Assembly: GCA_902533655.1 (NCBI GenBank)
Contig: CACAMX010000002.1
Coordinates: 1 to 58,574 of the forward strand
From: an uncultured Bacteroidota bacterium
GTDB lineage: Bacteria; Bacteroidota; Bacteroidia; Flavobacteriales; BACL11
Direction of reading: 5' to 3'
Length of the DNA stretch: 58,574 bases
Part shown: in pieces, positions 1 to 58,574 of the stretch
How the letters are laid out: each line of letters opens with the position of its first letter
Position numbering within the stretch: position 1 is the stretch's first letter
The notes under the pieces: model-generated
Told to the model about the DNA's origin: nothing
The model's database searches: none
Seen by the model: the letters and a program-made list of their open reading frames with translations, nothing else
Position numbers and translations under genes: made by a program

Positions 1-21
1 AAAAAAAATATATAAAAATTT

Positions 22-453
22 ATGAAAATAGGAATAGCATGTGATCATGCAGGATTTACTCATAAAGATAATTTAAAAAATTATCTAATACAAAAAGGGT
101 ATTTAGTTCAAGATTTTGGATGTTTTAGTGAAGAAAGTGTTGATTATCCAGATTTTGCTCACGAGCTAGCAAAAAGTGTTTTAAAAAAAAAAAATGATTT
201 AGGAATACAATTTTGTGGAACTGGAAATGGAATAAATATGAGTGCTAATAAACACAAAGGAATCAGATCTGCGCTTTGTTGGAATACTCATATAGCAGAG
301 CAGTCTAGATTACATAACAATGCAAACATTTTGACTATGCCTGCTAGGCACCTAAATTGGAATGAAGTTAAAAATATAGTTGATGTTTTTCTCAAAACAA
401 AATTTGAAGGAGGAAGACATGAAATAAGAGTAAAAAAAATAAATATATTATAA
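22..453 (+). CDS. rpiB: Ribose-5-phosphate isomerase B (RpiB/LacA/LacB family)
   Basis: Motifs IACDHAG, SVDYPD, CGTGNG, ANKHKGIRSA, HNNAN, FEGGRH. Confidence 0.95.
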   Translation: MKIGIACDHAGFTHKDNLKNYLIQKGYLVQDFGCFSEESVDYPDFAHELAKSVLKKKNDLGIQFCGTGNGINMSANKHKGIRSALCWNTHIAEQSRLHNNANILTMPARHLNWNEVKNIVDVFLKTKFEGGRHEIRVKKINIL

Positions 454-1467
454 TTGAGAGTTTTGATTTTTTTCATATTTCCATTAATTTGCTTTAGTCA
501 AAACAATGTAAAATATGCTAACACAATAAATAAAAAAGATTTATATAAACACATATTAGTGTTTTCATCAGATTCATTAGAAGGTAGAGAAACTGGTAAG
601 CTAGGACAAAAAAAAGCTGCAAAATATATAATTGATAATTTTAAAGGGATCAATATACCTCCATATAAAAGAAAAAAGTATACTCAAAAATTTCATGTAA
701 AATCAGATAGACATGTTTGTAAATGTGAGGATTGTGATTTACCATTTATGAAAAGGATTTTAAGAAAGAAAAGAATGGTAAGAGGAGAAAATATATTAGG
801 CTATATTGAAGGGAGCGATTTAAAAGATGAATTAATTATTATAACAGCTCACTATGATCATTTAGGAAAACATGATAGTTTAGTTTTTTATGGAGCAGAC
901 GATAATGCCTCTGGAACAGCAGCAACACTCGAAATTGCAGAAGCTTTTATGATTGCAAAAAATGAAGGAAAAGGACCAAGAAGAAGTGTGCTTATAATGC
1001 CTGTTTCAGGAGAAGAAAAAGGATTGTTAGGAAGTAAACATTATACGGAAAACCCTGTTTATCCTCTTGAAAAAACAGTTGCTAATTTAAACATAGATAT
1101 GATTGGAAGAATTGATGATTGGCATACACATAATAATTATGTTTATTTGATAGGATCAGATAGACTAAGTATAGAGCTTCATGAAATAAGTGAGGAAACA
1201 AATAAAAAGTATATACGTTTAGAACTTGATTATACATATAATGATATTGATGATCCCAATAGATATTATTACAGATCAGATCATTATAATTTTGCAAAAA
1301 ATAACATACCTGTAATATTTTACTTTAATGGAGTACATGAAGATTATCACAAACCCAGCGATACAATAGATAAAATTGATTTAGAAAAAACAGAAAGAAT
1401 TACTAGGTTAATATTCCTAACTGCTTGGGAAATTGCTAATAGAGATAAAAGACCTGCTCTAAATTAA
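454..1467 (+). CDS. M28 family Zn metallopeptidase, exported, no PA domain
   Basis: Signal peptide, EGRETG, TAHYDHLG, GADDNASG, GEEKGLLGS, NIDMIGR, RSDH, YHKPSD; TTG start abutting the rpiB stop. Confidence 0.92.
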   Translation: MRVLIFFIFPLICFSQNNVKYANTINKKDLYKHILVFSSDSLEGRETGKLGQKKAAKYIIDNFKGINIPPYKRKKYTQKFHVKSDRHVCKCEDCDLPFMKRILRKKRMVRGENILGYIEGSDLKDELIIITAHYDHLGKHDSLVFYGADDNASGTAATLEIAEAFMIAKNEGKGPRRSVLIMPVSGEEKGLLGSKHYTENPVYPLEKTVANLNIDMIGRIDDWHTHNNYVYLIGSDRLSIELHEISEETNKKYIRLELDYTYNDIDDPNRYYYRSDHYNFAKNNIPVIFYFNGVHEDYHKPSDTIDKIDLEKTERITRLIFLTAWEIANRDKRPALN

Positions 1468-1474
1468 ATTAAGA

Positions 1475-3007
1475 TTATAAATCAAATTTTATTCCTTGAG
1501 CAAGTGGAAGATCAGATGAATAGTTAATAGTGTTGGTTTGTCTTCTCATGTAAATTTTCCAAGCATCTGAACCGCTTTCTCTTCCTCCACCAGTTTCTTT
1601 TTCACCACCAAATGCACCACCAATCTCTGCTCCAGAAGTGCCTATATTAACATTTGCTATTCCACAATCACTCCCATCCGCCGCAAGAAAAAGCTCAGCT
1701 TCCTTTAGATTAGAAGTCATTATTGCTGATGAAAGTCCCTGTTTTACATTGTTTTGCATTTTAATGGCCTCCTCAATATCATTGTACTTTATTAAATACA
1801 AAATAGGAGCAAATGTCTCTTCTTGTACGATATTATAACTGTTTTCTCCTTCAATTATTACTGGCTTAACATAACAACCACTTTCATACCCCTCACCTTC
1901 AATAACTCCTCCTTCTACAACAATTTTTCCACCCTCTTTTTTTGCTCTTTCGATCGCATTGAGGTATGCATTAACAGCATCAATATCAATTAAAGGACCA
2001 ACATGATTAGACTCATCCAATGGGTTACCTATCTTTATCTGATTATATGCTGATGAGAGCTTATTTTTTACATCCTCATAAATAGATTCATGAACAATGA
2101 GTCTCCTTGTCGTTGTACATCTTTGGCCACAAGTTCCTACTGCACCAAATAAAGAACCGATTATTGTTATTTTTAAATCAGCATTTGGAGTTACAATAAT
2201 TGCATTATTTCCACCGAGTTCTAACAAACTTTTCCCAAATCTTTTTGCCACAGTTGAACCAACAATTCTTCCCATACGAGTAGAGCCTGTTGCAGATATT
2301 AGAGGCACACGCTCATCATTAGTTAAATATTCACCAACTTCATAATCTCCAGACACTAAGCAAGAAATTCCTTCAGGTAAATCGTTTTCTTTGGCTACAT
2401 CAGCCCATAAATTTTGACAAGCAATACCACATAGAGGAGTTTTTTCAGAAGGTTTCCAAACGCATACATCCCCACAAACCCACGCTAGAGCTGTATTCCA
2501 GTTCCAAACAGCAACAGGAAAGTTAAAAGCTGAGATTATTCCAACAACACCAAGTGGATGATATTGTTCATACATTCTGTGTTTAGGCCTTTCAGAATGC
2601 ATTGTTAACCCGTTTAGTTGTCTTGATAGCCCAACAGCAAAATCACAAATGTCAATCATTTCTTGCACCTCTCCTAACCCTTCCTGTAACGACTTCCCCA
2701 TTTCATATGAAACCAATTCACCTAAAAATTTTTTATTTTTTCTAAGTTTCTCACCAAATTTTCTTACAATCTCTCCTCTTTTTGGAGCAGGATATTTTCG
2801 CCAAAACTTAAAGGCGTCCTGTGCGACTAAAATGACTTTGTGATAGTCGCTCTTAGTTGTAGATGTGACAGAGCCAATAAACTCACCGTTCACAGGTGAA
2901 TAAGAGTCAATTTTTGGCCCATTACCAAAAAAGGTGTTTCCCGTGGAGGTTCCCATATTATCTTTAGAGATATTTAGTTTATTAAGAGTTTTTTTAATAT
3001 TTATCAT
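1475..3007 (-). CDS. amaB: Aldehyde dehydrogenase family 7 (piperideine-6-carboxylate / alpha-aminoadipate semialdehyde dehydrogenase)
   Basis: GEVQEMIDICDFAVGLSRQL, SAFNFP, LELGGNNA, GQRCTT (catalytic Cys), GAEIGGAFGGEKETGGGRESGSD, LPLAQGIKF are typical of ALDH7. Confidence 0.92.
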   Translation of the reverse strand: MINIKKTLNKLNISKDNMGTSTGNTFFGNGPKIDSYSPVNGEFIGSVTSTTKSDYHKVILVAQDAFKFWRKYPAPKRGEIVRKFGEKLRKNKKFLGELVSYEMGKSLQEGLGEVQEMIDICDFAVGLSRQLNGLTMHSERPKHRMYEQYHPLGVVGIISAFNFPVAVWNWNTALAWVCGDVCVWKPSEKTPLCGIACQNLWADVAKENDLPEGISCLVSGDYEVGEYLTNDERVPLISATGSTRMGRIVGSTVAKRFGKSLLELGGNNAIIVTPNADLKITIIGSLFGAVGTCGQRCTTTRRLIVHESIYEDVKNKLSSAYNQIKIGNPLDESNHVGPLIDIDAVNAYLNAIERAKKEGGKIVVEGGVIEGEGYESGCYVKPVIIEGENSYNIVQEETFAPILYLIKYNDIEEAIKMQNNVKQGLSSAIMTSNLKEAELFLAADGSDCGIANVNIGTSGAEIGGAFGGEKETGGGRESGSDAWKIYMRRQTNTINYSSDLPLAQGIKFDL

Positions 3008-3022
3008 GCGGTTTTATAAAAA

Positions 3023-4342
3023 TTATTTATCATTTTCGGTTATGACTGTTTCTTCTTCAGAAATATCGTTGGTTATATCTTCATTTAGTAAGTCATTTTC
3101 AGCCTCGAACTTTGTTTCAGTACCATCTAAACCATTAGGCGCTAATTCTAACTCGCTTGATTTCTTTTTTTGTCTTATAAGTGACCAACTCATAACTAAG
3201 CAAGTCGCAATAATAATAAAAAGGAGATACGGTTCAAATTCTAAGCCACTCTTAAAGTGAGGAGGGATTTTGTAAAATAACAAAACACTAATTAAACCTC
3301 TAGGAGCTAAATATAGTTGTGGTACTATTTTTTTTCCCGAAACCGAGAAAAGAATAACAGCTCTACTTAAATAAATAATTACTAATAATGCAAAGCCAAT
3401 TAAAATTACCTTTAGGTTAAAAACAGAAATTAAAGAAACACTCCAGCCAAAAATTATAAAAAAGAAGGTTCTTACAACAAAAGCGGATTCGGCTGTAATA
3501 ACCTTGAAGTCTGCTAAAACATGATCCATTTGTTCACGTTTTATTAGTTTTGATAAACCACCTTTAAAAAACGAGGAGTAGTTGTTTAATATCACACCAA
3601 ACATTAATATTATTATCAGCGGAGAAAGGTGGAAAATTTTACCAACAGCATATAGTAAAAGTAAAACAGAGATCAGTAAAAAGAGTTTAGCGTGGCCTTT
3701 TAAGTTTTGAAAAATATAAATTAAAACATAACTAATTATCACTGCAAAAAACACTGTGAGTAATAAGTTTCCTGCAACTTCACCATAAACGCCAGATTTT
3801 GAATCACTTTCTGCAAGAGAGAGGACACTGTAAAAGGCAACGATACCTAAGATGTCAGAGAATGTGCTTTCATATATCATAAACTCTTTTTTATATTCAG
3901 ATAAGCCTTCTAAGCTGGGGATAATAATTGCAGAACTCAATACAGACAGGGGAATCGTAAAAAGCAAAGAGGTTTCGAAATCAAGAACAAATAACTTTTG
4001 TAAAACAACAGCCCCTAAATAAGCAGTTACTCCAAGGCCTAACAAAGCAGCTACAAAAGACTTAATGATTAAACCAACCTTGTTTTTAACAAGCTCTAAA
4101 TCTAATGCGGCCTCTAACACAATTAAAATTAGTCCGACCACACCAAGAATTTCTAGTATTGGGCCAAGATTTGGCTTGTCATAGTTCATCATATTCAGAC
4201 CAAAATTTACAACCATGCCTAAGAGAATTAACATTAAGACAGAAGGAACTCCTGACCGACTAGAAATAAGATTAAAAAAATAAGAAAGAATAATCGTTAA
4301 AGAGAATATAATGATCAGTCCATATGAGCTTAGGTTTTCCAT
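3023..4342 (-). CDS. Cation:proton (Na+/H+) antiporter, CPA family
   Basis: About 12 hydrophobic segments, SSAIIIPS, YESTFSDILG, APRGLIS; acidic C-terminal tail. Confidence 0.85.
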   Translation of the reverse strand: MENLSSYGLIIIFSLTIILSYFFNLISSRSGVPSVLMLILLGMVVNFGLNMMNYDKPNLGPILEILGVVGLILIVLEAALDLELVKNKVGLIIKSFVAALLGLGVTAYLGAVVLQKLFVLDFETSLLFTIPLSVLSSAIIIPSLEGLSEYKKEFMIYESTFSDILGIVAFYSVLSLAESDSKSGVYGEVAGNLLLTVFFAVIISYVLIYIFQNLKGHAKLFLLISVLLLLYAVGKIFHLSPLIIILMFGVILNNYSSFFKGGLSKLIKREQMDHVLADFKVITAESAFVVRTFFFIIFGWSVSLISVFNLKVILIGFALLVIIYLSRAVILFSVSGKKIVPQLYLAPRGLISVLLFYKIPPHFKSGLEFEPYLLFIIIATCLVMSWSLIRQKKKSSELELAPNGLDGTETKFEAENDLLNEDITNDISEEETVITENDK

Positions 4343-5682
4343 TAGAATAAAAGTCTTGCTATGTCGTTGCCGTTTGCAAAAACCAACAAACTAAATAAAA
4401 TAACCATTCCAACAACTTGAGCATACTCCATCACTTTTTCAGGCGCAGGTTTTCCAACAACTATTTCGTACAACAAGAAAACCACATGACCCCCATCTAA
4501 TGCGGGAATGGGAAGTAAATTCATGAAGGCTAACATTAAAGATAAAAAAGCAGTTAGGTTCCAAAAGACTTCCCAATCCCAGACAGCAGGAAACAAGTTT
4601 CCTATTGCGCCAAAACCACCCAGCCCCTTGTATGCACCTGTACTTGGCTTTAGTATTAATTTGAATTGATCAACATAACTTCCTAGCTTGCTTTTGGCCT
4701 TTTTGTAACCCGCTGGTATTGATTCAAAAAAGGAATAATTAGCGGTTTCTAAATTATATATACCCATTTCTGAAAGCTGGCTAATAGAGGGAATTAAAGC
4801 TTGATAACCTATTTTCCCTTCACCATCAACAACAACAGTTATTGATTCAACGCCTGCTTCTCTTTTAATAGTTAATGAAACAGACTGTTCTTTATATTTA
4901 TCTAATGCTCTTTTCAGTTCATCAAAAAAAAGAATTTCAGTGTTGTTTATAGCAATAATTTTATCACCACTTAACAAACCTGCCTTTTCGGCGCTAGAGC
5001 CTTTTAGAACCTCTTTTACAACAGCAGGAATTCTTGGATAAAACATCATTGACGGCTGGTTTTCAATTAATTGTTTTGCGAAGTCTTTGGGCAAAGAAAT
5101 TTTAATTAATGAACCTCCTCGATCAATTAGAACCTCATTCCCTAATAGTAAGCCTTCTAAAATTGAGGAAAACCTCTTAGGCTTTTTGTTGTCAATCGAA
5201 ATAATTTTATCACCATTCTCAAAACCAAGAGAATATGCCATTTCGTCAACACACCAAACTCCATTATTTAAACTTTGGTTTGGGAGATATTTGTCTCCAT
5301 ATGCATATAAAGTCATAGAATAAATAAAAATACCAAGCAAAAAATTTACAACCACACCACCTAACATTATAATAAGTCTTTGCCAGGCTGGTTTTGAGCG
5401 GAACTCCCAGCTTTCAGGGGTTTTTTTCATTTGGTCTTTGTCCATAGACTCGTCAATCATACCTGCTATTTTTACATAGCCACCAAGAGGAAGCCAACCG
5501 ATTCCGTATTCAGTCTCTCCAACCTTCTTTTTGAAAACTGAAAACCAAGGGTCAAAGAAAAGATAGAACTTTTCAACTTTAGTTTTAAAATATTTGGCAG
5601 GCAAAAAGTGACCTAGCTCATGCAGAACAACTAGTATTGATAAACTTAGTAATAATTGTGAGGCTTTAATTAAAAATATCAT
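4342..5682 (-). CDS. rseP: RIP metalloprotease RseP (M50 with PDZ)
   Basis: HELGH zinc motif, LPLGGYVKIAG, NLLPIPALDGG; follows dxr. Confidence 0.95.
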   Translation of the reverse strand: MIFLIKASQLLLSLSILVVLHELGHFLPAKYFKTKVEKFYLFFDPWFSVFKKKVGETEYGIGWLPLGGYVKIAGMIDESMDKDQMKKTPESWEFRSKPAWQRLIIMLGGVVVNFLLGIFIYSMTLYAYGDKYLPNQSLNNGVWCVDEMAYSLGFENGDKIISIDNKKPKRFSSILEGLLLGNEVLIDRGGSLIKISLPKDFAKQLIENQPSMMFYPRIPAVVKEVLKGSSAEKAGLLSGDKIIAINNTEILFFDELKRALDKYKEQSVSLTIKREAGVESITVVVDGEGKIGYQALIPSISQLSEMGIYNLETANYSFFESIPAGYKKAKSKLGSYVDQFKLILKPSTGAYKGLGGFGAIGNLFPAVWDWEVFWNLTAFLSLMLAFMNLLPIPALDGGHVVFLLYEIVVGKPAPEKVMEYAQVVGMVILFSLLVFANGNDIARLLF

Positions 5683-6839
5683 TTAATAAGGCTTTTTGCT
5701 AAAAATCTAGTTTCCTGATCAATATCAATTAAAGACTTAAGATCAGGATTTTTTACAAAGTTAATTTTTTCCATACAAATTTCAATGATATCGGACATCT
5801 TTAAAAAACTAATTCTTTCTTCCAAAAAAGCCTGAACAACAACTTCATTAGCAGCGTTTAAAACACAAGGAACGCTTCCCCCTTTATTTGCTGCAACAAA
5901 AGCAAGAGATAAGTTCTTAAAAGTTTTGTAGTCGGGTTCTTCAAAAGAAAGAGTCGGGTATTCTAAGAAGTCAAACCTTTTTAAGTTCAATGGCTGTCTT
6001 TCTGGAAAGGATAAAGCATAGTTTATAGGAAGTTTCATGTCAGGATATCCGAGTTGAGCGACTATAGAGCCGTCAATAAAGCGAACAGCAGAATGGATAA
6101 TCGACTGTTTATGAACAACTACTTCTATATTTTTAGCGCTAATGTCAAACAGCCACATTGCTTCTATTACCTCTAACCCTTTGTTCATTAAAGAAGCAGA
6201 GTCAATTGTAATCTTTGCTCCCATTTGCCAGTTAGGGTGATTTAAAGCGTCATTTACTTGTATATTTTTTAACCCACCTCTTTTTTTTCCAACGAAAGGC
6301 CCTCCTGAAGCGGTCAATATTAAAGAGTCAATATGACTCTGGGGCTCCCCTTGAAGACATTGAAAAATAGCTGAGTGTTCAGAGTCAACAGGAATAATTG
6401 AAACACCCTGTTTCTTACACAAGGTCATTATTAGTTCACCAGCAACAACCAGGGTTTCTTTATTAGCCAATGCAATTTTTTTACCACGCTTAATAGCATT
6501 AATAGTTGGTTTTAATCCGCTAAAACCAACAAGGGCTGTTAAAACAATATCAGTCGTTTCGGTTTCAACAATTTTTTCAAGAGACGAAACCCCACTGTAG
6601 ACAGATATTCCTAAACCTCTGAGTTGTTTTTTTATTTCCTCAGCGTAAATTTTATTGGCTATCACGACACTTTTTGGTCTGTGTTTTATAGCCTGTTGTA
6701 TCAAAAGCTTAAAATTGTTGTTTGCAGTTAAAAAGTCTACCGAATAGTCTACCGTTTCACATTCGCCAATAACTTGTAGCGCTTGTGTTCCAATCGAGCC
6801 AGTTGATCCAAGAATGCCTATGTTAACCTTTTTTTTCAT
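5679..6839 (-). CDS. dxr: 1-deoxy-D-xylulose-5-phosphate reductoisomerase
   Basis: GSTGSIG, ALANKE, PVDSEHSA, TASGGPF, HPNWQMGAKITIDSA, NKGLEVIEA. Confidence 0.97.
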   Translation of the reverse strand: MKKKVNIGILGSTGSIGTQALQVIGECETVDYSVDFLTANNNFKLLIQQAIKHRPKSVVIANKIYAEEIKKQLRGLGISVYSGVSSLEKIVETETTDIVLTALVGFSGLKPTINAIKRGKKIALANKETLVVAGELIMTLCKKQGVSIIPVDSEHSAIFQCLQGEPQSHIDSLILTASGGPFVGKKRGGLKNIQVNDALNHPNWQMGAKITIDSASLMNKGLEVIEAMWLFDISAKNIEVVVHKQSIIHSAVRFIDGSIVAQLGYPDMKLPINYALSFPERQPLNLKRFDFLEYPTLSFEEPDYKTFKNLSLAFVAANKGGSVPCVLNAANEVVVQAFLEERISFLKMSDIIEICMEKINFVKNPDLKSLIDIDQETRFLAKSLIK

Positions 6840-8322
6840 AATTTAACAAACTGTCAGCAACACTTCTTTCGTTTGAAAGTCTTGGCACTTTATTTTGCCC
6901 ACCAAGCTTACCAACACTTTTCATGTGTTGAGCGAATCCTCCTTTTTCGATAACTCTAATTTTTAAACTATCTAAAACACCACCCTTCACTAGGTCACAG
7001 TAATAAGAATTAATTTTCTGCATTTTTTTATCAATCTCATTTGCAAAACTAATCAAAGATTCTGGTTCTTTGTCAAACTCAACTAACCATTCGTGGTGCG
7101 GACCACCTTTTTTTGGAGAAACTACTGGTGCGACATGAAATTCATTTACTCTACAACTGAATAGCTTGCTCGCATCTGAAAGAGCACCCTCAACTTCGCT
7201 TCCAATTACATGTTCTCCAAAAGCTGAGGTAAAGTGTTTAATTCTGCCGGTTACTATTAGTTTGTAGGGATTTGAACTTACAAACATTACGGTATCTCCA
7301 ATGTTATACCCCCAAAGCCCTGAGTTTGTGTTGAGAATTATAACATAGTTTGTGTTTAAAGAGACATCATCTAAACAAACCCTTTTGGGCTTTTTGTCAA
7401 AGAAAGTGCTTGCTTCAACGAATTCATAAAAAACACCATGGTTTACACAAAGTAAAAGACCCTCATCTTTTTGTGAGTTTTGATAAGCTATAAAGGCCTC
7501 AGAAGCAGGAAATAATTCTACTGACGAGACTCTTTTACCAATTATTGACTCCATGCTGTCTCGGTAAGGCTCATAATTAACACCGCCATATATATACAAG
7601 GAAAAGCCGTTAAACAAATCTTTTATCTTCTTGTTGCTTTTTTTCGATAGCCTTTCAAAATACATCTGAACCCAAGGGGGAATGCCTCCAATTATGCTCA
7701 TAGGCTGATTTATGGTTTCATCCACAATAGCATCAAGCTTATCTTCCCAACTTTCAATGCAGTTAGTGCCAAAGCTTGGCAGTCTGTTTTTTTGTAAGTA
7801 TTTAGGAATATGATGCGCGGTTATTCCCGAAAGCCGACCGGTTAAGACCCCATTTATATTTTCTAACTTAGGACTACCTTGTAGAAAAATCATTTTTCCA
7901 TTAACAACAGAGGTTTTTTTTGTTTCATATATGAAAGAGAGAATTGCATCGCGAGCAGCTTTAATGTGAAAAGGAAGCGCTTCCTTTGTTAAGGGGATAT
8001 ATTTGGTTCCTGAAGTTGTTCCAGAAGTTTTGCAAAAGTACATAGGCTTTCCAGGCCACAAGACATCTTTCTTACCATCTACAACTAAATCAACATATTT
8101 TTTAAGGCCTTCATAATCTCTAATAGGCACATTTTTTTTCCAGTCTTCATATGTTTTTATATTCTTAAAACCATGATCAACCCCGAAAGTTGTTTTTTTT
8201 GCTCTTTCGATTAGTTTATAAAAAGTCTTTTTTTGAAACCTAAGAGGGTTATTTATCCATCGATCATTTCTTAATTTTATAAAGTATGCAAAAGGGTACG
8301 CAAGAAAGCTTTTTAAACTCAT
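6823..8322 (-). CDS. GH3 auxin-responsive family acyl-acid amido synthetase-like protein
   Basis: TSGTTSGTKYIP P-loop, FPASEA, GYNIGD, AFGEHVI, GKLGGQNKVPRL. Confidence 0.92.
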   Translation of the reverse strand: MSLKSFLAYPFAYFIKLRNDRWINNPLRFQKKTFYKLIERAKKTTFGVDHGFKNIKTYEDWKKNVPIRDYEGLKKYVDLVVDGKKDVLWPGKPMYFCKTSGTTSGTKYIPLTKEALPFHIKAARDAILSFIYETKKTSVVNGKMIFLQGSPKLENINGVLTGRLSGITAHHIPKYLQKNRLPSFGTNCIESWEDKLDAIVDETINQPMSIIGGIPPWVQMYFERLSKKSNKKIKDLFNGFSLYIYGGVNYEPYRDSMESIIGKRVSSVELFPASEAFIAYQNSQKDEGLLLCVNHGVFYEFVEASTFFDKKPKRVCLDDVSLNTNYVIILNTNSGLWGYNIGDTVMFVSSNPYKLIVTGRIKHFTSAFGEHVIGSEVEGALSDASKLFSCRVNEFHVAPVVSPKKGGPHHEWLVEFDKEPESLISFANEIDKKMQKINSYYCDLVKGGVLDSLKIRVIEKGGFAQHMKSVGKLGGQNKVPRLSNERSVADSLLNYEKKG

Positions 8323-9147
8323 TTAAAATAAAATATATTTCATGGGGTTTACAGGTGAAGAGCCTTTCCAAAGCTCAAAATGTAAGTGGGGCCCTGTAGA
8401 ATATTTTCCGGAATTTCCAATAATAGCGATAGTTTCTCCAGCCTTTACATAATCCCCTTTTGATTTAAAAACCTCAGAATTGTGTTTGTAAAGTGAGGTA
8501 AAGCTGTTCTGGTGTTTGATAATAAGAACATAGCCAAACTCGTGAGACCATGAGCTAAATAATACAAACCCATCATCAATTGAAGAAATTAAAGCGTCTT
8601 TTTTTGAAACAACGTCAACACCAAAATGCCTAATATTTTTGTTAAAGTGTTCAGTAATCACTCCGTTAACCGGCTTTATAAACAGTGCGGTTGGGTCTTT
8701 TCTCTCAAAATTAGAAGCCAGACTTATACTTTCTTCCGCTTCAACTTCTGCCCTTAAGTTTGAATCCTCAACAGACGGGTTAAAATCAAATTCAGCGAAT
8801 TCAAACTTATGATTAAAAAGATTTTGCACGCTATCAACAGAAACACTGTCTGAAAGAACCTTTTTAAGGTTTTTTGTGAAAAGACTGTAGTTACCAATAC
8901 TTTTTTCAAGAGAATCAGCTTTTTCTAACATTAGTATTAACTCATTTTGAACATGCGACTTAGATTTTCCGGGCACCAAGTTTCTTAATGGGGTATAGCC
9001 CAATAGCAAAACTAAAACAGTAGAAGATAATGAAAAAACAACTAAAAAAACCCATAAAAGGTTTTTTTTAGAAAAGTTAACACTAAAAATCTCTTCTAAA
9101 CTATTGTTGTTTATTATTGTAAAGCGAAGCAAGTTATTATTTTTCAT
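8323..9147 (-). CDS. M23 family peptidoglycan metallopeptidase with N-terminal TM
   Basis: HFGVD, YKHNS, STGPHLHFE. Confidence 0.9.
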   Translation of the reverse strand: MKNNNLLRFTIINNNSLEEIFSVNFSKKNLLWVFLVVFSLSSTVLVLLLGYTPLRNLVPGKSKSHVQNELILMLEKADSLEKSIGNYSLFTKNLKKVLSDSVSVDSVQNLFNHKFEFAEFDFNPSVEDSNLRAEVEAEESISLASNFERKDPTALFIKPVNGVITEHFNKNIRHFGVDVVSKKDALISSIDDGFVLFSSWSHEFGYVLIIKHQNSFTSLYKHNSEVFKSKGDYVKAGETIAIIGNSGKYSTGPHLHFELWKGSSPVNPMKYILF

Positions 9148-9212
9148 CAGGTTATAATCCAGTATATATTATCAGCAAATATCATAAAATATATATATAT
9201 CCAATTTTAAGA

Positions 9213-9220
9213 TAAATTTG
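9213..9220 (+). promoter_or_regulatory. Bacteroidota sigma-A -7 element (TAAATTTG) for sprE
   Basis: Exact TAnnTTTG match in the divergent intergenic gap, 32 nt before the ATG. Confidence 0.6.
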
Positions 9221-9252
9221 CAATAAAAAAACTTTTTAAAAGTTATTGGTTT

Positions 9253-11844
9253 ATGATGACTCGAACAGCAACGAACACCACAATTCAACTACTCCTTTTC
9301 CTTTTTTTGCTTTCAGCGTGTTCAACTAAGAAAAACAGGTGGTTTAACAGACAATATCACAACACTACTGCAAAATATAATGGATACTTTAACGGAAAAG
9401 AAAGTATAAAAAAGGGGTTAAACAAAATAAATGAGTCCTCAGAAGATGATTACAATCAAATTATTAATGTCTTTAAAGAGCAAGACCTGTCTAAATCTAA
9501 ATCAACACACTCGTACATGGATAAGGCAATAAGAAAAGGATCCGTTGTTATACAAAGGCACTCAATGAAAATAAAAGGAAAAGAACACTGTAAATGGATT
9601 GACGACAACTATCTAATGATCGGTAAGGCGTATTTCTATAAGGGAGAGTTCGAGGAGGCTTTGAAAACGTTCTTGTTTATTATTGATGAGTTTAAAAAAA
9701 CAGAAGTAGCTTATGAAGCAAAAATTTTTGCGCTAAGAACATACTCAGAAAAAAACGATTTCTTATCATCTGAAGAAATAATATCTGAGCTAAACAAAAA
9801 AAGAACAATTAGTAAAAAATTAAAGCTGTTTAAACACAGCTCGATAGCAGACTGCTATCTTAAACAACAAAACTATTCACTTGCAATTGATGAATTAAAC
9901 GAGTGTGTAAAACTTTCGAAAAAAAGACAAGCCGCTAGATATAAGTTTATACTTGCACAAGTTTATCAAAATATTGGAAACCAAAAGAAAGCGTATGTGC
10001 TTTTCAACGAGGTTGCCAAAGAAAGCTCAGACTATGAAATGATTTTTAACTCTAAAATGAATTTAGCAAAATCAGCAATTCATACAGGAGTAAACGTAAA
10101 TAAATCAAAAGAGGACTTAAAAAAAATGTTGAAAGATGATAAAAATAAAGAATACCGGGACCAAATTTACTACACTATTTCTGAAATTGAAATTGCTCAA
10201 ATGGACACAATGGCGTCTATAAACAGCTTAATTAACTCAACAAAGTATAGCCTTGAAAACACTACACAAAAATCAAAATCTTTTTATAAACTAGCCAAAA
10301 TATATTACTTTAAGCAAGAATATAGAAATGCTGACTTATATTATGACAGCACAATTTTTTATTTAGAAAAATCTGAAAGCGAATACCCTATAATTTATGA
10401 AACCTCTCAAAATCTGAACAAGCTAATTGCTAAATTAGATGTGGTTTCTCTAAATGATAGTTTAATACACCTGTCAAAACTTTCAAAAACCGATCAAATT
10501 GATGTTATAAATAAAATTATAAAGAATATTGTTGAAAATGAAAAAAAAGCTATTGAGAAAAGAACTCTTAATGAGCAAAATATATACAACAACAACATAT
10601 ATGGAAGAAACGAACAGTTTGGCAATAAAACCTCAGGGGGAAAGTGGTATTTCTATAATCCAGCAACACTAAGTTTTGGGCTTTCGGAGTTTAGAAAAAA
10701 GTGGGGAAAAAGAAAGCTTGAAGACAATTGGAGAAGAAACGACAAAAGTAATTTAAACGAGGTGGCTGAAGACACAACATTGGCAAATACTCAAGTTAAT
10801 AAGATTAATGGGGGTGAAAACAAAAAAGACCCAAAGTACTATCTTTCAAAGATTCCAAAAACTGAAACAGAGTTAGCAGTCTCACATAAAAAAATAAAAG
10901 AAGCGTTATTTCAGATTGCAATTATATACAGAGACTTGTTAAACGACTACAGTAAAAGTAACACTACACTTAAGGACATTATTAGAAGGTATGACTCTGA
11001 CACAACATACCTTCCATTGTCTTATTATAACTTATATATTAATTATTCAAACCAAAAAAAACCCAACCTTGCATTTGAAGCTAAACAAGTTTTAACATTA
11101 AAATACCCAAAAACAAGGTACGCAAAAATCATTACAGACTCTTTATATGTTTTTGGAAGCGAAAAACAGAGAATTAAAGATGAAAAACACTATACTTTTA
11201 TCAAAGAGTTATATACAAATAAAAAGTATCAAAAGGTCATTAGACTAACATCAAAACCTAAAACCCAAACATTAATGGATAAGGAGATGTTTTTAAGGTC
11301 ACTTTCAATGTATAAGCTTGGTGATACGGTTTCAGCCATCTCAGAAATTAATAAAATTTTAAGCAGCAAAAATTTAGATCAAAAAAACAGAAAAAAATAC
11401 AAAGAGGTTTTAAAAAATATTGAAAACCCAGAAAAGATTAACGAGTCAAATTTAATTTCGACCACTAAAAAATCATATAAAGTAAACTTACTTAACGACC
11501 ACCTGCTAATTTTTGTGTTACCAAAAGAAAATAGCGATATGAGCTATCTAATGAGTGTCTTTTCAGATTTTAACAAGAAGGTGTTTTCTACCCAAACCAT
11601 TGAAATTAGTTCTTTGATGATGGGTATGGATCAACACATATTAATCATAAAAACAAATGAAGACTTTCAAGGCTCACTAAACTATGAGCAAAAAGTTTTA
11701 GCAGATGAGGGTGTTATGAAAGAAATGTTAAGGTTTAGCTTTGAAAAACTATTAATTTCAAACGATAACTTTTCAGACTTTTATAAAGACAGAGACCTAA
11801 ATGGTTATAGAGAATTTTACAACAAAAACTACCCAACTATTTAA
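9253..11844 (+). CDS. sprE: T9SS/gliding TPR lipoprotein SprE (PorW)
   Basis: Lipobox LSAC followed by STKKN..YHNTTAKYNGYFNG, TPR repeats, WYFYNP..G..EF..KWG.RKLEDNWR; position upstream of bactofilin/atp. Confidence 0.88.
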   Translation: MMTRTATNTTIQLLLFLFLLSACSTKKNRWFNRQYHNTTAKYNGYFNGKESIKKGLNKINESSEDDYNQIINVFKEQDLSKSKSTHSYMDKAIRKGSVVIQRHSMKIKGKEHCKWIDDNYLMIGKAYFYKGEFEEALKTFLFIIDEFKKTEVAYEAKIFALRTYSEKNDFLSSEEIISELNKKRTISKKLKLFKHSSIADCYLKQQNYSLAIDELNECVKLSKKRQAARYKFILAQVYQNIGNQKKAYVLFNEVAKESSDYEMIFNSKMNLAKSAIHTGVNVNKSKEDLKKMLKDDKNKEYRDQIYYTISEIEIAQMDTMASINSLINSTKYSLENTTQKSKSFYKLAKIYYFKQEYRNADLYYDSTIFYLEKSESEYPIIYETSQNLNKLIAKLDVVSLNDSLIHLSKLSKTDQIDVINKIIKNIVENEKKAIEKRTLNEQNIYNNNIYGRNEQFGNKTSGGKWYFYNPATLSFGLSEFRKKWGKRKLEDNWRRNDKSNLNEVAEDTTLANTQVNKINGGENKKDPKYYLSKIPKTETELAVSHKKIKEALFQIAIIYRDLLNDYSKSNTTLKDIIRRYDSDTTYLPLSYYNLYINYSNQKKPNLAFEAKQVLTLKYPKTRYAKIITDSLYVFGSEKQRIKDEKHYTFIKELYTNKKYQKVIRLTSKPKTQTLMDKEMFLRSLSMYKLGDTVSAISEINKILSSKNLDQKNRKKYKEVLKNIENPEKINESNLISTTKKSYKVNLLNDHLLIFVLPKENSDMSYLMSVFSDFNKKVFSTQTIEISSLMMGMDQHILIIKTNEDFQGSLNYEQKVLADEGVMKEMLRFSFEKLLISNDNFSDFYKDRDLNGYREFYNKNYPTI

Positions 11845-11858
11845 TTAAACAAATTTAT

Positions 11859-11866
11859 TAGATTTG
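11859..11866 (+). promoter_or_regulatory. -7 element (TAGATTTG) for bactofilin-atpZ
   Basis: TAnnTTTG match 15 nt before ATG 11882; overlaps the TTG used by the ORF track. Confidence 0.55.
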
Positions 11867-11881
11867 CCAAAAACAAAAAAG

Positions 11882-12295
11882 ATGTTTGTAAACAAAAACG
11901 AATCAATGCTAAAAAACGACTTAACACCAGCTATAAATATGATTGGGTCTGGTACAATTATCACAGGTGATATTCAGTCTAAGGGAGACATCCGTGTGGA
12001 CGGGACATTAAAGGGCTCTATAAACACAGAAGGGAAGGTTGTGTTAGGGGCCAATGGAACTATAGAGGGCGATGTTATATGTCAAGACGCTGATATTTCT
12101 GGAACGATAAACGCTAAAATTACTGTGTCAAAACTACTTTCATTAAAAGCAACGGCAAGGCTTAACGGAGATATAGTAACAAACAAGCTCTCTATTGAGC
12201 CTGGGGCAGCATTTACAGGCTCGTGTAGCATGGGTGCCGTTATCAAAGACATTAAAAACGTTGAAAAACCTGAAAAAAAGGAAAGGTCAGCCTAA
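11882..12295 (+). CDS. Bactofilin (polymer-forming cytoskeletal protein)
   Basis: IGSGTIITGDI..GDIRVDG..GKVVLG..IEPGAAFTGSCSM; start moved to ATG 11882. Confidence 0.92.
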   Translation: MFVNKNESMLKNDLTPAINMIGSGTIITGDIQSKGDIRVDGTLKGSINTEGKVVLGANGTIEGDVICQDADISGTINAKITVSKLLSLKATARLNGDIVTNKLSIEPGAAFTGSCSMGAVIKDIKNVEKPEKKERSA

Positions 12296-12479
12296 GAAAT
12301 ATTTAATGTTTTCCTCGATTGCGCTGCAAATGGGGGTAATAATTTTTATAGGAACATGGCTTGGTCAAAAAACAGATGGTGTTTTTGGGAGCAATCAGTT
12401 TTTCACTATATCTTTTTCCTTAATATCTGTTTTTATTTCACTTTATTACATGTATGTAAAAACAAAAAATGAACCTTAA
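12261..12479 (+). CDS. AtpZ/AtpI family small membrane protein
   Basis: FSSIALQMGVIIFIGTWLGQKTD two-TM pattern upstream of the atp genes; TTG start at 12261 is inferred. Confidence 0.8.
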   Translation: MKNLKKRKGQPKKYLMFSSIALQMGVIIFIGTWLGQKTDGVFGSNQFFTISFSLISVFISLYYMYVKTKNEP

Positions 12480-12813
12480 CCTAAGACTAGCCTTTCTAGT
12501 TGTCAATATTGGCGCTTTACGTATTTTCCAAATAAAAGAACTGCTATACTTTGCCGTAAGTTCTCATTTGTTTCTTTTTGCCCTTGATGTTTTTAGCCAT
12601 ATGCTTGAAAAGCGACTAAAGAAGGCTAGTAATCCTTTATTGGCATTATCAATAAGTTTTTTTAGAACTTTCATTTGCCTAGTCTTTTTGCTGCCTCAAA
12701 TTACATCTTCAAACTCAAATAGAAAACTATACATTATCAACTTTTTTCTTGCTTATTTTATGTTGTTAATAATTAATTTAATAAATAGAAAAAAACAATT
12801 AAATAAAAGCTAA
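12469..12813 (+). CDS. Small 4-TM membrane protein in the AtpI position
   Basis: Hydrophobic 114 aa, C-terminal NFFLAYF motif, lies directly before atpB. Confidence 0.65.
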   Translation: MNLNLRLAFLVVNIGALRIFQIKELLYFAVSSHLFLFALDVFSHMLEKRLKKASNPLLALSISFFRTFICLVFLLPQITSSNSNRKLYIINFFLAYFMLLIINLINRKKQLNKS

Positions 12814-12843
12814 AATTGAGATGCTTTAATCTAAATAAAAAGT

Positions 12844-12851
12844 TAATTTTG
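12844..12851 (+). promoter_or_regulatory. -7 element (TAATTTTG) for atpBEFHAG
   Basis: TAnnTTTG match 20 nt before the atpB ATG. Confidence 0.55.
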
Positions 12852-12871
12852 TCATGTTTTAATATAATTAA

Positions 12872-13900
12872 ATGACTCACAATAAAAACAAATTAGCAGC
12901 ACTGATTTTTCTGTTTTTATGCCCACTAGTCTCTTTTTCAGGAGACCCAAAACCACTAAAAGAAGGTGAGATTTACAACCCTGTTCCTGCAATTATGCAC
13001 CATATTGCTGATTCTCACGAGTGGCATCTTTGGGGTGAGGGTAAAAATTCTGTTTCAATACCCCTTCCTTTAATATTGTTTTGTGATGGGAAACTAGATG
13101 TTTTCTTTTCTTCAAAGTTTCATCATGGGAAAAAAAACGTAAAAATCGAAGATCGTGAATATGCGTTGGATCACGGTCATTTAATTGAGGTTAATAATAA
13201 AGAGTTTGTAGACCTTTCTATTACAAAGAATGTTGCATCTATGTTGTTGTCTGTGCTGGTGCTTCTTCTTTTGTTTGTAGGCGCTGCAAGAAAAAGCAAT
13301 AAAGATAAAGCTCCTAAAGGCCTGCTCTCCTTTTTAGAACCGCTTATTCTTTTTGTAAGAGACGATATTGTCAAGCCAAACATAGGTCATGGCTATAAAA
13401 AGTACGTGCCGTATTTACTAACGCTATTCTTTTTTATACTAGTTAATAACCTTTTAGGTCTTATTCCTGCCGCAGCAAATTTAACTGGTAACATTGCCGT
13501 TACTCTAGTTTTGTCTTTCATAACTTTAATAGTAACCAATCTTTCAGGAAACAAAACATATTGGGAGCATATTTTTAACCCTCCCGGTGTCCCATTGGCT
13601 TTGATGCCAATCATGATACCTATTGAGATAGTTGGAATATTTACAAAACCATTTGCCTTAATGATAAGGCTGTTTGCAAATATTTCTGCAGGACACATCA
13701 TTATTATGAGTCTTATTTCTTTGATTTTTATGGCTCAGAGTGGTTTAGGAAATGCAGGCGCTTTTGGTGTTGCGCCGGTATCAGTTCTATTCGTACTTTT
13801 TATGTATTTTATAGAAGTGCTTGTTGCCTTTTTACAGGCATATATTTTTACTTTGTTAACATCTTTGTTTATAGGGTTAGCGACAGTAGAACACCATTAA
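12872..13900 (+). CDS. atpB: F0F1 ATP synthase subunit a (Bacteroidota long form)
   Basis: IMHHIADSHEWH, DLSITKNV, KPFALMIRLFANISAGH, QAYIFTLL. Confidence 0.97.
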   Translation: MTHNKNKLAALIFLFLCPLVSFSGDPKPLKEGEIYNPVPAIMHHIADSHEWHLWGEGKNSVSIPLPLILFCDGKLDVFFSSKFHHGKKNVKIEDREYALDHGHLIEVNNKEFVDLSITKNVASMLLSVLVLLLLFVGAARKSNKDKAPKGLLSFLEPLILFVRDDIVKPNIGHGYKKYVPYLLTLFFFILVNNLLGLIPAAANLTGNIAVTLVLSFITLIVTNLSGNKTYWEHIFNPPGVPLALMPIMIPIEIVGIFTKPFALMIRLFANISAGHIIIMSLISLIFMAQSGLGNAGAFGVAPVSVLFVLFMYFIEVLVAFLQAYIFTLLTSLFIGLATVEHH

Positions 13901-14140
<240 letters not shown>

Positions 14141-14155
14141 AAATTATTAATTAAC

Positions 14156-14188
14156 TAACTAGCCATAACGGTTGGTTGTGGCTAGTTA
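14156..14188 (+). promoter_or_regulatory. Intergenic RNA stem-loop between atpE and atpF
   Basis: TAACTAGCCATAAC-GGTTG-GTTGTGGCTAGTTA: 14-bp stem with one U-G pair, 5-nt loop, no U tract. Confidence 0.75.
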
Positions 14189-14204
14189 CATAAAAACAAA
14201 TTAT

Positions 14205-14708
14205 ATGGACCCAATGGCTTTAGTAACACCAGCGATAGGTCTTGTCTTCTGGACAAGCGTGGTGTTTATATTATTAATATTTATTTTGAAAAAATTTGCA
14301 TGGAAGCCTATTCTAGACTCTGTAGACAAAAGAAATAAAAATATCGAAGACGCATTACAATCTGCAGAAAAAGCAAAAAAAGAGATGGAAAACCTCACTG
14401 CAGACAATGAAAAAATATTGGCAGAGGCGAAAGCCCAAAGAGATTTGATTTTAAAAGAGGCTCGTGAAATGAAAGAAAGCTTAATAAAGGACGCAAAAGA
14501 AAAAGCAACCTCAGAAGCAGAAAAAATAATGGACGATACAAGGGAACAGATTCATAATCAAAAAATGAAAGCGATAACAGAGCTTAAAAACCAAGTGGCT
14601 GACTTGTCTATTGAAATTGCTGAAAAAATCATAAAAAGCGAACTTAAAGACAAACAAGCTCAGAAAAAACTTGTTGTTGATGCAATGCAAGACAAACATT
14701 TAAATTGA
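14205..14708 (+). CDS. atpF: ATP synthase subunit b
   Basis: TPAIGLVFW..KFAWKPIL followed by coiled coil; start moved to ATG 14205, downstream of the hairpin. Confidence 0.95.
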   Translation: MDPMALVTPAIGLVFWTSVVFILLIFILKKFAWKPILDSVDKRNKNIEDALQSAEKAKKEMENLTADNEKILAEAKAQRDLILKEAREMKESLIKDAKEKATSEAEKIMDDTREQIHNQKMKAITELKNQVADLSIEIAEKIIKSELKDKQAQKKLVVDAMQDKHLN

Positions 14709-15289
14709 TGAAAGATTTAAAAGTGTCAAATAGATATGCAAAAGCTCTTCTAGAGCTAGCTGCAGAAACCAACAATTTGGAATACTGTTGCTCAGACATG
14801 AAAACAGTTTTGTCAGCTTGTCAAGATTCTAAAGAGTTTTATTTGTTTTTAAAAAGCCCTATAATTAAGACCGACAAAAAAATAATTATAATTGAGGAAA
14901 TATTCTCCAACAAATTATCTAAGCTTACCAATGGTTTTATAAAAATTATTACAAGAAAAAAGAGAGAGGCAATACTAGACTCAGTAGCAAAAAGTTTTAT
15001 TTCTCTATACAAAGAGAAGAAAAGCATAATATCTGCAAAATTAGTTACAGCTACAGAGATCGATAACGAAACAAGAGAAGAGGTGTTAGATTTTATTAAG
15101 AAAAAGGGGCATAAAAATGTAGATCTGCAGGAAAAAATTGATAAGAGTATAATTGGGGGAGCAATAATTAATATCGGAAACAAGCAAATAGATGCTAGTG
15201 TTTCCAACAAGATTAATGAAATGAAGCAAAATTTTAGTGTAAACTTATATGAACAAAACTATTTAAATAAACAAATATGGGAGAAGTAA
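14708..15289 (+). CDS. atpH: ATP synthase subunit delta
   Basis: [32 protein letters not shown] overlap with atpF. Confidence 0.95.
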
Positions 15290-16863
15290 AGCCGGCTGAG
15301 GTATCAGCTATTTTAAGAAAACAACTATCAGGATTTAATACTGAATCAAAGCTTGAGGAAATTGGAACTGTATTGCAAGTAGGAGACGGTATAGCTAGAA
15401 TATATGGGTTAAATAATGCACAGTCTGGAGAACTGGTTCAGTTTCAAAACGGCCTACAGGCAATTGTCCTTAACTTGGAAGAGGATAATGTTGGTGCTGT
15501 ACTTCTTGGGCCTTCTAAAGGAATCAAGGAGGGGGATACTGTTAAAAGAACAGGTAAAATCGCATCAATTAATGTTGGTGAAGGGATGCTCGGAAGGGTT
15601 GTAAACACTTTAGGAATGCCTATAGATGGTAAGGGCCCAATTGAAGGAGAAACTTTTCAAATGCCTATTGAAAGAAAAGCCCCAGGAGTTATTTATAGAC
15701 AACCGGTAAATGAACCTTTACAAACAGGAATTAAAGCTGTTGATGCTATGATTCCGATTGGAAGAGGACAGAGAGAATTAGTTATTGGAGATAGACAAAC
15801 GGGAAAAACAGCTGTTGTAATTGATACAATCATTAACCAGAAGGAATTTTACGACAAAGGTGAGCCCGTATTTTGCATCTATGTTGCTGTTGGACAAAAA
15901 GCCTCAACAGTTGCAGCAATTGCAAAGACATTACTAGAAGCGGGCGCGCTTGAATATACTGTAATTGTTTCAGCTAACGCAAGTGACCCTGCACCTCTTC
16001 AATTTTATGCTCCTCTTTCAGGTGCTGCAATCGGAGAGTATTTTAGAGATACAGGAAGACCCGCCTTAATAGTTTATGATGACTTGTCAAAACAAGCTGT
16101 TGCATACAGAGAGGTTTCACTACTTCTAAGAAGGCCTCCGGGCAGAGAGGCTTATCCAGGAGATGTGTTCTATTTACACTCTAGACTTTTAGAAAGAGCA
16201 GCAAAAGTCATAAATGACGATAAAATAGCTTCTCAAATGAATGATCTTCCAGAGTCCTTAAAATCAAAAGTAAAGGGTGGGGGTTCATTAACAGCGTTAC
16301 CGATTATTGAAACACAGGCGGGAGATGTGTCCGCATATATACCGACTAATGTAATTTCAATTACCGATGGTCAAATCTTTCTTGAGTCTAACTTATTTCT
16401 CTCAGGAGTAAGGCCGGCAATTAATGTAGGAATATCAGTTTCTAGGGTAGGTGGATCTGCTCAAATTAAATCAATGAAAAAAATAGCAGGAACACTTAAG
16501 TTAGATCAGGCGCAGTACAGAGAATTAGAGGCTTTTGCAAAATTTGGATCAGACCTGGATGCAGCAACAACAGCTGTAATTGAAAAGGGAAAAAGAAATG
16601 TTGAAATTTTAAAGCAAGGCCAATATTCCCCCTTAAGAGTAGAGGAGCAAGCAGCTATAATATATTGTGGAACAAATGGTCTGTTAATGGATGTTCCTGT
16701 TTCTAAAATAAAAGAATTTGAGAAGGAGTACATTTCTTTTTTACATACTAAACATCAAGATGTGTTAGATCAGTTAGCATCAGGTAAATTAGATGATAAA
16801 ATAACATCATGTCTAGAAAAAGCAGTAAATGAATTAGCTCCAAAGTATAAGGAAAATGCCTAA
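15277..16863 (+). CDS. atpA: ATP synthase subunit alpha
   Basis: [39 protein letters not shown]. Confidence 0.99.
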
Positions 16864-17722
16864 TTTAAAAGAAATAAAGTCTAGAATAACATCTGTAAAG
16901 TCTACGATACAGATAACCTCAGCAATGAAAATGGTTTCTGCCGCTAAGTTGAAAAAAGCACAAGATGCTATAATACAATTAAGACCATATTCAAATAAGC
17001 TAACTGACATCATTTCATCAGTATCATCAGCTTCAGAAGACAGTTCTCAAAACAAATATTCAGAAGTAAGAGACGTTAGTAAAACTTTACTTGTTCCAAT
17101 TACATCTAACAGGGGTTTGTGTGGTGGTTTTAATGCAAATATTATAAAAAAATCAATTGAGATAGAAAAAGAGTTAAACTCTAAGTCAGAGTTAATAATA
17201 TTGTCTATTGGAAAAAAGTCTTCAGAGTTTTTTCAAAAAAACAAGTACAATGTTCATTCAACTCACGATGATGTTTTTCAAGATGTTAACTATCAAGATG
17301 TATCAAAAATCGCAGAACTGATATTAAATGATTTTGCAAATGAAAAATTTGATAAAGTTATTTTAGTTTACAATCAATTTAAAAATGCCGCAACTCAAAT
17401 TGTTATGCAAGAGGATTTTTTACCACTTAATAAAACTCAATCTGAAAATGGCCAAGAAGCTGTAGACTATATTTACGAGCCTGGTAAGGAAGAAATTTTA
17501 AACGAATTAATACCGAAATCATTAAAAACACAACTCTTTAAAGCAATATTAGACTCTAACGCATCAGAGCACGGGGCTAGAATGACTGCAATGCATAAGG
17601 CTACAGACAATGCCACTGAACTAAAGAATGAATTAACACTTTCATATAATAAAGCAAGACAAGCTGCAATCACCGGAGAAATACTTGAAATTGTTGGTGG
17701 AGCAGAAGCTCTTAACGGCTAA
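16856..17722 (+). CDS. atpG: ATP synthase subunit gamma
   Basis: [51 protein letters not shown]. Confidence 0.98.
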
Positions 17723-17768
17723 GCTCAGTTAATACCTTTTTATATATTTACAATTAAAATTGTGTGAA

Positions 17769-18536
17769 ATGAACAATCTATTAATTTCCAACAAAGAACA
17801 TATTACAAATATTACCATTAATAGGCCTAAACAACTAAATGCCCTAAACATTTCTACAATCAAAGAGCTTGGAAAAGCCTTCAACAACCTGCAAAATGAT
17901 AAAAACACAAGAGTTATAGTTTTAACAGGGGCTGGAGAAAAATCTTTTGTAGCTGGAGCAGACATAAAAGAGTTTAGCAATTACAATAACAAACAAGGCA
18001 CAGATCTATCACGAAACGGTCATTTAAACCTATTCAACTTAATTGAAGATTTTCCAAAACCAGTAATTGCAGCTATAAATGGATATGCATTAGGCGGGGG
18101 TCTTGAGCTAGCATTATCTGCGCATATTAGAGTTGCATCGAAAAATGCTAAACTTGGACTTCCAGAAGTTTCGCTGGGCGTAATTCCCGGCTACGGAGGA
18201 ACGCAGAGATTAACAAATTTAGTTGGAAAAGGAAGAGCAATGGAATATATATTAACAGCCAAAATGATTGGGGTTGAAGACGCAAAGCATAGTGGTTTAA
18301 TAAACGAATATTGTGAGCTAGAGGAACTCTTGCCCACTTGTGAAAACATAGCTAGAAAAATTATTAAAAACTCTCCAAGAGCAACTTCCAAGGCAATAAA
18401 ATGCATAAATGCGAGTTTAAAGAATGAAAGTGGGTTTGAAACAGAAATTGAGGAGTTTGGTAAATGTTTTCAAACAGACGACTTTATAGAAGGGACGACC
18501 GCTTTTCTTGAAAAAAGAAAACCAAAATATAATTGA
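17769..18536 (+). CDS. Enoyl-CoA hydratase/crotonase
   Basis: NRPKQLNAL, FVAGADI, GYALGGGLEL, GLPEVSLGVIPGYGGTQRL; start set at ATG 17769. Confidence 0.93.
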   Translation: MNNLLISNKEHITNITINRPKQLNALNISTIKELGKAFNNLQNDKNTRVIVLTGAGEKSFVAGADIKEFSNYNNKQGTDLSRNGHLNLFNLIEDFPKPVIAAINGYALGGGLELALSAHIRVASKNAKLGLPEVSLGVIPGYGGTQRLTNLVGKGRAMEYILTAKMIGVEDAKHSGLINEYCELEELLPTCENIARKIIKNSPRATSKAIKCINASLKNESGFETEIEEFGKCFQTDDFIEGTTAFLEKRKPKYN

Positions 18537-20032
18537 TTCAATTAAAAAAATTAGTCGGTCAAACAGCCATATATGGAGTTAGTAGTGTTATAGGTAGACT
18601 ATTAAATTATTTACTTACACCTATTCTAACAAGACCTGAAATAGGAGGGTTCAATCCTGGAGAGTATGGTGTTATTACAGAAATGTATGCTTACCTTGCA
18701 TTCCTAATTGTTTTTTTAACATACGGCTTGGAAACCGCATTCTTTAGGTTTAAACAAAAAAATGAAGATAAAAAACATGTTTACAGCACAGCTTTAATCT
18801 CTTTACTACTGTCTTCAACACTATTTGTTTTTTTCGCATTCCTTTTTTCATTTGAAATTTCAAGCTTTTTAGGCTATCCAAATAATCAAGAGTACGTTAA
18901 ATGGTTTTCAATTATTGTGGGAATTGATGCGGTATGTTCTATTGTTTTTGCTAAGTTAAGATATGAGAACAAGGCTTTAAAATTTTCACTAGTTAGAGTC
19001 ATGTCTATAGCCATAAATATTCTTGCAGTATTATTTTTTCTTATTGTCTGTCCACTATTACAAAGCGAAGACACACTATATTATCTTTCAAAAAGTTTTT
19101 ACGACCCACAAGTTGGGGTTGGCTATGTCTTTATAGCAAACTTAATTGCCTCCTCAGCAACCTTATTAGTTTTACTTTCAGAAATGAAAGGTATAAAGTG
19201 GGGCCTTAATTACACTTTATGGAAAAAAATGATCAGATATTCATTACCACTTATGGTAGCGGGCCTAGCAGGAATGATAAATGAAACTGTTGACAGGGTT
19301 TTTTTAAAAAAACTATTACCATCAATAAAAGACACATCAGCAAACCCGAGCGGAGATATAATGTATGAAATAGGAATTTACGGTGCTTTCTATAAAATAT
19401 CAATATTTATGATGCTTTTTATACAAACATTCAGATATGCGGCTGAGCCATTTTATTTTAAGTATAGGAAGGAAAAAGATTCAAAAAAATTATATGCTGA
19501 TGTAATGAAATATTTTGTTATTGCCTCTTCAACTATTTTTTTAATAGTAATGATAAATTTCGATTTGTTCAAGCACTTTATTGGAACACAATTTCATGAT
19601 ATAAGAGGATTTAAGATTGTTGCTGTTCTCATGCTCGCTAATTATTTCTTTGGACTTTATTATAATTTATCTGTTTGGTATAAATTAACAGACAAAACAC
19701 GCTATGGGGCATATATATCAATTTTTGGAGCAGCTATTACTATATCTCTAAATTTCATGCTTGTGCCAGTTATTGGTATTTTTGGATCTGCCACAACTAC
19801 TTTAGTTTGTTATTTAACAATGACTATCGTTTCGTTTTATTTTTCAAGGTCTCATTACAAAATCCCATATGACTTAAGGTCAATCTCAACATACTTTATT
19901 TTAATGATTTTTATTTTTATGATTAGTCAATTTTATAACTTAGGGGAAATAATTAATTCTATCTATATCCTAATCTTTATTTTTGTAGCTTATGTGTTAG
20001 AGCTTAAAACAAAAAAAACAACAACAAAATGA
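18533..20032 (+). CDS. Oligosaccharide/lipid flippase (Wzx/MurJ-like MOP family)
   Basis: LVGQTAIYG, TYGLETAFFRF, FRYAAEPF, NLSVWYKL; about 14 TM. Confidence 0.88.
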   Translation: MIQLKKLVGQTAIYGVSSVIGRLLNYLLTPILTRPEIGGFNPGEYGVITEMYAYLAFLIVFLTYGLETAFFRFKQKNEDKKHVYSTALISLLLSSTLFVFFAFLFSFEISSFLGYPNNQEYVKWFSIIVGIDAVCSIVFAKLRYENKALKFSLVRVMSIAINILAVLFFLIVCPLLQSEDTLYYLSKSFYDPQVGVGYVFIANLIASSATLLVLLSEMKGIKWGLNYTLWKKMIRYSLPLMVAGLAGMINETVDRVFLKKLLPSIKDTSANPSGDIMYEIGIYGAFYKISIFMMLFIQTFRYAAEPFYFKYRKEKDSKKLYADVMKYFVIASSTIFLIVMINFDLFKHFIGTQFHDIRGFKIVAVLMLANYFFGLYYNLSVWYKLTDKTRYGAYISIFGAAITISLNFMLVPVIGIFGSATTTLVCYLTMTIVSFYFSRSHYKIPYDLRSISTYFILMIFIFMISQFYNLGEIINSIYILIFIFVAYVLELKTKKTTTK

Positions 20033-20382
20033 CAGATGTATTTGAAGACATAAATAAATTCGCAACGGCTTGTGATCAAGAGCCAAGCAAAGAAAATTAC
20101 GATATGTATCTTAATCTAATTCGAGAAGAAATGGATGAATTAGAAGAAGCTATTAAAGAAAACGATAGGGTAGAACAATTAGACGCATTAATTGACATCT
20201 TAGTTGTTACATTAGGCGCTATTAGAGCGGGTGATTTTAAAGGCAAAAGTGCATGGAAAGAAGTGATGAAGACAAACTTTGCTAAAATCAATCCAGAGAC
20301 AGGAAAAGTAATTAAACGTGAGGATGGAAAGGTGCTAAAGCCGAAAGGGTGGGAGGCTCCAAAACTTAAACAATTTATATAA
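20029..20382 (+). CDS. All-alpha NTP pyrophosphohydrolase, DR2231/MazG-like (putative dUTPase)
   Basis: LIREEMDEL..EQLDALID metal motif, WKEVMKTNFAK, REDGKVLKPKGWEAP. Confidence 0.88.
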   Translation: MTDVFEDINKFATACDQEPSKENYDMYLNLIREEMDELEEAIKENDRVEQLDALIDILVVTLGAIRAGDFKGKSAWKEVMKTNFAKINPETGKVIKREDGKVLKPKGWEAPKLKQFI

Positions 20383-20391
20383 AAACTTTAA

Positions 20392-21390
20392 ATGAATATT
20401 ATAATACCCATGGCCGGAAGAGGCACAAGGCTAAGACCGCATACTCTTACTACACCAAAGCCTTTAATTAAAATAGCTGGAAAAGCAATAGTTCAAAGAT
20501 TGGTTGAAGAAATATTTGCTTCTTTTGATGAAAGAATTGACAATATTGGATTTGTTGTTGGAGATTTTGGTAGAGAAGTTGAAGAGGACTTAATAAATGT
20601 TGCGAAAAATTTAGGAGCTACTGGTCAAATCTTTTATCAAGATGAGCCTTTAGGAACAGCACATGCTGTTTTCTGTGCTGAGAAAATAATGAGCGGAAGC
20701 TGTGTAATAGCTTTTGCTGACACTTTATTTAAGTCTGATTTTAATATAAACAAATCTGTAGATGGAACAATATGGGTAAAACAAATAGATGACCCCAGCT
20801 CATTTGGAGTAGTAAAGACGGATAAAAATATTGTCACAGATTTTGTTGAGAAACCGGATGTTTTTGTTTCCGACCTTGCTATTATCGGAATTTATCATGT
20901 TAAAGACTCTTCAATTTTGAAAAGAGAAATAAAGTTTTTGATTGATAACAATATTAAGGATAAAGGAGAATATCAACTTACTGATGCTTTAGAAAATATG
21001 AAAAATAAAAATTATAAGTTTGGCGCAGCAAAAGTAAGAGAATGGTTAGATTGTGGTAACAAAAACGCAACATGCTACACTAATCAAAGGTTATTACATC
21101 ATCAAAAAAACAATGTAGATCAAACCAGTCAAATTATTAATTGTGAAATTATAGAGCCATGTTATATTGGTAAAAACAACTTCATTAAAGACTGTCAAAT
21201 TGGCCCAGATGTTTCAATTGAGGATAACAATAAAATAGAGGGCTGTGAGCTGAATAATGTTATTATGCAAAGCAATAATGATATTAGAAAAATTAAACTT
21301 AAAAACTCAATGGTTGGTAGCTTTACATCAATAGATGGGAAAAGCGCGTATCATCAAGCTAGTATCGGAGACTTTACTATTATAGAATGA
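20392..21390 (+). CDS. Sugar-phosphate nucleotidyltransferase with left-handed beta-helix tail
   Basis: PMAGRGTRLRPHT..PKPL, QDEPLGTAHA, FVEKP, WLDCG. Confidence 0.92.
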   Translation: MNIIIPMAGRGTRLRPHTLTTPKPLIKIAGKAIVQRLVEEIFASFDERIDNIGFVVGDFGREVEEDLINVAKNLGATGQIFYQDEPLGTAHAVFCAEKIMSGSCVIAFADTLFKSDFNINKSVDGTIWVKQIDDPSSFGVVKTDKNIVTDFVEKPDVFVSDLAIIGIYHVKDSSILKREIKFLIDNNIKDKGEYQLTDALENMKNKNYKFGAAKVREWLDCGNKNATCYTNQRLLHHQKNNVDQTSQIINCEIIEPCYIGKNNFIKDCQIGPDVSIEDNNKIEGCELNNVIMQSNNDIRKIKLKNSMVGSFTSIDGKSAYHQASIGDFTIIE

Positions 21391-23117
21391 AAATTATAAC
21401 TTTAATATTTTTTGCATTAATTTTTTCCTCAGAACAGATATATTCCCAATGGAATAAAAAAAGAGAAAAAAACAAAACCAATTTGGCACTAAATTATGGT
21501 GAAAGAAAGAAGTTTGATCATAATTTTTTTGAAGCGTTAAAAGAGAAACATCTTGAAAACTATGATGATGCTTTGGTATTATTTGAAAAATGTATAAAAA
21601 TTGATCCAAATGCTGCAGCACCATATTACGAGGCTGCAAAAATTTACAAAAAACTAAGTCAAAATTACCAGGCGCTAGAATACTCATTAAAAGCTTATAA
21701 GTTAGATGAGGGAAACGAAACATACGCTCATTTATGTGCTCGAATGCTTAGTAAGCAAAAAAAATACTACCAAGCTAAAGACATATATAAAACCTTAATC
21801 AAAACAAACAGAAAAAGAGAAATTTATTTTTATGAATTAGCTGACGTAAACATACTATCAAGCGATTTTAAAGGAGCAATAAAAGTGTACGATGAACTCG
21901 AAAGAATAATAGGAATTAACAAAATGCTTTCTTTGCAAAAGCATAAAATATATATGCAAGTTTTAGATGTAGAAAATGGAAACAACGAGCTTTTAAAACT
22001 TGCAGAGGAGTTTCCTGAAGATGTAGATGTTTTGGAAATTTTAGCTGAAGGATATTTACTAAACAATGAAAAAGAAAAAGCATTTAAAATTTTTAAAAAA
22101 ATCTCAGATTTAGACAAAAACAATGGAAGAGTTCACCTAATGTTATATGACTATTATAAATCCAATGGAGAAAAAGAAAAAGCTTTTGAGGAGCTTGCTA
22201 AAGCCTTTGAAAGCAGTAGTTTAAGTATTGATGGGAAAATACCAATATTAGTTTCATATATAAACTTGTTAAAAGATTCAACGTATAAGACTCAAGCATT
22301 TTCTCTTTGCAGAAAAATAGTCAAAGCACATCCTTTGGACCCTAAATCATATGCTGTCTTTGGAGATTTACTATATGAGGACAGACAACTTGATTCAGCA
22401 GAGTTTTATTATAATGAAGTTTTAAAAATTGACAAATCCAAACCCCAAATTTGGACTCAACTAATTTTTGTAAATGCAGAAAAAAATGAATACGACAAGG
22501 TTTTTAAAATTACTGAAGAAGCTCTATTGTATTTTCCAACAAATGCAGTTTTTTATTACTTTAATGGAATATCACTACTTAGAAAAAAAGAATATAAAAG
22601 TTCAATCAACGTTTTTAATCAAGGTATAGAATATGTTTTTGACAATAATATTTTATTAAATGAATTTTATAATTCTTTAGCAGAGTGTTATAATGAAACC
22701 CAAGATTATATATTATCAGATTCTCTTTTTGAATTGTCACTAAAAATAAATCCTTCAAACCCAACGGTATTAAATAATTATAGTTATTATTTATCTTTAA
22801 GAGGCGTAGAATTAGAAAGAGCTAAAAAAATGTCATTGAATAGTAATTTATTAGAACCAAATAATGGAACATTTCAAGACACATATGCTTGGATACTTTA
22901 TAAATTACATCAATATGATGAGGCTTTAACTTGGATTATAAAGGCTGTAGATAATGGAAGTAGTGAAAGCCCTGTTGTTTTAGAACATTATGGAGACATA
23001 CTCTATAAATTAAACAGAAAAAACGAGGCTTACGAAAAATGGAAACTGGCTAAGGGTTTTGGAAAAGGGTCAGAACTGTTAGAAAAAAAGCTAAAGGAAA
23101 AAAAACTATATGAGTAA
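21387..23117 (+). CDS. Exported tetratricopeptide repeat protein
   Basis: Signal peptide, TPRs, VLNNYSYYL..DTYAWILY..EHYGDILY. Confidence 0.9.
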   Translation: MKIITLIFFALIFSSEQIYSQWNKKREKNKTNLALNYGERKKFDHNFFEALKEKHLENYDDALVLFEKCIKIDPNAAAPYYEAAKIYKKLSQNYQALEYSLKAYKLDEGNETYAHLCARMLSKQKKYYQAKDIYKTLIKTNRKREIYFYELADVNILSSDFKGAIKVYDELERIIGINKMLSLQKHKIYMQVLDVENGNNELLKLAEEFPEDVDVLEILAEGYLLNNEKEKAFKIFKKISDLDKNNGRVHLMLYDYYKSNGEKEKAFEELAKAFESSSLSIDGKIPILVSYINLLKDSTYKTQAFSLCRKIVKAHPLDPKSYAVFGDLLYEDRQLDSAEFYYNEVLKIDKSKPQIWTQLIFVNAEKNEYDKVFKITEEALLYFPTNAVFYYFNGISLLRKKEYKSSINVFNQGIEYVFDNNILLNEFYNSLAECYNETQDYILSDSLFELSLKINPSNPTVLNNYSYYLSLRGVELERAKKMSLNSNLLEPNNGTFQDTYAWILYKLHQYDEALTWIIKAVDNGSSESPVVLEHYGDILYKLNRKNEAYEKWKLAKGFGKGSELLEKKLKEKKLYE

Positions 23118-23685
23118 GCTGAAATATCTACTGTTATTTTTTTTTACATCTTGTAGTCTTACTTTTCTAACAAAAAAAAACATTAAAGAAAATCAAAACA
23201 CTGATTTACAAATTCAAAACGGGTTCAGTGCTGTTGGTGAGTTTACGTACAATGAGCAAAAATCACCAATCAAAGGAAAAATCAACTTAATTTTTGATTC
23301 TAAAAACAATATGTGGTTGTCGGTAAATTCATTGTTTAATTTAGAGCTCTATCGTATTTTTTTAATAGCAGACACACTTTATTTAATAAATAGAATTGAG
23401 AAAAATTACCAAAAAATAAGTTTTCAAGACTCAACTAACAATATCAATAAAAACTTACTGAAAAAAATCAGAGATTATGAAAACACTGAAGTAGTCTATA
23501 ATGGAAACGTTTTTTATTTACTCTTTAGTGAGTCTAGTGACGAAAAAACCACAAATATTCCTAAAAAAATAGTCATAAAAAAAGGAGAAGAAAAAGAGTT
23601 TTTTTTGGAAATAAAACTCAATCAAATACAAAGAACAAGACAAAAAGTGGAGATTAATATTCCAGACAACTATGAAAAAATTTAA
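23110..23685 (+). CDS. DUF4292-like lipoprotein (short, divergent)
   Basis: Lipobox FTSC, MWLSV..LELYRI..DT..INRIEKNY, C-terminal IPDNYEKI; sits between the TPR gene and envC. Confidence 0.65.
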   Translation: MSKLKYLLLFFFTSCSLTFLTKKNIKENQNTDLQIQNGFSAVGEFTYNEQKSPIKGKINLIFDSKNNMWLSVNSLFNLELYRIFLIADTLYLINRIEKNYQKISFQDSTNNINKNLLKKIRDYENTEVVYNGNVFYLLFSESSDEKTTNIPKKIVIKKGEEKEFFLEIKLNQIQRTRQKVEINIPDNYEKI

Positions 23686-24913
23686 AATTTTTCTTTTTCT
23701 ATTCATTATCACTAAAACTCTATGTGCTCAAAGTAAAAAAGATTTAAAAAACGAAAAGAAAAAAATAGAAAACGAGATAAAAATAACAAGCGGTCTTTTA
23801 GAAAAAACAAAACAAAACAAATTAAAATCATTGAATTATGTGAATGCTCTTGTCACTCAAATTGAGAAAGAGGAAAGTTTAGTCAAAATGTTAAACATCG
23901 AAATAAAATTAAAAGAGAGAAAAATAAAAAATATCAATAAAAAAATATTTGCGAGTAAAGAGATAATTTTCGATAAACAAGCAGAACTAGAAAAGCTAAA
24001 GAACAATTACTCAAAAATTATATTTTCTTACAGTAAAAACAAAGGGTTAAAAGACCTGCTGATGTTTATAATTTCTGCAGAGGATTTTAACCAGGCCTAC
24101 AAAAGACTATTATATGTAAGACAATATACGACTCAAAGAAAAAATTATTTAAATCAAATATCAAAAGAACAAAAACAATTAAGACAAGAAATTGTAAATT
24201 TAGAAAACATAAAAAAAGAGCTCGAGACAACCACCTTTCAAAAGAAAAAACTTTATGAAAAAAAACATGAAAATCTTAACGAAATATCTATCAAAAAAAA
24301 CGAAAAGCAACAATTAATAACTAATCTTGTTAAATCAGAAAAATATTTTAAGCAAAAACTTAAGGAAAAACAAAAAAAGTCTAAAGAGTTAGATGAAAAA
24401 ATAAGAAAGATTATTGAGGAGGAGATAAAAAAAGCAAGAAAACTTGCAGAAAAAACCAACAAGTTAAACTTATCACCTGAAGCGTTAGAGTTGACAAAAA
24501 AGTTTACAGGAAATAAGAGAAAGTTGCCATGGCCAGTTGATAATGGGGTTGTTATTCAAAAATTTGGAAATAAAAAACATCAAATTTTTTCGGAAGTTGA
24601 AACCTTTAATAATGGAGTTGATATTGCAACAGATAAAAACGCAATAGTAAATGCGGTTTTTGATGGTACAATTTCAAGAATATTTCTAGTTAAAGGTGAA
24701 GGAAAAGCAATATTAATTTCACATGGAGAATTTTACACTGTTTACTCAGGACTTCAAGATGTTGTGGTTGAAACAGGTGAAAAAATCTTAACTAGAGAGA
24801 AGATAGGCAAAGTGAGATATAACGAAAAAGAACAGAGATCACTATTGCATTTTGAAATTTGGAAGGGTTATGATAAGGTTGATCCAGGAGATTGGATCTA
24901 TAAACTTTATTAA
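23672..24913 (+). CDS. envC: Murein hydrolase activator EnvC family
   Basis: Long coiled coil, KLPWPV, degenerate M23 domain (NNGVDI, LHFEIW). Confidence 0.88.
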   Translation: MKKFKIFLFLFIITKTLCAQSKKDLKNEKKKIENEIKITSGLLEKTKQNKLKSLNYVNALVTQIEKEESLVKMLNIEIKLKERKIKNINKKIFASKEIIFDKQAELEKLKNNYSKIIFSYSKNKGLKDLLMFIISAEDFNQAYKRLLYVRQYTTQRKNYLNQISKEQKQLRQEIVNLENIKKELETTTFQKKKLYEKKHENLNEISIKKNEKQQLITNLVKSEKYFKQKLKEKQKKSKELDEKIRKIIEEEIKKARKLAEKTNKLNLSPEALELTKKFTGNKRKLPWPVDNGVVIQKFGNKKHQIFSEVETFNNGVDIATDKNAIVNAVFDGTISRIFLVKGEGKAILISHGEFYTVYSGLQDVVVETGEKILTREKIGKVRYNEKEQRSLLHFEIWKGYDKVDPGDWIYKLY

Positions 24914-24925
24914 TTAACAAATTCT

Positions 24926-24933
24926 TAAATTTG
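24926..24933 (+). promoter_or_regulatory. -7 element (TAAATTTG) for tatA-gatA
   Basis: TAnnTTTG 14 nt before the tatA ATG, inside the inverted repeat AACAAATT-CTTA-AATTTGTT. Confidence 0.6.
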
Positions 24934-24947
24934 TTGAAATTAAATAT

Positions 24948-25127
24948 ATGAAATCAATGACTATATTAGGAATGATTGGACCATGGCAAGTGGTCTTGAT
25001 AGTTCTTGTTGTTTTAATTTTATTTGGTGGTAAAAAGATACCTGAGTTAATGAAAGGTCTAGGAAAAGGCATGAAAGAATTCAAAGACGCTACCAAGGAA
25101 ATTGATAAAGACAAAGAAAAAAACTGA
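24948..25127 (+). CDS. tatA: Twin-arginine translocase TatA/E (59 aa, absent from the ORF track)
   Basis: Manual translation [59 protein letters not shown]. Confidence 0.95.
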
Positions 25128-25128
25128 G

Positions 25129-26553
25129 TTGAAAAACATAACAACCTTTTTACAAGCTAGAAAAGAGCTCCAGAAAAAACAAACAACAGTTAACTCAATA
25201 ACTCAAAGTTATTTAAAGTTAATAGATGAAAAAAAAGAATTAAACATTTTCATTGAAGTTTTTAGAGATGAAGCTTTAAAAAAAGCTAAAGAAGTTGATG
25301 AAAAAATAAAAAACAACACTCAAGGCAAGCTTGCTGGTATGATAGTAGCAATAAAAGATAATATTTGTTTTAAAGACCATTTTATAACAGCGTCCTCAAA
25401 AATCCTTGAGGGGTTTAAATCAAATTATTCTGCGACAGTGATAGAGCGAATTTTAGAAGAAGACGCAATTATTATTGGACGAGTTAATTGTGATGAGTTT
25501 GCTATGGGAAGCACTAATAAAAACACCATTTATGGTCCTCCATTAAACCCAATAAATAAAAAAATGGTAACTGGCGGCTCTTCTGGAGGGTCCGCTGCTG
25601 CAGTTGCTGCAAATCTATGTATGCTTAGTTTGGGTTCAGATACAGGAGGGTCAGTACGTCAACCAGCGTCCTTTTGTGGTGTGTTTGGATTCAAACCAAC
25701 ATATTCAAGGGTTTCAAGATATGGATTAATTTCATACGCATCATCATTTGACCAAATAGGTGTTATATCAAATTCTATCTTTGACAACGCTCTAGCACTC
25801 GAAGTTATTTCAGGCTATGACCACAAAGACAATACGTCCAGTAAAAAAGTTGTTGAAAGATACTCAGATTTTGAAAAAAAAGCTAAATATAAAGTCGCGT
25901 TTTTAAAAGAAACACTAGAACTCAAAGGTCTGGATATTAATATTAGAAAATCAATGTTAGGGCTGATTAAGGACTTAAAATTTAAAGGACATAAAGTTGA
26001 AACATGTAGTTTCCCGCTTCTTGATTACTTAGTACCTACTTATTATGTCTTAACTACTGCGGAAGCATCATCTAATCTTTCGAGATATGATGGAATTAGA
26101 TATGGTCACAGAAGTGTTAGTGCAAGAAACCTCAACGAAACTTATATTAAGTCTAGATCTGAAGGCTTTGGAAGAGAGGTAAAAAGAAGAATTATGTTAG
26201 GAACTTTTGTTTTAAGTTCTGAATATAAAGAAGCATATTACACTAAAGCTCAAAAAATCAGATCTCTAATACTCAAAGAAACAAATAAAATTTTAAAAAA
26301 CTATGATTTTATAATAACACCAACAACACCTCGAACTGCTTTTGAAATTGATAAAAACAGTCAGGATCCAACCGAAGTTTATATTGAAGATGTTTTTACT
26401 GTTCATGCAAATCTGACAGGAAAGCCAGCAGTTTCTATTCCTTACGGAAGAAGCCCTAAAAACTTACCTTTTGGATTACAAGTTTTGTCTCAAAACTTTG
26501 AGGAAAAGAAAATTTACAGTTTTATCAATCAATTTTTGACACACAATATTTAA
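25129..26553 (+). CDS. gatA: Asp-tRNA(Asn)/Glu-tRNA(Gln) amidotransferase subunit A
   Basis: IKDNI, DEFAMGS, GGSSGGS, DTGGSVRQPA, EASSNLSRYDG, EVKRRIMLG; TTG start 1 nt after the tatA stop is inferred. Confidence 0.95.
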   Translation: MKNITTFLQARKELQKKQTTVNSITQSYLKLIDEKKELNIFIEVFRDEALKKAKEVDEKIKNNTQGKLAGMIVAIKDNICFKDHFITASSKILEGFKSNYSATVIERILEEDAIIIGRVNCDEFAMGSTNKNTIYGPPLNPINKKMVTGGSSGGSAAAVAANLCMLSLGSDTGGSVRQPASFCGVFGFKPTYSRVSRYGLISYASSFDQIGVISNSIFDNALALEVISGYDHKDNTSSKKVVERYSDFEKKAKYKVAFLKETLELKGLDINIRKSMLGLIKDLKFKGHKVETCSFPLLDYLVPTYYVLTTAEASSNLSRYDGIRYGHRSVSARNLNETYIKSRSEGFGREVKRRIMLGTFVLSSEYKEAYYTKAQKIRSLILKETNKILKNYDFIITPTTPRTAFEIDKNSQDPTEVYIEDVFTVHANLTGKPAVSIPYGRSPKNLPFGLQVLSQNFEEKKIYSFINQFLTHNI

Positions 26554-26606
26554 TAAATAAACTGTAAGTGCTTTTAAGCAAATGGTTAAAATACTAAATT
26601 GCATTT

Positions 26607-27833
26607 GTGAAAAGATATTTAATTTTAATAGTTCTCATTTTATCTACCATCTTTTATTTAGTTAATAACAAAGAAAAAATTAAAATTGATTTCCAAGAAA
26701 AAGTTAAAGAGCCAAACGTAAAATTTGGTTTTGATTTAGATTCTTTTAGCATAAAAAAAGGAACGATAAAAGAAGGACAGGTGCTAGGTGAGATATTGTA
26801 CTTGCATCATGTTGATCATAATCAAATTAATAGAATTGTAAAAAAATCAAAAGATATTTTTGATTTTAGAAGAGCTGTTCCTGGAAAAAAATATACAGTC
26901 TTGTGCTCTAAAGACACGAACGAAACTGCACAGGTATTTATTTATGAAAAATCACTCGCAGAATATGTAGTGTTCGACATTAGAAATGACATTAAAGTTT
27001 ATATAGGTGAAAAACCTATTGAGATAAAAAACAGACTTTCCAGCGGTATTATTGAAAGCTCATTATGGAACGCTTTAGTTTATAACAACTTAAGCCCAGC
27101 ACTAGTTGTTGAGCTTGAAGCGATATATGCTTGGACATTAGATTTTTTTAAAATTCAAAAAGGAGATTATTTTACTGTGTTGTTTGAAGAAAAATATGTT
27201 GAAGGAGAGTTTATTGGAATAGGAGAAGTAAAAGCAAGTTCTTTCACACATTCAGGCAAGAATTTTTACGCATTTTATTTTGAAGAAAATGAGCTTTACG
27301 GAGATTTTTTTGATCACGAGGGGAACAACCTGAGGAAAACATTTTTAAGGGCACCCATAAAATATAGTAGAATCTCATCAAGATTCAGTAAAAAAAGAAA
27401 ACACCCCGTAACTGGACAGTGGAAAGGGCATTTTGGCACCGACTATGCAGCACCCGCAGGAACCCCAATAATGGCAACAGCAAATGGTACCATTAGCAAA
27501 GCCTCATACAGCAGGAATAATGGCAATTATGTTAAAATTAAACACAACACAAAATACTCAACTCAATATTTACATATGAGTAAAATAGCTTCAGGTATAA
27601 AAAAAGGAAAATTTGTTAAACAGGGAGATATCATTGGTTATGTTGGTAGTACAGGGCTAGCAACTGGACCACATGTTTGTTATAGATTTTGGAAAAATGG
27701 AAGGCAAGTAGATCCCTATAAAGAAAAACTACCTGCGGGTGAGCCAATAAAAAAAGAAAATAAAGATAATTATATGCTTCTTAAAGACAGTTTGTTACAG
27801 TTGTTACAATTAGAAACACTATATGATCTTTGA
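26607..27833 (+). CDS. M23 peptidoglycan DD-endopeptidase (MepM/Csd3-like)
   Basis: IYAWTLDFF, FLRAP..RISSRF..R.HP, HFGTDYAAP, YLHMS, ATGPHVCY. Confidence 0.92.
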   Translation: MKRYLILIVLILSTIFYLVNNKEKIKIDFQEKVKEPNVKFGFDLDSFSIKKGTIKEGQVLGEILYLHHVDHNQINRIVKKSKDIFDFRRAVPGKKYTVLCSKDTNETAQVFIYEKSLAEYVVFDIRNDIKVYIGEKPIEIKNRLSSGIIESSLWNALVYNNLSPALVVELEAIYAWTLDFFKIQKGDYFTVLFEEKYVEGEFIGIGEVKASSFTHSGKNFYAFYFEENELYGDFFDHEGNNLRKTFLRAPIKYSRISSRFSKKRKHPVTGQWKGHFGTDYAAPAGTPIMATANGTISKASYSRNNGNYVKIKHNTKYSTQYLHMSKIASGIKKGKFVKQGDIIGYVGSTGLATGPHVCYRFWKNGRQVDPYKEKLPAGEPIKKENKDNYMLLKDSLLQLLQLETLYDL

Positions 27834-30800
27834 TAAAAAATTAATTTCTTTTTTTTTAACTCTTTTGTTAATTTCTACATCTTTTTCACAAAACAATTTT
27901 ATTAAAAATGAAGGTCAGCTTCCAGAAAAAGTTTTTTCAAAAGCTGATTTTTTTCAGGGAGCTGTTTTTGTTGAGACAGGGGGCTTTACATATAACTTGT
28001 TTGACAAAAAAAAATTAAGAGATATACATGAGGGTTTTTCTGAAGACAGTTATATTGATGCTCACTCATTCCAGCTTAGTTTCATAAACTCAATAAAGTC
28101 GCTCGAGACAGATTATATCGATAACAGCAATTACTATGAAAATTATTATGTTGGGCCTAAAGAAAATTGGGTTGAGAATGCAAAAGCCTACAATAAAATC
28201 AAGCGACCTTTGTACGAAGGAATATTCTATGTAATTTATTTTGAAGGAAATAATATAAAATATGATATTCATATTAAAAAAAACCATAACCCTGGAAATA
28301 TACAGATTGAATATAAATATGTAGATGACATAAAATTAACTGAAAATAATACTATCATTATTAATGCTTCATTTATTGAAATAGAGGAGAAAATTCCTGA
28401 AGTTTATCAAATAATAAATGGTAAAAAAATCTCTGTAGACTGTAAATACCAACTAAAAAACAATATAGTTAGCTTTTCCTTTCCAAATGGATATAATAAG
28501 AATTATGATTTAGTAATTGATCCAGAACTAGTTTTTTCAACCTACTCAGGCTCTTTAGCCGATAACTTTGGATATACCGCTACTTATGATGATCAGGGCA
28601 ACTTATATGCTGGAAGTATTTCATTTGGACCAGGCTACCCAACCACACTTGGTTCTTATCAGTTAAACTTTAATGGAGGTGTTGGTAATGGAGGAACTGA
28701 TATAGCAATAACGAAATACAATAATACCGGAACACAAAGAATATATTCAACTTATCTAGGTGGGCGTTTTGATGAATTACCTCATAGTATGATTGTTAGT
28801 GATTTGGGTGAGCTTTATATTTTTGGAACTACCGGATCAGAAGATTTTCCCACTACTGAGTCTAGCTTTGACACAACTTTTAATGGAGGGGTCAATTTTG
28901 TGCCTAATGGAATAGGAGCTAGCTTCCCTAATGGGTCTGATATAATTATTTCAAAATTAAGCTCTAGTGGGGGGCAACTAGCTGCATCAACTTTTTTTGG
29001 GGGGTCATTAAATGATGGTTTAAATAATTCATCAAAACTTACTTTTAATTACGCTGATGAGGTAAGGGGAGAAATAGAAATTGATAGCGAAAACAATATA
29101 GTTGTAGGAACTTGTACTAGATCTAAAGATTTCCCAACACTTAACCCAATCCAACCTAATTTAAGCTCTGGTTTAGAAGGTTGTGTTTTTAAGTTAGACA
29201 GACATTTGTCAAACATTATTTGGAGCACATATTTTGGTGGTTCAGCTGATGACTGTATTTACTCTGTTGATTTTAATAGGAATAATGATATTGTATTTGG
29301 AGGAGGGACAACATCCCCAGACATAAACACGACACCTTTAGCGTTTCAGCAAAATTACAATAGTTTTAACGCACTGAGTGCAGATGGTTTTATCACTACA
29401 ATTGACAGTAATGCAGACAGCATCCTTTTCTCCACATACTTTGGTACAGACTCTTATGATCAAGTTTTCTTTATAGATGTTTCTAAAGATGATCATGTTC
29501 ACGTCTTAGGACAAACAAATGACACAAATAATTTTTTTATTAAAAACTCAATAATATCTACGCAAAACTCAGGACAATTTATTTCGACTCTTTCAAGCAG
29601 CTTATCCTCAATCATAAGGTCATCTACAATAGGGTCAGGTAGAGGAACCCCTGACATATCACCAACAGCATTTATGGTTGATTTGTGTAATAGTTATTAC
29701 CTGTCAGGCTGGGGAAGCAGTATAAATGGACAACTTTCAACCCTAAACCTACCTGTTTCAGACAGCGCCTTTCAAATCACAACAGATGGCAATGATTTTT
29801 ATTTCATGGTTATCAGCGAAAACATGGACAATATTGATTATGCAACATTTTTTGGAGGAAATGTAAGTAGAGAGCATGTTGATGGTGGCACCTCAAGATT
29901 TGATAATAAAGGTGTAATATATCAATCAGTATGTGCAGGCTGTGATGGTAATAATGATTTTCCAGTAAAGCCAAACCCTGGAGCTGTTTCTACATCAAAT
30001 AATAGCCCAAACTGTAATAATGGAGTTTTTAAATTTGACATGAACACACCTCTTGTTATTTCAAACTTTCAGGCACCGTTAATAGGTTGTGATTTAACAA
30101 TTCAGTTTAATAATATTACAGATACTATTTCCAACACTTTTTTTTATTGGGATTTTGGTGATGGTAACTCAAGTAATCAATTGTCACCCACACACACCTA
30201 TGGTACGCCAGGAAATTATTTAGTCAGGCTTATTTCAATCGACTCTCTTTCATGCAATATTTCGGACACAATACAAAAAGAATTGTACATACTCGGTAAT
30301 CAAAAAAAATCAGCTCCTGAGCTTTTCAAATGCAAATACGAAAAAACCAGAATTGGTTTAAACAATCCAAGTTCAATTAATTCGAGTTATTCATGGAGCC
30401 CCATTAACAATTTAAGCTCTTACAACGTTCAACGACCATTTACCAATATTGATTCCACAATTGAATATACTTTAGTAATTAACTATAATAACAGCTGTTT
30501 TGACACGATAATTCAAAAAGTGAATGTGGATGACATTAGTGTATTAGCTAGTGATGACACATCATACTGTAGTGATTCAATTATTTTAACTGCAGTTTCG
30601 AATGATAGTAGTGCAAATTTTATTTGGTCTAGTGATTTTAATTTTACTAATATTTTAAGTTTGGGAGACAGTATTAAAGCAATACAGGTGAAGACATATT
30701 TTGTTAGAGCTGATAATGGGAATTGCTTTAGTAGTGACAGTGTCTCAATTAAGTCAGAAAACATTGATATATCTTTAGATGGTGACAATAGTGTTTGCTT

Positions 30801-31515
30801 TGGAGACAGCAGTTTGATAATTGTTAATAATTTAGTCCCAGAAAACCCAATTCAATCTTACAACTGGAACGAAAGCGTCTCATCCTTTGGAACAGACTCC
30901 TCTCAAGTGTATGTTATTCCAGAACTTTCAAAGTATTATGATGTTGAAGTAATTAATTACCTAGGCTGTAAAATTAATGACTCTATTTACGTGGAAGTTA
31001 TTCAAAAACCAACTATTGACTCACTATGGGTAAGTGACTCTATAATATTCTATGGTCAAGAAGTAACACTAAGCCTGTTAACAGACTTTACATATTCATG
31101 GTCAAATAACAATCAAAATAAATCATTTACATTGAATCTGTATTCAGATGAAATGTTTTTTGTTGAAGTAAATAATAATGGGTGTATTGAAAAAGATTCT
31201 ATATTTATTAAGGTAAGTGATTATAATTGCGATATATCAAAAATAAATATTCCAAATGCGTTTTCTCCAAATGGGGACCAGATAAATGATTTTTATAGAG
31301 TCACAGATTATGACGGTGTAGTTGAAAGGTTTCATATTCTAATTTACAATCGCCTTGGCCAAAAAGTCTATGAATCAAAAAACATTTTTGACTACTGGGA
31401 CGGAAGATACGACGGACATGTTTTGACAAACCAGGTTTTTGACTTTTACCTGGATATAAGATGTTATGGAAATAAAGAATTTATATATAAAGGAAATATT
31501 AACCTTATTAGATGA
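27823..31515 (+). CDS. Large T9SS cargo: SBBP-like beta-propeller, PKD domain, type-B (gliding motility-associated) CTD
   Basis: FIKNEGQ, LVIDP.LVFSTYSG, repeated STYFGG, WDFGDG, IPNAFSPNGDQIND..IYNRLG..WDG..KGNINLIR. Confidence 0.92.
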   Translation: MIFDKKLISFFLTLLLISTSFSQNNFIKNEGQLPEKVFSKADFFQGAVFVETGGFTYNLFDKKKLRDIHEGFSEDSYIDAHSFQLSFINSIKSLETDYIDNSNYYENYYVGPKENWVENAKAYNKIKRPLYEGIFYVIYFEGNNIKYDIHIKKNHNPGNIQIEYKYVDDIKLTENNTIIINASFIEIEEKIPEVYQIINGKKISVDCKYQLKNNIVSFSFPNGYNKNYDLVIDPELVFSTYSGSLADNFGYTATYDDQGNLYAGSISFGPGYPTTLGSYQLNFNGGVGNGGTDIAITKYNNTGTQRIYSTYLGGRFDELPHSMIVSDLGELYIFGTTGSEDFPTTESSFDTTFNGGVNFVPNGIGASFPNGSDIIISKLSSSGGQLAASTFFGGSLNDGLNNSSKLTFNYADEVRGEIEIDSENNIVVGTCTRSKDFPTLNPIQPNLSSGLEGCVFKLDRHLSNIIWSTYFGGSADDCIYSVDFNRNNDIVFGGGTTSPDINTTPLAFQQNYNSFNALSADGFITTIDSNADSILFSTYFGTDSYDQVFFIDVSKDDHVHVLGQTNDTNNFFIKNSIISTQNSGQFISTLSSSLSSIIRSSTIGSGRGTPDISPTAFMVDLCNSYYLSGWGSSINGQLSTLNLPVSDSAFQITTDGNDFYFMVISENMDNIDYATFFGGNVSREHVDGGTSRFDNKGVIYQSVCAGCDGNNDFPVKPNPGAVSTSNNSPNCNNGVFKFDMNTPLVISNFQAPLIGCDLTIQFNNITDTISNTFFYWDFGDGNSSNQLSPTHTYGTPGNYLVRLISIDSLSCNISDTIQKELYILGNQKKSAPELFKCKYEKTRIGLNNPSSINSSYSWSPINNLSSYNVQRPFTNIDSTIEYTLVINYNNSCFDTIIQKVNVDDISVLASDDTSYCSDSIILTAVSNDSSANFIWSSDFNFTNILSLGDSIKAIQVKTYFVRADNGNCFSSDSVSIKSENIDISLDGDNSVCFGDSSLIIVNNLVPENPIQSYNWNESVSSFGTDSSQVYVIPELSKYYDVEVINYLGCKINDSIYVEVIQKPTIDSLWVSDSIIFYGQEVTLSLLTDFTYSWSNNNQNKSFTLNLYSDEMFFVEVNNNGCIEKDSIFIKVSDYNCDISKINIPNAFSPNGDQINDFYRVTDYDGVVERFHILIYNRLGQKVYESKNIFDYWDGRYDGHVLTNQVFDFYLDIRCYGNKEFIYKGNINLIR

Positions 31516-32450
31516 AAAAAGTTATTTTTTGCACCTTAATGTTTTCATCAGTAATTTGTAGAGCGCAAGACACTCACATTTCACAAATTTCAAACAACGA
31601 ACTACTAATTAATCCCTGTTATATTCAAAAAATTGTTGGTGATTATGCATTTAAAATTCAATCAAGGAGTCAATGGCAAAGTGTTGCAGAACCATTTAAA
31701 ACATTTTCAGCATCGGCTTATTTCAAAGAGATTCGAAATATAGGGTCATTGGGTATTAATTTCTTATCAGATAATTCTGGAAATGCTAGCCTAAATAATA
31801 ATAGTTTGAATTTTTTTTTCTCAAAAGATATTATGTTAGTTGAAGGCCTTTCATTTGGCACGGGAATTTCTTTTAGCCAGAGATATATTAATTTTTCTGA
31901 GCTGGATTTTGAACAATACGAATATATTTCAAGTTCAAAAAAAAACTACTTTGACTTTACACTTGGAACTAATTACTCTTTAGATTTTAACAATAATCAA
32001 TTTCATAACCTTGGACTATCCATTAATCATTTGAACAAACCTAATGTTTCATTAATTTCATTAGATGACAAATTAAAATTGAAATATAATTTTGCATATT
32101 TTTACAATTTTAGTCTTAATGACATAAATTATGAAACATTCTTTTTTCACTCTTCTCAAAACAGCCAGAACGAAACATTAGTAGGACTAAATCTTCAATA
32201 TGTTTTTAGAAATACAATTAAAAATAAAACCAGCATAAAACCACTTTTATGCTATAGATTTTCTGACGCAATAATTGCAGGAGCTGGTTTACTTCATAAT
32301 AACTACGAGTTTACATTTTCATATGACATTAATGTTTCTGAGTTTTCAAAAGCTACCAATTATAACGGAGCTTTTGAGTTTACTTTTATTTACTATATTT
32401 TTAAAAAACTACAACAAAATAAAATAGTTAAATGTCCAAGTTATATTTAA
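31512..32450 (+). CDS. PorP/SprF family T9SS outer-membrane protein
   Basis: AQD.H.SQ..L.INP, RSQW, NHLNKPN, SYDINVS..GAFE; follows a type-B cargo gene. Confidence 0.85.
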   Translation: MKKVIFCTLMFSSVICRAQDTHISQISNNELLINPCYIQKIVGDYAFKIQSRSQWQSVAEPFKTFSASAYFKEIRNIGSLGINFLSDNSGNASLNNNSLNFFFSKDIMLVEGLSFGTGISFSQRYINFSELDFEQYEYISSSKKNYFDFTLGTNYSLDFNNNQFHNLGLSINHLNKPNVSLISLDDKLKLKYNFAYFYNFSLNDINYETFFFHSSQNSQNETLVGLNLQYVFRNTIKNKTSIKPLLCYRFSDAIIAGAGLLHNNYEFTFSYDINVSEFSKATNYNGAFEFTFIYYIFKKLQQNKIVKCPSYI

Positions 32451-33826
32451 TTTTAATTTTCCTCCATTTATATTTTTTTTCTACTTCGCAATCTTTCCAA
32501 ATAGAAAAGTTAAAGGGCAATATTAATACTATAAAAAATTCTGAGCTCAACTTTAGATATGTTAATGACAGTACAGCAATTTATACTGAGCTAAATAATG
32601 AGAAATCTAATTTGTCTTATGCGGTAAAAAAAGAAGATGAATGGTTTAAGTCAAGAGAACTTAACTTTATTCCAAATAAAAAAACCGCAAATTTTTGTTT
32701 TGAAAATAATAATTCAGGATATTTTAGTGTTTGTGAAAATGCTAAATCATGTAAGATTTCATATTTAGAAAACATTACAAATGTTAGAAAATTTAAACTG
32801 CTTCCAAAAAGCATAAATGAAAAAAACTATAATAATACAAATCCCTTCTTCGTTAATCACAACAACAGAAAAGTTTTATATTTTGCTAGCAACAGAAAAG
32901 GAGGCTATGGAGGGTTGGATATATGGTTTTCTTTTAAAAATGAAGACGGAACATACAGTTCACCAATAAATGCAGGATCTTCAATAAACTCAGAGTATGA
33001 TGAAATAACTCCTTTTTATGACATCTCTCAGGAACTTATGTACTATAGCACAAACAAAGATTTATCAATGGGGTTTGACATATATTATTCATCAGGTTTT
33101 TTAAATAAATGGGAACCTTCAAAAACTTACTCAGAGATTAACTCTACATATGATGAAACGTATTTTTCAGTCATTAGTGATACTGTTTCTTATTTTTCAT
33201 CTAGTAGAGATAATTGTAGTGATTCGATAAGCTGTTGTAGCGATATTTATGTTTTAAAAAAAGCATATTCTATAGATGATAAATTAAAGTTTAATCAAAA
33301 ATTAGAATTACCAATTAATTTATATTTTCATAATGATCAGCCTGATTGCTGCACATTAGATACAACTACTAATAAAGATTATTATGAGTCTTACGTTGAT
33401 TATTATCTATTAAAAAATCAGTATTATGATTTTAACAGAAATAATCAAATCATTAGCTTTTTTGAGGATTCATTGATTAAAAACTTTAATAAATTCAACA
33501 ATCTTATTGATCAGATAATTATCTTAGTTAGACAGGGGAAAAGCATATCCATTACAATAGAGGGTTATGCAAGTCCGTTATTTGAAAGTTTATATAATCA
33601 AGCTTTATCAAAAAGAAGAATTTCAAGTGTAAAAAATTATATCGAATCTTATGACTCTTATGTTTTACAACAATTTTTTGAAAATGATCAAATTGATATT
33701 AAGTTAATGCCTTTTGGCGAATACAATAGTACTCTGGAAACACCAAAAAATAAAAATGAAGCAATCTATAATATAGAATATGTTTTAGAGAGAAAAGTAA
33801 GAATAAGAAGTATTAAGGTTTTTTAA
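32432..33826 (+). CDS. PD40 beta-propeller plus OmpA-like protein (PorE-like)
   Basis: LYFASNRKGGYGGLDIW, NAGSSINSEYDEITPF, LYFHNDQPD, GYASP..YNQALSKRRISSV, PFGE, ERKVRI. Confidence 0.82.
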   Translation: MSKLYLILIFLHLYFFSTSQSFQIEKLKGNINTIKNSELNFRYVNDSTAIYTELNNEKSNLSYAVKKEDEWFKSRELNFIPNKKTANFCFENNNSGYFSVCENAKSCKISYLENITNVRKFKLLPKSINEKNYNNTNPFFVNHNNRKVLYFASNRKGGYGGLDIWFSFKNEDGTYSSPINAGSSINSEYDEITPFYDISQELMYYSTNKDLSMGFDIYYSSGFLNKWEPSKTYSEINSTYDETYFSVISDTVSYFSSSRDNCSDSISCCSDIYVLKKAYSIDDKLKFNQKLELPINLYFHNDQPDCCTLDTTTNKDYYESYVDYYLLKNQYYDFNRNNQIISFFEDSLIKNFNKFNNLIDQIIILVRQGKSISITIEGYASPLFESLYNQALSKRRISSVKNYIESYDSYVLQQFFENDQIDIKLMPFGEYNSTLETPKNKNEAIYNIEYVLERKVRIRSIKVF

Positions 33827-33831
33827 ATAGT

Positions 33832-34422
33832 TTAAACATTAATTAAAAGGAAAAAAACTAATGCACCTAACAAATAGCTTGAGTATATTTGAGTGAAATC
33901 ATGAGCTTGCTTGAGGTGTCTTGAGCTAGCAACTAAGCCTGAAATGATAACAAAAAAGCAAAAAATTAAAAAATACCCATTGTAAGTAACCGACAGGTAA
34001 TAAAATATTCCCGTTGCTCCACCTAAGCCTGTCATATGTATACTAACTTTCCAAAAGTTAGAGATTATCAAACAAATAAAAATCAAAACGATTGGAGTAA
34101 TAAAAATAATGTTTAGTTCAGCAGAAAAATATAATAAGCTACGAACTAGGTAGTAACAAACACAGTTCCAAATAAGTGCAGGAAAAAGAGCATGATGTCT
34201 TTTTTTGTGATTATTTATCTCATACGAATCAATGATCCCGTATTTTTTTTTCAATGCTATTATTGATAAAGGAGCAATAATTGTTGTGAATGTTAATATA
34301 AGATAAAAATAGCTTAAATGAGTTTGAATAGGATAAACAAAGAATTTGTTTCCAAGATGAATAAACATGAAGACCATTAAGGGAATAAAAACAGGGTGAA
34401 ATAAATAAGAAAAATAATGCAT
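33832..34422 (-). CDS. PAP2-like integral membrane protein
   Basis: SYLFHPVFIP, WKVSIHM.G.GG, SSR..K.AH...QI; about 6 TM; follows rpoN. Confidence 0.7.
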   Translation of the reverse strand: MHYFSYLFHPVFIPLMVFMFIHLGNKFFVYPIQTHLSYFYLILTFTTIIAPLSIIALKKKYGIIDSYEINNHKKRHHALFPALIWNCVCYYLVRSLLYFSAELNIIFITPIVLIFICLIISNFWKVSIHMTGLGGATGIFYYLSVTYNGYFLIFCFFVIISGLVASSRHLKQAHDFTQIYSSYLLGALVFFLLINV

Positions 34423-35757
34423 CTATATAATGGATTTCCTCAATCTAGCATTGGGAATTTTCAACTCTTCACGATATTTTGCAACGGTTCTTCTTGAAAT
34501 AAAAAACTCGTCTTTTTCTAAAATTTCAACAATTTTTTCATCGTGAAAGGGTTTTAATTTATTTTCTTTCTCAACAATTTCTTTTAGTAGTGTTTTAACA
34601 TACTTGTTTGAAACACTTTCGCCATTTTCTTTTTTATAAGCTTCAGAAAACAGTTCTTTCATCAAAAAACTTCCAAAAGAAGTTTCTATATATTTTCCGT
34701 TTGATACTCTTGAAACAGTTGAAACGTCCATGCTGATAAGCTCAGAAACATCTGCAAGTTTCATGGGTTTCAATGCAGAGATGTCTCCGGATAAAAAATA
34801 ACTTTCTTGTAAAGACATAATGGCTTTAATTACCTTTTTTAAGGTTATCTGTCTTTTTATTAGTGATTCTTTGAACCACACAGCCTTATCAATCTTTTCT
34901 TTTAAGAACTTTTTTGCTCGCTTATCACTGGTTTCCTTTACTAGTTTTTCATAATAAGAACTAATGTTTAGATTAATGTTATGACCCTTCTCAATTTTCA
35001 TTTCTAGCTTTCCACCTATATTTAATATAGAAAAATCATGAACGATATAGTTATTTTTCACTTCACCTGTATCAAAACTTTTACCTGGAAAAGGGTTTAA
35101 TTTCTCAATTTGCTGATAAATTCTTTTTAGAGTATTTAAGTTTATTTTTAATTTTTCACATAACGACTCATATTTTTTATTCATAAAATCCTCATAAAAG
35201 TCAGAAACAGCTTCAATCGACTTTTCTGAAATCTTATTTTTTTCAAGTAATTTAAGCTGGATCAGGATACACTCTTTTAAGTCAGAAGCGCCAACCCCTT
35301 TTGGCTCTAAAGTTTGTAAAATTTTAATGCAATTTTTTATATATTCTTCATCTATTTCAATATCATGGTTAGTTAACAAATCACTTGAAATTGAATATGC
35401 ATTTCTCGTTAAGTAGCCTCTTGGGTCTATGCTTTCAATGATGTAGTCTAAAATAAAAATCTTTTTATCATCAAAGTCTTCACCAATTAGTTGGTTTTTT
35501 AAGTATGAAGATAAAGTAATCTTTTCAGTCTTATTTTCTTTGCTTTTTAATGAGTAAGTGTTTTTTGAGTATCCTATTTCTGATTTTTCTTCCATTTCAT
35601 CATCGACTAACTCTTCTTCTAATGTTGGATTGTCCTCAAGCTCCTCTCTAATTCTTTGTTCTAAATTAATTGCAGGAATTTGTAGCAGGTTTAAAAACTG
35701 AATTTGCTCAACACTAATATTTAGTTTTTGATTTTGCTGTAACTTTTGTTTTTGCAT
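34423..35757 (-). CDS. rpoN: RNA polymerase sigma-54 factor
   Basis: Q/L-rich region I, EDNPTLE, LEPKGVGA, LKPMKL..STVSRV..KY, RpoN box SRRTVAKYRE. Confidence 0.96.
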   Translation of the reverse strand: MQKQKLQQNQKLNISVEQIQFLNLLQIPAINLEQRIREELEDNPTLEEELVDDEMEEKSEIGYSKNTYSLKSKENKTEKITLSSYLKNQLIGEDFDDKKIFILDYIIESIDPRGYLTRNAYSISSDLLTNHDIEIDEEYIKNCIKILQTLEPKGVGASDLKECILIQLKLLEKNKISEKSIEAVSDFYEDFMNKKYESLCEKLKINLNTLKRIYQQIEKLNPFPGKSFDTGEVKNNYIVHDFSILNIGGKLEMKIEKGHNINLNISSYYEKLVKETSDKRAKKFLKEKIDKAVWFKESLIKRQITLKKVIKAIMSLQESYFLSGDISALKPMKLADVSELISMDVSTVSRVSNGKYIETSFGSFLMKELFSEAYKKENGESVSNKYVKTLLKEIVEKENKLKPFHDEKIVEILEKDEFFISRRTVAKYREELKIPNARLRKSII

Positions 35758-35760
35758 TCT

Positions 35761-37197
35761 TTAAAAAGAAACATTTTTTGGTGTTCTTGGAAATGGAATA
35801 ACATCTCTAATATTTTTCATTCCAGTGATAAACATAACTAATCTTTCAAGGCCAAGCCCGAAACCACTATGTTCACAAGTTCCAAACTTCCTTGTTTCTA
35901 GATACCACCACAATTCTTCTTTATCAATTTTGAAATCAATAATATTTTTATTTAAAACATCTAATCTTTCCTCTCTTTGTGAACCGCCAATTATTTCACC
36001 AATTCCTGGAAACAGAATATCCATCGCCCTTACAGTTTTATTATCATCATTAAGTCTCATGTAGAAAGCTTTAATTTTTTTTGGGTAATCAGTAATGACA
36101 ACAGGCTTTTTAAATACTTTTTCTACTAAAAACCTTTCATGTTCTGATTGTAGTTCATTGCCAAATTCTGAAATGTGATATTTAAATTTTTTCTTTTTGT
36201 TAGGCTTAGAGTTTTTTAAAATACTTATTGCTTCTGTATAAGTAAGTTTTTCAAAGCTAGATTTTGAAACATGAACAAGTTTTTCTATTAAAGATAGTTC
36301 TGATTTTAGCTCTTTTTTTAATGAGGACTCTTCATAAGATAGCCTTTGTTCTAAAAACAACAAATCATCTTTACAATGTTCTAGACAATAATTAATACAA
36401 TACTTCAAAAAATCTTCTGCTAAAGCAGCATTTTTTTTTAGATCATTGAAAGCAACTTCAGGCTCAATCATCCAAAACTCTGCTAAATGTCTTGAGGTAT
36501 TTGAGTTTTCAGCTCTAAATGTAGGTCCAAATGTATATACCTTGCCCAAAGCTAGTGCAGCTAATTCAGCTTCTAGTTGACCAGAAACAGTCAGATTAGT
36601 TTTTTTACCAAAGAAGTCGTTTTCATAATTAGCGTCAGAAAAATTTATGTTTTTCAAATTTGTAACCTGAAATAATTCTCCAGCACCTTCTGCATCAGCT
36701 GAGGTAATAATAGGAGTATTGATATAATAAAAACCCTTATCATTAAAGTATTTGTGTATTGCAAAAGAAATGCAATGCCTAATTCTAAAAACTGCAGAAA
36801 AAGTATTTGTTCTAAACCTTAAATGTGCTTTTTCTCTTAAAAATTCTAAGCTATGTTTTTTTGGTTGTAATGGGTATTCATTAGGGTCAGCCAAACCCAA
36901 TACTTTGATTTTTTCTGCAAAAAGTTCTGATCGCTGATTTGCACCAATTGATTTTTTTAGAATTCCATTTATTTGAACACAGCAGCCTGTAGTTATATCC
37001 TTTAATTTAGCTTCATTTATTATTTGATCCTCTGCAACTACTTGCAATGTCTTAATTGTAGACCCGTCATTGACAGATAAAAATGATGTTTTTTTGCTGC
37101 CTCTTTTGTTTCGGACCCAGCCTTTGATCTCAATTTTTTGATTACTTGCTTCTAACTCAAGAACTTCCTTTACCGAAATAATTTGATTATCCAACAT
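35761..37197 (-). CDS. asnS: Asparagine--tRNA ligase
   Basis: DAEGAGELF, LTVSGQL, FGPTFRAENSNTSRHLAEFWMIEPE, GGSQREER, GFGLGLER; start set at ATG 37197. Confidence 0.98.
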   Translation of the reverse strand: MLDNQIISVKEVLELEASNQKIEIKGWVRNKRGSKKTSFLSVNDGSTIKTLQVVAEDQIINEAKLKDITTGCCVQINGILKKSIGANQRSELFAEKIKVLGLADPNEYPLQPKKHSLEFLREKAHLRFRTNTFSAVFRIRHCISFAIHKYFNDKGFYYINTPIITSADAEGAGELFQVTNLKNINFSDANYENDFFGKKTNLTVSGQLEAELAALALGKVYTFGPTFRAENSNTSRHLAEFWMIEPEVAFNDLKKNAALAEDFLKYCINYCLEHCKDDLLFLEQRLSYEESSLKKELKSELSLIEKLVHVSKSSFEKLTYTEAISILKNSKPNKKKKFKYHISEFGNELQSEHERFLVEKVFKKPVVITDYPKKIKAFYMRLNDDNKTVRAMDILFPGIGEIIGGSQREERLDVLNKNIIDFKIDKEELWWYLETRKFGTCEHSGFGLGLERLVMFITGMKNIRDVIPFPRTPKNVSF

Positions 37198-39106
37198 TAG
37201 CAACTGTTTTAGTAACTAGTTTAACAACCGTTTTTTGTAAAGTATCAGCATCATACAAACACTCTTTATGTAGCTCCTCCTGAGTTCCATGATTTATAAA
37301 TTTATCAGGAATACCTAACCTTACAACATTCGCTTTGTAATTGTTATCTGACATAAACTCTATAACCGCACTTCCAAACCCTCCCTGTATACAACCGTCT
37401 TCAATTGTTACTATATTTTCAAATTTCTGAAACACCTTGTGTAAAAGTTTTTCGTCAAGCGGTTTTACAAAAACCATGTTGTAGTGCGCTATATCTATTC
37501 CTTTTTTTTGAAATTTTTCGTAAGATTCAATAGCATAATTTCCTACATGGCCAATTGATAAAACTGCAACATCATCACCTTCTTTAACAATAACCCCTTT
37601 ACCTATTTTTAACTCTTTGAAAGGTTTCCCCCAATCTATTGTAACGCCCTGCCCTCTTGGGTATCTAATAGAAAAGGGCCCCTGATTAGGAAGTTGAGCA
37701 GTATACATTAAGTTCCTTAGTTCTATTTCATTCATTGGTGCAGAGACAATCATATTTGGAATACATCTGAAGTATGCAATATCAAAAGCCCCATGATGCG
37801 TGGCTCCATCAGCACCAACGAGTCCGCCCCTGTCTAGGCAAAACACAACATTTAAGTTTTGAATAGCAACATCATGAATTACTTGATCATAAGCTCTTTG
37901 CATAAAAGTTGAATATATGTTACAAAAAGGAATAATATCTTGTGTAGCTAGTCCTGCTGAGAATGTTACAGCATGTTGTTCGGCAATTCCAACATCAAAA
38001 GTCCTATCAGGCATAACCTCCATCATTTGTTTAAGAGAGGATCCAGTCAGCATTGCAGGTGTTACCCCAACAATCTTTTCATTTTCTTTTGCTAATTCAA
38101 TTATTGTTTCTCCAAAAACATCCTGATACTTAGGAGCCGATTTATTACCATTTCCCTTGATTATACTGCCTGTTTTTTTATCAAATAACCCTGGTGCATG
38201 CCACTTAGTTGTGTCACCTTTCTCTGCAGGTGTATATCCTTTACCTTTCATTGTTAAACAGTGGAGAATTTTAGGCCCATCAATGTCTTTTAAATCATTT
38301 AAAACTTTTGATAGTTGTTCAACATCATGACCATCTACAGGACCAAAATATCTAAAATTTAAAGATTCAAAATAATTGCTTTCAGATAGTACTGTTGATT
38401 TTATTGCTCCCTCTAGTTTTTTGACAATTTTTTGTGGATTAGGCCCAAATCTGCCTATTTCTCCTAATAATTTCCATATTTTTTTTCTGGTTTTATTATA
38501 GTTTTTAGAAGTAGATATAGATGTTAAGTAGTCTTTCAAAGCGCCAACTGCAGGGTCAATAGACATGCAATTATCATTTAAAATCACTAATAAGTTAGAC
38601 TTTTCTATACCTGCATTATTTAAACCTTCAAAGGCTAGTCCAGCACTCATCGATCCATCACCAATAACAGCGATATGCTGTTTATCATTTAAGCTATTTA
38701 GTTTTGAGGCGGTAGCCATTCCAAGTGCAGCTGATATAGAAGTTGATGAATGACCTACACCAAAAGTGTCATAAATACTTTCGCTTCTTTTTGGAAATCC
38801 ACTTATTCCATTATAGACTCTATTTGTGTGAAATTTATCTTTTCTGCCTGTTAAAATTTTATGACCATAAGCCTGATGCCCAACATCCCACACTAATTGA
38901 TCGTATGGTGTATTAAACACATAGTGCAAAGCTACTGTTAACTCAACAACTCCAAGACTAGCCCCTAGATGACCGCCTTTTTGAGAAACAACACTAATTA
39001 TGTAATCTCTTAGTTCACCACATAATTTGACCAATTTTTTTGAAGATAAACTTTTAATATCTCTAGGAGCGTTAATTTTAGACAGTATTAATCCTTGTTT
39101 AAACAT
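37187..39106 (-). CDS. dxs: 1-deoxy-D-xylulose-5-phosphate synthase
   Basis: GGHLGASLG, WDVGHQAY, GHSSTSISA, GDGS..ND, DVGIAEQHA, DG.THHG, IRYPRG. Confidence 0.98.
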   Translation of the reverse strand: MFKQGLILSKINAPRDIKSLSSKKLVKLCGELRDYIISVVSQKGGHLGASLGVVELTVALHYVFNTPYDQLVWDVGHQAYGHKILTGRKDKFHTNRVYNGISGFPKRSESIYDTFGVGHSSTSISAALGMATASKLNSLNDKQHIAVIGDGSMSAGLAFEGLNNAGIEKSNLLVILNDNCMSIDPAVGALKDYLTSISTSKNYNKTRKKIWKLLGEIGRFGPNPQKIVKKLEGAIKSTVLSESNYFESLNFRYFGPVDGHDVEQLSKVLNDLKDIDGPKILHCLTMKGKGYTPAEKGDTTKWHAPGLFDKKTGSIIKGNGNKSAPKYQDVFGETIIELAKENEKIVGVTPAMLTGSSLKQMMEVMPDRTFDVGIAEQHAVTFSAGLATQDIIPFCNIYSTFMQRAYDQVIHDVAIQNLNVVFCLDRGGLVGADGATHHGAFDIAYFRCIPNMIVSAPMNEIELRNLMYTAQLPNQGPFSIRYPRGQGVTIDWGKPFKELKIGKGVIVKEGDDVAVLSIGHVGNYAIESYEKFQKKGIDIAHYNMVFVKPLDEKLLHKVFQKFENIVTIEDGCIQGGFGSAVIEFMSDNNYKANVVRLGIPDKFINHGTQEELHKECLYDADTLQKTVVKLVTKTVANVG

Positions 39107-39123
39107 CTTATAAAATAATTATA

Positions 39124-39131
39124 CAAAGATA
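39124..39131 (-). promoter_or_regulatory. -7 element (TATCTTTG) for dxs-asnS-rpoN
   Basis: TAnnTTTG on the minus strand 17 nt before the dxs ATG. Confidence 0.6.
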
Positions 39132-39207
39132 ACGCTTTATTAATAGATTTTATAAGTTTTGTGACCCCCAAAGTTACTGAACCAATTACTATTATAAATA
39201 AATAAAG

Positions 39208-39215
39208 TAAATTTG
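39208..39215 (+). promoter_or_regulatory. -7 element (TAAATTTG) for the RND operon
   Basis: TAnnTTTG in the divergent gap, 42 nt before ATG 39258. Confidence 0.55.
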
Positions 39216-39257
39216 CAAACTTTAAAAACAGGCCTTGCATTAATATAAAACAAAAAT

Positions 39258-40361
39258 ATGCGCGAAACAAAAAGAAAAATCATAAGAGCTACACTAATAA
39301 TTTTTGCATCATTTCTTTTCATAAAACTTATAATGAGCTTTAAAAAAGATACAAGCATAAGCAAGCTAACAGAATCTACAAGATTAGTAAGCGTAGAAAA
39401 TGTAAAATTAGAAAGCAATAAAATAACGGTACCGGTATACGGAAAGCTGGCTTCGAGCAATGAAATAAATATAGTTTCAGAGGTTAATGGTATATTTTTC
39501 AGCAAAAACTTTAAATCAGGAGTAAATTTTTCTAAAGGTGATACCCTAGGATTTGTAAAATTTGAAGAAACGGAAAGCAATTTAAATAGTCAAAAAAGCA
39601 CTTTATTAAATCAAGTTTCAAAAATAGTTTCAGAAATAAAGTTTGATTTTCCAGAGTCTTATAATTTATGGTATGAATTTATGCAGGAAATCAGTTTTAA
39701 CACTCCTTTACCTCAACTGCCAAACATTGAAAATAAAAAACTTAAGAACTACCTTTCAGGAAAAAAATTCTTCAACACATATTTTAATGCTAAAGCAACT
39801 GAAGATAGGCTGAAGAAGCACTTATTTATAGCTGAATTTAGTGGTAGTTTAAGTGAGGTATCAATAAAAAATGGAACAGCAATTGTATTCGGTCAAAAAA
39901 TTGCTAAGTATCACAGCCCTAAAACTTTAGAATTTGAATCAAGTACATCCATCAAAAACACCTTACTCGTAAAAAATAAAGCGAAAGTATTACTAAAAAG
40001 TGATGAGTTTGAAGGTGAACGATTGGGATATGTCTCTAGAATAAATAAAACAATAAATGCAAATTCCCAAAACATGAGTGTTTTCATTGAGAGTACTGAT
40101 AATGACTTGTATAATGGGATGTATGTTTTTGGTGAAATCATTGTCGGTGAAGCTAAAAACACATTTTTAGTAAAAAGAAATTTAATTGATAAAAACCGAA
40201 TGTATGTAATTGTTGATAATAAATTGGTTTCTAAGAAAATAGAGGTCGTCCAAGTGTCTGAGGAAAATGCTGTTGTCAGGGGTTTAAAAAACAATGATTT
40301 GATTTTAAATGAATCAATAAAAGACACTTATGACGGCATGGAAATAAGATATAAAAATTAG
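39258..40361 (+). CDS. RND efflux periplasmic adaptor (membrane fusion protein)
   Basis: N-terminal TM, SEVNG..KSG..F.KGD, AEFSG, LYNGMY, VVRGL; precedes the permease. Confidence 0.85.
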   Translation: MRETKRKIIRATLIIFASFLFIKLIMSFKKDTSISKLTESTRLVSVENVKLESNKITVPVYGKLASSNEINIVSEVNGIFFSKNFKSGVNFSKGDTLGFVKFEETESNLNSQKSTLLNQVSKIVSEIKFDFPESYNLWYEFMQEISFNTPLPQLPNIENKKLKNYLSGKKFFNTYFNAKATEDRLKKHLFIAEFSGSLSEVSIKNGTAIVFGQKIAKYHSPKTLEFESSTSIKNTLLVKNKAKVLLKSDEFEGERLGYVSRINKTINANSQNMSVFIESTDNDLYNGMYVFGEIIVGEAKNTFLVKRNLIDKNRMYVIVDNKLVSKKIEVVQVSEENAVVRGLKNNDLILNESIKDTYDGMEIRYKN

Positions 40362-40362
40362 A

Positions 40363-43300
40363 ATGAGAGATTTCATAAAATATTTTGTCAAATATCCAGT
40401 ATCAGCAAATGTTATTATGGTTCTTATTATAATATTTGGATCGATGAGTTTATTCAATCTAAGAAAAACTTTCTTTCCTGAGAGGTCAGCAAAAATAATT
40501 TTTGTCAATTCAGTATTACCAGGAGCCTCACCTCTAGAAATTGAACAGATGGTAACGCTTAAAATAGAAGATAATATAGATGGAATTACAGGAATAAAAA
40601 AAATAACATCTAAGTCATTAGAAAACACTAGCACTATTATTGTTGAAATTGAGAATGATGTTAATAATCAACTGGTAGTTCAAGACATTAAAAATGCTAT
40701 TGACAGGATTAATTCCTTTCCTGATGACATGGAGTCTCCTTCTATATCTTTAATGGAAGACCTCAACCCAGCTATTTCTTTTGCAATAAACGGAGATGTA
40801 ACTTTGAGCCAACTTAAAAAAACAGCTGAGGAGATAGAAGACGATTTAAAAGCTATGAAAGGAATTTCTAAGGTCAGAATCTCTGGATACCCAAGTGAAG
40901 AAATTGAAATCTCTGTCAGAGAAAATGACATTAAAAAATATGGATTATCATTTCAAGATATTAACAATGCGATTAATTCTGAAAACATTGACATTACTGG
41001 TGGAACTATAAAAAGTAAAGATGAGAATTTTAAAATCAGAAGTAATAATAAAAAATACACCACTAATGAAATTTCAGAAATAGTTATAAAAAAAGTAAAC
41101 AAGAGAATAATAAAAATTAAAGATATTGCAACTGTTCAAAGAATTTGGCAGGATATCCCTAACAGAAAGTTCTACAATGATATTCCAGGCGTAGTAATTA
41201 ATGTTTTTAACACAAATAGTGAAGACATTACAATAGTTGCTACTAAAACTAGATCCTATCTTGAAAATTTCAATAAGATTAACAAAAATATTAAAGCAGA
41301 TATAATTGTTGACAACTCAGTTATTATTGAACAAAGAATCGCACTACTTACAAAAAATGGAGTTATTGGATTTGTTCTAGTTCTTTTAGTTTTAACTCTA
41401 TTTTTACACCCTAGTCTGGCGGGATGGGTTGCTGTAGCTATCCCTATTTCTTTTTCGGGGATGTTTATCCTTGCCTCTTTATATGGTGTCACCTTAAATG
41501 TTATTTCATTATTTGGAATGATAATTGTAATAGGTATTTTAGTCGATGATGGTATAATTATCGGAGAAAACATTTATCAAAGATTTGAAAAGGGGGAAGA
41601 CAGAATAAATGCTGCAATTAATGGAACTTTGGAGGTATTACCAGCCGTTACTTCAGCAATTTTAACAACTATTGTAGCTTTTTCATTGTTTTTCATGTTA
41701 GAAGGAATACTTGGCGATTTTTTTCCTGAAATGGGTTTTGTTGTAATTGGAACGTTAATTTTTTCCTTAATAGAGGGAATAATTATATTACCAACTCACA
41801 TAGCTCATTCAAAAGCATTACGGGGAGTCGAGCCTCATTATAGACTAAAAAAGATAATAAATAAAACTACTGCAACACTTAATATAATAAAGAATAAGTT
41901 TTATGCTCCATTATTGAGGTTTACTTTAAAAAATCCACTAACGGTAATTTTAATATTTGTCTGTTCACTGATTATTACTGTTAGTGCAATGAGTGCAGGA
42001 TTGATCAAGTCAACAGTTTTTCCAAACATTGAAGGAGAAAGTATTTTAGTGAATTTAAAGTTTGAACCAGGCTCAAGTGAAAAAAAATCTATAAAATGGA
42101 TTAATTTTGTTGAAAATAAAATTTTAGATGTCAACAATAAAATAAGCGATGAGTTTAACAATGGTAACTCATTAATAAGGGCTATAGAAAAAACATATGG
42201 AAATAATCAAGCGGCTGATCAATGGACACTATCAACCGCACAAAGCTCTGAAAAAAGCTATTTAAATGTGCTTTTAATCCCATCTGAAGAAAGATCGATA
42301 GGTACTTCTGAAATAACCAAGTATTTTAAAGAAGCTGTTGGTGAAATTCCAGGAGCCGAATCCCTTTCATTTGACATTGAATCTCCATTTGGTAGACCTA
42401 TTAGCATAGCTCTTTACTCCCAAAATAATAGCGAACTACTAAATGCTGTTAAAATACTAAAAGACTATATGATTAGCTTAAATATGATGAAAAATATTGA
42501 AAGTAGTGACCAAAAGGGATTGAAGGAATTAAAGCTAAGACTTAAAAATAAAGCTTATCAAATGAATTTGTCAACAGCTCAAATTTTAAGTCATGTAAGA
42601 AATGGTTTTTATGGTTTTGAGTCGCAAAGATTACAAATTGGAACGGATGAAGTCAAGATATGGATTAGATATGATAATCGAGACAGAAATTCAATATACG
42701 ATCTTGAAAATATGAGAATAAAAATAATGGGAAATAATTATCTTGTTGGAGATTTAGTTGATATTAAAATTGAAAGAGATTTGCTCAGTATTGATCATTT
42801 AGATGGAAAAAGATCAGTGCAAATTGATGCTGACCTTCTGAACCCAAAAATAGATAACCCTATTACTATTGCCTCGAATTTAGAGGGCTTTATTAACTCA
42901 AATATTAAAACAATTTATCCATCCATTAAACATTCAGTTGAGGGGCAAATCAGGTCACAAGCAGAGACAGGTAACTCATTAAAATTTTCTGGACCAATTG
43001 TACTAATATTAATGCTGACTATTGTATTATTTACTTTTAGAAGTATATTACAAACATTTGCTGTTTTTGTTCTTATTCCATTTGGCTTTATTGGCGTAGG
43101 CTGGGGACATTTTATTCATGACTTTCAGCTTTCAATGTTTTCATACTTTGGTATGATTGCATTAATTGGAATATTGGTTAATGACTCACTTGTCTTCATA
43201 AGTAAGTTTAACAAAAACCTAAAAGATGGTTTTACGTTTGAGGATGCATTAACAGCTACGGGTATGTCCAGATTTAGACCAATTATTTTAACTTCGATAA

Positions 43301-43548
43301 CAACAATTGTTGGGCTTGCCCCATTAATTTTTGAAAAGCAATTACAAGCTCAATTTTTAATTCCAATGGCAATAGCTATTGCATATGGACTTGTTTTAGC
43401 AACTTTATTGACACTTGTTTTCTTACCAGCATTTTTAAAGGTCATTAATAAAATTAGATATATTAAAGAATGGGTTTTTACCGGAAAAAGCCTCAACAGT
43501 GAGCTTAGAGAGCCCGCAGTTAAAGAAATGGACTATGAAAAGATTTAA
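40363..43548 (+). CDS. RND efflux transporter permease
   Basis: PGASPLEIE, GILVDDGIIIGEN, GILVNDS, RFRPIILTS.TT; 1061 aa. Confidence 0.95.
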   Translation: MRDFIKYFVKYPVSANVIMVLIIIFGSMSLFNLRKTFFPERSAKIIFVNSVLPGASPLEIEQMVTLKIEDNIDGITGIKKITSKSLENTSTIIVEIENDVNNQLVVQDIKNAIDRINSFPDDMESPSISLMEDLNPAISFAINGDVTLSQLKKTAEEIEDDLKAMKGISKVRISGYPSEEIEISVRENDIKKYGLSFQDINNAINSENIDITGGTIKSKDENFKIRSNNKKYTTNEISEIVIKKVNKRIIKIKDIATVQRIWQDIPNRKFYNDIPGVVINVFNTNSEDITIVATKTRSYLENFNKINKNIKADIIVDNSVIIEQRIALLTKNGVIGFVLVLLVLTLFLHPSLAGWVAVAIPISFSGMFILASLYGVTLNVISLFGMIIVIGILVDDGIIIGENIYQRFEKGEDRINAAINGTLEVLPAVTSAILTTIVAFSLFFMLEGILGDFFPEMGFVVIGTLIFSLIEGIIILPTHIAHSKALRGVEPHYRLKKIINKTTATLNIIKNKFYAPLLRFTLKNPLTVILIFVCSLIITVSAMSAGLIKSTVFPNIEGESILVNLKFEPGSSEKKSIKWINFVENKILDVNNKISDEFNNGNSLIRAIEKTYGNNQAADQWTLSTAQSSEKSYLNVLLIPSEERSIGTSEITKYFKEAVGEIPGAESLSFDIESPFGRPISIALYSQNNSELLNAVKILKDYMISLNMMKNIESSDQKGLKELKLRLKNKAYQMNLSTAQILSHVRNGFYGFESQRLQIGTDEVKIWIRYDNRDRNSIYDLENMRIKIMGNNYLVGDLVDIKIERDLLSIDHLDGKRSVQIDADLLNPKIDNPITIASNLEGFINSNIKTIYPSIKHSVEGQIRSQAETGNSLKFSGPIVLILMLTIVLFTFRSILQTFAVFVLIPFGFIGVGWGHFIHDFQLSMFSYFGMIALIGILVNDSLVFISKFNKNLKDGFTFEDALTATGMSRFRPIILTSITTIVGLAPLIFEKQLQAQFLIPMAIAIAYGLVLATLLTLVFLPAFLKVINKIRYIKEWVFTGKSLNSELREPAVKEMDYEKI

Positions 43549-44869
43549 TAAACTCAAGGCCATATGGACATTTGTTTTGCTTTCCATCTTTGGAGCTGTA
43601 GATGCTCAGAACTCGATAAGCTTGGAGAAAGTTTTAGCAATAACAATTGAAGAAAACATTGATATTAAAATCAAAACTACAGAGTTAGACCGGGTAAAAA
43701 ATTATGAAAAAGTAGGTGTTTTGGGGGTTCTACCCATAATTAAAATTAATGGTGGGGCATCTGGAAATACAGGTAGTTCTAGTATTGAATTTGCAACAGA
43801 AGACTTCCCTGAAATTAATGATGCTGACTCAGAATCAAAAAGTATAAGCGGAAATGTGGAGGTCAGCTACAGTTTGTTCGGGGGCCTAGGGTCGATCTAT
43901 ACATATCAAAAATTAAAAAAACAAAGTGATTTAAAATCTACAGAACTACTCATGAAAATTGAGCAAGTATTGTTAAATACCGCTAAACAGTACTATGATA
44001 TTGCTTATTTACAAGAAGAAAATAAAATATTATACGAGTTATTAGAAGTCTCTAAAGAAAGGTACTCCAGAGTTAAGATTCAGAACGAGTTTGGAAATGC
44101 ATCAAAATTAGACTTGCTAGCTGCTGAAATAGATTTAAACAAAGACAGCGTAAACGTTATGAGCTCAGACTACGAACTAAAAGCGGCAAAAGAAAGGCTT
44201 AATCAAATACTTAATAGAGACTTAAACACAGATTATGCAGTTGAAAGCTATGTTGAAATTAATAAGGATTTGAATTACAGTGAGTTATTAGATCTTACAA
44301 ACCAAAATAACAATAACATTTTGTTTCATCAATATTTGATTGAGATTACCAGAAAAGATAAAAAAATTAATAACACCTCAATTTTTCCTAGTGTCAGTGT
44401 TTCTGCTCAGTACGGTTACAATCAAAACGAAAGCAATACCAGCATAATTTTAGATCAATCAAATATTGGACTAACAGGATTTGTAAATTTATCATGGGAT
44501 ATTTTTGATGCTATGGCAAGAAAAAGAATTGCTCAAAATACACAAATAGAAATTGAGTCAAATGAATTGAAATTAGAAGCTATTAAAAAAGAGATTCAAA
44601 AAGAATTTAATGTTACCTACCAACAATATGAAAATAATATTAAGTTAATTGAAATTGAAATTAGAAATAATGAAGCGTCTGAAAGCTTTTTTCAGAGAGC
44701 AAAAAATCAGTTTTTTCAAGGGCAATTAAGTAGAAGCGATTTTAGATTAGCTCAAGTTGATTTAAGCATTTCAAAAAACAGATTAAACCAATCATTATTT
44801 AAGGCGAAAATAGCAGAACTCAATCTTTATAGGCTATCCGGCAAAATCATTAACGAAACCGTTGAATAA
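43535..44869 (+). CDS. TolC family outer-membrane factor
   Basis: Signal peptide from ATG 43535, two OEP repeats, YYDI..G..SKLDLL.A, AELNLYRLSG. Confidence 0.9.
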   Translation: MKRFNKLKAIWTFVLLSIFGAVDAQNSISLEKVLAITIEENIDIKIKTTELDRVKNYEKVGVLGVLPIIKINGGASGNTGSSSIEFATEDFPEINDADSESKSISGNVEVSYSLFGGLGSIYTYQKLKKQSDLKSTELLMKIEQVLLNTAKQYYDIAYLQEENKILYELLEVSKERYSRVKIQNEFGNASKLDLLAAEIDLNKDSVNVMSSDYELKAAKERLNQILNRDLNTDYAVESYVEINKDLNYSELLDLTNQNNNNILFHQYLIEITRKDKKINNTSIFPSVSVSAQYGYNQNESNTSIILDQSNIGLTGFVNLSWDIFDAMARKRIAQNTQIEIESNELKLEAIKKEIQKEFNVTYQQYENNIKLIEIEIRNNEASESFFQRAKNQFFQGQLSRSDFRLAQVDLSISKNRLNQSLFKAKIAELNLYRLSGKIINETVE

Positions 44870-44899
44870 TTTTCACATTAATCAAAAAACATTAACCAT

Positions 44900-44907
44900 T
44901 AAGTTTG
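44900..44907 (+). promoter_or_regulatory. Candidate -7 element (TAAGTTTG) for mltD
   Basis: TAnnTTTG match in a 118-nt gap, 80 nt from the ATG. Confidence 0.35.
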
Positions 44908-44987
44908 TTGTCATAATCAACAATAATAAGTTGATAATTGCAAGCTTTAATTTGTAAATCCCTAAAAGTAATTTAGAATTTTGTAAA

Positions 44988-46280
44988 ATGTTTGTTTTTA
45001 TAAGATACTCACTAGTTTTTTTTATTTTTTTAAGTGTAAGAAGTTACGGTGTTTGTTTTAAAAAAGAAAAAGATTCTGTCCAAACACAAATTTGTGATTC
45101 AAATGTTTTTTTAAAAAGGTTAGAACATTTGAATAATCAATCTCCTATGGATTTAAAATACAATGAACATATAGATTCTTTCATTAAAAATTACATAAAT
45201 AAAAACAGTAGATTAATATCAAGAATGTTAAATCTTTCTGAGTACTACTTCCCAATTTTTGAACAATGTTTAGATAAATATAACCTACCCCTTGAACTTA
45301 AATATCTGTCTATTGTTGAGTCGGCACTTAATCCAAAAGCTAGATCTAAATCTGGAGCAGTTGGTTTGTGGCAGTTTATGTACACAACTGGCAAAGAATA
45401 TGATTTAAAAGTAACATCTTTTCTAGACGAAAGACAAGACCCCTATAAATCCACTGAAGCTGCATGTATTTATTTTCAAAAACTTTATGATATGTTCGGT
45501 GATTGGAATCTCGTTTTAGCCGCTTACAACGGAGGCCCAGGCTATATTAAAAGAAAAATTAATAAAACAGGAAAGCAGGACTTTTGGAGTTTAAGACCTT
45601 ATCTAAGAACAGAAACAAGAAATTATGTTCCGACTTTTATAGCAATGAATTATATTATGAATTTTCATAAGGAACATGCTATAATTAAAGATACTATTGA
45701 TTTGAGATTAAAAGAACTAGATACTCTGACATTAAATGTTCAAGCAAGCTATTCATGTATCAGAGAAATGTTATGTGTAACCAATGATGAGCTTGTATTT
45801 CTTAATCCTCAGTATAAGTCAAATATTGTGCCCAATAATAACAGAATAATCTTACCAAGCTTTGCAGTTGAGGATTATTTACAAAATAAGGAAGTATGCA
45901 CTAATTTTATTGCCTCAGTTGAAAAAAAAGAAATATTAATTGATGAGCAACGTGTAGACTATATTGTTAATGATGGAGATTATTTAGGAAAGATTGCAAA
46001 GTATTTTGGAGTTAAAGTCTATGAAATTAAGAAATGGAATAATCTTAAAACATCACTTATTGATATAAATGATAGGTTAGTTATATATGTTAAAAATAAT
46101 TCTAATCAAGTTGACCATGAATCCAGGGATCTTAATATATATAAAGTTCAGCCAGGGGATACGCTTTGGGGAATAGCAAGTAGATTTGATGGTTTGTCAA
46201 TATGGAAGCTAAAAGAGATGAATAACCTTCATTCTGATAATTTAAAGCCAGGTATGGAAATTATAATACCTCAAATGTGA
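44988..46280 (+). CDS. mltD: Lytic transglycosylase with two LysM domains (MltD-like)
   Basis: IVESAL, GAVGLWQFM, AAYNGG, ETRNYVP, GDYLGKIA and GDTLWGIA LysM motifs. Confidence 0.92.
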   Translation: MFVFIRYSLVFFIFLSVRSYGVCFKKEKDSVQTQICDSNVFLKRLEHLNNQSPMDLKYNEHIDSFIKNYINKNSRLISRMLNLSEYYFPIFEQCLDKYNLPLELKYLSIVESALNPKARSKSGAVGLWQFMYTTGKEYDLKVTSFLDERQDPYKSTEAACIYFQKLYDMFGDWNLVLAAYNGGPGYIKRKINKTGKQDFWSLRPYLRTETRNYVPTFIAMNYIMNFHKEHAIIKDTIDLRLKELDTLTLNVQASYSCIREMLCVTNDELVFLNPQYKSNIVPNNNRIILPSFAVEDYLQNKEVCTNFIASVEKKEILIDEQRVDYIVNDGDYLGKIAKYFGVKVYEIKKWNNLKTSLIDINDRLVIYVKNNSNQVDHESRDLNIYKVQPGDTLWGIASRFDGLSIWKLKEMNNLHSDNLKPGMEIIIPQM

Positions 46281-47158
46281 GACTACTAATCATTTTAGTT
46301 TTTTTCTTTTCCTGTTCAACAGAGTCTGTTAAATTAGATTCTACAGGTCACTCTAGTGAAATTGTTATTGTTTCAAATACTAGTACTGCAAATAATGAAC
46401 AATTAGAAAAACTTGAAAAATTATTTTCAAGTGAGATTTATGGCTTAACTAGGTTTGAGCCCCAGTTCAAAATTTTAAACGTAAAAGAGTCTAATTTTAA
46501 AAGTATCATAAGAAGACACAAAAACATAATCATACTTACTGATAACTATCCCACAAAAAAGACAAATAATGTTTGGTCAAAAAATCAAATAGTGTGGTAC
46601 CTTGATTACAACGATATAAATTTTAATCTAAAAATTAATGAGATTTTTGATGATTTTTATTTGCAGGAGCTAAAATCTTACAGGTCCATTAATCAAAGCA
46701 ATCAAAACACTAAACTTTCAGAACTTTTGAGTTTAAAGTATGGTAAGCAATTTTTTGTTACCAATAATTTTATAAAAGCATATGATAGCGATAAAGTTAC
46801 AATTGTCACAGATAATAAGTCAAACAATGAACTCATACAACACATAGTATTCTTTAAACCTGAAAACCCCGTCCTTTCAAAAAATCAATTGTATATGTTA
46901 ACAGACTCATTATCTAAAAGATTATTAAAAGGGAGTAAATTAGGCTCTCATGTCAAGATTGAGAATATGTACGAACCAATTCTTTACAAAGGTTTTCATA
47001 GAGGTTTATGGAAGCTTAATAAAGGATTTATGGGTGGACCGATTATCATCAGAAACTACGATGAGTTAGAGATTATAACTTTTGGTATTATTTTTGCACC
47101 AAATGCGGATAAGCGTGGCTACATAAAAAAAATGGAAGCTATCTTGAGTTTTGAGTAA
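46277..47158 (+). CDS. DUF4837-like lipoprotein
   Basis: Lipobox FFSC, STG..SEI..V, GL..EP.F, RGLW..FMGGP, FAP..KR..MEAI. Confidence 0.75.
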   Translation: MRLLIILVFFFSCSTESVKLDSTGHSSEIVIVSNTSTANNEQLEKLEKLFSSEIYGLTRFEPQFKILNVKESNFKSIIRRHKNIIILTDNYPTKKTNNVWSKNQIVWYLDYNDINFNLKINEIFDDFYLQELKSYRSINQSNQNTKLSELLSLKYGKQFFVTNNFIKAYDSDKVTIVTDNKSNNELIQHIVFFKPENPVLSKNQLYMLTDSLSKRLLKGSKLGSHVKIENMYEPILYKGFHRGLWKLNKGFMGGPIIIRNYDELEIITFGIIFAPNADKRGYIKKMEAILSFE

Positions 47159-49670
47159 TGCTGATTTTTTGACGATATAATGCGTAACCAACTCTAATTT
47201 TAATAATATAAGTACCTGAGTTTATTTTGCTTACATCTATATAGTTACTAGAAACAAGATTGCCCTCTTTTATAATTTTTCCAGAAATACTTCTAATTTC
47301 AAAATGAACTACATCACTTGATTTTAATTTAACGTACAATTGATTACTGGCTGGATTTGGGTAAATATTTAAATTATTAACTATTTCAGAGTTTGTATAC
47401 GTAGAGCTTGAATTTAAGGGGCTATCCCAAATACCTCTACCAAAAGTTGCAGCTCTAATTCTGTTGGTGGGATAATGTATTTCAAGTTCATTGACAACAA
47501 CGTTGGGGAGTCCGTTTTTATATGGCACCCAATCGCTCATAGTGTTATCTTTATGAAATACACCAATATCTGTGCCAATATAGAGGTCTTCGTTTGCATT
47601 GGCTTGATAAACGATACAGTTAACAGGAAGGTTAGGAAGATTAGTACCTGTTATGTTTGTCCAAGATGCACCTCCATTGCTAGACTCAAAAACTTTATTA
47701 GAGGCATTATATTCCGATAAAGTGACCCAAAGCCTATCGGGGTCGTTATCGCTTACCGTAACATCTGAAATGTTATAATTAGGTAGCCCTGGTTTTATGC
47801 TGGTCCAAGATTGACCTCTATTGGTTGTCTTCATTAATCTAGAATAGGTTGCAGCGTAAATATAATCTTCGTTTGAGGGAGCTAGAGCTATTGTTCTAAC
47901 CGATTGTCCTCCGCTAACATTGTATGAGATAGAGTCCCAAACTGCACCAGAAGTTAGAGATAGGTATACTTCATCATATCCAGCAACAATCATATTATTA
48001 TTATTTGGATGTATTTTGTAAGGAGTAACCCATGCGCCATCATACGAAACTGGTTTAATATTGTCCCAATTATTTCCCCCATTAAATGATTTTCTTAATC
48101 CTCCATATTGAGATGAAGAATATAACAAATCTTCATCATAAGGGTCAATAGCACATTCCATTCCGTCTGCACCTCTAACTGCATCCCACACCCCATTTGT
48201 TAGCATCTCAGTTCCATTATCCTGCGCGCCTGCTATTAATCTACTTGCATTTGATTCAGAAAGTCCTAGCTTATAAAATTGTGATATTTCTAGTCCATCG
48301 CTAATATCTATCCAATTATTTAAATTATCTAAATACTTGTACAAACCACCATCATTTCCAGCATAAGGCACATTAGTTATTGGATGAAATTCTAGACAAT
48401 GCTGATCAACATGCATATACGCATAGTTACCATTTCCGCTCGACGCTTCAATAGTCCAATTTACACCTCCATCATTACTTTCCCATAAGTTTATTCCACC
48501 AACAAATAAATGATTTTCATCATTATTTGAAACACCTAAACTAAGATTATACCAAGATTGACCCCCTGTTCCTGTACCGTCAGTATCTCTTCCAAGTATA
48601 TTAGGTGAATTAGATTGCAGACTCCAATTATTTCCCCCATCAATCGATTTATAAATTCCATGAAAACTATAATCAGAAGCTGAGTAAAGTGCATAAATTA
48701 CGTTAGGATTAATCGGTGTAACAGCAATGAGTGGCCTATATTTTCCTGAGGATGCAACGCCATTATTAACGATAGACCAGTTGCCGCCACCGTCCAAGGA
48801 TCTGTACACGTTTGAACCACCACTTGATTGTTTAGCTGCGTATACAATATTGGGATTGCCAGGCATAAACTCTATATCCCTCCATCTACCCAAAGGAGCA
48901 CAATTACTCCAGCTTATACCACCATCAACGCTTAACATTATGTTTGTGTTTGTTGCAGCAAAAACACTATCTGAGTTATTGGGGTTGATCAATATTTTGT
49001 TGACTCTCTTATTAGCACCAACATTATAACTAAGGCCTGTGGTGCTCCATGTATCTCCTTGGTCGATAGATTTCAAAACTCCTATACTGTACGTGTCTGA
49101 AGCATTTGCATCACCAGTTGCTATATAAATTATATCTGTATTGTTTGGGTCAACAGCAATTGAGGAGACCCCGAGAACTGGCAAGTCATCGCTTGTTGTC
49201 ACCCAATTAACTCCTCCGTCAATTGATTTCCAAAATCCACCGCCTGGAGAACCCACGTAAATAATATTTTGATCATATGGGTCAAAAGCAATGGCATTAA
49301 TTCTACCAACACCGCGATTTTTCCCGTTGGACAAAATTATTGGGACGTTTGTTGGGCCAAGTGGTTTCCAATTTGAGCTGCTTGATTGCTCAGTTTTGCC
49401 TTTTTCTTTCAGCCACTCATTGTAAAGAGCTAAATGAGGAAATGTTCTATCATTTGAAACTCTTTTCTCAACAAAATCTAGCTCTCTAGCATAAGGCTTA
49501 TATCCATTTCCTTTTTCATAAGGTATGTTTTCTCTGTATTTATTGAAAGCATTTATTTTATCTTCAGTTGATGGAGAAGCATTAGTTTTTCTTAGATTAT
49601 CTTCCCAAATCTGAGCATATAAACTTTGTGTAAAAAACAGAGATGTTGAAAGCAATAAATACCTTAACAT
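47139..49670 (-). CDS. Asp-box (BNR/VPS10-like) beta-propeller protein with T9SS type-A CTD
   Basis: About 10 S/T-x-D/N-x-G-x-x-W repeats, WKPLGP..GVGRI, AATFGRGIW, IYPNPA..G.Y CTD; signal peptide from ATG 49670. Confidence 0.88.
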   Translation of the reverse strand: MLRYLLLSTSLFFTQSLYAQIWEDNLRKTNASPSTEDKINAFNKYRENIPYEKGNGYKPYARELDFVEKRVSNDRTFPHLALYNEWLKEKGKTEQSSSSNWKPLGPTNVPIILSNGKNRGVGRINAIAFDPYDQNIIYVGSPGGGFWKSIDGGVNWVTTSDDLPVLGVSSIAVDPNNTDIIYIATGDANASDTYSIGVLKSIDQGDTWSTTGLSYNVGANKRVNKILINPNNSDSVFAATNTNIMLSVDGGISWSNCAPLGRWRDIEFMPGNPNIVYAAKQSSGGSNVYRSLDGGGNWSIVNNGVASSGKYRPLIAVTPINPNVIYALYSASDYSFHGIYKSIDGGNNWSLQSNSPNILGRDTDGTGTGGQSWYNLSLGVSNNDENHLFVGGINLWESNDGGVNWTIEASSGNGNYAYMHVDQHCLEFHPITNVPYAGNDGGLYKYLDNLNNWIDISDGLEISQFYKLGLSESNASRLIAGAQDNGTEMLTNGVWDAVRGADGMECAIDPYDEDLLYSSSQYGGLRKSFNGGNNWDNIKPVSYDGAWVTPYKIHPNNNNMIVAGYDEVYLSLTSGAVWDSISYNVSGGQSVRTIALAPSNEDYIYAATYSRLMKTTNRGQSWTSIKPGLPNYNISDVTVSDNDPDRLWVTLSEYNASNKVFESSNGGASWTNITGTNLPNLPVNCIVYQANANEDLYIGTDIGVFHKDNTMSDWVPYKNGLPNVVVNELEIHYPTNRIRAATFGRGIWDSPLNSSSTYTNSEIVNNLNIYPNPASNQLYVKLKSSDVVHFEIRSISGKIIKEGNLVSSNYIDVSKINSGTYIIKIRVGYALYRQKISITQNSR

Positions 49671-49671
49671 G

Positions 49672-51786
49672 TTAAAACTTTTTTTGCAAAGATATGACAT
49701 AATTTCTTCCATTGCTAACAATTGCTGAGGAGAAAAATTTATGGTGTATATCAAATATATTTTTTATGGAAAAATTAATGATTATATTTTTGTTTATCTG
49801 ATTAAAATATGAAATATCAAAAAAGTTAACGGAGGGAATTCCGTCAATTGTAGCTTCATCTAAATTATCAATTCCACTTAAGTCAAAATCTTCACTATCT
49901 TTCTTTCCATTATATGAGTGTGACAGCACAATATAAGAATTACCAATTTTCTTTTTAAAGTTGTTCTTTATTTGAACTGGGGCAATATGCGCTAATGGTT
50001 CATTATTAGATTTTTTTCCAGCTGTATATATTATCTTGTTATCTATTGTGCAGTTATTAGCAAACAGACTTTTCATGAAAATTTCAAATCCATAAATTGT
50101 AATGTTATCAATATTCTTATTCATTTGAACTCTCATAATTTCACCATCGTATAATATTGAGTCTTGATTATTAATTTGAGAAAATTCTCTTGAAATAGCA
50201 TTATTTATCAAGCTCAAATAACTATTAAATGAAACCTCAAATTTATTTGTTATGTAAGTTGTTGCAATTTCATAATTTCTTACTTTCTCCGCACTTAAAT
50301 TGTTATTTGGGACAAGAACATTTTTGTCATCTTTTGAGAAAATTTTAGTCATGTCATCAACATTTGGGTTTCTAAATCCATCAAATAACTTAAGGTTTAT
50401 TACAAAGTTGGATTTGGCGTAGTTTAGTGAAAAGTTTCTTATAATTGATAAGTTGTTGAGTTCTAATTTTTTATAACCAAGATTAATTATGCTGGTATCA
50501 TTAAACTTAGAGATAATAAAATAATCGTTTAGTCCACCACCAAGAGTCAAGGAAAATAAACTGGTTACCTTATATTGGATTTGGGCATATATATTGTTAT
50601 CAACCACATAACTACCGCCATCGGGGTACCTTGTAGAATTATAAAAAGTATTGCAAATACTATCTGTGAGGTTAGCTTTTGAATTTAAAATTTCCACTCT
50701 ATTACTGATGCCGTAGTTTAGGGTGCCTTTTGTAAAATTCTTTTTAAAATCCATTTTTGAATCAATAACATCTAAATCTTCATACCTGTTACTCTGAAAG
50801 TTATCTGTATATTTTTTTTTGTGACGAGATTCGTTTAGTTTTTGATAAGCAGCTGTTATTTGAAACTTGTCACTTAAAATATAATTTTTGTAGTTTAATA
50901 CAGATAGTTTAGATAAAAAATAGTTTTGAGGCCCATAATACCACTTTTCGAATTTTGGCACTCCGTACTTTAAGTCATTTAATTTATCGATTCTATTAAG
51001 CTTACTAAAATTAGAGTTATACAAGTCTATATTCGCAATAGAAAAATCAAAGATATTTTTACTAATTCTTTGTGTTAAATAAAAAGAATGATTTTGAGTA
51101 TATTTTTGTCTTTCGTTTTCAAACATGTGAGGTAAGTCACCCCAATCATCATATCCGTGTGCTCTATTTTTACCCGCTTTTATAAGATCGTAATCGTTAA
51201 TTGATATAGATGTAAAGGCATTGACTTTACCAACTCTATAAACAGAATTAAGATTGACTTTTGAACTATTAAGTGCTGAAGAAAATTCTTGAAAAAAACT
51301 TGAATTAAGAGAATCACTTTTTCTTATTGGACCACTGTTCATATATATAGCAGAATTCATAATTCCAGATCCAAAGCTTACACTATTAGAGGACAATGTA
51401 TAGACATCATTGATGTTAAAATAATCTATATATCTTAAGTTCTGAGAGTGTCCACTTCTTGTAATACAATTATTTAAAGAAATTCCGTTAAATATTAACT
51501 GTAGCCTACTAGCTTCCATACCTCTAACATTAGGGCTCCCAGAGCCGGATTGACTTTTTTGTATATTCACATTTAGCTTGGATACTAGAACATTATCAAT
51601 ACTCTTTATTGGAGCATTTTCCAATTCCTTTTTTTTTATTTTTTGAAATTCTTTACTTTGAAATTCATATTTTGGAGAGATTATCGTTATTGAATCCAGC
51701 TTATAATTGTTTAATATAACTTGACTTAAAACATTATTTGAGTTAGCTAAAAGAAAAAAAACTAAAATTAATTTTATTTTACTCAT
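49672..51786 (-). CDS. TonB-dependent receptor
   Basis: Plug QKSQSGSGSPNVRGMEA..NGI, GFRNPNVDD, NIFD..GRNY, terminal Phe. Confidence 0.85.
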   Translation of the reverse strand: MSKIKLILVFFLLANSNNVLSQVILNNYKLDSITIISPKYEFQSKEFQKIKKKELENAPIKSIDNVLVSKLNVNIQKSQSGSGSPNVRGMEASRLQLIFNGISLNNCITRSGHSQNLRYIDYFNINDVYTLSSNSVSFGSGIMNSAIYMNSGPIRKSDSLNSSFFQEFSSALNSSKVNLNSVYRVGKVNAFTSISINDYDLIKAGKNRAHGYDDWGDLPHMFENERQKYTQNHSFYLTQRISKNIFDFSIANIDLYNSNFSKLNRIDKLNDLKYGVPKFEKWYYGPQNYFLSKLSVLNYKNYILSDKFQITAAYQKLNESRHKKKYTDNFQSNRYEDLDVIDSKMDFKKNFTKGTLNYGISNRVEILNSKANLTDSICNTFYNSTRYPDGGSYVVDNNIYAQIQYKVTSLFSLTLGGGLNDYFIISKFNDTSIINLGYKKLELNNLSIIRNFSLNYAKSNFVINLKLFDGFRNPNVDDMTKIFSKDDKNVLVPNNNLSAEKVRNYEIATTYITNKFEVSFNSYLSLINNAISREFSQINNQDSILYDGEIMRVQMNKNIDNITIYGFEIFMKSLFANNCTIDNKIIYTAGKKSNNEPLAHIAPVQIKNNFKKKIGNSYIVLSHSYNGKKDSEDFDLSGIDNLDEATIDGIPSVNFFDISYFNQINKNIIINFSIKNIFDIHHKFFSSAIVSNGRNYVISLQKKF

Positions 51787-52471
51787 TTAATGATTCAATT
51801 ATTTTTTTTGATTTTAAATTTTTAATTTCATGATTATGATAGTTATAGTATTTAAGTAAAATATCAAGACCTATTTCTCTGTCATTCTTATTAAAATCAT
51901 CACACTTTTCATTAAGAATTGATTTTAAAATATTTGACTCTTGTTTTGTAATTGTGTTTTCAGACTTAATATTTTCAAAATCACCATTTTCTAAATTAAA
52001 ATAAAGATTTTTTATATTCATAACATTTGGGTAAAAGCCTAAATAATAGGTCAATCTAATTATAAACAATAAATGATCTGACTTATCGATTCTATTGTCA
52101 CTATTTAAGTCAAAAGTCATTTTCCATAAGAAGTTAAACAAGCTAATGTCTTCATTTGATTCACTAATAACTTTTTTAAGAAACTCTGCATAAAACAGCT
52201 TCAAAAGTTTGGCTGAGATAAAGTTTGTTGGTGGAACTAAAAGCCGTATTTCGTCTAACCTTTGTAAATTTTTGTTTTTAGATTGAGCTGATTTAATTTG
52301 AATCAACCCCATGGGTTCCAGAGTGTTGATTTTAGTTTTACTTTTTTTTGATTGAAATCCTCTAATTAAATAAGATACCAGACCGAATTTTTCAGTAATA
52401 AGACTGCAGATTACTGTACTTGAATTGATTTTTTTATATCCCAATGAGATTGCTTTACAGCTGTAAGACAT
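51779..52471 (-). CDS. recO: DNA repair protein RecO
   Basis: TEKFGLVSYLIRG, YLGFYP, YFNLENG.F, LKS; downstream of porZ as in other Bacteroidota. Confidence 0.85.
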   Translation of the reverse strand: MSYSCKAISLGYKKINSSTVICSLITEKFGLVSYLIRGFQSKKSKTKINTLEPMGLIQIKSAQSKNKNLQRLDEIRLLVPPTNFISAKLLKLFYAEFLKKVISESNEDISLFNFLWKMTFDLNSDNRIDKSDHLLFIIRLTYYLGFYPNVMNIKNLYFNLENGDFENIKSENTITKQESNILKSILNEKCDDFNKNDREIGLDILLKYYNYHNHEIKNLKSKKIIESLNE

Positions 52472-54736
52472 CTACTTAACAATTAATATTTTTCCAGAAA
52501 TCTTTTCAACACCCAAATTGTCAGAAGTAAAAATCAAATATACTCCAGTGGGAACTTTGTTTCCTTCAATATTTTTTCCATTCCAGGTTGCTCTGCCTCC
52601 ATTGGCATAGCCTTCAAAAATCAAATTGAAGTTCATGTCTGTAATTTTAATATTGGCATCAGTGTAAAGTTTATCGATTGTAATCAAACCGGTGTAATCT
52701 TCTCTAACAGGGTTTGGGAAAATTTTTAAACTGTTTTGAGAGTTTTCTCCTGCAGTTGCATCGCTTGTATATGACATCAGACCTTTGTCTGTGCCAATAA
52801 AGACCTCACCGTTTTTTGAATTTATAGCAATGTCAATTATGTTGTTTGAAGGAAGTGGAGAGTTTTCACTTGTAAAATGTTGAATTTCTTGTACCCCATC
52901 AGCAGATAACAAATATAAACCAGCTCCAAGTGTTCCAATCCATTTTCTATTACCCCCATCAACAGCTATACATTTTACCGACTCAGTATTTAGTAGATAT
53001 TGACCATAATTACCCTCGGTAATTAATATTTGTTGTGCATCAAAATTATAACCACTAAAAACTAGTGAGGGATTATTAAAAACACAAACACCTTCATAAG
53101 TGCCAACCCAAATTTCTCCATTTCTGTCTTTTGTTATACAATTCACATTGTTATTAGGAAGTGCTCCCTGACCTATATTGGTTGTAATTAGCTTATATTG
53201 GTCGTCGTACAGGTTATCTATTGTATTTTTATCATCATAAACAAACAACCCTTTCCCACTTCCCTTTGCAATTATGCCCCACTTTTGATTTGTGTTATCT
53301 ATCAAAATTTCGTCAAAATATAATCCTTCGACAGCTAAATTTAATGTATATGAATACCATTCATTTTGAGGTGTTTTAACAAATAAAGGATTTTGAACTT
53401 GTGAATTTAACCCCCACAAATTTCCATAACTATCAAATTTTAAGTCTGAAATTTGGATTCTATTATTTGAGTAGTATGTTGTATCAAGCATTCCGTTAGT
53501 GTTATTGTATCCAAACTTATTTGAAAGATTTCCATTTAATATTTCTGTTATTCCATCATACCAAGAAGAAAAATACTCATAATTACCAATAGTGGTGCTT
53601 GAAACAATATCTCTGCTATTTGCTAGAAATTGTGAGGAATATTTTTTCCATGAATTATTCTCTAGTATGGACACTCCCTGATAATTCAAATTATTAACAC
53701 TGAAGTTAGAGTGCCCACCATGAGACACATATAATTTAGAATTAGAAAAATTTAAATCAAAAACACTGTTAGAGGACGGACCACTGATAAGAATAGTAGA
53801 TTTTATGTTATTATCGGAAATTTTGATTAGTCCATTTATACTATCAGCAATCCAAATATTATCTTCATCATCAAGGCAAGCGCTTTTAAATTTAGTGAAT
53901 TGAGAATCTTCGTAATAAGTGTGTAGAGTATCTGTAACGTTGTTGCTTATGACGACTTGATTATCATACGTAAGTACAAACTTATTATTGCAGAATGTAA
54001 TATCATTTAGTTTATTTGTTTCAATTACTTCTGAGCCAATATTAGATAAATCATCTGAAATTTTGTAATTTTTATATGAACCGTTATTATACAAAAAAAC
54101 TAATTTTGATCCATTTATTATCTTTGTTACATTAGCGTTAGAGTCTATTTGGACCCAATTATTAGGGTCATTCAACAATGAATTTTCATAAGCTTTATAA
54201 ACCCCCTTGTTCGTAGCCACAACGTAAGAATAACCTATTTTTTTAAAGTCATTTATTTGTAGTGCTTGTCCATTTTTGTATATGTAATAAGTATCACTAA
54301 TTTCATTTTTGAATAAATTTATTTTTGATATCCCATAGGATGCTGAAACGTATAAATCATTATCAACAATTGTCAAGTTATTAATTTTTTTCCCCGAAAT
54401 ATCTAAATTTTTTATGTCAGGGATGTTAGTTGTTGTGTGCTCAAAAACTACGTCAATATTGGAGTTTTTGTATGAAAAAATTAGTGAATTTGATACAAAA
54501 GCTAAATTATTTATTCCAAAATCACTAGAGTAATTTAATTTATTGAAAAGAAAGACCTCTTTAGTTTTATAATTATAGCTAAATAAACCATTGTCAGTTA
54601 CACAGTATATTTGAGAATCTTGATGAAAAACTTTTTCTACTTTCTTGTAGCTGAAGTAATCTTTCCATAATCCAATTTCATTTGAAAAAACAGGATTATT
54701 GACAAAAAAAACAAAAACAACAAAAAATCTTAACAT
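52472..54736 (-). CDS. porZ: T9SS A-LPS delivery protein PorZ (two beta-propellers plus CTD)
   Basis: IGLWKDYFSY, NSNID, IAVDGGNRKWIGT, NSPLPSN, FPNPVR..WNG..TGVY. Confidence 0.88.
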   Translation of the reverse strand: MLRFFVVFVFFVNNPVFSNEIGLWKDYFSYKKVEKVFHQDSQIYCVTDNGLFSYNYKTKEVFLFNKLNYSSDFGINNLAFVSNSLIFSYKNSNIDVVFEHTTTNIPDIKNLDISGKKINNLTIVDNDLYVSASYGISKINLFKNEISDTYYIYKNGQALQINDFKKIGYSYVVATNKGVYKAYENSLLNDPNNWVQIDSNANVTKIINGSKLVFLYNNGSYKNYKISDDLSNIGSEVIETNKLNDITFCNNKFVLTYDNQVVISNNVTDTLHTYYEDSQFTKFKSACLDDEDNIWIADSINGLIKISDNNIKSTILISGPSSNSVFDLNFSNSKLYVSHGGHSNFSVNNLNYQGVSILENNSWKKYSSQFLANSRDIVSSTTIGNYEYFSSWYDGITEILNGNLSNKFGYNNTNGMLDTTYYSNNRIQISDLKFDSYGNLWGLNSQVQNPLFVKTPQNEWYSYTLNLAVEGLYFDEILIDNTNQKWGIIAKGSGKGLFVYDDKNTIDNLYDDQYKLITTNIGQGALPNNNVNCITKDRNGEIWVGTYEGVCVFNNPSLVFSGYNFDAQQILITEGNYGQYLLNTESVKCIAVDGGNRKWIGTLGAGLYLLSADGVQEIQHFTSENSPLPSNNIIDIAINSKNGEVFIGTDKGLMSYTSDATAGENSQNSLKIFPNPVREDYTGLITIDKLYTDANIKITDMNFNLIFEGYANGGRATWNGKNIEGNKVPTGVYLIFTSDNLGVEKISGKILIVK

Positions 54737-54740
54737 AGGA

Positions 54741-54748
54741 CAAATTTA
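54741..54748 (-). promoter_or_regulatory. -7 element (TAAATTTG) for the porZ operon
   Basis: TAnnTTTG on the minus strand, only 4 nt before the ATG. Confidence 0.6.
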
Positions 54749-54789
54749 AGATATAAACGAAGATTATTAACAAATTTGATTTATTGATT

Positions 54790-54797
54790 TAAATTTG
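54790..54797 (+). promoter_or_regulatory. -7 element (TAAATTTG) for tRNA-Arg
   Basis: TAnnTTTG 6 nt before the mature tRNA 5' end. Confidence 0.65.
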
Positions 54798-54803
54798 CTT
54801 TCT

Positions 54804-54880
54804 GGCCTAGTAGTTCAACTGGATAGAATGTCAGATTTCGACTCTGAGGGCTAGGGGTTCGAATCCTCTCTAGGCCACCA
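54804..54880 (+). tRNA. tRNA-Arg, anticodon TCG, CCA encoded
   Basis: Acceptor stem GGCCTAG/CTAGGCC, D arm with TGGATAG, anticodon stem TCAGA/TCTGA with loop TTTCGAC, T loop TTCGAAT, ACCA end. Confidence 0.96.
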
Positions 54881-54923
54881 AAGCGGAATCCATCTCATTT
54901 TGAGATAGCGTTCCGCTTTATTT
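54880..54923. terminator. Intrinsic, probably bidirectional, terminator after tRNA-Arg
   Basis: AAAGCGGAA..ATCTCA-TTT-TGAGAT..TTCCGCTTT followed by ATTT; between convergent genes. Confidence 0.7.
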
Positions 54924-54944
54924 GTTCTAGAAAAATTTTATTTC

Positions 54945-55460
54945 TTAAAAAGAAAAGCCTAAAGCAACATATAAAAGGTCAGGATATCCAACTCCTGCCT
55001 TAAAGATTTTAGAATCTTGAGGCTTTTGCTTACGGTACCCAATATTAAATCCGAAATCAAACTCTGACGTTGCTAAATCAAATCCGTCATTATACACTCC
55101 AACTAAAAGATGTGGCCCTGCATTAATTTCAAAATGATGCTTTTTATCAATTCCTGTAATTATCCCAAACCTCAAAGAAGGAATAAAAACATGATCATCT
55201 GAAAAAAAAGTAATATTTAAATAGTTTAACCCCACAGACCAAGTAGAATATATTTTTTTATGTGCTTTGAGTCTTTGAAAGGTTGTGTTTGCATTAATAG
55301 CTATAATACCATAACCAAGTCCAAAATTTATGTTATTAATATTTAGAAGTTGTTTATTATTGGACTCTTTTTTATTTTTATACTTCCCTTCATAAGGTTG
55401 CGCTAAGGCCAAACTTGAGGTCAATAAAACAAAAAGAAGACTTAGAAGATTTTTTTTCAT
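54945..55460 (-). CDS. Hypothetical small outer-membrane beta-barrel protein
   Basis: Signal peptide (ALAQ), amphipathic strands, C-terminal beta-signal YVALGFSF. Confidence 0.65.
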   Translation of the reverse strand: MKKNLLSLLFVLLTSSLALAQPYEGKYKNKKESNNKQLLNINNINFGLGYGIIAINANTTFQRLKAHKKIYSTWSVGLNYLNITFFSDDHVFIPSLRFGIITGIDKKHHFEINAGPHLLVGVYNDGFDLATSEFDFGFNIGYRKQKPQDSKIFKAGVGYPDLLYVALGFSF

Positions 55461-55754
55461 TTTTATTATTAGAAATACTAATGATTGTAAAACTAACTAA
55501 TTATTTTGAGGAAAAAGTTCGAAATAAGGACGCTTAGGTCCACTTTTAAGTTCACTTCATTAGTGGGGATTTTTATTTTAGATAGTGAAAATTAATTTTA
55601 TGACCCCCCTTTCCAATATAATCAGTCAATTGAAAAATATTTGAATTGGATTTTTATAAGTTAAGTCTCAAATTTTTATACTTGTTTTGATAGTTTCATT
55701 TTATAAATTAAAGTTTCAGACTGATAATTTATATTTACATAATTCAATTATTGC

Positions 55755-55762
55755 TATTTTTG
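55755..55762 (+). promoter_or_regulatory. -7 element (TATTTTTG) for ugd
   Basis: TAnnTTTG 14 nt before ATG 55777. Confidence 0.5.
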
Positions 55763-55776
55763 TATTAAATTTCTTT

Positions 55777-57171
55777 ATGAAAATAAAAAATATTTGTTGC
55801 ATTGGAGCTGGATATGTTGGAGGCCCAACAATGGCGGTTATTGCTCTGAAGTGCCCACATATAAAGATAACTGTTGTAGATATAAATAAAGAAAGAATTG
55901 ATTCTTGGAATGATTCAAACTTAGAAAAATTACCAGTGTATGAGCCAGGTCTAGCCGATATTGTATCACAAACTCGAGGAAAAAATTTATTTTTTGATGT
56001 GGACATTGATAGCGCAATAAAAAACTCAGAGATGATTTTTATTGCAGTAAACACCCCAACAAAAACATATGGTGAAGGTAAAGGTCAAGCAGCCGATTTA
56101 AAATATGTTGAAATATGTGCTAGAAAGATTGCGGAAATTTCAACAAGCGATAAAATTGTAGTTGAAAAATCTACATTACCAGTAAGAACTGCAGAAGCAG
56201 TTAAAACAATATTAGATAAAACTGGAAATGGTGTTAATTTTGAAGTGCTTTCCAACCCTGAGTTTTTGGCAGAAGGCACAGCCATTAATGATTTGTTTAA
56301 ATCTGATAGGGTGTTGATTGGTGGTGATCAAACAGAGTCAGGGATGTTAGCAATTAACAAATTAGTTGAAATCTATGAAAATTGGATTCCTAGAGAAAAA
56401 ATATACACTACAAACGTTTGGTCATCGGAGCTATCTAAGTTAGTCGCAAATGCATTCTTAGCTCAAAGAATAAGCTCGATAAATAGCATTTCCGCATTAT
56501 GTGAGGTTACTGAAGCTGATGTTGAAGAAGTTTCTAAAGCTATCGGAATGGATTCAAGAATAGGTAGTAAGTTCTTAAAGTCATCAGTAGGATTTGGCGG
56601 AAGTTGTTTTCAAAAAGATATTTTAAATCTTGTTTACATTGCCAAGTCACTTGGACTGAACGAAGTTGCTGAATATTGGCACCAAGTCATAAAGATAAAT
56701 AACTACCAGAAAATTAGATTTGCAAAAAACATTATGAAATCTTTATTTAATACTGTCTCGGGAAAAAAGATATCTCTATTAGGATGGGCTTTTAAGAAAA
56801 ACACAAATGATTCAAGAGAATCTGCAGCTATATATATTGCAGATTATTTAATTGAAAATGGTGCCGAAATACATGTTTATGACCCTAAGGTCACATACTC
56901 TAGGATGCTTTCTGACCTCAATGATTTAGGAACTAGAACCACTGTTAAAAATCGTGAAAGTTTATTTTACCACAACACTCCATTACCTGCATGCTTTAAA
57001 TCTCATGCAATTGCTGTTCTAACAGAATGGGATGAATTCAAGACATATAATTGGGAAGAGATATTTGATAACTCAATAAAACCAGCTAAATTATTTGATG
57101 GCAGAAATATTTTAGATAAAAAGAAAATTGAAGCAATCGGTTTTGAAGTTTACTCAATTGGTAAAAGTTAA
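55777..57171 (+). CDS. ugd: UDP-glucose 6-dehydrogenase
   Basis: [47 protein letters not shown]; start moved to ATG 55777. Confidence 0.97.
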
Positions 57172-57243
57172 ACACTTCAAAAATAAGTCTACTTACTGTT
57201 TATTACGCTTTGATTTAAAAAAAAAGATTATTCCAGATTAGAA

Positions 57244-58347
57244 TTAATTGCTAGTGAAGCCTCCTTTTTTATTAGAAAACAACTTTAGGTCAGCCTCCAT
57301 CATTTCTTTCACTAGAGAAGATAAATTATATTTAGGAGCCCATCCCAGCTTATTCTTAGCCTTAGATGGGTTGCCAACTAGAGAGTCAACCTCTGTAGGT
57401 CTGAAATATTGTGGGTCAACTGATAGAATTTCTTTACCAATTTCAATTTGATAATTATCTTTATTACAAGATTTTACATAGGCTTTTTCATTTACACCTT
57501 TACCTCTAAAATCTAATTTAACACCCACTTCATTAAATGCTAATTTCACAAAGTCTCTAACTGTTGTAGTCTCTCCAGTAGCTATTATCCAATCCTCGGC
57601 TTCATCTGCTTGAAGAATCATCCACATCATTCTTACATAGTCTTTTGCATGTCCCCAATCGCGTTTTGCCTCTAAATTGCCCAGATAAAATTTATCTTTT
57701 TGACCTAAAGCTATTTTAGCAACAGCTCTAGTTATTTTTCGAGTCACAAAAGTTTCACCTCTTCTAGGTGATTCGTGATTAAACAATATTCCATTACAAG
57801 AAAACATGTTATATGCTTCTCTATAGTTTTTTGTAATCCAAAAAGCATAAAGTTTAGCTACGCCGTATGGTGATCTAGGATAAAAAGTAGAATTTTCATC
57901 ATAAAAACCATCTTTATTTTTATTTTCACAAATACCGCCGTAAAGCTCAGAGCTAGAGGCTTGGTAAATTCTTGTTTTCTTTTCAAGACCTAGTAGGCGA
58001 ACTGCTTCTAAAATTCTAAGAGTACCAATCGCATCAACTTGACCAACATATTCAGGAACATCAAAAGAAACTCTAACATGAGACATCGCTGCTAAATTAT
58101 AAATCTCGTCAGGTTGACAGGATTGAATAATTTTGGTAACATTTAAAGAGTCAGATAAATCACCATAGTGTAATTTAAACTTTTGATTAGTTTCATGTGG
58201 ATCCTGATATATATGGTCAATTCTTTGGGTGTTTAGTGATGAAGCTCTTCTTTTAATACCATGAACTTCATATCCTTTATTTAATAAAAACTCAGCCAAA
58301 TATGAACCGTCTTGGCCTGTTACTCCTGTTATTAATGCTACTTTCAA
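57244..58347 (-). CDS. gmd: GDP-mannose 4,6-dehydratase
   Basis: [59 protein letters not shown]. Confidence 0.98.
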
Positions 58348-58574
58348 AACCTTACCTCTTTAAAAGTTTTAATATTATTTACAAACCATTTGTAGGTCTT
58401 TTCAATTCCAATATTTAATTCAGTTGAGTGGGTCCAGCCTATATTTTTTAATTTAGAAATATCCATAATTTTTCTTGGAGCCCCATCAGGTTTTGATTCA
58501 TCCCAAACAACTTCACCCTTGTGACCTACAATCTTTTGAATTTTTTTTGCTAATTCTTTAATTGATATTTCACT
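58344..58574 (-). CDS. fcl: GDP-L-fucose synthase, 3' end only (gene runs off the window)
   Basis: Manual translation ..[59 protein letters not shown] overlap with the gmd start. Confidence 0.93.

Follow-up and report, generated by a model that had tools for sequence, protein, structure and literature searches.

The window, the whole stretch of DNA analysed here, comprises 58,574 nucleotides of a contig from the draft genome (55% complete) of an uncultured marine bacterium of the Flavobacteriales (Bacteroidota). At 20029..20382, in the place where relatives carry the dUTPase gene dut (the dut slot), it contains a gene for a 117-aa protein, here called X. Its family, its fold and its nesting among phage sequences identify X as an all-alpha (d)NTP pyrophosphohydrolase that resembles DR2231 and descends from jumbo phages, and its dN/dS is about 0.03-0.08. 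All genes of the region lie on the + strand. The slot is flanked on the left by a gene for a polysaccharide flippase-like membrane protein (18533..20032; PF01943, 44 bits), preceded by an enoyl-CoA hydratase family gene (17760..18536; PF00378, 226 bits) that keeps this upstream position in relatives. On the right follow a sugar-phosphate nucleotidyltransferase (20392..21390; PF00483, 94 bits), which comes after dut in relatives, and then, in the conserved operon, a TPR protein (21387..23117; Pfam match), a 191-aa ORF (23110..23685) and an EnvC-like M23 peptidase protein (23672..24913; PF01551, 63 bits). The order given in the initial annotation was supported by Pfam from the flippase through X, the nucleotidyltransferase and the TPR protein to the M23 peptidase, but the name DUF4292 was not, the 191-aa ORF having no Pfam match up to E = 1.

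Both junctions of X are as tight as had been claimed, with an ATGA overlap with the flippase stop codon at 20029-20032 and a 9-nt gap (20383..20391) before the nucleotidyltransferase start at 20392. The A-rich leader of X (20004..20028, +), which also provides the last flippase codons, resembles the leaders at two other host sites described below; the 9-nt spacer likewise resembles an AT-rich trailer at both, a likeness of low-complexity sequence that carries little weight. Comparison of the flippase 3' ends of 15 genomes showed a usual tail of ...PKLF in most relatives, instead of which the flippase in the window has a short K/T tail running into X. The GC content of X (0.35) and its GC3 (0.27) did not stand out against those of its neighbours, and a scan for promoters and terminators at the locus returned matches at chance level only. 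The nucleotidyltransferase of the window yielded dS values of 0.47-0.56 to three congeners, which differ mutually by 0.20-0.26; this approximate doubling was not seen in the flippase or in X, and recombination in the nucleotidyltransferase, directly behind X, is one possible cause. In several lineages the nucleotidyltransferase has been lost and dut is followed by the TPR gene (L055, L058, L060, L063-L065, L069, L070, L072, L081), a repeated loss which indicates that this operon junction is labile.

X matched PF01503 above the cut-off (38.7 bits) and phrog_671 (108 bits), and in the PDB it matched DR2231 and Exig_1061 by sequence. An AlphaFold2 model (pLDDT 96.5) consists of four helices plus a C-terminal extension; the top rows of a Foldseek search with this model were all DR2231 (TM 0.74-0.80), and a VIA-align comparison with DR2231 gave a Z of 11.5 and an rmsd of 2.0 A over 112 residues, with the next family at Z 9.0. 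DR2231 is the best match of X in both sequence and structure, the C-terminal extension included. For HisE (PRA-PH), the 38.7 bits to PF01503 are set against a Z of 8.9 for HisE structures, as compared with 11.5 for DR2231, and the locus is not a his operon. The reported lack of trimeric dUTPase features was borne out, in that X had no match to PF00692 and its model is made of four helices rather than being all-beta; nor was there a match to PF08761, the family of dimeric dUTPases, with E as high as 0.1 allowed.

Residues E33, E34, E37, D52, A53 and D56 were invariant in all 104 X-like rows, and N83, K86, R97, K101 and K104 were kept in 103 of them; the last four are the basic residues that bind phosphate in this family, and N83 takes the place of its Asn selective for deoxyribose. 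As judged from the sequence, E33, E34, E37, D52 and D56 form an acidic metal cluster on two helices, of which the first three presumably correspond to E46, E47 and E50 of DR2231; the positions of E46 and E47 come from PDB titles. E79 and D82 of DR2231 align with A53 and D56 of X, and the canonical ExxD is absent in the DR2231 register. Assignment to the DR2231/MazG-like all-alpha family was upheld by the fold and the PDB matches, while the 'ExxD' originally read at E49-x-x-D52 proved to be out of register. The second metal pair of X is an offset DxxxD (D52/D56), as in Exig_1061, and N83 aligns with Asn126 of that protein. Where both DR2231 and Exig_1061 carry a sugar-stacking Tyr after the second metal Asp, X has V59. 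X is thus like DR2231 by fold, with an active site that departs from that of DR2231 in detail, and since a metal ligand and the stacking Tyr both differ, the fold alone does not settle specificity for dUTP. Purifying selection on X was evident from 6 pairs (dN 0.007-0.018 versus dS 0.18-0.28), and copies 91-98% identical were found in other uncultured Flavobacteriales/Bacteroidota assemblies.

The synteny on which the initial annotation relied, with dut at this position in relatives, proved accurate. We surveyed 68 genomes of the family, of which 55 had the flippase assembled and 42 carried dut, and dut lay directly behind the flippase in 42/42; it holds the same position in other Flavobacteriales families. 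Five genomes (G019, G007, G022, G030, G070) give no dut status, as none of the genes flippase, atpG and envC is assembled in them. The remaining 13 flippase-bearing genomes belong to the genus of the window, g1 (six), and to genus g9 (seven). X filled the slot in all five g1 genomes with the slot assembled, the contig of the sixth ending inside the flippase, and dut was found in none of the six, two of which are 95% and 94% complete. A search of the window's own genome with PF00692 gave no match, and tblastn with the dUTPases of two relatives gave a best E of 0.33, in line with the claim that no dut remnant is left. The ancestral dut is thus absent and its place is taken by a non-homologous gene from a foreign source, which is the positional pattern of what Omelchenko et al. 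2003 reportedly termed 'displacement in situ' of operon genes.

Among the g1 genomes tested, uracil-DNA glycosylase (UDG) was present in 3/3 and ThyA in 2/2, and dCTP deaminase was found in 0/3. Matches to PF08761 in three g1 genomes corresponded to a 107-aa gene of the MazG family (22.6 bits, below the cut-off as a protein); this gene is common and kept in the genus, and it could cover dUTP.

A protein search with X returned at least 7999 relatives. Among the matches listed, the closest ones outside the genus with readable context were viral contigs of IMG/VR at 82-85% identity, a jumbo-phage source that the initial annotation had missed. The phage copies have a GroES-like gene on one side and an exonuclease/clamp loader on the other, with a minimal PolIII and ThyX close by. 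Judged by clamp loader and PolIII, the cultured phages most closely related to these contigs are PA5oct-like and Atu_ph07-like jumbo phages, in which the genes follow the same order. When two 6.3-kb phage loci were compared with the window's genome by blastn, the match was confined to 20025/20026-20385, i.e. the ORF and about 3 nt on each side, and none of the phage neighbour genes had come along. No viral contig fell inside the host X clade (best 85%; one scan covered 39/64 parts), and an exact search of viral sequences for the pattern of the host leader gave 0 matches, which suggests that the immediate donor is unsampled. We also considered the lack of dut in the phages as support for the function of X and rejected it as uninformative: PF00692 and PF08761 each matched 0/10 donor-type contigs, which are partial (26-77% complete), and among five complete cultured relatives PF00692 matched none and an X-like gene was present in one.

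In the marine jumbo phages, ferredoxin and ThyX genes lie just downstream of X (L086:5160-6351), and the SD-like leaders of these phages point to a host that does not belong to the Bacteroidota. Weak matches to X in two bacterial bins were rejected as host genes and not counted, being located on phage-like contigs, L183 (G072:C66) and L184 (G020:C32), that are likely contamination; one of the pair is podovirus-like, and the other carries a DNA polymerase and, by eye, apparent 7-deazaguanine pathway genes.

Two further landings of X in hosts were identified. In G019, from another genus, a copy 80% identical to X lies between cca and miaA (L171:9327-9680). Of 21 other loci with this junction, 14 have an ORF of about 135-200 aa there (the one tested was PF07929) and 7 have nothing; the junction is empty in the two nearest relatives of G019, so that X was probably inserted into an empty junction. 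On L199, a 1.1-kb metagenome contig, an 83% copy follows a parC-like gene (L199:635-988) that is most like those of the window's family, where relatives have intergenic DNA only. The six host rows of X formed one group against 33 phage rows, with support of 99/99 for DNA, 97/95 for positions 1+2 and 92/75 for protein; P0008-P0010, P0014 and P0019 group with the host copies and are left out of the tallied landings. In a four-gene FastTree host tree, g1 and G019 were not sisters and dut-bearing genera fell between them.

The core of the A-rich leader is common to all three host sites; it was seen in 7 of the 469 leaders that precede long ORFs in the window's genome (G000), as against 0/33 phage copies, of which 30/33 have an SD-like leader. 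The leader was likely part of the transferred cassette, although the motif was chosen after the fact and resembles some relatives' flippase tails, which makes the sharing suggestive only. Divergences of X amounted to dS values of 0.71-0.82 among hosts and 0.73-1.38 from host to phage. The simplest reading of these sequences would be one capture, after which a bare cassette passed from host to host; alternatively, X may have been captured repeatedly from a phage group that is unsampled.

Across the order, 117 genomes were at least 90% complete, of which 90 had dut and 27 did not. Nine of the latter, with genomes of 0.3-0.6 Mb, belong to family f17 and have no DR2231-like gene; by derivation from these tallies, the other 18 all carry one (18/18), a pattern that rests on about 6 independent losses and has a chance probability of about 0.07. 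A native DR2231-like paralogue occurs alongside dut in 55 genomes. In family f7, 13/14 genomes lack dut and 14/14 encode a longer DR2231-like protein of about 155 aa with an insertion (L050, L052, L053), a candidate for a second stand-in dUTPase; a similar long form is present on the phage-like contig L054. In f17, dut was found in 4/13 genomes, always on the second contig (contig C2 of G174, G181, G188 and G202), perhaps a plasmid.

Taken together, the positional replacement of dut by a phage-derived gene is real and well supported, and a dUTPase function for X is predicted from its fold, its location precisely in the dut slot, the absence of dut and the order-wide pattern. This prediction is weakened by the empty slots of g9 described below, the genomes with both dut and a paralogue, the landings at non-dut sites and the active-site differences. 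We put the probability at roughly 65% that X is a domesticated phage pyrophosphatase which, in the dut slot, serves as the dUTPase of the genus. The locus would then represent in-situ non-orthologous displacement in a new form, with identity of function to dut as its inferred part.

Under this reading, a single capture from a PA5oct/Atu_ph07-like jumbo phage would have brought in the gene, which would then have gained a Bacteroidota-type A-rich leader, after which a bare cassette of about 390 bp moved among lineages of the family. In g1 the cassette would have landed on dut, removing dut and the flippase tail, and X would be expressed from the host operon. Given its likeness to solved structures, the protein is expected to work as a metal-dependent dimer, using E33/E34/E37 with D52/D56 and selecting deoxyribose through N83, and to cleave dUTP to dUMP and pyrophosphate. 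It would thereby prevent uracil from entering the DNA of a cell which retains uracil-DNA glycosylase, and supply dUMP to ThyA. A bolder version is possible, though we would not bet on it: a jumbo-phage dUTPase of unrelated fold underwent a single domestication, in the form of a promoter-less cassette of about 390 bp, which is spreading among lineages of the family and has overwritten dut in one of them, and in free-living Flavobacteriales without dut the part of the missing dUTPase is generally played by DR2231-like proteins.

According to a different account, dut was lost first and X, an enzyme of broader dNTP-cleaning or dCTP type, filled the junction later, so that its position says little about its substrate. 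The seven genomes of g9 (G024, G032, G075, G078, G076, G073 and G072; loci L173, L174 and L175-L179; 58-88% complete) bear on this directly, the flippase being followed there by the nucleotidyltransferase with no dut between them. No match to X was found in the seven, and a profile search for DR2231-like genes was also empty in 5/5; the joint chance of the genes being missed through incompleteness is about 1e-4. Loss of dut with the slot left empty indicates that dut is dispensable in this family. One of these genomes, G024, keeps UDG and ThyA, and a dCTP deaminase search in it gave no match. The grouping of g1 with g9/g2/g3 in the host tree, the two other junctions occupied by X, the differences of its active site from that of DR2231 and the frequent insertion of phage-derived genes behind native ones, as described in the available text of PMC1480536, also favour loss before filling. 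Against it, one of three known landings is exactly the dut slot among an estimated 1000 or more junctions, albeit in a case picked for that reason, and the gene that landed has the one fold known to hydrolyse dUTP. Furthermore, the flippase tail is intact in six of the seven empty-slot genomes, with a frameshift in one, and is replaced in g1, which fits one replacing event and is also compatible with loss followed by insertion. The insertion itself may have eliminated dut, or dut may already have gone a short time earlier; either order agrees with these data, but we consider it unlikely that X filled the junction as an enzyme of another specificity. Of the displacement originally proposed, the occupied slot, the absent dut and the DR2231-like fold stand; dUTP hydrolysis is a prediction, and the single clean swap is put in doubt by the seven empty slots and the two non-dut sites.

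A conflict-driven swap, in which X evades a phage inhibitor of the trimeric dUTPase or destroys nucleotides needed by phages and housekeeping is secondary, would accommodate the finding that three lineages of a single family have taken up X and has a parallel in staphylococcal phages, where pressure from parasites leads to dimeric dUTPases being swapped in for trimeric ones (available parts of PMC5608427 and PMC4619825). The very low dN, the housekeeping operon and the lack of a defence context around X make it improbable. It is still harder to see X as a native Flavobacteriales paralogue that moved into the slot without a phage. Such paralogues are common in the order, with profile matches in 93/151 genomes, but they are only 30-38% identical to X, as compared with 82-85% for contigs whose neighbouring genes are of phage type, which indicates that X is not a cellular paralogue; they fall far outside on long, well-supported branches (quick tree, 123/175 rows kept), by which this reading is largely refuted, and a profile search found none in 13 other genomes of the family. 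Finally, an assembly chimera of phage and host DNA, conceivable in a draft genome of this completeness with phage contigs contaminating the bins of two relatives, is refuted by the same junctions in four other species and one metagenome contig, and by contigs from RNA libraries of close relatives (4 runs examined) that bridge flippase-X in 2 runs and X-transferase in 2 runs, even if these contigs may stem from DNA.

The locus is of interest as a natural gene-swap experiment, and it names one candidate for the missing dUTPases that can be tested with one small protein. With a single slot that holds dut, stands empty or is filled by X within one family, it also provides a clean case for the study of operon gene replacement. 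If the function is as predicted, a core enzyme of DNA-precursor metabolism was taken from a jumbo phage of lytic type, the reverse of the direction in which auxiliary genes usually travel; the cultured relatives of the donor phages infect Proteobacteria. Bacteria without a recognised dUTPase are common and, in the available text of PMC5122711, include 27% of Bacteroidetes species; a role of MazG-like enzymes as stand-ins is so far a proposal (accessible parts of PMC5122711 and PMC12524310). The supplements of PMC5122711 list species without dut and may bear on the order-wide claim. Jumbo phages are described as carrying MazG-like triphosphatases, the donor group having a split minimal PolIII (PMC7824862, available sections), and related phage genes are mentioned without assay in the accessible portions of PMC12629253 and PMC10516641. 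The literature searched, from which most subscription papers were missing, contained no account of the locus, nor any case in which a DR2231-like gene from a phage occupies the dut slot of a host.

Among characterised proteins, DR2231 of Deinococcus radiodurans (PDB 2yeu, 5hva, 5hx1) resembles X in fold over the whole length and in the EVxxxNxxK and RxDGKxLKPxGW blocks. It differs in that the two are only 27-29% identical, that E79 is replaced by Ala with an offset Asp in X and the Tyr after the metal Asp by Val, and that X is phage-derived and sits in the dut slot; D. radiodurans was not among the control genomes matching PF00692. DR2231 is credited with 'exclusive activity on dUTP' in the title of Mota 2016, as cited in the available text of PMC10014863 and PMC7575645. 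Exig_1061 (YP_001813558.1; PDB 3nl9) shares with X the DxxxD pair, D95/D99 corresponding to D52/D56, and the Asn126 equivalent to N83, but it is a longer, segment-swapped dimer with a weak fold match (TM 0.45). The available part of PMC2954211 describes the offset DxxxD, gives Asn126 as the deoxyribose discriminator and predicts, without assay, a preference for dCTP, which counts against dUTP specificity of X. A cyanophage MazG, in turn, prefers dGTP/dCTP (PMC6850273, available text).

Among phages, the closest likeness is to the PHROG 671 nucleotide pyrophosphohydrolases of jumbo phages near Pseudomonas PA5oct (Wroclawvirus) and Agrobacterium Atu_ph07, to which the 108-bit profile match refers, and the order of PolIII-minimal, GroES-like and clamp-loader genes in the uncultured phages with 82-85% copies is that of the cultured ones. 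Unlike these, X is cellular and stands as a single ORF behind an A-rich leader; the gene is present in one of the five cultured phages. The dUTPase exchange in Staphylococcus aureus phages similarly has an all-alpha enzyme standing in for a trimeric all-beta one, gene position not being compared in the accessible text of PMC4619825 and PMC5608427. There, the exchange is from phage to phage, involves the dimeric family PF08761 and has demonstrated activity, whereas for X it runs from phage to host chromosome, with a DR2231-like enzyme and a predicted activity. The nearest precedent at the level of the operon is the replacement of a single operon gene by a foreign, non-homologous one, reported together with the insertion of phage-derived genes behind native genes, the mechanism being called unclear in the available text of PMC1480536. 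In the present case, by contrast, the donor phage group, the empty-slot controls and the alternative landing sites are all in hand.
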